Assembly: GCF_000010625.1 (NCBI RefSeq)
Contig: NC_010296.1
Span: 5,280,001 to 5,312,000 of the forward strand
Source of the DNA: Microcystis aeruginosa NIES-843
GTDB lineage: Bacteria > Cyanobacteriota > Cyanobacteriia > Cyanobacteriales > Microcystaceae
Direction: 5' to 3'
Length of the DNA: 32,000 nucleotides
The notes under the pieces are model-generated. The model was not told where the DNA came from. It made no database searches and worked only from the letters and a program-made list of their open reading frames with translations. The translations under genes were made by a program, and so were the position numbers. This document shows, one piece after another, positions 1 to 32,000 of the stretch. Within the stretch, counting starts at the first letter, position 1; each line of letters starts with the position of its first letter.

Positions 1-315
1 ACTCCAATTTTGTTAGATAATTTTGATTATGAGGAAAAAACTGAATTATATACCATCAAAAAAGACAGTAAGTTTAAGTCAAAAATCGATGTTAAATTGA
101 GAATTAAATACTATTTGATTAGCTATTTGAGAAGGATGGAAAGAGATAATAAAAGCTCTAGTTTCGATGATATTGTTTTTAATATATTACCTCTGTTAAA
201 AAATGGCACAACTCCCGAAAATCAGACGATTCTAAGCGTCCTCGAAGATATTGCCCAGAGAGTTGGTGATGATAACTGGCGCTTAAAACAAGAAGGACAA
301 TTGAGTTTATTTTAA
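1..315 (+). CDS. 3' end of an uncharacterised protein (partial, enters from the left window edge)
   Basis: The reading frame is open from nt 1 to TAA at 313-315. The region is visibly AT-rich compared with the adjacent core genes. I cannot assign a family with confidence. Confidence 0.5.
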   Translation, partial: TPILLDNFDYEEKTELYTIKKDSKFKSKIDVKLRIKYYLISYLRRMERDNKSSSFDDIVFNILPLLKNGTTPENQTILSVLEDIAQRVGDDNWRLKQEGQLSLF

Positions 316-805
316 ATCCAGTGGCAGCACACTTTGTTCTTTTTGTCAAAAAAACTTTCTTTTTGCAACAAAACTACACAATTAATTGATCAACGGGTTG
401 GCTTAAAAAAGGCTCTTTAACTGCCAGTTGTTGCTGTTGCTGAATAGGTGAGTGTAGATTTAGCAAGGGTTTTCAGGATCACCAGACAGCTAAAAAACCA
501 AAAAAGCACAGAACGTCCCATCATTTCATACTGCGAAATTATACCATAATCGCTGGAAGTATTGCAACCTCGTAAACAAATGAGAATTATTTTCAATAAA
601 TTCTTAAGAAAAGATAAATATTGCGAAGTGTAAATTTTAATATGCTCAACTATTAAAGCTTGTTTGATATAAAAAACTTATAATACTAAATCCGTTGAGT
701 ATAGGCTACATATCAGGACAGGCACTCATGCAAGAGGCAAAAGAGGGAATAAATAATCAGTTTTTAATAACTGGATTTAGTATAAGTAGGGAGGCACAAT
801 TATTT

Positions 806-870
806 GTAGGATGGGTTAGCGGTAGCGTAACCCATGCGGGCGTTGGGTTTCATGCTTCAACCCAACCTAC
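806..870. repeat. Small structured repeat with nested hairpins
   Basis: Outer stem gtagg(806-810)/cctac(866-870). Inner stems atgggtta(811-818)/taacccat(828-835) and gttgggtt(842-849)/aacccaac(859-866). It resembles a dispersed cyanobacterial hairpin repeat (from memory). The overlapping ORF 695..880 is probably spurious. Confidence 0.5.
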
Positions 871-940
871 TGATCACTGATTACTGATAACTGATCACTG
901 ATTACTGATGACTGATTACTGATGACTGATTACTGATGAT
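869..940 (+). repeat. Heptanucleotide tandem array (ACTGATN)n, about 10 units
   Basis: Direct reading: actgatc actgatt actgata actgatc actgatt actgatg ... Confidence 0.9.
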
Positions 941-952
941 CTGAGAGAAACT

Positions 953-1519
953 TTAAACAGGAGTCACAACTGCTGTTAGAGCGGCAGTAACCGCGTCCAT
1001 CGGTTGATTACCGTCGATATGGTTAAGAGTGCCTTTTTGACCGTAATAATCTAAAACGGGGGCAGTTTGGTCGATATAAACCTGTAGGCGACGGGAGATC
1101 GTTTCTTTAGTATCATCTTGACGACCCCGTTGCATGAGACGCTCAATTAAGACCGTATCTGGTACAGCCAAATTGACCACAAATGTGTAACTATCGGCCA
1201 ATTCTTCCAGTAATGCGTCTAAAAAGCTCGCCTGTGCCACCGTGCGGGGAAACCCATCAAGAATCCAACCCTTAGCACTGTCAGGCTGTTTTAAACGTTC
1301 CTGAATTAAACCTAATAACAACTCATCGGGGACTAATTCGCCCTTTTCCACATAAGCTTGTGCTTGTTGACCAAGTTCTGTCTTCTCTGTAATTGCTTGA
1401 CGTAAAATTTCACCGGTAGAAATATGGGGAATCGTCAGAGATTCCGCTAATTTTGCCGCTTGAGTACCTTTTCCCGATCCGGGCGGTCCCAAAAATATCA
1501 CACCGATCCGTTTGCTCAT
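953..1519 (-). CDS. adk: Adenylate kinase
   Basis: 188 aa. P-loop GPPGSGKGTQ at the N-terminus. Lies downstream of secY as in spc operons. Confidence 0.95.
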   Translation of the reverse strand: MSKRIGVIFLGPPGSGKGTQAAKLAESLTIPHISTGEILRQAITEKTELGQQAQAYVEKGELVPDELLLGLIQERLKQPDSAKGWILDGFPRTVAQASFLDALLEELADSYTFVVNLAVPDTVLIERLMQRGRQDDTKETISRRLQVYIDQTAPVLDYYGQKGTLNHIDGNQPMDAVTAALTAVVTPV

Positions 1520-1589
1520 GGATTAAATATAGGGTTTTAAGGGTAAAAATAACCAGTAACCGGTAAAAGGTCACTGGTTAACTATCTAA

Positions 1590-2909
1590 CTACTTTTTAA
1601 TCATGTCCTCATAGCGTTGAGACATGACATAGGTTTGAATTTGTTTCGCAGTATCGATCGCCACCCCCACCAGAATTAACAGGGAAGTTGCCCCCAAACC
1701 GCGAAAAGTGGTGACACCGGTGGCGCTTTCTACTACAGTCGGCACAGTAGCCACCAAACTTAAAAAGAGAGCGCCCAAAAGGGTGAGACGATTCAGCACC
1801 CCTTCCAGATAATTAGTAGTAGCGGTTCCTGGTCGAATCCCCGGAATACTGGCCCCCATTTTTTTCAGGTTTTGGGACATATCCTTGGGGTTAACGATCA
1901 GGGAAGCGTAGAAGAAACTAAAACCGAGAATTAGTAAGCTATAAAAAGCCACATAACCCCAACTATCGGGACGCAGAGCATTAACCAACTGAACTAAAAC
2001 CTGACCGACCGGGTTATCCGTGGGTAAAGCTTGCACCAATTGGAAAGGTAACACCAACACTGCCGAGGCGAAAATAATCGGCATAACGCCCCCTTGATTG
2101 AGTCGTAGGGGTAGATAACTGGTTCTTTCCCGATAGAGACGACGACCCACCTGACGACGGGCAGAAACAATCGGAATCCGACGGGTTCCCTCCTGAACAA
2201 AAACAATGCCGATAATCATCACCAAGAAAACCAGCAAGAGAATCACCACTTGAGCGATCGCTTGTCGGCCACCCTGTTGGGCAAAAGTAATCGTATCACC
2301 GAGGGTTTTCGGTAAAACAGCGACAATGTTGACAAAAATCAGCAAAGATGCTCCATTTCCCAGACCGCGTTCTGTGATCAGTTCCGAAATCCACATCACG
2401 AACATAGAACCCGCCACTAAAGCGAGAACCGTAGCGGCGATCGAGGGTAAAGTTCCAGCCACAACGCCGTTAGCCACCAATAAACCGAGAGTAATGCCGA
2501 TACTTTGAATAATTGCCCAACCAAAGGCAATATAACGGGTAATTTGGGCAATTTTTCGCCGTCCTGCTTCTCCTTCATTTTTCTGTAAATCTTCCAAAGA
2601 AGGAAGGGCAGCGGTGAGCAGTTGCACGATAATTGAGGCGTTGATATAGGGAAGAATGCCGAGGGCAAAAATCCCCAAAGTCGATAATCCTCCCCCGGTA
2701 AACAGGTCAAGGATTCCCAAAGCGGCGTTACCTTGAATAATTTCTGCTAATCTTGCCCGATCCAAACCGGGTATCGGTACAAACATCCCAAAACGGAGCA
2801 GAATCAGTAAACCCAATGTAACCAACAAGCGACCGCGTAAACCGGCCGCCTGTGCCATTTGCATAAACGTTTCCTGTGCCGTGGGAGCCTTATCACGACT
2901 GACGACCAT
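1590..2909 (-). CDS. secY: Preprotein translocase subunit SecY
   Basis: 439 aa polytopic membrane protein with a typical SecY sequence. Lies between rplO and adk. Confidence 0.97.
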   Translation of the reverse strand: MVVSRDKAPTAQETFMQMAQAAGLRGRLLVTLGLLILLRFGMFVPIPGLDRARLAEIIQGNAALGILDLFTGGGLSTLGIFALGILPYINASIIVQLLTAALPSLEDLQKNEGEAGRRKIAQITRYIAFGWAIIQSIGITLGLLVANGVVAGTLPSIAATVLALVAGSMFVMWISELITERGLGNGASLLIFVNIVAVLPKTLGDTITFAQQGGRQAIAQVVILLLVFLVMIIGIVFVQEGTRRIPIVSARRQVGRRLYRERTSYLPLRLNQGGVMPIIFASAVLVLPFQLVQALPTDNPVGQVLVQLVNALRPDSWGYVAFYSLLILGFSFFYASLIVNPKDMSQNLKKMGASIPGIRPGTATTNYLEGVLNRLTLLGALFLSLVATVPTVVESATGVTTFRGLGATSLLILVGVAIDTAKQIQTYVMSQRYEDMIKK

Positions 2910-3021
2910 TAACAGTTACCTCTAGTGCAGTTTTTTTATGGGAAAAAGTAATCGAGGGGGAAAACTTTCTCGATTTTTTTAAGATTTCCCCTGTCTTTCT
3001 TATGATATAGCAATCAGGTCT

Positions 3022-3275
3022 TGGGGGTTGGGTGTTAGGGGTTGGGTGTGGGGTGTGGGGTGTGGGGTGTGGGGTGTGGGGTGTAGGGTGTAGGGTGTGG
3101 GGTGTGGGGTGTAGGGTGTAGGGTGTAGGGTGTGGGGAGAACAAAGCTGCCCTTTACCTTTTGCCTTTTGCCTTTTGCCTTTTGCCTTTTGTCTTTTGCC
3201 TTTTGTCTTTTGCCTTTTATCTCCTGTCTCCTGTCTCCTGCCTTCTGCCGACCGCCTTCTGCCGACCGCCTCCGT
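3022..3275. repeat. Composite tandem-repeat block in the rplO-secY spacer
   Basis: Contains (GGGTGTG/GGGTGTA)n at 3022-3137, (CCTTTTG)n at about 3151-3219, (CTCCTGT)x3 at 3221-3241, and a 14-mer ccttctgccgaccg x2 that reaches the rplO stop codon. ORFs 2893..3144, 3000..3290 and 3161..3391 are translations of these repeats. Confidence 0.9.
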
Positions 3276-3718
3276 TAAATTTCTTCCCAAGTACCTTGAG
3301 CGGCGGTAATTTTCTCTTTAGCACTATTGCTAAAAGCAGCGGCCTTCACCTTGAGGGGAACGGTAATTTCACCATCACCCAAAACTTTTAAAGGGCCGTC
3401 GTTGCTGGTGAGAATTTTAGCTTTTAGCAGACTTTCCAGGGTAACTTCCGTATTAGCGGGTAAAGAAGCCAATTTTCTCAGATTAACGATCGTGTATTGA
3501 CGGGGGTTAACCAAAGGAAAATGCTTTAATTTGGGAACCCGACGATAGAGGGGCATTTGTCCCCCCTCAAAACCGGGACGAGTCCCCGTCCCAGAGCGAG
3601 ATTTTTGTCCGCGCATTCCCAGACCGCAACTAGCGCCCTGGCCGGCCGAGACACCCCGTCCCACACGACGACGGCGTTTAGTGGACCCCGGTTGGGGGGC
3701 GATTTCGTGGAGTTTCAT
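3275..3718 (-). CDS. rplO: 50S ribosomal protein L15
   Basis: 147 aa, [22 protein letters not shown]... Operon position fits. Confidence 0.96.
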
Positions 3719-3728
3719 GGTGATTTCT

Positions 3729-4250
3729 CTATGTGTACAAATGTTCTATAGATACGCCTCGATCCTTAGCAACTTCCGAGAAAGTGCGGAGAGTTTCCAG
3801 GGCGTTAACAGCGGCTCTAGCGTTATTGAGGGGGTTATCGCTACCGAGTTGTTTAGCGAGGATATTTTTCACCCCGGCTAATTCTAAAACGGTACGGACA
3901 GCACCCCCGGCAATAACCCCAGTCCCCGGAGCAGCCGGACGCATAATCACTTGAGCGCCTCCGGAAGCACCCCGGGTGAGGTGAGTGATAGAACTAGCCT
4001 TAGTTAAGGAGACTTCAATTAGTTGTTTTTTGCCATCGGCCACGCCTTTACGGACGGCCCCGATCACATCCCCTGCTTTGCCGACTCCCACTCCCACCTG
4101 GCCGTTTTCATTACCGACCACGACGATGGCCCGGAAGCTGAGTTTTTTACCACCCTTAACCACTTTACTAACCCGGCGGATCTGGATGACCCGCTCTTGC
4201 CAAGTGGTTTCTTTTTCTTTTTCGCGGTTGCCTTTGCGACGTTTTGCCAT
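3729..4250 (-). CDS. rpsE: 30S ribosomal protein S5
   Basis: 173 aa with typical S5 sequence. Operon position fits. Confidence 0.96.
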
Positions 4251-4276
4251 AGTTTTATCAGTGTTGAAAGGATATT

Positions 4277-4639
4277 TTAGAAGTTTAAGCCGGCTGACCG
4301 AGCCGCTTCTGCTAAGGCTTTGACGCGACCGTGATAGAGATTGCCACCGCGATCAAAAACCACTTGTTCAATGCCTTTGTCTAGGGCCCGTTGGGCCACC
4401 AGTTTACCCACGGCAGCCGAGGCTTCTTGGGTAGCGGTGGACTCTAATTCCCCGCGCAAGGTGGCCTCTAGGGTAGAAGCGGCCGCGAGGGTATGTTGGG
4501 CCACGTCGTCGATAATTTGGGCGTAGATGTGGTTATTAGAACGAAATACGGATAAACGCGGCCGTTCAGCAGTGCCATTAATTTTGCGACGCACACGCTG
4601 GTGACGACGACGGACTGATTCTTTGCGACTAAGTTTCAT
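4277..4639 (-). CDS. rplR: 50S ribosomal protein L18
   Basis: 120 aa with a basic N-terminus and ...[16 protein letters not shown]... Confidence 0.96.
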
Positions 4640-4642
4640 GGT

Positions 4643-5212
4643 TTATTTTTTACCTCCTTTACCGCCTTTAGCGCCTTTACCGCCAGCTTTACCAACTTTG
4701 CGACGGACAACTTCACCAAGATAGCGAATCCCTTTTCCTTTATAAGGTTCGGGGGGACGAACTTCGCGGATTTTAGCGGCGGTGTTACCGACGGCTTCTT
4801 TGTCGATGCCACTGACGATAACTTGGGTGCTGTTCTCTACGGCGACGGAAACACCATCGGGCATCTCCATTTCCACGGGTTTACTGTAACCAACATTAAG
4901 AACTAATTTACTACCCTGCGCCTGGGCGCGGTAGCCCACCCCTTGGATATCGAGGCGTTTTTGAAAGCCGGTAGCGACTCCTTCCACCATGTTAGCTACT
5001 AGAGTTCTACAGAGTCCGTGGCGTTCTCTGGCGGTACGGGAATCGTCTTGACGGGTAACGAGCAGAGTTTCGCCATCTTTATTGATGGCGACGGCGGTGG
5101 GTAGGGTTCTCTGGAGAGTTCCTTTGGGTCCTTTCACCGTCACGGTAGCACCATCGATATCGACGGTGACTTTATTGGGAATAGGAATCGGGCGTTTGCC
5201 AATACGAGACAT
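4643..5212 (-). CDS. rplF: 50S ribosomal protein L6
   Basis: 189 aa, [12 protein letters not shown]..., with a Gly/Lys-rich C-terminal tail. Confidence 0.96.
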
Positions 5213-5214
5213 AA

Positions 5215-5245
5215 CAGTTATCAGTTATCAGTTATCAGTTATCAG
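5215..5245 (-). repeat. Heptamer array, (CAGTTAT)n on plus = (ATAACTG)n on the operon sense strand
   Basis: Four full units plus a partial unit. The array ends 2 nt from the rplF ATG (5212..5210). Confidence 0.9.
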
Positions 5246-5316
5246 GGAAGAGTTATCAGTGGGTCAGCTATCGGGTTTAAACTGGGAAAGGCTGACGGCT
5301 GATAGCTTATCCTTGT

Positions 5317-5718
5317 TTACCAGATGTAGCAAAGGACTTCGCCGCCAACGTTTTGTTTACGCGCTTCGCGATCGGTCATAATGCCTTTAGAGGTGGAAAC
5401 AATGGCGATGCCAATGCCACCGAGGACGCGCGGTAAGTCTTTACTGTTGGAATAAACTCGTAAACCGGGTTTACTGACTCTGGTGAGGGTAGTAATGATC
5501 GGTTGACGGTTTTTGCCTTTATATTTGAGGGAAAGAACTAATTGAGATTTAATCCCCTCACCCACTTCCTCAAAGTCAGCAATAAAGCCTTCGTCCTTGA
5601 GAACTTGAGCAATACTGCGCGTCATCCGCGTGGTGGGAATTTGAGTAGTGGTCTGCCGAACCGCGCAAGCGTTACGGATGCGGGTCAGCATATCCGAGAT
5701 GGTATCGTTAGCAGACAT
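5317..5718 (-). CDS. rpsH: 30S ribosomal protein S8
   Basis: 133 aa, [17 protein letters not shown]... Confidence 0.96.
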
Positions 5719-5754
5719 GAATTACCTGTTTTTCTCCTAAATTGGGATCAACAT

Positions 5755-5826
5755 CAGTGGTCAGTTATCAGTTATCAGTTATCAGTTATCAGTGGTCAGT
5801 TATCAGTTATCAGTTATCAGTATCAG
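5755..5826 (-). repeat. Heptamer array (CAGTTAT/CAGTGGT)n on plus
   Basis: About 10 units, located in the rplE-rpsH spacer. Confidence 0.9.
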
Positions 5827-5884
5827 ATTTGAGTATTAAGTGAGTAGTATTAAATAGCAGTTTCCTGCTGTCTTTTGACTGAAT

Positions 5885-5953
5885 CACTGTTTACTGTTCA
5901 CTGTTCACTGTTTACTGTTCACTGATCACTTATTTACTGGTCACTGTTTACTT
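5885..5953 (-). repeat. Heptamer array (CACTGTT/TACTGTT)n on plus
   Basis: About 9 units. This is a second array in the same rplE-rpsH spacer. Confidence 0.9.
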
Positions 5954-5967
5954 TTCTCCTGATTGAT

Positions 5968-6507
5968 TTATCTAAAGGGCATTCCCATCTCTTTGAGGAG
6001 GGCGCGTCCTTCTTCGTCGTTTTTAGCGGTGGTGATGATTGAGATGTCCATCCCGCGAATTTGATCGATTTTGTCGTATTCAATTTCAGGGAAGATCAAC
6101 TGTTCACGAATGCCTAAACTGTAGTTACCACGACCATCAAAACTGTTACCACTGATACCGCGAAAGTCGCGAATACGTGGTAAGGCCAGATTAATCAGAC
6201 GATCTAAAAAAGCGTACATTCGATCGCCGCGCAATGTCACCATCACACCCACGGGCATTCCTTCGCGAATTTTGAAGCCAGCGATCGCTTTTTTAGCTCT
6301 AGTCACTACCGGTTGTTGTCCGGTGATGGTGGACAGTTCCGCCTTGGAAGACTCCAAAGCTTTGGCATTTTGTGAAGCTTCCCCAAGACCGCGGTTAACA
6401 GTAATTTTGATAACTTTAGGTACTTGATGGATATTGGTATAACCAAATTGTTCTTTCAGTTTCGGAACAATGGTTTCTTGATAGGTGGTTTTTAGTTTTT
6501 GGCTCAT
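5968..6507 (-). CDS. rplE: 50S ribosomal protein L5
   Basis: 179 aa with typical L5 sequence. Confidence 0.96.
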
Positions 6508-6561
6508 AGTTTTTCTGCTTGCTTTTCCTGGGCTTGGTCAGGAACTAGAATTGATGGGAAA

Positions 6562-6915
6562 CTAATCAATAATTTCGCCAGTTTTCTTCAGTATCCGCAC
6601 TTTCCGACCGTCTTCGGTCAAGGTATAACCCACCCGACTGGCGATTTTTTTCTTCTCGGAATAAAGCATCACTTTGGAACTGTGAATCGGTGCTTCGTAG
6701 GTAACAATTTGACCCGATTCCCCTTCCTGTTGGGGTTTAGTATGTTTGGTGCGGATATTAACTCCTTTGACCACCACGGTACTTTCTTGGGGTAAGGCCC
6801 GTAAAATTTCGCCCACTTTGCCCTTATCGGAACCGGCGATTACTTGCACAACATCCCCTTTTTTAACGTGCATTTTTTGCCTTTGGGGTGAGGTTTGACT
6901 GTTTTTCTTACTCAT
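6562..6915 (-). CDS. rplX: 50S ribosomal protein L24
   Basis: 117 aa with a KOW motif, [19 protein letters not shown]. Confidence 0.95.
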
Positions 6916-6954
6916 TTTTTTGACCTCCGATTGCCTTGAGACTTTTGACTTTGA

Positions 6955-7323
6955 TCAGAGAACTTCTGGGGCTAAGGAAACAATTTTGGTGTAGTTTTTA
7001 TCGCGCAATTCCCGGGCGACCGGACCAAAAACCCTAGTACCTTTGGGATTACCGTCATTATTAATAATCACGGCGGCGTTATCATCAAAACGGATGCTCA
7101 TGCCACTATCGCGACGGACGGTTTGACGGGTCCGCACAATCACCGCAGTGACCACATCGGATTTTTTCACGGGCATATTGGGGATAGCGTCCTTAACCAC
7201 GGCGATAATTTTGTCACCGATGCCACCGTAGGTACAGTTACCTGTTCCCAGCACCCGCAGACACATTAGTTTCCGCGCCCCGCTATTGTCAGCGACATTT
7301 AAGTAGGTTTGTTGTTGAATCAC
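6955..7323 (-). CDS. rplN: 50S ribosomal protein L14
   Basis: 122 aa, [18 protein letters not shown]... Confidence 0.97.
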
Positions 7324-7343
7324 GGTTTTTACCTAGGTGAAAT

Positions 7344-7586
7344 TTAACTATCGGTTAATATTTCCGCCACTTCCCAACGTTTGGTTTTACTGAGGGGGCG
7401 GGTTTCACGAATGCGAACTCGATCGCCTTGTTTGGCTTGATTTTCTGCGTCGTGAGCTTTAAATTTCTGGGTTTTCACGACGATTTTGCCGTATTTAGGG
7501 TGAGGAGAGCGGTTTTCAATGGCTACCACTACGGTTTTATCCATTTTGTCGCTGACTACTACCCCAACTCTTTCTTTAACTGCCAT
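7344..7586 (-). CDS. rpsQ: 30S ribosomal protein S17
   Basis: 80 aa with typical S17 sequence. Confidence 0.95.
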
Positions 7587-7592
7587 AGTGGG

Positions 7593-7811
7593 TTATGCCT
7601 CCGGGGTGGACTGGGCTAGTTGGCGCTCCCGTTCTACGGTCAATAATTGGCCAAGACGGTGGCGGGTGTGTTTGAATTCGTGGGTTTTTTCCAAGCGGCG
7701 GGTGGCCTGTTGCAAACGCAATTCAAACAGTTTCTTTTTGGCAGCGAGGATAGCAGCGGCGATTTCCTCATCGCTCATCTTCCTCACTTCGGCGATTTTT
7801 GGTAGAGCCAT
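7593..7811 (-). CDS. rpmC: 50S ribosomal protein L29
   Basis: 72 aa. Operon position fits. Its start abuts the rplP stop. Confidence 0.93.
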   Translation of the reverse strand: MALPKIAEVRKMSDEEIAAAILAAKKKLFELRLQQATRRLEKTHEFKHTRHRLGQLLTVERERQLAQSTPEA

Positions 7812-8230
7812 TAGACAAAATCCTCCTCGCGAGTGATAAATTTGGTCTTAATCGGTAATTTTTGGGCGGCTAGGCGCATTGCTTCCCGGGCCACGGGTTC
7901 GGCTACCCCAGCAATCTCAAACATAATGAACCCCGGTTTAACCACGGCCACCCAGAATTCGGGGGAACCTTTCCCGGAACCCATCCGAGTTTCTGCGGCC
8001 CGTTGGGTCACGGGTTTATCGGGAAAAACGCGAATCCAGATTTTGCCACCCCGACGAATATAACGAGTCATTGCCCGTCTGGCCGCTTCGATTTGACGGG
8101 AAGTAATCCAACAGGGTTCGGTGGCTTGCAGGGCGAAATCGCCGAAATTAATCGTATTTCCGCCGGTGGCCAGCCCGCGCATCCGTCCGCGCTGTTGTTT
8201 GCGGAATTTTGTTCTTTTGGGACTTAACAT
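7811..8230 (-). CDS. rplP: 50S ribosomal protein L16
   Basis: 139 aa, [19 protein letters not shown]... Confidence 0.97.
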
Positions 8231-8260
8231 GAGCTATTTACCACTGATAAATATTAGGGA

Positions 8261-8989
8261 TCAGCCCTCACTAGAGCGATCTTCAAACTGTTGACGGCGA
8301 CGCTGTTGACGGCGCGGTGCTTGAGCGGGAACGGCGGCGGCAATTTCTTCTTGGCCGGGGATAATTTCGCCCTTAAAGATCCAAACTTTCACGCCTAGAA
8401 TCCCGTAGATGGTGCTGGCGGTTTTATAGGAGTAATCAATATCGGCGCGCAGGGTATGCAGGGGAACTCGTCCTTCCCGCACCCATTCAGTCCGAGCGAT
8501 TTCCGCCCCGTTGAGACGACCGCTAACTTGAATTTTGATCCCTTTGACTTCGGCCCTCTGCGCCCGTTGGATGGCCTGGCGGACAACACGACGGAAGGAA
8601 ACCCGTCTTTCTAGTTGTTGGGCGATGTATTCGGCGATCAGGTTGGCATCGGCATCAACGCGAGCCACTTCGATGACGTTAATGCGAATTTGACGCTGGC
8701 CACCGAGGGCTTTTTGTAAACCTAGGCGCAGCTGTTCGATTCCCGTGCCACCACGACCGACGACGACACCGGGTCGGGCGGTATGGATGGAGATATCTAC
8801 TTGATCGGCCTTGCGTTCGATGCGAATATCGGCGATACCGGCATTAGCAAGGTTTTTTTCGACGTACTGACGAATGCGGCGATCTTCTTGCAGTAGTTCG
8901 GGGTAACGTTTCGCGTCGGCATACCAGCAAGATTTATGATCTTTGATAACGCCGAGACGAAAACCGAGGGGATGGATTTTTTGTCCCAT
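8261..8989 (-). CDS. rpsC: 30S ribosomal protein S3
   Basis: 242 aa, [13 protein letters not shown]... Confidence 0.97.
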
Positions 8990-9012
8990 TGTGGTTTTTT
9001 TAGTTAAGGTGA

Positions 9013-9372
9013 TTAGTCTTTGTTGCTAGGAGCGACGGCGACGGTGATATGACAGGTGGGTTTGCGAATTTGGTAGGCGCGCCCCTGGGCCCGGGGTCGA
9101 AAACGTTTTAGGGTCGGTCCGCCATCGGCAAAGGCTTGGCTAACTACCAAAGTGGCGGGATCGAGTCCTTCGTTATGTTCGGCGTTGGCAACGGCGGAAC
9201 GCAGGACTTTCAGGATGGGATCACAGGCCCGGTAGGGCATGAATTCGAGAATAATTAGGGCTTCCCGATAGGAGCGACCGCGGATCTGATCGAGTACCCG
9301 TCTGACTTTCAGGGGTGACATCCGAATATAGCGGGCGATCGCTTTGACTTCGTTAGAGGTATCGATGGTCAT
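9013..9372 (-). CDS. rplV: 50S ribosomal protein L22
   Basis: 119 aa with typical L22 sequence. Confidence 0.95.
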
Positions 9373-9374
9373 TT

Positions 9375-9449
9375 CAGTTATCAGTTATCAGTTATCAGTT
9401 ATCAGTCATCAGTCATCAGTGATCAGTGATCAGTTATCGGTTATCAGTC
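9375..9449 (-). repeat. Heptamer array (CAGTTAT/CAGTCAT/CAGTGAT)n on plus
   Basis: About 10.5 units in the rpsS-rplV spacer. It ends 2 nt from the rplV ATG (9372..9370). Confidence 0.9.
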
Positions 9450-9504
9450 TTGCTGGTTTATGATCACGACTATCTAGCTGACGACTGAGGGAGTAGCGGC
9501 TGAT

Positions 9505-9786
9505 TTATTTCCGTCCTGCTTTTTTGTCGCTCTTGGCGTGGCCGCGGAAGGTGCGGGTGGGAGCGAATTCACCGAGTTTATGACCGACCATCTGCTCGGA
9601 AACGTAGACGGGAACGTGCTGTTTGCCGTTGTGAACGGCGATCGTGTGACCGACCATATCGGGAATGATTGTCGAGGCCCGGGACCAAGTTTTAATCACT
9701 TGTTTACTGCCCTGGGCGTTGAGTTTTTCGATTTTTTCCATCAGGTGGCCGGCGACAAATGGCCCCTTTTTCAGTGAACGACCCAT
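9505..9786 (-). CDS. rpsS: 30S ribosomal protein S19
   Basis: 93 aa, [15 protein letters not shown]... Confidence 0.97.
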
Positions 9787-9816
9787 AATTTTCAGTCAAA
9801 AGTAAAGTAATAATTT

Positions 9817-10650
9817 CTAACCCTGGGTACGACGGCGTACGATGAGATCGCTACTGCGTTTTTTCTTGTTGCGAGTTTTGCGGCCGAGGGCGGGTTTACC
9901 CCAGGGAGTCATCGGGCCGGAACGTCCGATCGGAGCGCGACCCTCTCCACCTCCGTGCGGGTGATCCACTGGGTTCATGACGCTACCCCGAACATGAGGT
10001 CGTTGACCGCGGTGACGGGTACGGCCGGCTTTACCGAGACTGATATTTCTCGCTTCGGCGTTACCGACTTTTCCGATGGTGGCGTAGCATTCACGCCGGA
10101 TCATGCGGACTTCTTTGGAGGGGAGGCGGATGGTAACGTAATCGCCTTCTTTGGCTACCACTTGGGCGAAACCACCGGCAGCCCGCACCATTTGACCACC
10201 GCGACCGGGGACGAGTTCGATGTTATGAACTTCTGTCCCTAGGGGGATGCGACTTAAGGGCAGGGCATTACCGACCTCGAAGGGAGCGTTTTCTCCGGCG
10301 ATGACGGTATCACCAACGCCTAAACCGGCGGGGGCGATGATGTAGCGTTTTTCCCCGTCTTTGTAGAAAAGCAGGGCAATGCGGGCGTTACGGTTAGGAT
10401 CGTACTCGATCGCCGCTACTTTGGCCGGAATATCCCGTTTATCGCGACGAAAATCGATAATCCGGTAGAGGCGTTTATGACCGCCGCCCCGGTGACGACT
10501 GGTAACGACACCGCGATTATTACGCCCCTGTTTACTGTGTTTGTGATGAGTTAGGGACTTTTCCGGTTCGGTTTTGGTGATCTCTTTAAAGTCGGAGATG
10601 GCCGCCTGCCTTGTCCCGGGGGTTAAAGGTCTAAAAGAGCGAATACCCAT
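9817..10650 (-). CDS. rplB: 50S ribosomal protein L2
   Basis: 277 aa with typical L2 sequence. Confidence 0.97.
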
Positions 10651-10683
10651 AGTTTAGTTTTCCGTTATCGGGTTTCTTGGTGG

Positions 10684-10989
10684 TTATACGTCAGGATAGA
10701 GGGTGATCGAGTCGCCTGCTGCTAGGGTCACGATCGCACGTTTGTATTGGGGTTTGTAACCGAGGAAACGGCCGACGCGTTTTTTCTGACGAGAGGGGCG
10801 GCTGGTGTTCACTTTCGTTACTTTCACGTCAAACAGCAGTTCGATCGCCGCTTGAATTTCCGGCTTAGTCGCTTTCAATGCGACATCGAAGACGTATTTA
10901 TTTTGTTCTAGGAGTAGGGTGGCTTTCTCGGTCACGATCGGCTTTAGGATCAGATCGGCGAGTTGTCTGGCTTCAGTTTTAAGCACCAT
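10684..10989 (-). CDS. rplW: 50S ribosomal protein L23
   Basis: I place the start at ATG 10989, which is preceded by GAGGAGG. The ORF-track start at 11001 is a TTG that lies inside that Shine-Dalgarno-like sequence. Confidence 0.9.
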
Positions 10990-11611
10990 AGACCTCCTCA
11001 ATTTTAGCTAGGGCTGCGGCGGTGGCGATAACTCGATCGGCTAGGATGACATCATAGACGTTGAGACTATCGGCGCGAATAATTTTGAGATTGCAGATAT
11101 TACGTCCCGATAAATAGACATTTTCGGGAATTTCCGTCAAAATCAGCAGAATTTTTTCCTCTGGACTGGCTCCCCAGCGACTTAAGGCAGCGGTGAGTTC
11201 CTTGGTTTTGGGTTGGGAGAATTGTTCGGCGAAGCTTTCAACCACGATAAAGTTATCGGCCTGGCTGATCAAAGCGGTTCTCAGGGCTAATCTTTTCTCT
11301 TTGCGATTGACCTTAACCTCAAAATCTCTCGGTTTTGGTCCGAAGATGACACCGCCACCACGCCAGAGGGGAGAACGGATCGAACCGGCCCGGGCGCGAC
11401 CGGTGCCTTTTTGCCGCCAGGGTTTGCGACCACCGCCGCGCACTTCCGAGCGGGTTTTGCTGGAGGCGTTACCTTGGCGGGCCGCCGCTAGATGGCTGAC
11501 GACGACGCGGTGAATTAGGTGTTTGGCGGTTTCGGGTTTAGCGGTTTTCAGTTCCAGGGTGCCTGTTCCCGCTTCTTCCCCTTGCCAATTTTTGACTGTG
11601 TAGTTAACCAT
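10979..11611 (-). CDS. rplD: 50S ribosomal protein L4
   Basis: 210 aa with typical L4 sequence. Confidence 0.96.
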
Positions 11612-11631
11612 GGCTTTAATCTTTCCTTGCC

Positions 11632-12270
11632 CTATTTACCAAATTTCTTGGCGGGGGTGATGTTTAACAGGGTTCCTGGTTTGCCCGGGACGGCTCCTTT
11701 GATCAGGATCAGGTTGCGTTCGCTATCGATTTTGACCACGGACAATTTGCGGATGGTCACTTGGGTTGATCCGTATTGTCCAGCCATTCTCTTACCCGGG
11801 AAGACGCGGCCGGGGGTAGTACCGGCGCCGGTGGAACCGGGGAGACGGTGGTTTTTGGAACCGTGGGTCATGTTACCGCGCTTGAAGTTATGGCGTTTTT
11901 GATAGCCGGAGAACCCCCGTCCGATGGTGGTTCCAGCCACATCTACCAAATCGCCTTCTTGGAAGATGTCGGCGGTAATTTCTTGGCCTAAAGTGTAAGC
12001 GGATGCGTCCTCAAGACGGTATTCGATTAAATGCCGCAGGGGGGAGACACCGGCTTTGGCTAAATGACCGAGCAGCGGTTTGTTGAGGGCTTTTTCTTTG
12101 ACGGTTTTGTATCCCACTTGGATGGATTCATAACCGTCGGTTTTTTTAGTTTTGACTTGGGTGACGGGACAAGGACCTGCTTGAACGACGGTGACGGGAA
12201 TGGCGACTCCCGTTTTGTTGTCGAAGATTTGGGTCATGCCCAGTTTTGTACCGAGGATACCGATAGACAC
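11632..12270 (-). CDS. rplC: 50S ribosomal protein L3
   Basis: 212 aa, [16 protein letters not shown]... First gene of the cluster. Confidence 0.97.
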
Positions 12271-12588
12271 GGATTGTTCTCTTTATCTTTACTAGACGAC
12301 AATCAAAAATAACGTGGCCGTGGCTATAGGAGCGGGAAAGATTTTTCCCACTTTATCAGCCTGCCCAACTTGAATGACTTTTTTCGAGTTATTTAAGCTG
12401 GCATCCCGTTAAATTCGTAAGTAAGACTAGACAGGGTTGCTGGTTCTGCCTAGATTGTTGCTGGTCTTTGTTTCTTCAGGACTTAAAGGGTTTATCTTCA
12501 GTATCCCGGCGAAGACCGAGCGACCAAGGCGGTTCTGCTCAGCAGTGCCTTCAGCACCACCTAACACCGATTTTGGCCACGATCAAAC

Positions 12589-12618
12589 ATTATATAATAT
12601 TTGTGACTTTTTAGGCAA
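12589..12618 (-). promoter_or_regulatory. Candidate sigma70-type promoter for the rplC operon
   Basis: On the minus strand: TTGCCT (12618..12613), an 18-nt spacer, then TATAAT (12594..12589). This would give a leader of roughly 310 nt. Confidence 0.3.
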
Positions 12619-12739
12619 GAGGTTTTTTTAGTCACCGGAAATGATCAGGTCTAGTCTGGTCAAATTATTTGTACCATTCGGCGGTCTTCAGCAGCGATGG
12701 GGGCAGACCGAGCCAATAGATTCAATTATAGTAGTTATA

Positions 12740-12756
12740 TTAATGGTGAGGTACAA
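12740..12756 (-). promoter_or_regulatory. 17-nt motif TTGTACCTCACCATTAA (sense to the rplC operon), also present upstream of rpsP
   Basis: Exact 17-nt match to 21982-21998 in inverted genomic orientation. On the minus strand here it reads TTGTAC, 17 nt, TACTAT, which is promoter-like. Confidence 0.3.
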
Positions 12757-13178
12757 AGTTTTCCTTTTGGGGAATCAGTCGTCGGTGGTCGATACCAAAT
12801 TAGGTTACACTTATTGATGTTGACATACCCCACGCCGTAAACGGACGTGGATTCTTCTCGCATCACTGCTGTGAATTTCTGGCTCAACGAGTCCACTTGA
12901 ATTAGATTCCTGGCGAAATCCCACCCAGAGGTGGTTCTCTCCTCAGACTTTCGCGACCTTACAGAAGCCTGTTCTCGGTGGCCCCTACGATACAGTTCAA
13001 AACCTCTAAAATAATTGGTTTCTTTGGTACTTGACGCTGAGAGCTTTTACCTATAGGAGCATTCCCCTAGAGAACCCCATAACTCTAGTTTTCAAGGTGC
13101 GTTCATCGGTTGATGACTGGGTTTTTTAAGCGGTTGCTTACCCGGCCCCCTATTCTTAATATCATACATCCTATAAAG

Positions 13179-13195
13179 TCGCCCTCAAAGGGCGA
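13179..13195 (-). terminator. Candidate terminator hairpin downstream of glnB
   Basis: Stem tcgccct/agggcga (7 bp) with a 3-nt loop, about 70 nt after the glnB stop. On the minus strand it is followed by a moderately U-rich CUUUAUAGG. Confidence 0.4.
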
Positions 13196-13265
13196 GGCTT
13201 TAAACCCAATTTTTCGGTAAATGAGGGGGGATGACAGCAGGGTACTATCATCCCTTGTTTGGAGG

Positions 13266-13646
<381 letters not shown>

Positions 13647-13783
13647 TTACCTGTTAATTCTAAACTCGGAATCCCAAGAATAGTGCTTAAAGTCATGATT
13701 TCTTCAATTATTGCCCTTGGCCACAGTCTTCTGCGGTGAAAAATCTCCAGGTGGGAATTGGCCCACCCGAAGCCATAAACCAA

Positions 13784-14269
13784 CTAGAGAGATAATCCCA
13801 ACTGAAGACCGAAAACACCGTGAACTAGCAGTAAAATCAGGGCAATACTGCCGATATAAGCGTGAATAGTCCGGAAAAGTTCTTTTTTCTCGCCAGCGAA
13901 GCCAGTGAGGGACAATAATCCATTGAAAGCTAATAAACCGATCGCGATCGATCCTGTCCAGAAATGGCTGCTTTCGAGGATTGGATGTTTCTGCATAACC
14001 AGGGATAAAATACCGCCGGTGTAACCGAGAGCGATAAATAAAAACAGCCAGGGGGCGAGTTTGCGGTGATCAGCCCGATTTTTGGCCACTACTTCCCCAT
14101 CTTTGCTTAAACGGCTTTGCCAACCGGCATAGGCAGTATAACTACCCATAACTAAAACCACGATCCCCATCATGACTGGATGTCCCCAATGAACGATCGG
14201 TTCGGGAGTTCCGAGACCGCGAAAGGCAGCGGCGATCGGCTCTAGCGCATCACTTAAACTTTGATTCAT
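13784..14269 (-). CDS. Conserved integral membrane protein (DUF4079-like, from memory)
   Basis: 161 aa with about 4 hydrophobic segments and several His residues within them. Confidence 0.6.
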   Translation of the reverse strand: MNQSLSDALEPIAAAFRGLGTPEPIVHWGHPVMMGIVVLVMGSYTAYAGWQSRLSKDGEVVAKNRADHRKLAPWLFLFIALGYTGGILSLVMQKHPILESSHFWTGSIAIGLLAFNGLLSLTGFAGEKKELFRTIHAYIGSIALILLLVHGVFGLQLGLSL

Positions 14270-14467
14270 GTTTGTTACCTAACTTTACAAAACCCTCTCG
14301 CCTAAGATTTTAGCCGATCTCTGGCCTAGAAAAACTTCGGTTAGCCGAAAAAATGTCAAGCCTTCGCTAAATTTCTTAACATTTCAGCTAGAGATTAGCG
14401 GAGAAATATAGAATAAAGTCAGGGGGGACTAGGGATCCCCACGGGGATTAGCCCCTAGGAGGGAGTT

Positions 14468-15127
14468 ATGACTTATCTGCTCAAAGATCGGCGATCAGCA
14501 GGGAGACTATTAGCTAGTTACTTGACAGAATATACCAATAGTGCTGGGGTGCTAGTTTTGGCTTTGCCCCGGGGTGGGGTTCCGATCGCCTTTGAAATTG
14601 CCCAAAGGTTACATTTACCCCTAGATCTGTGTTTAGTGCGAAAATTAGGTGTACCGGAGCGCAAAGAGTTAGCTTTTGGGGCGATCGGTCAAAATGGTGT
14701 GCGGGTAATCAATGAAAGTATCGTTGACGACTTGCACCTATCGGAGGCGATGATGGAACGGGTAGCAAAGGAAGAAATGATCGAATTAGAGCGACGCGAT
14801 CGCTTGTATCGAGGTGAGCGACCCTTTCCGGACGTGACAGGAAAAACGATTATTCTAGTAGATGATGGTATCGCTACGGGAGCAACGATTAAAGCGGCGA
14901 TTCTGACCCTTAAGGCTGGAAATCCCGCTGCTATTATTATTGCTGTTCCTATTGCCCCAGTGGAAGTCTGTGATCAATTAGAAAAATTAGTTGATCGAGT
15001 AATTTGCCTACATAAACCCTACGAATTGAGATCAATTTCTCTTTGGTACGAAGATTTTTCCCAAACCAGCGATGAGGAAGTGCAAACACTTTTAGCCACC
15101 GTCGATAGTTCTTTGATTCAAGTTTAG
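14468..15127 (+). CDS. Phosphoribosyltransferase family protein
   Basis: 219 aa with a PRPP-binding motif, ILVDDGIATGATI. Confidence 0.8.
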   Translation: MTYLLKDRRSAGRLLASYLTEYTNSAGVLVLALPRGGVPIAFEIAQRLHLPLDLCLVRKLGVPERKELAFGAIGQNGVRVINESIVDDLHLSEAMMERVAKEEMIELERRDRLYRGERPFPDVTGKTIILVDDGIATGATIKAAILTLKAGNPAAIIIAVPIAPVEVCDQLEKLVDRVICLHKPYELRSISLWYEDFSQTSDEEVQTLLATVDSSLIQV

Positions 15128-15149
15128 GGAGAAGGGAGAGGGAATTAGG

Positions 15150-15248
15150 AAGTGGGGGAGTGGGGAAGTGGGGGAGTGGGGAAGTGGGGTAGTGGGGAGA
15201 TGGGGAGATGGGGAGATGGGGAAGTGGGGTAGTGGGGAGATGGGGAGA
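15150..15248 (+). repeat. G-rich heptamer array (GTGGGGA/GATGGGG)n
   Basis: More than 12 GGGG tracts spaced by 3 nt, lying between convergent genes. Confidence 0.9.
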
Positions 15249-15301
15249 ATAAATAACAGCAATCTCCTGAATTCAGAAGTCAGAATTGAGACTTACGAAT
15301 T

Positions 15302-15604
15302 CTAACTTCTGACTTCTACGGCATCGGTATCAACGGCATTGGTTGGGGAAGAAACCTCGGTTTGATTCTTTACTGTCCCCGGACGGCGATTGCGATAATC
15401 AAGAACTAATCGCGATAATTCCGTGGTTAAAAGGGTGAGGACAATACCATCATCGATCCAACCAATAATCGGGAAAACGTCAGGAGAAATATCGAGGGGG
15501 CTAAACAGATAAACCATAGTTCCCAGAATGATAATCCAACGATATTGGGGGTGAGTGATTTTGCTGCTGTACCAGTTGTAAAAAGATTCAACAATCGGTT
15601 TCAT
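15302..15604 (-). CDS. DUF1232/YkvA-like small membrane protein
   Basis: 100 aa with the motif DISPDVFPIIGWIDDGIV. Confidence 0.7.
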   Translation of the reverse strand: MKPIVESFYNWYSSKITHPQYRWIIILGTMVYLFSPLDISPDVFPIIGWIDDGIVLTLLTTELSRLVLDYRNRRPGTVKNQTEVSSPTNAVDTDAVEVRS

Positions 15605-15977
15605 TAATTTGTCCTCGTTGACGGCGATAATTTAATTTTGTCAGGTTGTCCCCGGGGCTGATAGTGAGGTTTTACCCCCATTATCTAGGGTGATATCCGC
15701 TAATTAATCAAAAAAAAAGCCCAGAAGAAAATTCACCTTTAGGGATGAGCCTGAATTATTAAGCTAAGACGTATTTAAACCGCTTATTCTTAATGATCAG
15801 CCGAATTTCCTCCAATCCCTTTACTGTTGCCTCTTGCCAGAGTGTCTCTTGCCTCGTCTCAACAAGCAATTTAAATTATGAACAGCTTATTACTGGATGC
15901 TTAAGAGGGGAGATAGTGGCATCTTTATCCCCTATAATAGGCGATAACAAACTAATCAATTATCTGCCAGTTTAAGG

Positions 15978-16787
15978 ATGGAAACCCTCTTTCATCTAGT
16001 TACTTTTGCCTTTGTCTTCGCTTTTGGTGCCTCGGTGGGCAGTTTTTTAAACGTGGTCATCTATAGATTACCTAAGGGGATATCTCTAGTTTATCCCCCT
16101 TCCCACTGTCCGAAATGTCACCATAGGTTAGGTAAAAGCGAGAATATACCTGTTTTAGGCTGGTTATGGCTAGGGGGTCGCTGTCGCTGGTGTAGAACCG
16201 CGATTTCTGTCCGTTATCCAGCGATCGAAACTTTGACCGGTTTGTTATTTTGTCTGGTTTTAGGAGATTTTAGCTTTTCTTGGCAGACCCTCGGCTATTG
16301 GATTCTGCTAAGTTGGTTATTAGCTTTAGCTTTGATCGATTTTGACACGATGACGCTTCCCAACTGCCTCACCCAATCGGGATTAGTTTTAGGGATAGTT
16401 TTCCAAACTCTTTTAGGTTGGCAAAATAATCAAAGTGTTATCTATCTCTTTTCAGCGATCGCTAGTGCGGTTTTAGGAGTCTGGTTATTTGATCTGATCC
16501 GGTGGGGGGGAAGTTTTGCCCTCAGACAGCAGGCCATGGGGGGAGGAGATGCCAAATTAGCGGCCATGATCGGTGCTTGGTTAGGATGGCAAGCATTATT
16601 AGTCACCGCTTTTCTGGCCTGCGCTATCGGGGCAGCGATCGGTATGACGGGCATTTTTCTGGGTAAAATGGCAAAAAAACAAGCTATACCCTTCGGCCCG
16701 CTTCTTGCCCTCGGCGCTCTGATGAGTGTCTTTTGGAGTGATAAGATCATCTCAGCCTATCAAACCATTTTTTTCCCTTTGTTGTAA
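15978..16787 (+). CDS. pilD: Prepilin peptidase (A24 family, type IV)
   Basis: 269 aa. N-terminal Cys pairs CPKC...CRWC and a GGGDAKLAAMIGAWLGW motif. Confidence 0.9.
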   Translation: METLFHLVTFAFVFAFGASVGSFLNVVIYRLPKGISLVYPPSHCPKCHHRLGKSENIPVLGWLWLGGRCRWCRTAISVRYPAIETLTGLLFCLVLGDFSFSWQTLGYWILLSWLLALALIDFDTMTLPNCLTQSGLVLGIVFQTLLGWQNNQSVIYLFSAIASAVLGVWLFDLIRWGGSFALRQQAMGGGDAKLAAMIGAWLGWQALLVTAFLACAIGAAIGMTGIFLGKMAKKQAIPFGPLLALGALMSVFWSDKIISAYQTIFFPLL

Positions 16788-17057
16788 AAAAGCTATCTTG
16801 TAATTAAATCTTGATACAATAGTCTTCCGTGTCTTGGATCACCATTAGAACAACCCCCAGTCTAGGGTAAGCCGATTGGCTACAGGAAATGCTCAAAGCT
16901 CACGACATCCCCAGTTGCGTTATCGCTATTGGCCTTGGTATTTATTGCGGCCAGGGGCATCAGGCCGCCCTACAAGTGCGTCCCCAAGATCGCTGGACAG
17001 CACTTTTGTTATTAAGTCCTCTAGAGGAAAGTCTATAAATTGTCTTTATTTTAAACT

Positions 17058-18008
17058 ATGTCTCTATTTGATTGGTTTGCAAATCGCCAAAAAACAGAAC
17101 CCAAGGTTCAACAACAACAGGAACGAGAAATAGCCGATGGTCTATGGACAAAATGCCCAAATTGCGGCGTTTTGGCCTATACGAAGGATTTATTAGCTAA
17201 TCAACTGGTTTGTCTCGATTGCGGTCATCATAATCGGGTGGAAAGTGAAGAAAGAATTCGCCAGTTAGTGGATGCTAATACTTGGAATTGCCTCGATGAA
17301 CAGATTCGACCGACGGATCCGCTCAAATTTCGCGATCGGAAAAGTTATAGCGATCGCCTGCGGGAAACCCAAGAAAAAACCGGACTGACGGATGCTGTCC
17401 GGACGGGAACGGGGACGATCGATGGTTTACCCTTAGCTTTAGGGGTGATGGACTTCCGTTTTATGGGGGGTAGCATGGGATCGGTGGTGGGAGAAAAACT
17501 CTGTCGTTTGACGGAACAAGCTACCGATGAAAGTTTACCCCTGGTGATTATCTGCGCTTCTGGCGGGGCGAGAATGCAGGAAGGAATGTTAAGTTTAATG
17601 CAGATGGCCAAGATTTCCGGTGCCCTTAACCGGCATCGAGAAGCAAAGTTACTCTATATTCCCGTCTTGACTAATCCCACCACGGGAGGAGTCACGGCCA
17701 GTTTTGCCATGTTGGGAGATATTATTATCGCCGAACCAAAGGCTACTATCGGTTTTGCCGGTAAACGGGTAATTGAACAGACTTTGCGCGAGAAATTACC
17801 GGAAGGTTTCCAAACATCGGAATACCTATTAAAACACGGGTTTGTCGATGCGATCGTTCCCCGTACCCATCTCAAGAAAACCCTCGCTCAATTAATTAGT
17901 TTACATCAACCCTTTTTCCCCTTGTTATCCCCCCTCAACAGCCATCATCACTACGGTCAGCCGGAGTTAATCCCTCTGAAAACAGCCCAAGGTCAAACAA
18001 CAGTTTAA
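17058..18008 (+). CDS. accD: Acetyl-CoA carboxylase carboxyltransferase beta subunit
   Basis: 316 aa with a Zn-ribbon CPNCG...CLDCGHH and a carboxyltransferase core. Confidence 0.95.
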
Positions 18009-18093
18009 TCTCTGTAAGACGGCACTGGAGTTGAAAGTCTGAGCATTTGTACTAAAATTTCCCGATCGGCAGTTTCAATGTAGTACAGCTTAC

Positions 18094-18477
18094 TTAACTG
18101 GGTTGACAGCGATCGCAAAGTCCAAAAAATTCGAGAGTGTGGTAATAAACCTTGAATTGGTGTGATTTTTCGAGTTTTTCTTCCAATTCGTGAACGGGAC
18201 ACTCATTAAAGACGATAGACCGACCGCAATGAATACAGGTAAGATGGTGTTGATCCTGCTGAACGGAACTGTAGAGGGATTCTCCTGTGGCTAGGGTTCT
18301 CACCTGCACTGCTCCCTGTAGTTTTAGGGATTCTAGGGCGCGGTAAACAGTGGCTAACCCCATATTTTGGTCACGCTGACGGAGTTCCACAAACAATTCT
18401 TGAGCGGATACTGCCCGATTTAAGGTTTTGAGTAAGTGGATAATGCGCTCTTGCGATCGGGTGCGTTGGGATTTCAT
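18094..18477 (-). CDS. Fur-family metalloregulator
   Basis: Winged-helix N-terminus. HHLTCIHCG and CDRC metal-binding pairs. I place the start at ATG 18477; the ORF track extends to a TTG at 18498. Confidence 0.85.
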   Translation of the reverse strand: MKSQRTRSQERIIHLLKTLNRAVSAQELFVELRQRDQNMGLATVYRALESLKLQGAVQVRTLATGESLYSSVQQDQHHLTCIHCGRSIVFNECPVHELEEKLEKSHQFKVYYHTLEFFGLCDRCQPS

Positions 18478-18508
18478 ATCAAAAAGGTCAGCGATCAAAG
18501 TTAATTCT

Positions 18509-18784
18509 ATGCCAAAAAATTATCAGTGCTGTATTTATGTTACCCTGCGCCCTTCGGTTCTCGATCCGGCGGGTACGGCGGTAGAGTCGGGATTAAAGCA
18601 ATTAGGTTATGATACTGTGGCTGGGGTGCGAATTGGTAAGTATATTGAGCTTACCGTGACAGCAGCGGACGAAACCAGCGCTCGCGCTCAATTGGCTCAA
18701 ATGTGCGATCAACTATTGGCTAATCCTGTAATTGAAAATTATCGCTTTGATTTGCATTGTCAGGAGATAGGGGATAGGGATTAG
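18509..18784 (+). CDS. purS: Phosphoribosylformylglycinamidine synthase subunit PurS
   Basis: I place the start at ATG 18509 (MPKNYQCCIYVTLRPSVLDPAG...), giving about 91 aa. The upstream extension in the ORF track overlaps the Fur-family gene on the other strand. Confidence 0.9.
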   Translation: MPKNYQCCIYVTLRPSVLDPAGTAVESGLKQLGYDTVAGVRIGKYIELTVTAADETSARAQLAQMCDQLLANPVIENYRFDLHCQEIGDRD

Positions 18785-18865
18785 GGGATAGGGAAATGGG
18801 GGATTAGGGGATAGGGAAATGGGAGAATGGGGAAATTCAACTAATACCCTAACACCCTAACACCC
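18766..18865. repeat. G-rich (GGGGATA/GGGATTA) array followed by a C-rich CCCTAA(C)A arm
   Basis: Overlaps the purS 3' end and the purS-purQ spacer. It contains TTAGGGG on one arm and CCCTAA on the other. Confidence 0.8.
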
Positions 18866-18911
18866 ATCTGATGAGAGCTTTTTGCAAAATGAATTAACCA
18901 AGTTAAAAATT

Positions 18912-19598
18912 ATGAAGTTTGGGATTATTGTTTTCCCTGGATCGAATTGCGATCGAGATGTGGCAACGGTGACGGAGGGGATTTTTCAGCAACCTACCCG
19001 CTATGTTTGGCATCAAGAGACGGATCTAGGGGATTTGGATGTGATCGTGGTGCCGGGGGGATTTAGTTACGGCGATTATTTGCGCTGTGGTGCGATCGCT
19101 CGGTTTTCGCCGGCGATGAAAACTGTCCGAGAAGAAGCCGAAAAAGGTAAATTAGTTTTAGGCATCTGTAACGGTTTTCAGGTATTAACGGAAATTGGGC
19201 TGCTACCCGGTGCGTTAATTCGTAATCGCGATTTACATTTTATCTGCGATCGAGTGCCGGTAAAAGTGGAAAATAATCAATCTGTCTGGACGCGAGGTTA
19301 TCAACCGCAACAGGTGCTTAATTTGCCGATTGCCCACGGGGAAGGGCGTTATTATGCCGCAGAAGATACGTTAAAATCTCTGGAGGATAACGGACAAATT
19401 CTCTTTCGTTACTGTACTGCCACAGGAGAGGCAAATGAGTCGGGAAATCCTAACGGTTCGTTAAATAATATTGCAGGAATTAGCAATAAAGCAGGAAATG
19501 TGCTAGGAATGATGCCTCATCCCGAACGCGCCGCCGATCGGATGCTCAATTTGACCGATGGGAGTCTGTTATTTCAGGAGTTGATCAATTGTTGTTGA
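18912..19598 (+). CDS. purQ: Phosphoribosylformylglycinamidine synthase I (glutaminase subunit)
   Basis: I place the start at ATG 18912 (MKFGIIVFPGSNCDRD). Contains the GICNGFQ nucleophile elbow and an HPER motif. Confidence 0.95.
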   Translation: MKFGIIVFPGSNCDRDVATVTEGIFQQPTRYVWHQETDLGDLDVIVVPGGFSYGDYLRCGAIARFSPAMKTVREEAEKGKLVLGICNGFQVLTEIGLLPGALIRNRDLHFICDRVPVKVENNQSVWTRGYQPQQVLNLPIAHGEGRYYAAEDTLKSLEDNGQILFRYCTATGEANESGNPNGSLNNIAGISNKAGNVLGMMPHPERAADRMLNLTDGSLLFQELINCC

Positions 19599-19801
19599 CT
19601 AGACCTCTTGTAAAAATCAAAAATTGTTGTTAGGGTCAGGAGTCAGTAGCCGGTCGTCAGGAGTCAGGAGAATTAAAAATGAATAATAATCAATTAAATG
19701 GTCTATTTACCGACTTTAGGCAATTTAATCCTTATTTTTGCCCTTTTTCAACCCTCAAGTAGTTGGGTTTTTGGGGTTTTGGGGTTTTAGTTGAAATTTC
19801 C

Positions 19802-19865
19802 CTGATAACTGATAACTTACCCACTGATAACTGATAACTGATAACTGATAACTGATAACTGATAA
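19802..19865 (+). repeat. Heptamer array (CTGATAA)n = (ATAACTG)n in the plus sense
   Basis: Eight units with one interruption. It ends 4 nt before the GTG start of the CDF gene. Confidence 0.9.
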
Positions 19866-19869
19866 TCCT

Positions 19870-20796
19870 GTGGCTGTTTTAAAAGATAATCGGGCTACCG
19901 TCCAAAAAGTTCTCTGGATCACCCTACTGCTGAACATTTTGGTTATGGCGATCAAAGCGGGGGTGGGTTTGAGGATTGGTGCTTTAAGTCTGCAAGCGGA
20001 TGCTCTCCATAGTGTCACCGATAGTGCCAATAATGTCTTGGGATTAGTAGCGATGCGGTTTTCCTCTCCCTATCCAGATCGAGATCATCCCTACGGACAT
20101 CTGAAATACGAAGCGATCGGAGCTTTAGCGATCGCCGCATTTTTGGGGATTGCCTGTTTTGAAATCTTGCAAGGGGCGGTCATGAGTATTATCAAAGGAG
20201 GCAAACCCGTCGAGATTGCAGGTCCTGAGTTATGGCTATTAATTATCGTTTTAGGGGTGAATATTTTTGTCACCTATTATGAAAGATCGGTGGGGCAGCG
20301 TGTCGGTAGTGCGATTTTGATTGCCGATGCTCGTCATACCATGAGTGATGTGTGGGTGACAATTACGGTTTTATTGGGTTTAGTCGGGGTTTGGGTGGGC
20401 AATACGGCTAATATTCCCCAATTACAATGGTTAGATGTGATTTTGTCCTTTCCCGTCGCTTTTTTGGTGTTTAGCAGTGGTTGGAAAGTCCTGATGGAGA
20501 ATTTACCTTTTTTAGTGGATGAAATGGCGATCGCTCCTGAGGTGATTCATCAAATTGTGATGGAGGTGCCGGGGGTGCTTAATTGTCATGCGATCGCGTC
20601 TCGGGGAGTGGTGGGAAGACAGGTATTTATAGAAATGCACCTAGTTGTCTCCGCTCAAGATGTGGAAACTGCTCACGCAATCACGGAAGCGGTAGAAGCA
20701 AGATTAACCCAACAATTTAGCCCTGTGAGAATTTTAATTCACGTTGAACCGCCGGATTATCGTTCCGATCAGATCACTTTTGATGAAGAAGTGTGA
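19870..20796 (+). CDS. Cation diffusion facilitator family transporter
   Basis: 308 aa with HSVTD and HTMSD (HxxxD) motifs in transmembrane helices. GTG start. Confidence 0.88.
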
Positions 20797-20842
20797 AGCA
20801 AAAAGGCCTAAAATAAGTAGCAAACTTTTGCTAGAGGTGGCC

Positions 20843-21919
20843 ATGACGACGGAGAATCAAGCTAGAAGCATAGTAATTACTGGTGGAGCAGGATTTATCG
20901 GCTCGAATTTTGTTCATCATTGGTGCGAGAATTATCCTGAGGATCGTGTCATTGTTCTTGATGCTCTTACCTACGCGGGCAATTTGAATAATTTAGCGAC
21001 ACTGAAAGATAGAAAGAATTTCCGTTTTCTGCAAGGGGATATCTGCGATCGAGCTTTAGTTGATGAATTATTTGCCGGTGAAAATATCGATACAGTTGCC
21101 CATTTTGCCGCCGAATCCCATGTGGATCGATCGATTCTTGGACCTGGGGCTTTTGTGCAAACTAATGTGGTGGGAACTTTTACTCTATTAGAAAGTTTTC
21201 GGCAACATTGGTTAAGTAATCATCAACCCGATAACTATCGTTTTCTGCACGTTTCCACCGATGAGGTTTATGGCAGTTTAGGAGTAGATGATCCGGCTTT
21301 TACCGAAACTACTCCCTATGCTCCTAATAGTCCCTATTCTGCCTCAAAAGCGGGGAGTGATCATCTAGCGAGAGCTTATTTTCATACCTACGGAATGCCG
21401 ACAATTATTACTAATTGCTCTAATAATTATGGTTCCTACCATTTCCCAGAAAAGTTAATTCCTTTGATGTGTATTAATATTCTTTTGGGTAAACCTTTAC
21501 CTGTTTATGGTGATGGTCAAAATGTTCGAGATTGGTTATATGTGCGGGATCATTGTCAAGCTTTAGATACAGTTATTCACAAGGGAAAAGCGGGAGAAAC
21601 CTATAATATTGGCGGAAATAATGAGGTAAAAAATATCGATTTAGTCAGGATGTTATGTGATTTAATGGATGAATTAGCACCCGATTTACCCGTGAAACCC
21701 GCTCAGAATTTAATTACTTTTGTCAGGGACCGGCCAGGACACGATCGCCGGTATGCTATTGATGCCAGTAAAATTCGCACTGAATTAGGTTGGCAACCTC
21801 AAGAAACGGTAGAGGGGGGATTAAGAAAAACCATTCAATGGTATCTCGATCATCGGGATTGGTGGCAACCTTTGTTATCCAAAGAATATCAAGAGTATTA
21901 TGGGAAAGTTTACGGTTAG
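20843..21919 (+). CDS. rfbB: dTDP-glucose 4,6-dehydratase
   Basis: I place the start at ATG 20843 ([23 protein letters not shown]). Contains the YSASK catalytic motif. Confidence 0.92.
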
Positions 21920-21950
21920 ATAAGGGTAAAAACTTTAATCTTAATTTTGG

Positions 21951-21974
21951 GTGTGTTAGCGAAAACTAACACAC
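21951..21974 (+). terminator. Perfect 9-bp hairpin after rfbB
   Basis: gtgtgttag-cgaaaa-ctaacacac, about 30 nt after the rfbB stop. There is no strong T-tract, so terminator function is uncertain. Confidence 0.3.
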
Positions 21975-21981
21975 TTAAACC

Positions 21982-21998
21982 TTGTACCTCACCATTAA
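21982..21998 (+). promoter_or_regulatory. 17-nt motif TTGTACCTCACCATTAA upstream of rpsP
   Basis: Exact inverted copy of 12740-12756. It lies about 115 nt upstream of the rpsP ATG, in sense orientation. Confidence 0.3.
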
Positions 21999-22113
21999 GA
22001 TATTGGCGTTATTTTCGATAATAGCCAATGGCTGCCTCCCGTTCCCTCGATCGCCACTTGTGGAAATACCGCCTGGATGAGTTAGAATCGGAAAGGAGAA
22101 TTTTTGAGTAACC

Positions 22114-22362
22114 ATGATCAAATTACGTCTAAAACGCTTTGGTAAAAAACGCGAAGCCAGTTATCGTATCGTTGCGGCCGTTAGCACCAGTCGTCGCGAT
22201 GGTCGTCCCCTAGAGGAGTTAGGATTTTACAATCCCCGCACCGATGAAGTGCGTCTCGATGAAGAAGGGATTATCCGACGCTTACAACAAGGAGCGCAAC
22301 CAACGGACACCGTACGCAGCATTCTCACCAAACAGAAAATTTTCGAGAAAATCAATGCCTAG
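22114..22362 (+). CDS. rpsP: 30S ribosomal protein S16
   Basis: 82 aa, [20 protein letters not shown]... Confidence 0.96.
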
Positions 22363-22720
22363 TACCCCCAATTATCTCGAACTGGTGAAATTTATGATCG
22401 AGCCGTTTTTGGAAGAGCCGGCCAGTCTGAGATTGGATATCGAGCGCTGTAAGGAAAATGAACGTCTTTGGGTGCGTGTAGCCTTCGATGATGCCGATAA
22501 AGGCAAAGTTTACGGCCGGGGAGGACGCAATTTACAGGCGATTAGAACTACCCTAGAAATGGCGGCTGCGAGTGTGGGTCGCTCTCTTTATCTAGAAGTC
22601 TATGCGGCCGAAAATGAAGCTGAACAGCGCCGCACCCGTCGTTCTCATGGTAACTTTGAAGGTACGGAAAGAAGACCGAGCAATCGCCGACCACCTGCAC
22701 CCCGGCAGCTCAACAACTAA
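22355..22720 (+). CDS. KH-domain RNA-binding protein (YlqC/UPF0109-like)
   Basis: ATG 22355 overlaps the rpsP stop. Contains a GxxG loop, [13 protein letters not shown], and a basic C-terminal tail. Confidence 0.85.
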
Positions 22721-22729
22721 CGAGCGATT

Positions 22730-23758
22730 TTAGGAAAACAGGGAAGGGGTTTCATCCTCGACCCTCTCCAGTTGCTCTAATTGCTGCCAAACTTTGGCGA
22801 GTAAAGTGGTTAATCCGGCTCCTGTCACGGCGGAAATAGTCAAAATCTCGGCATTGGTTATTTTAGCAAACTGCTTTTGATAGTTATCTATCGTTTCCTC
22901 GTCCACAGCATCAATTTTGTTGAAAACCAGTATTTGCGATCGCTTTTCTAATCCCCGACCATAGGCGGCTAATTCCCCTTGAATAATTTGATAATCGGCG
23001 ATCGGGTCTTCTGATGTCAAGGAGACAAGATGAATTAACAGGCGTGTGCGTTCGATATGGCGCAAAAATTCGTGTCCTAAGCCGATTCCTAGGTGCGCTC
23101 CCTCGATTAATCCAGGAATATCGGCGAATACCGTCCCATCTCCCGTGGGTTTGCGTACCACTCCCAAGTTAGGAATGAGAGTCGTAAAGGGATAATCGGC
23201 GATTTTGGGACGAGCAGAGGAAACGGCCGAGATTAGGGTGGATTTTCCCGCATTGGGCAGTCCGATAATGCCCACTTCCGCTAATAACTTCAATTCTAGG
23301 CGTAAATGGCGTTTTTCTCCCTCTAAACCGGGTAAAGCGTATTCGGGTGCGCGATTATTATTACTTAAAAAGTGGCGGTTGCCTAATCCCCCTTTTCCCC
23401 CGGCAGCCACGATTAAAGTCTGTTCGGGAGTGACCAAATCGCCGATAATTTCCTCGCTATCGAGATCGTAAACCACGGTACCACAGGGAACTTTAATAAT
23501 GCGATCGCTACCGTTGGCTCCGGTGCAGTTGTTGGGGCCGCCCCGTTTACCGTCATCGGCCTTAAAATAGCGACTATACTGGAAATCTAGCAGGGTTTGC
23601 AGGTTCTGAGTCGCCACGAAAATCACCGAACCACCTTTTCCCCCATTACCTCCGGCCGGACCGCCGGCGGGGACGTATTTTTCCCGACGGAAAGCGACAA
23701 TTCCATCACCTCCCTTACCCCCTTCTACTTCTATTTCGGCGCGATCAATAAACTGCAT
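22730..23758 (-). CDS. obg: GTPase Obg/CgtA
   Basis: 342 aa with a Gly-rich Obg fold at the N-terminus and G motifs GLPNAGKST and DIPGLIEGA. Confidence 0.96.
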
Positions 23759-23802
23759 AAGACTAAGTAGTTAAAGTGAAAAAATGCTCAAGATCAAAGC
23801 TG

Positions 23803-24481
23803 TTATAGGTTAACATCTTGCCAATTTAAAGCTGCTGCGAATCCCTGAAAATGTTTGACATTGGTAGTAGCGATGACTAGATAACGGCTCGGATATTGTT
23901 TTTTTAATAACTGCCAATGAGCAAGAATAATAATATCTACGTCAATATTGTAATTATCAGCCGTTTGTTGGCCAATCTTTCGAGTTTCTACCCAAATTTG
24001 TGACGATTCTAACATCACCTCGGTATCTAAATTTAAAAAATCAATGACATTGCGTAATTCATTAAGATTATCTAGGCTATTAAAGGAATTTTTCTTGACC
24101 GATTCTAATAATCGGCTTCTTCTGACTTCATAATCACAGCTATCGGAACTAACTACATAGGGTTTGCTGAATAAATCTAAAAACCTTGTTGGATAAGACT
24201 TTTAGACTTGTTTTCCCTCAAAAAGTGCCGACCTTTGGAGTGATTGGGGGGAAAATCCCTGGACTTTTTCCCTGAAAATTAGGTAATTGACCACCTGAAA
24301 ATCGGTAAAACCCCACGCCCCACACCCCACACCCCACACCCTGCCCCTAGGAAAAGCTTTTTCAGCAAACCCTACATAAGCACCCTTAGACAAAAGTGAA
24401 TAAGGCCAATCTTCCCAGTTTACCCGCTTTTTTAGGATGAGTTAATCAACCCAAAACCCCCGAATCGATAAAGACAATCAT
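23803..24481 (-). pseudogene. PIN-domain (VapC-like) toxin gene carrying three lesions
   Basis: ATG 24481 overlaps the upstream antitoxin stop as ATGA. The N-terminus reads MIVFIDSGVLG, then an in-frame TGA (24448..24446). The frame changes across the T6/A6 run at 24428-24433. A 213-bp MITE is inserted at 24160-24372. The remaining frame continues as ...YVVSSDSCDYEVRRS...LESSQIW...ATTNVKHF. Confidence 0.8.
24160..24372. mobile_element. 213-bp MITE, copy 1
   Basis: Terminal inverted repeats GGGTTTGCTGAATAAA / GGGTTTGCTGAAAAAG (reverse complement of the right end). Flanked by 6-bp direct repeats TACATA (24154-24159 and 24373-24378). Contains an internal (CCCCACA)n tract. Confidence 0.85.
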
Positions 24482-24726
24482 CCTTGGCTATAAAGCTTTG
24501 AACCCAAAGGACGATCATTATCAATCGCAGTCTGAAAATTGAGGAAAGACTGGGAAATTTCTTGGTCTTGCTCATCGGTTATTTGTGACCGTTTTTGTCG
24601 TCTTTGTTCTAAGATAGCCAAAGCCGAACGATTTCGTTTAATTTGCTCTTTTCGATCCCAATCTGGATAATTGACAAGTTTGGCTTTTAAGGTTCTTCCG
24701 AACTTACACTGTAGAAAAGTCCCCAA
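24478..24726 (-). CDS. Putative antitoxin partner of the PIN toxin
   Basis: 82 aa or shorter (the TTG start is uncertain). Its stop overlaps the toxin ATG. Small and charged, with a typical upstream-antitoxin position. Confidence 0.5.
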   Translation of the reverse strand: MGTFLQCKFGRTLKAKLVNYPDWDRKEQIKRNRSALAILEQRRQKRSQITDEQDQEISQSFLNFQTAIDNDRPLGSKLYSQG

Positions 24727-25378
24727 GCTCCCTCTCTGTCCAGCAATGTTCTAAAGTTGATAAATATCAATCTAACAAAAACTCAAAGCCTTATTGTACA
24801 AGCTTTACAAGCATAAGTTGTTGATAGTTTTGCATGACAGGTTCGGTAGAGCCGGTTTTAATTGATTCATCTCTTTAACTGGAAATTGTCTATCATCATC
24901 TTAGCCGATCCTTTGACCAAGAACAAGAGGTAACAGGGGGTGCATCTCATTTTTGTAAATCTACTGAGTTGGGATTTTTAAAGGGAAACTCTCTGCTAAA
25001 ATTGGGCATTACTTCCGATTTTATCACTCAATCAAAGCCTTAACCCCCCCGTCAGGGGAGGAGCTTCGTCCCCCGAACCTTTGACTAACTAATAGAGTTC
25101 AACCTCTTAATTTTATTTTAACAGACAACAATTATAAAATTTTATTTTGATAATAAATCGGGTCAATTTTTCTTTTCAGCGATCGCCCTATAGCTGACCG
25201 CATAATTCTTTTGTACTAAACTTTGAGGTTTGCAATAGGGGGTAAATACAGAAACGAAAATTCTCTCTAAATCTCCTCAAATTTCCAGAAACCTTCTGAC
25301 TCCCTCTAGCTAGATGGTTAAAATAAGTAGCTTTTAAGGGAGATAGATTTTGAGAGGGTTATCAGCTACAATCAAGAC

Positions 25379-25565
25379 ATGAAGCTAGTTGAACGCCATA
25401 TCATACTAAATCCCATCCTTGCTGGTCAGAAATTGACCGAGCTGCTTTTTTGTCAAAAAATCTGTTCAATCTAGCTAATTACCACTATCGCCAATATTTC
25501 TTTGTTGAACACAAGAAATTAAATTTTAATCAACTCTATCACCAAGTAGCTCAAAGTTCTGATTT
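25379..25565 (+). pseudogene. tnpB: 5' remnant of an IS200/IS605-family tnpB (OrfB) gene
   Basis: MKLVERHII... then, after a frameshift near the T-run at about 25443-25450, ...SKNLFNLANYHYRQYFF..KLNFNQLY. From memory this matches TnpB N-termini. It is truncated at about 25565, where the island repeat cassette begins. Confidence 0.6.
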
Positions 25566-25634
25566 ACTATTTTATCGGATTGCCGCGCTTGCCGAAGGCA
25601 CTGGGGAGCAGACTGCTGATTCAATTGGGTAAGG
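25564..25634 (-). repeat. Island cassette, copy A (orphan, no downstream P gene)
   Basis: Near-identical to 27968-28050 and 29461-29543, but it lacks the gene-proximal about 12 nt. Confidence 0.85.
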
Positions 25635-25659
25635 CAAACCCTAATTAGTGAGAGGAGAA

Positions 25660-25759
25660 TCACCACCACAACCGACTCACTTCCCTAATACCTTGATACA
25701 CTTCTCTTAAGGCGACCAGTCCCCCAAAATGAAGGATTAAAGGCAGGTTAGAAATAGTT
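25660..25759 (-). pseudogene. 3' fragment of small gene X (homologue of 28076..28264)
   Basis: Encodes ...LILHFGGLVALREVYQGIREVSRLWW*. It has no start codon, and the homology ends at the hicA 3' end. Confidence 0.45.
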
Positions 25760-25972
25760 TTAGAGTAATTTTAAGAATTCTTCGATAGTTAAACCCGCTT
25801 CTTTAACAATCCCTGCCATTGTATAAGCATTAACCGGATTTGCTCGTGGAATGGCGATAGTCTGTTCTCCATTTGTCATAGTAATATGTTTTCTCTGTCT
25901 AGTGATGCGGAATCCCGCTTTTTCAAAGGCATTAACAGTGCGTAGATGATTAATTCTGGGTAATTTTGGCCT
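25760..25972 (-). pseudogene. hicA: HicA-family toxin, copy 1, separated from hicB by a MITE
   Basis: Encodes RPKLPRINHLRTVNAFEKAGFRITRQRKHITMTNGEQTIAIPRANPVNAYTMAGIVKEAGLTIEEFLKLL*. It has no start codon. The MITE inserted 5 nt upstream of the first conserved codon. Confidence 0.7.
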
Positions 25973-25977
25973 ACTTA

Positions 25978-26190
25978 GGGGCTGCTGAAAAAGTTTTTCG
26001 TGGGGGCAGGGTGTGGGGTGTGGGGTGTGGGGTGTGGGGTTTTACCCATTTTCAGGTGGTCAATTACCTAATTTTCAGGGAAAAAATCCCTAAATTTTCC
26101 CCCCAATCACTCCAATGGTAGGCACTTTTTCAGGGAAAAAAAGTCTAAAAGCCTTATCCAACAAGGTTTTTAGATTTATTCAGCAAACCC
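25978..26190. mobile_element. 213-bp MITE, copy 2 (inverted relative to copy 1)
   Basis: Flanked by TACTTA direct repeats (25972-25977 and 26191-26196). The uninterrupted paralogous junction at 29881-29886 has a single TACTTA, so it serves as an empty site. Confidence 0.9.
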
Positions 26191-26193
26191 TAC

Positions 26194-26388
26194 TTATCCT
26201 ACTTCTACATAACGCACTTCCGCATCTTTGTTTAATTCTTCAATTGTCTCTAAATAGTCTTGTATCGCTTCTTTGATATTTTCTATAGCTTCTGCTTCAG
26301 TGTCTCCCTGTGACCAACATCCGGGTAAACTGGGACACCAAATTGCATAACCTTCTTCGCTTTGTTTGAGTCGAACTTGATAGCGCAT
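26194..26388 (-). CDS. hicB: HicB-family antitoxin (UPF0150-like), copy 1
   Basis: 64 aa, MRYQVRLKQSEEGYAIWCPSLPGCWSQGDTEAEAIENIKEAI... Confidence 0.85.
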   Translation of the reverse strand: MRYQVRLKQSEEGYAIWCPSLPGCWSQGDTEAEAIENIKEAIQDYLETIEELNKDAEVRYVEVG

Positions 26389-26495
26389 AAATAGTGGCTG
26401 TTAGTTTGTAACTTTTATACTAAGGTCTAATTGATTAAAGATAAAGTATTGATAATTGTCCATTATCCCTGAGAAAAGCGTTCGCCTTTGAGGTT

Positions 26496-27188
26496 TTAAT
26501 AGATTTGAGGTTGAAAATTATCGGGAATATCTAATTCAAATACTTGGTCATGAATCCGAGCCACATAAAACCCTTCTTGGAGAATTTTTTCCCGTAATCC
26601 TGGTGATAAATCAACCGCCGCTAATATGCCATAGAGTTTTTTATCTTTGTGTTCAGAGAAAAAGCTACGAAACCGTTGTAAAATACTTTTTAATTGTGTA
26701 ATAGATTCCTCTTTGGCATGACTTTTAACCTCAACGATATAGGCGGTATTTAGCTCACCATTGGTATAGGCAAGGACATCAATTTCTAGGTGTTGTCCAT
26801 TTTTACTGACTCGCACACTGGGACTAACAACTTCCATACCAAAGCGTTGCCTGAGAATCGTTTCCATTGAGGGAAGGGCAAGTCCTTCGGTAAAGCTGCC
26901 GAATTTTGCCCCGAGTCCCCCAATTTGCTGTCCTAATTCTTTGAGTTGTTTGTCAGTTTTCTTCTGTTGTTGGGCGTTTTCCTTCTGTTGTTGACTAACT
27001 TCCTTCAATAGTAGGTCAGTCTCCTTCAGTTGTTTGTCAGTTTCCTTGAGTTGTTGAGCGTTTTCTTTCTGTTGTTGACTGACTTCCTTGAGTTGTTTGT
27101 CAGTTTCTTTTTGAGCAGCAGTTAATTCGGCTTGAGCAGTTGCTAATTCGGCTAGGATTCGCCATACGTCTTCTGATGTAGTCGTCAT
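26496..27188 (-). CDS. Coiled-coil + PD-(D/E)XK-like protein, paralogue P1 (DUF3782-like N-terminus, from memory)
   Basis: 230 aa. Residues about 24-85 form a Q/K/E-rich heptad repeat. The C-terminal domain has LEID137VL...IVE153VK155SH. Confidence 0.85.
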   Translation of the reverse strand: MTTTSEDVWRILAELATAQAELTAAQKETDKQLKEVSQQQKENAQQLKETDKQLKETDLLLKEVSQQQKENAQQQKKTDKQLKELGQQIGGLGAKFGSFTEGLALPSMETILRQRFGMEVVSPSVRVSKNGQHLEIDVLAYTNGELNTAYIVEVKSHAKEESITQLKSILQRFRSFFSEHKDKKLYGILAAVDLSPGLREKILQEGFYVARIHDQVFELDIPDNFQPQIY

Positions 27189-27301
27189 AGATGATTTTTT
27201 CTCTCTGATTTGGTCTATTACTATTTTACTGAATTTTGCCGATTCATGAATAAGAGAGTGTTTTTTCCTTTGGGGAAGATAGAGCGATAGCCTTTGATGT
27301 T

Positions 27302-27952
27302 TTAATAGGTTTGAGGTTGAAAATTATCGGGAATATCTAATTCAAATACTTGGTCATGAATCCGAGCCACATAAAACCCTTCTTGGAGAATTTTTTCCCG
27401 TAATCCTGGTGATAAATCAACCGCCGCTAATATGCCATAGAGTTTTTTATCTTTGTGTTCAGAGAAAAAGCTACGAAACCGTTGTAAAATACTTTTTAAT
27501 TGTGTAATAGATTCCTCTTTGGCATGACTTTTAACCTCAACGATATAGGCGGTATTTAGCTCACCATTGGTATAGGCAAGGACATCAATTTCTAGGTGTT
27601 GTCCATTTTTACTGACTCGCACACTGGGACTAACAACTTCCATACCAAAGCGTTGTCTGAGAATCGTTTCCATTGAGGGGAGAGCAAGTCCTTCGGTAAA
27701 GCTGCCGAATTTGGCTCCGAGTCCCCCAATTTGTTTGCCCAGTTCTTTGAGTTGTTTGTCAGTTTTCTGCTGTTGTCGGTCAGTTTCCTTGATTTGTTGG
27801 GCGTTTTCCTTCTGTTGTTGACTGACTTCCTTCAATAGTAGGTCAGTTTCCTTGAGTTGTTTGTCAGTTTCTTTTTGAGCAGCAGTCAATTCGGCTTGAG
27901 CAGTCGCTAATTCGGCTAAGATTCGCCATACGTCTTCTGATGTAGTTGCCAT
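27302..27952 (-). CDS. Coiled-coil + PD-(D/E)XK-like protein, paralogue P2
   Basis: 216 aa. From GGLGAKFG onward the C-terminal domain matches P1 in protein sequence except at the penultimate residue (T in P2, I in P1). Confidence 0.85.
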   Translation of the reverse strand: MATTSEDVWRILAELATAQAELTAAQKETDKQLKETDLLLKEVSQQQKENAQQIKETDRQQQKTDKQLKELGKQIGGLGAKFGSFTEGLALPSMETILRQRFGMEVVSPSVRVSKNGQHLEIDVLAYTNGELNTAYIVEVKSHAKEESITQLKSILQRFRSFFSEHKDKKLYGILAAVDLSPGLREKILQEGFYVARIHDQVFELDIPDNFQPQTY

Positions 27953-27967
27953 AGATGATTTTTTCCC

Positions 27968-28050
27968 GATGTCACCTATTCACTATTTTATTGGATTTCT
28001 GCGCTTGCCGAAGGCACTGGGGAGCAGACTGCTGATTCAATTGGGTAAGG
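27968..28050 (-). repeat. Island cassette, copy B (upstream of P2), promoter-like
   Basis: 83 bp. On the minus strand it contains CCAATAAAATAGTGAATAGGTGACATC with a TAAAAT -10-like hexamer about 30 nt before the P2 ATG. Confidence 0.8.
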
Positions 28051-28075
28051 TGGAGGCTAATTCATAGAACAAGAA

Positions 28076-28264
28076 TCACCGCCACCAGCGACTAACATCC
28101 CTAATCCCTTGATACACTTCTCTTAAGGCGACCAGTCCACCAAAATGAAGGATTAAAGGGACTAAGTTGGGAATAGTTTCGAGGGAAGAAGGACGAGTGA
28201 GACTCCCCAAAGCTTGAAGGGTATTTTCCCAGAAGGATAGGTCAACATGGTTAGGCGTTAACAC
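28076..28264 (-). CDS. Small hypothetical protein (gene X), the only full-length copy
   Basis: 62 aa with a GTG start. Its C-terminal roughly 27 aa are conserved at protein level in two truncated copies. I recognise no family. Confidence 0.4.
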   Translation of the reverse strand: MLTPNHVDLSFWENTLQALGSLTRPSSLETIPNLVPLILHFGGLVALREVYQGIRDVSRWWR

Positions 28265-28310
28265 CTGAGTTATAATTGGAACGAAAATTAACTAAGGCAG
28301 TTGTTCTCAA

Positions 28311-28511
28311 ATGAAATTAAAGGAAAGGTATATCACCGATGAGCAGGGTAATCGAATAGGTGTTCTTTTAGATATAGAAGAATATCAGAAACTGCTGGAA
28401 GAATCGGAGGAGTTAGATGCCATTAGAGCCTATGATTTAGCTGTCTCAGGTGAGGATGATGAAATTCCTTTTGAAGCAGCGATCACTGAAATTGAAAATA
28501 GCCAGCAATGA
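28311..28511 (+). CDS. Phd/YefM/RelB-like antitoxin
   Basis: 66 aa, MKLKERYITDEQGNRIGVLLDIEEYQKLLE..., with an acidic C-terminus. Its stop overlaps the toxin ATG as ATGA. Confidence 0.65.
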   Translation: MKLKERYITDEQGNRIGVLLDIEEYQKLLEESEELDAIRAYDLAVSGEDDEIPFEAAITEIENSQQ

Positions 28512-28761
28512 GTTACAATATTACTATTAAAAAACGTGCTTCTAAGGCTTTAGCAAATCTCCCAAAAGATGATTATCAAAAATTCGAGATGGCATTAGAG
28601 AATTAGCCGAAAATCCAAGACCATCAGGATGTCTAAAACTGACAGTAAGAGAAGGTTGGCGGGTTCGGATTGGAGTTTATCGAATTATTTATGGTATCGA
28701 TGATTCAGAAAAGAAGGTGATTGTTCTTGATATTGGGCATCGAAAGGATATTTACCGCTAA
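28508..28761 (+). pseudogene. RelE/ParE-family toxin with a frameshift in an A-run
   Basis: Reads MSYNITIKKRASKALANLPKDDYQK, then a premature TAG at 28614-28616. Adding one A to the A5 run at 28578-28582 restores ...IRDGIRELAENPRPSGCLKLTVREGWRVRIGVYRIIYGIDDSEKKVIVLDIGHRKDIYR*. Confidence 0.8.
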
Positions 28762-28815
28762 ATACAAGCAATCATCCCTCACAATATCAGAGCAAAAGCG
28801 ATCACCTTTGATGTT

Positions 28816-29445
28816 TTAATAGATTTGAGGTTGAAAATTATCAGGAATATCGAGTTCAAATACTTGGTCATGAATCCGAGCCACATAAAACCCTTCTTGC
28901 AGAATTTTTTCGCGTAATTCGTTCGATAAGTCAACCGATGCTAGTATGCCATAGAGTTTTTTGTCTTTGTGTTCAGGAAAAAAGCGGCGAAACCGTTGCA
29001 AAATACTTTTTAATTGTGTAATAGACTCTTCTCTGGCATGACTTTTAACCTCAACGATATAGGCAGTATTTAGCTCACCATTGGTATAGGCAAGGACATC
29101 AATTTCTAGGTGTTGTCCATCTTTACTGACTCGCACACTGGGACTAACCACTTCCATGCCAAAGCGTTGTCTGAGAATCGTTTCCATTGAGGGGAGAGCA
29201 AGTCCTTCGGTAAAGCTGCCGAATTTGGCTCCGAGTCCCCCAATTTGTTTACCTAATTCTCTGAGTTGTCGGTCGGTTTCCTGTTGTCGTCGCTCGGTTT
29301 CCTTCTGTTGTTGGGCGTTTTCCTTCTGTTGTTGACTAACTTCCTTCAGTTGTTTGTCAGTTTCTTTTTGAGCAGCAGTTAATTCAGCTTGAGCAGTCGC
29401 TAATTCGGCTAAGAGTCGCCATACGTCTTCTGATGTAGTTGCCAT
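28816..29445 (-). CDS. Coiled-coil + PD-(D/E)XK-like protein, paralogue P3
   Basis: 209 aa. This is the most diverged copy, but the same D...ExK motif is retained. Confidence 0.85.
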   Translation of the reverse strand: MATTSEDVWRLLAELATAQAELTAAQKETDKQLKEVSQQQKENAQQQKETERRQQETDRQLRELGKQIGGLGAKFGSFTEGLALPSMETILRQRFGMEVVSPSVRVSKDGQHLEIDVLAYTNGELNTAYIVEVKSHAREESITQLKSILQRFRRFFPEHKDKKLYGILASVDLSNELREKILQEGFYVARIHDQVFELDIPDNFQPQIY

Positions 29446-29460
29446 AGATAATTTTTTCCC

Positions 29461-29543
29461 GATGTCACCTATTCACTATTTTATCGGATTGCCACGCTTG
29501 CCGAAGGCACTGGGGAGCAGACTGCTGATTCAATTGGATAAGG
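29461..29543 (-). repeat. Island cassette, copy C (upstream of P3)
   Basis: 83 bp, near-identical to copy B. Confidence 0.8.
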
Positions 29544-29568
29544 CGGAGGCTAATTCATAGAACAAAAA

Positions 29569-29668
29569 TCACCGCCACCAGCGACTAACATCTTTAATAC
29601 TTTGATACACTTCTCTTAAAGCTACCTCCCCCCCAAAATGAAGGATTAAAAGCAGGTTAGAAATAGTT
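29569..29668 (-). pseudogene. 3' fragment of small gene X
   Basis: Encodes ...LILHFGGEVALREVYQSIKDVSRWWR*. It is truncated at the same junction with hicA as copy A. Confidence 0.45.
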
Positions 29669-29887
29669 TTAGAGTAATTCTAAGAATTCTTCGATAGTTA
29701 AACCCGCTTCTTTAACAATCCCTGCCATTGTATAAGCATTAACCGGATTTGCTCGTGGAATGGTGATAGTCTGTTCTCCATTTGTCATAGTAATATGTTT
29801 TCTCTGTCTAGTGATGCGGAATCCCGCTTTTTCAAAGGCATTAACAGCGCGTAGATGATTAATTCCGGGTAATTTTGGCCTACTTAT
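29669..29887 (-). CDS. hicA: HicA-family toxin, copy 2, with no canonical start codon (possible AUA start)
   Basis: Reads (I)SRPKLPGINHLRAVNAFEKAGFRITRQRKHITMTNGEQTITIPRANPVNAYTMAGIVKEAGLTIEEFLELL*. No ATG, GTG or TTG lies between the upstream in-frame stop and the conserved N-terminus. The ATA at 29887..29885 overlaps the hicB TAA as ATAA. Confidence 0.6.
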   Translation of the reverse strand: MSRPKLPGINHLRAVNAFEKAGFRITRQRKHITMTNGEQTITIPRANPVNAYTMAGIVKEAGLTIEEFLELL

Positions 29888-30078
29888 TCTACTTCTACAT
29901 AACGCACTTCCGCATCTTTGTTTAACTCTTCAATTGTCTCTAAATAGTCTTGTATCGCTTCTTTGATATTTTCTATAGCTTCTGCTTCAGTGTCTCCCTG
30001 TGACCAACATCCGGGTAAACTGGGACACCAAATTGCATAACCTTCTTCGCTTTGTTTGAGTCGAACTTGATAGCGCAT
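29884..30078 (-). CDS. hicB: HicB-family antitoxin, copy 2
   Basis: 64 aa. It differs from copy 1 only at the last residue. Confidence 0.85.
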   Translation of the reverse strand: MRYQVRLKQSEEGYAIWCPSLPGCWSQGDTEAEAIENIKEAIQDYLETIEELNKDAEVRYVEVE

Positions 30079-30151
30079 AAATAGTTACTGTAGTATTTGC
30101 TAGAGTAGGAGCATTCCATTTGAGATAATTTATCTATCTCTTTATACTAAA

Positions 30152-30529
30152 CTAATGTGTATTAAGCCAGTGGCTTGCTTGTTCTACAAATACTGTGGCG
30201 TATTCTAAGGCAATTTTTGTTTGTTCCCTAGTTATTTCAATAACTTGATCATAATCTCCTAATTGTCGTAAATCATAGGTAATTCTTAATGCTTTTGATA
30301 GTTCTAATGATAATTCACCTGTTTGAATAAAATGTTGAGAAAATTGCTGTCGTACCCCTCGATGACTGCGAGTATTGATATTTTTAACTATTAACAGAGC
30401 TTGGACTGTACAATAAATGGCATAATAGCAACGAGAAATACAAGCACGATAATAATTTTTTTCAAGTAATAGGGTGGCCGCTTCTAATTCTTCATTAGCT
30501 TGATTGATATAGGACGAAATTTGGTTCAC
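30152..30529 (-). CDS. HEPN-domain protein (toxin of an MNT-HEPN pair)
   Basis: 125 aa and all-helical in character. The ...SHRGVRQQF... and LRQLGDYD segments are typical of small HEPN proteins (from memory). Its GTG start overlaps the MNT stop as GTGA. Confidence 0.75.
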   Translation of the reverse strand: MNQISSYINQANEELEAATLLLEKNYYRACISRCYYAIYCTVQALLIVKNINTRSHRGVRQQFSQHFIQTGELSLELSKALRITYDLRQLGDYDQVIEITREQTKIALEYATVFVEQASHWLNTH

Positions 30530-30852
30530 AGGACAATCCCTTCTCGGCGAATATTGTCCATTAATGGGGTTTGTCGATGAACAAAGTCTTCATCGGCGAT
30601 GGGAATCAAAGAAATGAAGGTATTATATTTAAGGTCTAGTTGAGTAGCGATGTCTGCCATCCGAATCACTTCATCTCCAGGGGAAATGGGCCCCTTTAAT
30701 ACGACCATAATATCAATATCTGAGTCCTCATTGGCGTTACCCCGCGCTTGTGAACCAAAAAGGATGAGTTTTACTAACCGTTTTCCATAAAACTTTGCTA
30801 ATTCTTGGCGAAATTCTTGTAGTATGGGCATTAGGATTTGTAATTGAGCCAT
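30526..30852 (-). CDS. Minimal nucleotidyltransferase (MNT) antitoxin
   Basis: 108 aa with the motif GSQARGNANEDSDIDIMVV (GSxxRG...DxD). Confidence 0.85.
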   Translation of the reverse strand: MAQLQILMPILQEFRQELAKFYGKRLVKLILFGSQARGNANEDSDIDIMVVLKGPISPGDEVIRMADIATQLDLKYNTFISLIPIADEDFVHRQTPLMDNIRREGIVL

Positions 30853-30898
30853 GATTTTATTACTTAGAAATTATTTTTTGTAATAAATTGTATTGATG

Positions 30899-30930
30899 GA
30901 TGTCACTTATTCACTATTTTATCGGATTTT
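30899..30930 (-). repeat. Island cassette core, copy D (upstream of MNT-HEPN)
   Basis: gatgtcacttattcactattttatcggattt matches the gene-proximal roughly 31 bp of cassettes B and C with one mismatch. Confidence 0.75.
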
Positions 30931-31037
30931 TGCGATTGCGTAGGGAGTGTGGAAAGATGGGGAGGAATGCGATCGCCAATGAAATGTGGATGGGTCATTC
31001 ATTCGACGGCTCATAGCGTTCTAAACTTTTAATAAAA

Positions 31038-31259
31038 TCATCGTTTTTCTTCTCGCCATGCTGCTTGACGGATAGATTCAGGGGTGATATTTCTGTTTTC
31101 CCACAATCCTGCTAGGGCAAAGAAGTCTTGCTCGTTATCAGATAATGTTGTTTGATCTTCGATGATTTCTACAGAGTCAACAAAATCTAAAGCAGTTAAA
31201 ATTTTAGAGAGTGTTTCTGCTTTTTCTTGGTCACGAATGTGTACGATTAGTTGTTTCAT
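31038..31259 (-). CDS. Small acidic protein, antitoxin-like, with no adjacent toxin
   Basis: 73 aa. From memory, the C-terminal FFALAGLWENRNITPESIRQAAWR resembles small cyanobacterial proteins found upstream of PIN toxins. Confidence 0.35.
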   Translation of the reverse strand: MKQLIVHIRDQEKAETLSKILTALDFVDSVEIIEDQTTLSDNEQDFFALAGLWENRNITPESIRQAAWREEKR

Positions 31260-31286
31260 GGTAGTTTATTTTGCATTGATTTGGTA

Positions 31287-31781
31287 TTAATGATCATTGT
31301 CTAATTCTGTTTTTAGCCAATTAAGAATCGGAGAACTAATACGAATTCCATAATCAACTAACTGTTGTGATAAATCTAAAATTTCTTGTTTAGATAGATA
31401 ACCTGCATAAAAACCAACCAAGAGAATTCCTAATGTTCCTTTGACGGGTAATTCCATAGCTTTGGCAACTCTTCTTGCTAATTTCTCATCTATAATTACC
31501 CAGTCTGGTTTGATTGAAATTGCCAAGAGAATAACTTCTAATTCTCCTCGATCTAATCCTAGTAATAGCGGTTCAAGAGGAGATGATGATGCAACTTCTT
31601 GAGCTTGAATCCAATTGGCATTTTTGAGTTCTTTTGCCCCCGGTTTATTATCTCCAGCGATGACAATTTCTTGATAAACTGCCCAAGGAATAATCACTTC
31701 ATTAAATAGCTGATTAAGAAGATCTAATTGATTAATCAAAGATAAGGCGATGATCGGTGTAGAATTAACAATTATCTTCAT
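31287..31781 (-). CDS. DUF3368 (PIN-like) nucleic-acid-binding protein
   Basis: 164 aa, MKIIVNSTPIIALSLINQLDLL..., with the VKGTLGILL motif. Confidence 0.75.
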   Translation of the reverse strand: MKIIVNSTPIIALSLINQLDLLNQLFNEVIIPWAVYQEIVIAGDNKPGAKELKNANWIQAQEVASSSPLEPLLLGLDRGELEVILLAISIKPDWVIIDEKLARRVAKAMELPVKGTLGILLVGFYAGYLSKQEILDLSQQLVDYGIRISSPILNWLKTELDNDH

Positions 31782-32000
31782 TCTCTTTGATTTTTTTGGC
31801 TAATTTACGGCTGGTTTGTATTTCTGATTCCCATTCTTCTGCTGTGTAATCAATAATGGAAAAACCATACTCAGAGAGAAGTGTATAAAATGTATATTTA
31901 TCGCATCCTAATACTTGTGCGCCGATTCCTGCTGAAATTTTTCCTTCTTGATAAAGATGCCCTAATGTATAAATTATGACTTTACGAGAGAATGCTTCTT
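31765..32000 (-). CDS. UPF0175-family small protein (putative antitoxin of DUF3368), partial
   Basis: The minus-strand frame is open to the window edge. It reads ...LGHLYQEGKISAGIGAQVLGCDKYTFYTLLSEYGFSIIDYTAEEWESEIQTSRKLAKKIKENEDNC*. Its 3' end overlaps the DUF3368 start by 17 nt. Confidence 0.65.
   Translation of the reverse strand, partial: EAFSRKVIIYTLGHLYQEGKISAGIGAQVLGCDKYTFYTLLSEYGFSIIDYTAEEWESEIQTSRKLAKKIKENEDNC

What the first reader, a model, noticed from the sequence alone, without database searches (positions are those of the whole stretch)
25564..30090. Repeated modular unit: [TA module]-[gene X 3' end]-[83-bp cassette]-[nuclease-like gene], with different TA modules at the same junction
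Read on the minus strand, the island is built of units. Unit C is hicB2-hicA2, the X fragment, cassette C and P3. Unit B is the (opposite-strand) phd/relE pair, full-length X, cassette B, P2 and P1. Unit A is hicB1-[MITE]-hicA1, the X fragment and cassette A, with no P gene. The hicBA + X fragment + cassette block is duplicated (about 25564-26400 versus about 29461-30090), with the same hicA/X junction in both copies. In unit B an unrelated TA pair occupies the equivalent position next to an intact X. About 25-35 bp downstream of each P stop codon is also conserved (aagcg.t...cctttga.gttttaatag). So the cassette-plus-P unit of about 0.75-0.8 kb looks like a duplicating module. The position 5' of it looks like a hotspot where TA modules are swapped. 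Alternatively, the cassette-P unit may itself be a selfish mobile unit.
Basis: partly seen in the sequence, partly recalled or inferred. Interest (0 to 1): 0.65.

Follow-up and report, generated by a model that had tools for sequence, protein, structure and literature searches.

The report
Recombination-scrambled toxin-antitoxin and nuclease gene island
The repeated units are real, but they are duplicated and recombined pieces of a highly variable Microcystis island of toxin-antitoxin and nuclease genes, in which "gene X" is only the leftover 3' end of a large STAND NTPase gene; this is a tidy example of known genome plasticity, not a new mobile element.

Summary
Window 25562-30091 contains three units built from hicBA or relBE, an X piece, a spacer ("cassette") and a DUF3782 gene. 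A 43-nt core is identical in all three units.

The window is Microcystis, more than 99% identical to M. viridis NIES-102.

- "Gene X" is not a gene. It is a relic of the last 61 codons, terminator-like hairpin and about 30 nt of 3' UTR of a 1126-aa Trypsin/NB-ARC (STAND) gene that lies just beyond the window end.
- The "cassette" is that 3' UTR, a 45-nt island-specific core, and the promoter and 5' UTR of P.
- P is a coiled-coil PD-(D/E)XK nuclease from a very large multicopy family. Its paralogs share only about 45 nt upstream and about 25 nt downstream, and I saw no terminal repeats or target duplications.
- The three units are mosaics of one another: 39 informative sites fall in 12 runs (permutation p<1e-5).
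- Related strains show at least ten architectures of this island. X relics are truncated at five or more different points, and the X end is followed by five different modules.

Best reading: decayed and duplicated [STAND 3' end-module] units, reshuffled by homologous and illegitimate recombination. The swap-hotspot idea is partly supported. The selfish cassette-P element is not. Interest is modest.

The parts
25562..25659 (-). Spacer ('cassette') A. It has the STAND 3' UTR and the 45-nt core, but is cut just after the -10 box (…AAAATAGTAA|ATCAG), and no P gene follows.
   Evidence: In another strain (L005/L088) the same unit is followed by a P gene.
25660..25770 (-). X relic A: roughly the last 35 codons of the STAND gene, joined directly to the hicA stop codon.
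   Evidence: tblastn.
25763..25969 (-). hicA1. The canonical ATG is replaced by AGG, and a MITE separates it from hicB1.
   Evidence: HicA_toxin was assigned on the intact homolog.
25969..26192 (+). 224-nt MITE inserted between hicB1 and hicA1, an inverted copy of 24158-24381. It is absent at this site in NIES-102.
   Evidence: (I1, 91%), (flanking CTACTTA).
26194..26388 (-). hicB1 antitoxin.
   Evidence: PF15919, E = 2.3e-10.
26496..27188 (-). P1, DUF3782 coiled-coil PD-(D/E)XK nuclease, 230 aa.
   Evidence: About 200 nt of its 3' half (alignment columns 401-600) are 100% identical to P2.
27189..27301 (-). P2-P1 spacer of the 'tandem P' type. It carries the family-wide P promoter and 5' UTR but no X piece or core.
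27302..27952 (-). P2, DUF3782 nuclease, 216 aa.
   Evidence: AF2 model pLDDT 81; Foldseek gives NucS/EndoMS, Card1 and Can2.
27953..28075 (-). Spacer ('cassette') B: STAND 3' UTR, 45-nt core, then P promoter and 5' UTR.
28076..28264 (-). X relic B: the last 61 codons of a STAND (Trypsin/NB-ARC/TPR) gene, truncated where the divergent relB begins. A terminator-like hairpin sits at the stop codon.
   Evidence: 86.7% nt identity to the 3' end of the 1126-aa gene in L001.
28311..28511 (+). relB-like antitoxin.
   Evidence: PF18506, E = 8.2e-8.
28508..28770 (+). relE/parE toxin pseudogene (frameshift).
28770..28815 (-). Conserved 3' flank of P3. It contains a HIP1-like GATCGC motif and overlaps the relE 3' end on the other strand.
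28816..29445 (-). P3, DUF3782 nuclease, 209 aa.
29446..29568 (-). Spacer ('cassette') C.
29569..29679 (-). X relic C: roughly the last 35 codons, with the same hicA junction as relic A.
29669..29883 (-). hicA2 (AGG in place of ATG).
29884..30078 (-). hicB2 antitoxin.
30152..30852 (-). MNT (30526-30852) and HEPN (30152-30529) toxin-antitoxin pair, the module upstream of unit C.
   Evidence: PF01909 and PF05168.
30899..30939 (-). Fourth, partial copy of the spacer: only its promoter-proximal 30-40 nt (ATCCGATAAAATAGTGAATAAGTGACATC), here upstream of MNT.
   Evidence: (D7).

Best explanation
The segment is part of a strain-variable island of addiction/defence modules in Microcystis. The island lies between a Trypco2-associated Trypsin/NB-ARC (STAND) NTPase gene, just past the window end, and obg.

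Its building blocks are [3' end of a STAND gene + short 3' UTR]-[module]. The module is either a TA pair (hicBA, Phd/ParE, MNT/HEPN, UPF0175/DUF3368) or a DUF3782 coiled-coil PD-(D/E)XK nuclease gene (P) with its own promoter.

Most STAND copies have decayed to 3' relics of differing length; these are 'gene X' and its 'fragments'. The '83-bp cassette' is simply what lies between the relic's stop codon and P: the STAND 3' UTR, an island-specific 45-nt core, and the promoter and 5' UTR of P.

The three units in the window arose by segmental duplication. They have since exchanged patches by gene conversion or unequal crossing-over between the X relics, the spacers and the P paralogs. Illegitimate deletions and MITE/IS insertions added further change.

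Shown: the anatomy, the identity of X, the mosaicism, and the variation between strains.

Inferred:
- RecA-type homologous recombination is the engine.
- The spacer carries the P promoter.
- Relic 3' ends persist because deletions reaching the downstream antitoxin promoter or gene would be counter-selected (the addiction property of TA modules).
For: - Source: the window is more than 99% identical to M. viridis NIES-102, apart from MITE/IS indels.
- X identity: X is 86.7% identical at the nucleotide level to the 3' end of the 1126-aa gene L001:448-3828. That gene has Trypsin_2, NB-ARC, APAF1_C and TPR domains. The same C-terminus ends long ORFs in L029 (at least 719 aa), L009 and L008.
- X relics in databases: 56 protein clusters matched the X C-terminus. 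All are 44-130 aa, every one that carries a source organism name but one (a Chroococcales MAG) is Microcystis, and several are named 'apoptotic protease-activating factor, partial'.
- Relic 5' ends: at codons 1, 14, 21, 27-29 and 40, each in a different upstream context. Partly deleted STAND bodies also survive (L003, L006, L032, L063).
- Relic 3' side: the stop codon and about 30 nt of shared 3' UTR are followed by P, Phd/ParE, hicBA, MNT/HEPN or UPF0175.
- Architectures: at least ten versions of the island exist, for example P-X14-MNT/HEPN-obg (L015, L066, L083) against the long version in the window.
- Mosaicism of units A, B and C: 39 informative sites support the three groupings 16:11:12, in 12 runs. 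None of 100000 permutations gave as few runs.
- Gene conversion between P genes: about 200 nt of the P1 and P2 3' halves are 100% identical, while P2 and P3 are 84-97% identical.
- P gene family: all paralogs share about 45 nt containing TAAAAT upstream and about 25 nt downstream. Beyond that the flanks fall into at least five unrelated classes.
- A terminator-like hairpin sits at the X stop codon.
- P fold is PD-(D/E)XK (PMC4786415).
Against: - No intact 'STAND-spacer-P' arrangement was recovered, so the ancestral unit is inferred rather than seen.
- Two independent junctions, hicA/X and DUF3368-codon-7/X, fall within about 6 nt of each other in X.
- hicBA keeps the same 5' edge, 12-16 nt before the ATG, in four different contexts, and has AACTATTT on both sides. 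Both features hint at something more site-directed than random breakage.
- The strict promoter scan did not call a sigma-70 promoter in the spacer.
Confidence: 0.65

Rival explanations
1. The spacer-plus-P unit (about 0.8 kb) is a selfish element spread by its own nuclease, like a free-standing homing endonuclease gene that drags its flanks along.
For: - P has a PD-(D/E)XK nuclease fold.
- The family is very large and multicopy: more than 4000 clusters at 90% identity, several per genome, often in tandem.
- It is 60-75% identical across phyla.
- Short conserved flanks exist.
- P is present or absent at otherwise identical sites: unit A with P in L005 but without it in the window, and P deleted in L008/L009.
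Against: - The spacer core is confined to this island type.
- P paralogs elsewhere have unrelated upstream sequence beyond about 45 nt.
- The P-less sites have different, non-reciprocal end points. One is cut in the -10 box. The other runs from spacer position 47 to 3'-flank position 17.
- I saw no terminal repeats or target duplications.
- Homing needs homologous flanks in the recipient and would not create new junction types.
Confidence: 0.1
2. The X end is an att-like site of an integron-like, site-specific cassette system. Modules are captured immediately behind the STAND gene, and each carries a copy of the site.
For: - Five different modules start within about 15-40 nt after the same X stop codon and 3' UTR.
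- Modules are tightly trimmed; the hicBA edge is at -12 to -16 in four contexts.
- AACTATTT flanks hicBA on both sides.
- Two junctions cluster at X codons 27-29.
- A precedent exists for a repeat-fenced TA module behind a protease gene in Microcystis (PMC7935541).
Against: - No integrase or recombinase gene is called in about 20 kb of the island.
- X relic lengths vary from 20 to 61 codons, whereas site-specific recombination gives fixed repeats.
- Junctions downstream of X also vary in position.
- The X piece plus spacer has no attC-like symmetric structure; its fold z-score is -1.6.
- Rfam finds nothing.
Confidence: 0.1
3. This is only a recent local tandem duplication in one lineage, and the junctions have no wider significance.
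For: - The spacer core 20-mer is nearly absent from other species representatives.
- The window's three-unit arrangement is shared almost base for base by a set of close relatives (L001, L004, L084, L085, L087).
Against: - The units are 81-99% identical rather than near-identical, and they are mosaic.
- The same blocks occur singly, and with different neighbours, in M. novacekii, M. wesenbergii and many bloom contigs.
- X relics are widespread in Microcystis.
Confidence: 0.1

Closest known systems
Strain-variable TA/defence islands and the 'highly plastic' Microcystis genome (Frangeul 2008, PMC2442094; Humbert 2013, PMC3741299)
   Same: A dense run of type II TA pairs (HicBA, RelBE/ParE, Phd/ParE, MNT/HEPN, UPF0175/DUF3368), MITE and IS insertions, decaying toxin genes, and content that differs between near-identical strains.
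   Different: Here the modules are separated by relics of one particular gene end (a STAND NTPase 3' end), and they alternate with a multicopy nuclease gene. To my knowledge that specific pattern has not been described; I did not run a literature search aimed at it.
TA module fenced by two 152-bp direct repeats downstream of the orthocaspase gene MaOC1 in M. aeruginosa PCC 7806 (PMC7935541)
   Same: Same genus. A TA pair lies directly behind a large 'death-type' protease gene and is bracketed by direct repeats. Its presence varies between strains.
   Different: Those repeats are identical intergenic elements with internal inverted repeats. Here the repeats are coding-sequence relics of the upstream gene, are of unequal length, and are 80-95% identical.
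Integron cassette arrays / CALINs
   Same: A string of compact, mostly promoter-poor modules, many of them TA pairs, separated by a recurring sequence, with cargo differing between strains.
   Different: There is no integrase and no attC-like imperfect palindrome. The repeat length is variable, and the repeat derives from a protein-coding gene.
Tandem genomic islands at tRNA genes, which leave repeated 3' tRNA fragments
   Same: An intact gene sits at one end of the island, and partial 3' copies of it recur between successive modules.
   Different: That pattern is made by tyrosine integrases and gives fixed-length repeats. No integrase is present here, and the relic lengths differ.
DUF3782 family: coiled-coil stalk plus PD-(D/E)XK endonuclease (Hartmann et al. 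2016, PMC4786415)
   Same: P1-P3 hit PF12644. They have an N-terminal heptad coiled coil and a C-terminal D...E-V-K nuclease core with a NucS/Card1-like fold.
   Different: No function is known for the family. The Microcystis copies are massively amplified and vary in stalk length in 7-residue steps.

Membership tests
DUF3782 / coiled-coil PD-(D/E)XK endonuclease (P1-P3) | Match to PF12644 above the gathering score | tested here: met
   31.3-32.8 bits against a cut-off of 24.4 for all three proteins.
DUF3782 / coiled-coil PD-(D/E)XK endonuclease (P1-P3) | Restriction-endonuclease-like fold with a conserved D...(D/E)xK core | tested here: met
   AF2 pLDDT is above 80 over residues 91-216. Foldseek top hits are NucS/EndoMS (2vld, 5gke), Cdn1, Card1, Can2 and AF1548, with E-values from 5.6e-5 to 3e-3. 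D123, E139 and K141 are invariant in 42 sequences.
DUF3782 / coiled-coil PD-(D/E)XK endonuclease (P1-P3) | Nuclease activity | not testable with these tools
   Needs biochemistry.
Type II toxin-antitoxin modules (hicBA, relBE) | Adjacent small antitoxin and toxin genes with family matches | tested here: met
   HicB_lk_antitox and RelB-like. HicA_toxin and ParE_toxin were matched on an intact homolog from L003 (hicA) and on a frameshift-corrected reading of the window gene (relE).
Type II toxin-antitoxin modules (hicBA, relBE) | Intact toxin reading frames in this window | tested here: not met
   relE is frameshifted. Both hicA copies lack the ATG, and one is also separated from hicB by a MITE.
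Transposon / MITE-like mobile element (for the spacer-P unit) | Constant ends, terminal inverted repeats, target-site duplication, dispersed copies | tested here: not met
   - Ends differ between copies.
- No inverted repeats were reported at the unit ends.
- The core 20-mer occurs in only two other representative genomes, always in the same island type.
Integron / attC cassette array | Integrase nearby; attC-type imperfect palindromes of fixed organisation at each cassette 3' end | tested here: not met
   - No integrase among the called genes of L001 or L084.
- No significant structure in the X piece plus spacer.
- Variable repeat length.
Homing endonuclease gene (free-standing) | Nuclease cuts the endonuclease-free allele at or near its own insertion site; presence/absence at a constant site | tested here: inconclusive
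   Presence/absence is seen, but the end points are inconsistent. Cleavage specificity cannot be tested here.
Structured non-coding RNA (for the 83-110-nt spacer) | Rfam match, or a fold more stable than shuffles with covariation | tested here: not met
   - No Rfam hit at E <= 1.
- Fold z-score is -1.64.
- The copies are too similar to show covariation.

The most novel reading that the evidence does not exclude
The repeated STAND-gene 3' ends are not mere debris. They would act as portable homology ('landing pads') that let Microcystis capture, duplicate and swap TA and nuclease modules directly behind an NLR-like STAND gene. This would be an integrase-free, recombination-driven cassette system. 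It might have a preferred crossover region around X codons 27-29 / AACTATT, and the TA modules' addiction property would protect each junction.
Probability: 0.15. Interest if true: 0.6.

Novelty: new variant of a known kind. Interest (0 to 1): 0.33.

Why it matters
It gives a concrete, base-level picture of how one Microcystis defence/addiction island is remodelled. Relics of a single STAND gene end recur between modules and supply homology for duplication, deletion and exchange.

That is useful for three things: annotation, since dozens of 44-130-aa 'hypothetical' or 'Apaf, partial' ORFs are in fact relics; interpreting strain variation in blooms; and choosing loci for testing recombination-driven cassette shuffling.

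It also flags the DUF3782 nuclease family as heavily amplified, length-variable and horizontally spread, yet functionally unknown. It does not reveal a new kind of mobile element or mechanism.

Tried and rejected
- **Structured RNA or riboswitch in the spacer.** Rfam at E <= 1 found nothing, and the fold is no more stable than shuffled sequence.
- **Dispersed mini-element.** An exact 20-mer of the core hit only two other species-representative genomes. The roughly 28-nt core indel seen in L003 and in the type-3 spacers therefore looks like a local indel, not a dispersed repeat.
- **Diversity-generating retroelement (template/variable repeat).** I considered this because a gene 3' end is repeated. 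I dropped it because no reverse transcriptase is called in the island and the differences I inspected by eye between copies did not look adenine-specific; I did not tabulate them.
- **X as a real small gene.** Pfam and PADLOC gave nothing. tblastn and ORF extension showed it is the C-terminus of long STAND ORFs.
It gave no match. Direct alignment showed the flank is nevertheless conserved.
- **Known defence-system models for P.** There were only weak PADLOC hits (CARF_PDDEXK 1.3e-4, coiled-coil JetC), so no membership can be claimed.
- **PDB sequence search for P.** It returned only coiled-coil noise.
- **8-bp direct repeat AACTATTT around hicBA as a target duplication.** It is too short and AT-rich, and the sequence 5' of hicB is not X-like. 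I left this as a weak lead.

Full report
**1. What is in the sequence**

- Unit C is hicB2 (29884-30078), hicA2, an X piece (29569-29679), a spacer, and P3 (28816-29445).
- Unit B is a divergent relB (28311-28511) with a frameshifted relE, then X (28076-28264), a spacer, P2 (27302-27952), and P1 (26496-27188) after a 113-nt spacer.
- Unit A is hicB1 (26194-26388), a 224-nt MITE (25969-26192), hicA1, an X piece (25660-25770) and a truncated spacer, with no P gene.

The repeat finder gives 98% identity for the hicB blocks, 90% for hicA-3'/X/spacer, and 91-99% for the P 3' halves. A 43-nt spacer core is identical in all three units, where chance predicts 0.00 matches.

The last 30-40 nt of the spacer recur upstream of the MNT/HEPN pair at 30899-30939. 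Both hicA copies carry AGG where a relative has the ATG start.

Family assignments: HicB, RelB-like, MNT, HEPN, and DUF3782 for P1-P3; HicA and ParE on an intact homolog (hicA) and a frameshift-corrected sequence (relE).

**2. Where it comes from**

P2 is encoded on Microcystis viridis NIES-102 (AP019314.1). The window aligns to that region at 98.6-99.95%. It differs by mobile-element indels:
- the MITE between hicB1 and hicA1 is absent in NIES-102;
- NIES-102 has a 1.3-kb IS, with a 368-aa transposase, inside X;
- NIES-102 has a 93-bp insert in HEPN.

The window is therefore from a very close relative of NIES-102.

**3. What 'gene X' is**

In NIES-102, about 4 kb beyond the window's right end, a 1126-aa gene ends with a sequence 86.7% identical at the nucleotide level to X. 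That protein has Trypsin_2, NB-ARC, APAF1_C and TPR matches, and a Trypco2 gene precedes it.

I extended every X-like tblastn hit in 90-odd related loci to its upstream stop codon.
- The same C-terminus closes long ORFs: 1128 codons in L001, at least 719 in L029, and at least 212-220 at the contig edges of L008 and L009.
- Elsewhere it survives as relics that start at codon 1, 14, 21, 27-29 or 40. Each start is fused to a different upstream sequence: the relB leader, a P 3' flank, the hicA stop codon, the first seven codons of the DUF3368 gene, or MITE-like DNA.

A protein search with the C-terminus returned 56 clusters. All are 44-130 aa, every one that carries a source organism name but one (a Chroococcales MAG) is Microcystis, and several are named 'apoptotic protease-activating factor, partial'. 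X is therefore a gene relic, and the 'X fragments' are shorter relics of the same end. A terminator-like hairpin overlaps the X stop codon.

**4. What the 'cassette' is**

I aligned 26 distinct copies of X piece plus spacer and compared what follows the X stop codon in different contexts. The spacer has three parts.
- About 30 nt of STAND 3' UTR. This part is also recognisable where the X end is followed by Phd/ParE, hicBA, MNT/HEPN or UPF0175.
- A core of about 45 nt, found only in this island type. About 28 nt of it are deleted in one L003 copy, and it is replaced by other sequence in a 'type 3' spacer (L027, L029, L063).
- The P promoter and 5' UTR, with an invariant TAAAAT about 35-40 nt before the ATG.

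Rfam found nothing, and the RNA fold is not unusual (z = -1.6). The strict sigma-70 scan did not call a promoter in the spacer, so the promoter role is inferred from conservation and position.

**5. What P is, and whether spacer-P is a mobile unit**

P has a long N-terminal heptad coiled coil built from 21-nt repeats. Its C-terminal domain has invariant D123, E139 and K141.

The AlphaFold model has mean pLDDT 81. Its best PDB matches are NucS/EndoMS, Cdn1, Card1, Can2 and AF1548, which places it in the PD-(D/E)XK fold. This agrees with how the DUF3782 family is described in PMC4786415.

The family is very large. There are more than 4000 clusters at 90% identity, with several copies per Microcystis genome, often in tandem. 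Relatives 60-75% identical occur in Methylococcaceae and other bacteria, as single genes near TA pairs, IS elements or an integrase.

Across 56 distinct upstream and 73 distinct downstream flanks, paralogs share only about 45 nt before the ATG and about 25 nt after the stop codon (TAAAACATCAAAGGCGATCGCTTTT). Beyond that the flanks fall into several unrelated classes.

The spacer core 20-mer hit only two other species-representative genomes, M. novacekii and M. wesenbergii. Each has a single hicBA-X-spacer-P unit.

P-less versions of a unit have different end points. The window's unit A is cut inside the -10 box, whereas L005/L088 still has a P gene there. L008/L009 join spacer position 47 to position 17 of the 3' flank.

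I saw no terminal repeats, target duplications or recombinase gene. The 'selfish cassette-P unit' reading is therefore not supported.

**6. Evidence for recombination**

The three units in the window are mosaics of each other. Over the roughly 200 nt they share there are 39 informative sites.
- 16 sites group B with C, 11 group A with C, and 12 group A with B.
- The sites lie in contiguous blocks, giving 12 runs. None of 100000 permutations gave as few.

P1 and P2 are 100% identical over about 200 nt of their 3' halves, while P2 and P3 are 84-97% identical there.

Between strains the island takes at least ten forms. Examples:
- P-X(14-61)-MNT/HEPN-obg (L015, L066, L083);
- P-P-P-X-MNT/HEPN-MITE-obg (L012);
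- STAND-X-hicBA-X'-ΔP-relEB-X-spacer-P (L008, L009);
- STAND-X-Phd/ParE-UPF0175-[DUF3368 codons 1-7 fused to X27-61]-P-P (L029);
- Trypco2-STAND(1-98)-hicA-X'-spacer-P (L032);
- the long form in the window.

Both upstream partners of the X end (an intact STAND gene, or the relB-truncated relic) occur with more than one downstream partner: intact STAND with Phd/ParE or hicBA, the relB-truncated relic with Phd/ParE or spacer-P. I take this as evidence of exchange within X.

**7. Most likely mechanism**

The island is best explained as an array of [STAND 3' end]-[module] units. The STAND copies have decayed to relics. The X relics, spacers and P paralogs now serve as homology for unequal crossing-over and gene conversion. 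Microhomology deletions and MITE/IS insertions add further variation.

The anatomy, relic identity, mosaicism and strain variation are shown. The recombination pathway is inferred. Also inferred is the idea that relic 3' ends persist because deletions reaching a TA promoter or antitoxin would be lethal.

Three features do not fit simple random breakage:
- two independent junctions lie within about 6 nt of each other in X;
- the hicBA 5' edge is constant, 12-16 nt before the ATG, in four contexts;
- AACTATTT occurs on both sides of hicBA.

These keep a site-directed capture model alive at low probability.

**8. Comparison with what is known**

Microcystis genomes are known to be extremely plastic and rich in TA systems, MITEs and IS elements (PMC2442094, PMC3741299). 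A TA pair fenced by 152-bp direct repeats behind the orthocaspase gene MaOC1 has been reported in PCC 7806 (PMC7935541).

The present case is the same kind of thing with one twist: the recurring boundary is a relic of the upstream STAND gene itself.

It fails the membership tests for transposon/MITE, integron and structured RNA. P passes the tests for DUF3782 and the PD-(D/E)XK fold.

**9. Verdict**

- I class it as a new variant of a known kind, of modest interest.

Noticed in passing
window 24158-24381 and 25969-26192: Two inverted copies (91% identical) of a 224-nt MITE that carries CCCCACA/GGGTGTG heptamer runs. They are flanked by CTACATA and CTACTTA respectively. The copy at 25969 is absent in NIES-102, and further copies lie in many related loci.
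   Followed up: partly
window about 24685-24859: A stretch of about 165-175 nt that is absent at this site in NIES-102 (L001). It is present at 93% identity, in the opposite orientation, inside the relBE pair of L009. It is probably a second small MITE family.
   Followed up: partly
window 26937-27107, 27743-27871, 29265-29354 (5' parts of P1, P2, P3): Imperfect 21-nt tandem repeats encode the heptad coiled coil. Family members come in lengths of 152-244 aa that mostly differ by multiples of 7 residues. This suggests stalk-length variation by repeat slippage or recombination.
   Followed up: partly
window 29878-29883 and 25964-25969 (hicA starts); 28508-28770 (relE): The toxin genes are decaying. 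Both hicA copies have AGG instead of ATG (NCBI calls an ATA start in NIES-102), and relE has a 1-nt frameshift. The antitoxin genes are intact.
   Followed up: partly
window 30899-30939: The same 30-40-nt promoter-like piece (ATCCGATAAAATAGTGAATARGTGACATC) precedes both P2/P3 and the unrelated MNT/HEPN pair. In other strains MNT is instead preceded by an X relic plus 3' UTR. This may be a shared or transferred promoter segment.
   Followed up: partly
window 24727-25561: A stretch of about 830 nt downstream of spacer A has no ORF of 40 aa or more, apart from one that overlaps the spacer. It is conserved at more than 99% only in strains with the same island type. Its origin was not determined.
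   Followed up: partly
L001 8520-9826 and 6239-6333 (NIES-102, corresponding to window about 28118-28127 and 30305/30306): NIES-102 carries a 1.3-kb IS (368-aa transposase ORF) inside the X relic, with about 10 bp duplicated, and a 93-bp insert splitting HEPN. Both are absent from the window.
   Followed up: partly
L092-L096 (Methylovulum and other non-cyanobacterial contigs): DUF3782 nucleases about 58-69% identical to the Microcystis proteins occur as single genes next to Phd/PIN, MazE/PIN, Uma2, IS21 or an integrase. This points to horizontal spread of the family between phyla.
   Followed up: no
window 23803-24018, 24478-24726 and 31038-31259: Three small conserved ORFs (71, 82 and 73 aa) in the island have no Pfam hit; the 71- and 82-aa ORFs also gave no PADLOC hit (the 73-aa ORF was not scanned against PADLOC). 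From their position they could be unrecognised TA components.
   Followed up: partly

Follow-up and report, generated by a model that had tools for sequence, protein, structure and literature searches.

Tandem Microcystis genes for predicted PD-(D/E)XK nucleases carried on coiled-coil stalks of heptad-quantised length

Three neighbouring ORFs on the minus strand, here called P1, P2 and P3, are found in a 32,000-nucleotide stretch of the Microcystis aeruginosa NIES-843 genome (contig NC_010296.1, positions 5,280,001 to 5,312,000; hereafter the window) and encode proteins of 230, 216 and 209 aa (Table 1). The initial annotation of this DNA had described them as same-strand genes of a single architecture, which is what we found: in all three a heptad coiled-coil stalk is followed by a Gly-rich linker and a globular head of 141 aa. 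The sequence landmarks named there were present as well, namely the N-terminal cap, the linker GGLGAKFGSFTEGLALP and the stretches LEIDVLAY (E135/D137) and AYIVEVKSH (E153/K155). P2 and P3 align with P1 at 97% and 91% identity, respectively, and P2 is 100% identical to a protein annotated as 'DUF3782 domain-containing protein [Microcystis]'. Searching the whole window by tblastn returned the three P copies and no further one.

The P genes of the window are interleaved with toxin-antitoxin (TA) modules, as had been noted initially, with HicB-like, RelB-like, HEPN, MNT and DUF3368/PIN-like genes nearby and a hicA gene next after each hicB. A conserved cassette, detected as repeat families D4/D6, precedes P2 and P3. 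A third copy is present in the window; the sequence downstream of it was inspected for remains of a fourth P gene but is unrelated. The upstream copies claimed earlier for P2 and P3 are real, but what was claimed as a 'degenerate' copy for P1 is the standard junction between genes of an array, with 19 nt following the stop codon and 38 nt preceding the ATG, and it is also seen in arrays at no fewer than eight other loci. Since no terminator is predicted in this P2-P1 spacer, P1 may be co-transcribed with P2. The cassettes include a 30-nt motif that occurs at P2 and P3 with 0-1 mismatch (chance expectation 0) and that we describe as a promoter-like element. A scan for consensus sigma-70 sites passed over the shared motif and returned fewer sites than in shuffled sequences, so it is position, conservation and the TAAAAT hexamer that suggest this role. 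The cassette does not appear to be a known RNA, as a search of positions 23500-32000 against Rfam at E<=1 gave no match.

Table 1. Positions of the P genes, their repeat arrays, upstream elements and neighbouring genes within the window.
Feature	Position	Strand	Details and basis
P1, 230 aa	26496..27188	-	ORF; stalk of 89 residues (~12 heptads + cap), linker, predicted PD-(D/E)XK head
P1, part coding for the 141-aa head	26499-26921	-	AF2 model of aa 86-230, Foldseek
P1 stalk repeat array	26937..27107	-	21-nt units (one heptad), imperfect tandem, ~8 units; repeat family D1
P2-P1 intra-array spacer	27189..27301	-	weaker version of the TAAAAT-containing motif; no predicted terminator
P2, 216 aa	27302..27952	-	ORF; stalk of 75 residues; DUF3782 match
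P2 stalk repeat array	27743..27871	-	21-nt units, ~6 units; repeat analysis
P2 promoter-like motif AATCCAATAAAATAGTGAATAGGTGACATC	27968..27997	-	TAAAAT -10-like hexamer; 24-nt core ends 18 nt before ATG
P2 cassette copy	27978-28277	-	repeat family D4, alignment
P2 cassette hairpin, terminator-like	28074..28093	-	5' of promoter-like motif; terminator prediction
P3, 209 aa	28816..29445	-	ORF; stalk of 68 residues; DUF3782 match; full-length AF2 model
P3 stalk repeat array	29265..29354	-	21-nt units, ~4-5 units; repeat analysis
P3 promoter-like motif	29461..29490	-	identical type to that of P2; 24-nt core ends 18 nt before ATG
P3 upstream cassette	29471..29770	-	hicA 3' end, remnant ORF tail, hairpin, promoter-like motif; repeat family D4, alignment
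P3 cassette hairpin, terminator-like	29567..29586	-	5' of promoter-like motif; terminator prediction
Third cassette copy	25562-25861		no P gene after it; repeat family D4, alignment
HicB-like gene	26194-26388		surrounding TA gene
RelB-like gene	28311-28511		surrounding TA gene
HicB-like gene, second	29884-30078		surrounding TA gene
HEPN gene	30152-30529		surrounding TA gene
MNT gene	30526-30852		surrounding TA gene
DUF3368/PIN-like gene	31287-31781		surrounding TA gene

Aligning P1-P3 showed that they differ in length by complete blocks of 7 and 21 residues within the stalk, which correspond to 21-nt tandem repeats in the genes. The heptad repeat is regular and its core is partly polar, with L/Q/I and T/L/V/N at the core positions and E and K at the flanks, and the coiled coil makes up 33-39% of the three proteins. 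In the AF2 model of full-length P3, residues 5-67 form a single helix, residues 68-78 an unstructured linker and residues 79-209 the head. The same ladder of lengths extends to the relatives: protein length equals 209+7k aa in 120/120 of the closest clusters, and the C-terminal part is fixed at 141 residues in 116/116 of the closest clusters with an exact GGLG motif. This quantisation of stalk length in exact heptads across the closest clusters is new here.

For the head of P1 (aa 86-230) AF2 gave a model with pLDDT 92-97, pTM 0.82 and the element order H-EEE-H-E-H-EE (H11-29, E35-44, E47-57, E63-72, H75-91 and E99-108 in model numbering, with pLDDT >92). When the whole-protein alignment was used as a sequence profile against the PDB, all matches were spurious ones to coiled coils and designed helices, so that a fold search was required instead. 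All top Foldseek matches in the PDB were PD-(D/E)XK nucleases, namely NucS (2vld, 1.8e-5), EndoMS (5gke), Cdn1, Card1, Can2, AF1548, Cas4 and R2 RLE; the BFVD matches were likewise PD-(D/E)XK proteins. In the model the putative active site consists of the alpha1 Glu (E101, helix 11-29), the beta2 Asp (D137, strand 47-57) and the beta3 Glu-x-Lys pair (E153-x-K155, strand 63-72). Conservation was scored over 121 divergent relatives, taken as representatives of 50%-identity clusters, and these residues were retained in 121 (E101), 119 (D137), 118 (E153) and 120 (K155) of them, followed by E135 (112/121) and Q165 (97/121). Model, matches and conservation thus agree with the earlier prediction of a coiled coil joined to a restriction-endonuclease core with D137, E153 and K155 as signature residues, and by fold and motif the head is a PD-(D/E)XK nuclease domain. 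Its dN/dS ratio (median 0.12 over 2545 pairs, 0.08-0.14 between the window paralogues) indicates strong purifying selection. The diversification that had been proposed for the three genes accordingly applies to stalk length and not to the head.

A PD-(D/E)XK head preceded by a coiled-coil stalk at the N-terminus is an arrangement that P1-P3 have in common with DUF3782 (PF12644), which the initial annotation had named for their N-terminal part and to which they indeed belong, P1, P2 and P3 scoring 32.6, 31.3 and 32.8 bits against a gathering threshold of 24.4 bits. The same model was matched by 62/67 divergent relatives at E<=0.05; it spans P1 residues 62-121, from the final heptads through the Gly-rich linker to head helix alpha1, and leaves out the N-terminal cap. 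The stalks of P1-P3 are plain heptads, as stated for bacterial members (eLife 2016, PMC4786415), and do not have the nonad/beta-layer stalks of crenarchaeal members. DUF1626 (PDDEXK_10, PF07788, COG5493; Knizewski 2007, Steczkiewicz 2012) has been described as a family of unknown function whose patchy distribution resembles that left by HGT and takes in a cyanobacterial clade (PMC1913061, PMC3424549), and the features reported for it (PMC1913061) are seen in the head model, the full-length P3 model and the heptad phases. The suggested resemblance to this family stood in part: PF07788 was weakly matched by 5/67 divergent relatives (best E 1.4e-5) but not by P1-P3 at E<=1 or by the isolated head at E<=10, which makes the P family a sister lineage of DUF1626 and not a member. 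The motif III Lys of DUF1626 is often replaced by Thr (PMC1913061), in contrast to the near-invariant K155. Coiled-coil PD-(D/E)XK "endonucleases" of unknown function appeared in print in 2007, 2012 and 2016 (PMC1913061, PMC3424549, PMC4786415), and this architecture is not new. No functional study of DUF3782, DUF1626, DUF8196, PDDEXK_10, COG5493 or PF26618 was found in the searchable literature, and to that extent the claim that these proteins have no established function holds. PF26618 (DUF8196) is faintly listed on some relatives, and relatives carry names such as 'EnvC' or tropomyosin-like in some sources; the label 'chordopoxvirus fusion protein', which had been mentioned as a common misannotation, is absent from the relatives' source names and from the searchable literature.

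In species-representative genomes 439 relatives were found, distributed over cyanobacteria as well as Chromatiaceae, Competibacteraceae and Methylococcaceae. The family is multi-copy and patchy, and its similarity across phyla is almost that seen within cyanobacteria, with 73-77% domain identity between cyanobacteria and purple sulfur bacteria. Each Microcystis genome contains at least 8-11 copies, tandem arrays comprise up to six, and stalk lengths were heterogeneous in 12/14 arrays. At one orthologous position both copy number and stalk length vary between strains. The recurring tandem arrays with differing stalk lengths and the degree of cross-phylum identity are reported here for the first time. 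One relative is plasmid-borne and another lies on a phage contig (IMG/VR), where it adjoins terminase genes. With this single IMG/VR contig, no relatives in GenBank phages and no PHROG match, a phage origin was dismissed. Between independent loci DNA similarity starts some 14 nt upstream of the ATG and ends 0-2 nt past the stop codon, and the ORF alone is therefore the conserved unit.

We analyzed the surroundings of the family in a census of 119 non-redundant genes adjacent to its members. These neighbours match 245 Pfam families with a maximum of three members per family, and HicB, ParE-like and HI1420-type genes occur at most two to three times each. No recurrent transposase was present among them, and with the lack of conserved flanks between loci a passenger of a transposon, IS or MITE was rejected. 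The census also excludes a conserved operon partner, and it contained no conserved adjacent antitoxin gene of the kind that defines a type II TA system. In Snowella, Geminocystis, Lamprocystis and a 3.5-Mb genome the gene is solitary amid housekeeping genes. The genes are self-contained units: they come with a promoter-like element of their own, and no partner gene is conserved beside them. Association with TA or defence genes, from which the initial annotation had argued for a defence or selfish role, was not borne out as a general trait by the census, and the TA surroundings of the window copies are probably a local accident of a variable Microcystis island instead of a functional partnership. 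PADLOC models matched about ten of the 119 neighbours, assorted and once each, a raw count for these neighbours alone. For P1-P3 themselves PADLOC-DB v2 gave nothing above noise, the best matches (E ~1e-4) covering LmuB/JetC coiled-coil regions or, weakly, the motif region in the case of CARF_PDDEXK. The heads resemble those of Card1, Can2 and Cdn1, the CARF-nuclease effectors ancillary to type III CRISPR (E 4e-4 to 9e-4, TM ~0.5), which carry a CARF sensor, whereas P1-P3 have neither a CARF domain nor a CRISPR neighbourhood and a coiled coil takes the place of the ligand-binding domain.

A self-contained conflict-type nuclease is the most likely explanation of these genes, and we give a probability of roughly 0.55 to a stalked, oligomerising predicted PD-(D/E)XK nuclease that acts in genetic conflict. 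Each gene would encode a cytoplasmic, metal-dependent nuclease head, joined through an 11-residue flexible Gly-rich linker to a parallel coiled-coil stalk at the N-terminus. The stalk would oligomerise the protein, and two or three heads united in this way may cut nucleic acid. Unequal recombination or slippage, both between gene copies and between the 21-nt repeats, could account for array growth and for changes in stalk length. The proteins would serve as standalone anti-mobile-element nucleases or represent selfish nuclease genes, and would not take part in core DNA metabolism. Strong purifying selection and solitary placement among housekeeping genes suit a cellular function equally well, and the PADLOC and census results, which gave no model above noise and no consistent defence or mobile-element context, also speak against a conflict role.

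Such a cellular function could be DNA repair or recombination by a NucS/EndoMS- or RmuC-like nuclease whose stalk pairs two heads at sites of DNA damage, mismatch or branching. The catalytic domains of NucS/EndoMS are the closest solved structures (2vld, 5gke, 5gkj; E 2e-5 to 8e-5, TM 0.46-0.53) and have the same D...ExK active-site layout, and NucS_C was matched by 8/67 relatives. RmuC, which limits recombination, combines a coiled coil with a PD-(D/E)XK domain in the same two-part layout. P1-P3, however, reach only 17-19 bits with the NCBIfam NucS equivalog, whose cutoff is 216, and have a coiled coil where NucS has its N-terminal beta-barrel for DNA binding and dimerisation, so that the two-domain architecture is absent. 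None of them matches Pfam RmuC, a larger, usually membrane-anchored protein encoded by a single-copy gene. NucS is likewise single-copy and vertically inherited, and the patchiness, the cross-phylum similarity, the number of copies in arrays and the strain variation at one orthologous position are atypical for core repair genes. A repair function is therefore unlikely.

Equally unlikely, in our estimate, is a selfish, free-standing homing-like endonuclease that cuts chromosomal sites without the gene and is copied in as an ORF during repair. PD-(D/E)XK homing endonucleases such as I-Ssp6803I exist, and conservation of the ORF alone, insertion between unrelated housekeeping genes, multiple copies, spread across phyla and the copy beside a phage terminase, where genes of this type are classically found, would all fit. 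Known homing endonucleases, on the other hand, have neither head-to-tail tandem arrays nor a conserved oligomerising stalk, and their genes usually decay once fixed, whereas here dN/dS stays near 0.1 even in old, diverged copies. The near absence from phages described above points in the same direction.

It is very unlikely that the P proteins are toxins of a TA or abortive-infection pair for which a small neighbouring gene (HicB, RelB or MNT) supplies the antidote. This reading draws on the interleaving of the window copies with hicBA, relB/parE and MNT/HEPN, on the promoter-like motif common to P2, P3 and the MNT/HEPN operon and on archaeal HEPN-MNT-REase(DUF1626) operons noted in the literature, and it conflicts with the census, with the solitary copies in other genera that have no small partner gene and with arrays in which as many as six nuclease genes follow one another without an interspersed antidote. 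Least probable of all is a non-catalytic coiled-coil scaffold or filament protein that binds DNA through an inactive nuclease fold, a reading which the coiled coil of the N-terminal third to half and the 'EnvC' or tropomyosin-like names might suggest, since the four catalytic residues are retained in 97-100% of divergent members, unlike in inactive derivatives.

A more speculative and at present doubtful proposal is that the heptad-quantised stalks are themselves functional. The arrays would then form a graded set of stalked nucleases, a hitherto unrecognised single-gene immune or selfish system in which repeat-driven length is the variable element. The distance between the heads and a shared N-terminal cap would be roughly 5-15 nm, and the copies may function either as distinct homomers, each with its own reach, or in mixed oligomers.

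For the DUF3782/DUF1626 coiled-coil PD-(D/E)XK proteins a nuclease prediction has stood for nearly twenty years and no member has a known role. The present analysis supplies a tractable definition of the family, with a high-confidence head model and four catalytic residues that have family-wide support, removes TA partnership as a misleading lead, and adds testable peculiarities in the exact heptad length ladders of the arrays and in cross-phylum transfer. Microcystis is a bloom former of ecological importance, its genome is exceptionally fluid, and it carries unusually many copies of these genes. If the proteins are repair enzymes, their amplification in Microcystis would call for explanation, and if they are true standalone defence or selfish nucleases, they would be a very compact single-gene addition to the conflict repertoire.

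The three minus-strand paralogues P1, P2 and P3, each encoding a coiled-coil stalk, a Gly-rich linker and a PD-(D/E)XK head (residues are numbered as in P1), lie in an 8-kb small-gene island that follows a ribosomal-protein operon and obg. Their alignment gave mutual identities of 91-97%, with differences mainly consisting of entire 7- or 21-residue blocks in the N-terminal region, which is encoded by an imperfect 21-nt tandem repeat; every sequence detail of these proteins quoted in the initial annotation was found in them. A protein of Microcystis viridis NIES-102 (AP019314.1) matches P2 at 100% identity, and the NIES-102 genome is colinear with the window, a few indels excepted. NIES-102 carries an extra 1.3 kb within the P2 upstream cassette (window ~28120; 8520-9826 of L084, the matching NIES-102 region), and a 93-nt insertion is present in its HEPN gene (window ~30305; L084 6239-6333), whose called product has 75 aa there and 125 aa in the window. 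Even between very close strains the island is polymorphic for indels.

Positions in the window of P1-P3 and of other features of the region
Feature	Position	Strand	Description
Intergenic heptanucleotide-type short tandem repeats	2893-3290, 5700-5832, 19755-20030		ribosomal operon and elsewhere
MITE-like element, second copy	24162-24367		inverted, 93% identical
Third upstream cassette	25562-25861		no P gene
hicA toxin gene	25760-25978	minus	72 aa as called in NIES-102
MITE-like element	25978-26188		211 nt
P1	26496-27188	minus	ORF, 230 aa
P2	27302-27952	minus	ORF, 216 aa
RelB-like antitoxin	28311-28511	plus	intact
RelE/ParE-type toxin, N-terminal part	28508-28606	plus	32 aa
RelE/ParE-type toxin, remaining part	28594-28761	plus	55 aa, other frame
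P3	28816-29445	minus	ORF, 209 aa
hicA toxin gene	29669-29887	minus	72 aa as called in NIES-102
Promoter-like motif ahead of MNT gene	30899-30928	minus	1 mismatch

The 130-residue globular part of the head was modelled by AF2 with a pLDDT of 92-97 and the order alpha1-beta1-beta2-beta3-alpha2-beta4-alpha3-beta5-beta6. Top Foldseek matches of this model in the PDB were exclusively PD-(D/E)XK nucleases, namely NucS (2vld, 1.8e-5), EndoMS (5gke), Cdn1, Card1 and Can2 as well as AF1548, Cas4 SSO0001, VC1899 and R2 RLE domains, and its BFVD matches were PD-(D/E)XK proteins too. D137 on beta2 and E153-x-K155 on beta3 occupy the positions demanded by the superfamily, and a glutamate on alpha1 (E101) and a glutamine on alpha2 (Q165) are additional head residues. 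Counted over 121 representatives of 50%-identity clusters, E101 was present in 121, D137 in 119, E153 in 118, K155 in 120, E135 in 112 and Q165 in 97. The architecture proposed in the initial annotation, a coiled coil followed by a PD-(D/E)XK domain, and its predicted catalytic residues D137, E153 and K155 were borne out, as was the heptad nature of the stalk. Pairwise dN/dS of the head-coding DNA had a median of 0.12 (2545 comparisons) and ranged from 0.08 to 0.14 among the three window copies; the copies are therefore being kept as working proteins, and the head is not diversifying. The diversification suggested earlier thus applies to stalk length but not to the head.

Counting residues back from the linker revealed a clean heptad pattern in the stalk, with two core positions at 3/4 spacing, one occupied by L/Q/I and the other by T/L/V/N, and with Glu and Lys at the flanking positions. 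Residues 5-67 formed a single unbroken helix in the full-length AF2 model of P3, and the low monomer confidence of this helix is expected for one strand of a coiled coil. The linker QIGGLGxKFG, although predicted to be unstructured (pLDDT < 50), ranks among the most conserved parts (G97 invariant, G90 in 110/121 representatives). Protein length followed 209+7k residues (k = 0-5) in all 120 of the 120 closest 90%-identity clusters, and the C-terminal segment starting at GGLG was always 141 residues long in the 116/116 clusters with the exact GGLG motif. Microcystis-type stalks in the collected loci comprised 33, 47, 54, 61, 68, 75, 82 or 89 residues, the sole off-ladder stalk among 52 copies having 72. 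Copies differing in stalk length were found in 12 of 14 arrays, and the gene following MNT-HEPN-hicBA at the orthologous site encodes 223, 216, 209 or 202 aa, depending on the strain (four compared). The changes were evidently caused by gain and loss of 21-nt units; since any multiple of three would keep the frame, the strict multiple of 21 would stem from the repeat mechanism, from selection that keeps the heptad phase, or from the two together.

All three proteins passed the Pfam threshold for DUF3782, which in P1 matched residues 62-121 (from the last heptads across the linker and helix alpha1) with the N-terminal cap outside. The isolated head gave sub-threshold matches only, all to PD-(D/E)XK families (YhcG_C, NERD, UPF0102, NucS and CARF_PDDEXK). 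Among 67 divergent relatives, 62 matched DUF3782, eight NucS_C, eight DUF6602 and five PDDEXK_10 (formerly DUF1626; best E 1.4e-5). Based on these matches P1-P3 belong to DUF3782 and form a sister lineage of PDDEXK_10/NucS_C; the family assignment in the initial annotation came close. Placement of P1-P3 in PF07788 (PDDEXK_10) was rejected, with DUF3782 matched instead and PDDEXK_10 seen in just those five relatives. DUF1626 has been described as a PD-(D/E)XK domain preceded by an N-terminal coiled coil (Knizewski et al. 2007, PMC1913061) and as a family of unknown function that includes a cyanobacterial clade and whose distribution is patchy and HGT-like (Steczkiewicz et al. 2012, PMC3424549), and Hartmann et al. 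2016 (PMC4786415) is among the papers already covering this architecture. A literature search under the names DUF3782, DUF1626 and PDDEXK_10 found no functional study. The family to which P1-P3 belong is thus known but uncharacterised, its nuclease nature having been in print since 2007-2016; the present analysis adds the heptad ladder, the recurrence of heterogeneous arrays, figures for conservation and selection across the family, and the lack of any partner.

An upstream cassette consisting of the hicA 3' end, a remnant ORF tail, a hairpin and a promoter-like motif precedes P2 and P3. The 24-nt motif, CCGATAAAATAGTGAATAGGTGAC, includes a TAAAAT -10-like hexamer and is located 18 nt ahead of the ATG of P2, P3 and the first-in-array genes of seven other Microcystis loci; it was not called in a consensus promoter scan. 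A copy is also present 49 nt ahead of the MNT gene, and the unrelated island cassettes (P2, P3 and the MNT/HEPN operon) appear to be linked by this common regulatory element. Archaeal HEPN-MNT-REase(DUF1626) operons are on record in the literature. In both cassettes a terminator-like hairpin immediately precedes the motif, which would serve the gene as its own promoter, shielded from transcription arriving from upstream. Nucleotide similarity between independent loci reaches no further than ~14 nt upstream of the ATG and 0-2 nt past the stop, the junctions within arrays consist of a conserved 19-nt + 38-nt spacer, and in the locus comparison the family gene was accompanied by neither inverted repeats nor a transposase nor extended flanks. 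The third cassette copy comprises a hicA tail, the hairpin region and a weakened promoter motif followed by unrelated sequence, which suggests that its P gene was lost or that a hicBA-cassette segment was duplicated alone.

Toxin-antitoxin (TA) genes interleaved with P1-P3 include two hicB-hicA pairs and relB with a frameshifted relE/parE, and the island further contains the MNT/HEPN pair and a DUF3368 PIN-like gene. The RelB-like antitoxin is an orphan, its toxin partner having become a pseudogene. Each hicA follows its hicB with a 4-nt overlap and matches Pfam HicA_toxin weakly; the called start is ATA and no in-frame ATG, GTG or TTG occurs until an internal ATG leaving just 39 aa, so that the toxin may be weakly translated or coupling-dependent. 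The MITE-like element with GGGTGTG heptanucleotide repeats between hicB1 and hicA1 is missing in NIES-102, where eight bases align on both sides of it, suggesting a target-site duplication; its second copy is 1.6 kb away. Just past the high-coordinate end of the window, NIES-102 carries Phd/ParE and UPF0175/DUF3368 pairs, and the TA island is flanked there by a STAND-type conflict-system pair made up of a Trypco2 protein and a trypsin-NB-ARC-TPR protein of 1126 aa (L084 36-3828). The intergenic heptanucleotide-type repeats translate as PTPHTLH and the like in spurious ORFs and are typical cyanobacterial repeat clutter, not genes.

The argument for a defence role from this island describes the window correctly but does not extend to the family. 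ORFs were called in 79 loci, and the nearest non-family gene on each side was taken, giving 119 neighbours after removal of near-duplicates. No neighbour family recurred more than three times among these 119 (245 Pfam families matched); HicB, ParE-like and HI1420-type antidotes were sporadic, and about 10 matched assorted PADLOC models once each, a raw count without genomic baseline. In annotated contexts of four other lineages the gene was solitary among unrelated housekeeping genes, adjoining murB in Lamprocystis and located between RF-1 and galT in Snowella, between TPP enzyme and FMN dehydrogenase genes in Geminocystis, and between FAA hydrolase and histidine phosphatase genes in the fourth, with a BsoBI-type RM pair ~1 kb upstream. 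Neither set contained a conserved partner gene. The TA/defence island is a local Microcystis feature and not evidence on function.

Searching with the head alone yielded 868 cluster representatives at E<=0.001 (367 at E<=1e-10), and the matches listed were all small proteins of 98-304 aa with no fusion of the head to other domains. Species-representative genomes contained 439 relatives matching two family peptides. Carriers include Microcystis, Snowella, Merismopediaceae, Crocosphaera, Dolichospermum, Pseudanabaena, Leptolyngbyaceae and Nodosilinea among cyanobacteria and Chromatiaceae, Competibacteraceae and Methylococcaceae outside them; head identity across these phyla is 73-77%, which would be hard to explain without horizontal transfer. 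One copy is plasmid-borne, adjoining a helicase in Sulfuricystis. No member was found in GenBank phages, and the only viral contig found (IMG/VR UViG_3300044951_002702, 730-1254 of locus L083) encodes a 174-aa protein with a short stalk and a 71% identical head, ~500 nt upstream of terminase small and large subunits, portal and head genes. The largest array seen, in Microcystis sp. BLCC-F210 (NZ_CP169647.1 1174093-1186527), has six head-to-tail copies of 216, 230, 230, 230, 202 and 209 aa; others have four copies or three plus one partial, pairs occur in Crocosphaera, Dolichospermum and Pseudanabaena, and two complete Microcystis genomes carry at least 11 and at least 8 copies.

P1-P3 combine an intact, selected PD-(D/E)XK active site, in a head on a flexible linker and heptad stalk, with a self-sufficient gene. 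The stalks would associate in parallel, with trimers suggested by the polar core (Q/T/N) and by the solved relative of the family, and dimers also possible, and association would bring the heads together for nucleic acid cleavage; arrays and stalk lengths would change through unequal recombination. Rival explanations are a repair function like that of NucS, the closest structural match, or of RmuC; a homing-type selfish gene, with the sharp ends of similarity around the gene in its favour; a TA toxin, with the neighbour census against it; and a non-catalytic scaffold, with the conserved active site against it. We place the probability of a stalked PD-(D/E)XK nuclease with a conflict role at roughly 0.55. 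That the proteins are stalked PD-(D/E)XK nucleases is very probable, and the conflict role, considered by itself, is tentative, at slightly below even odds. Being patchy, multi-copy, strain-variable and cross-phylum, the distribution of the family favours a role in genetic conflict over one in core metabolism.
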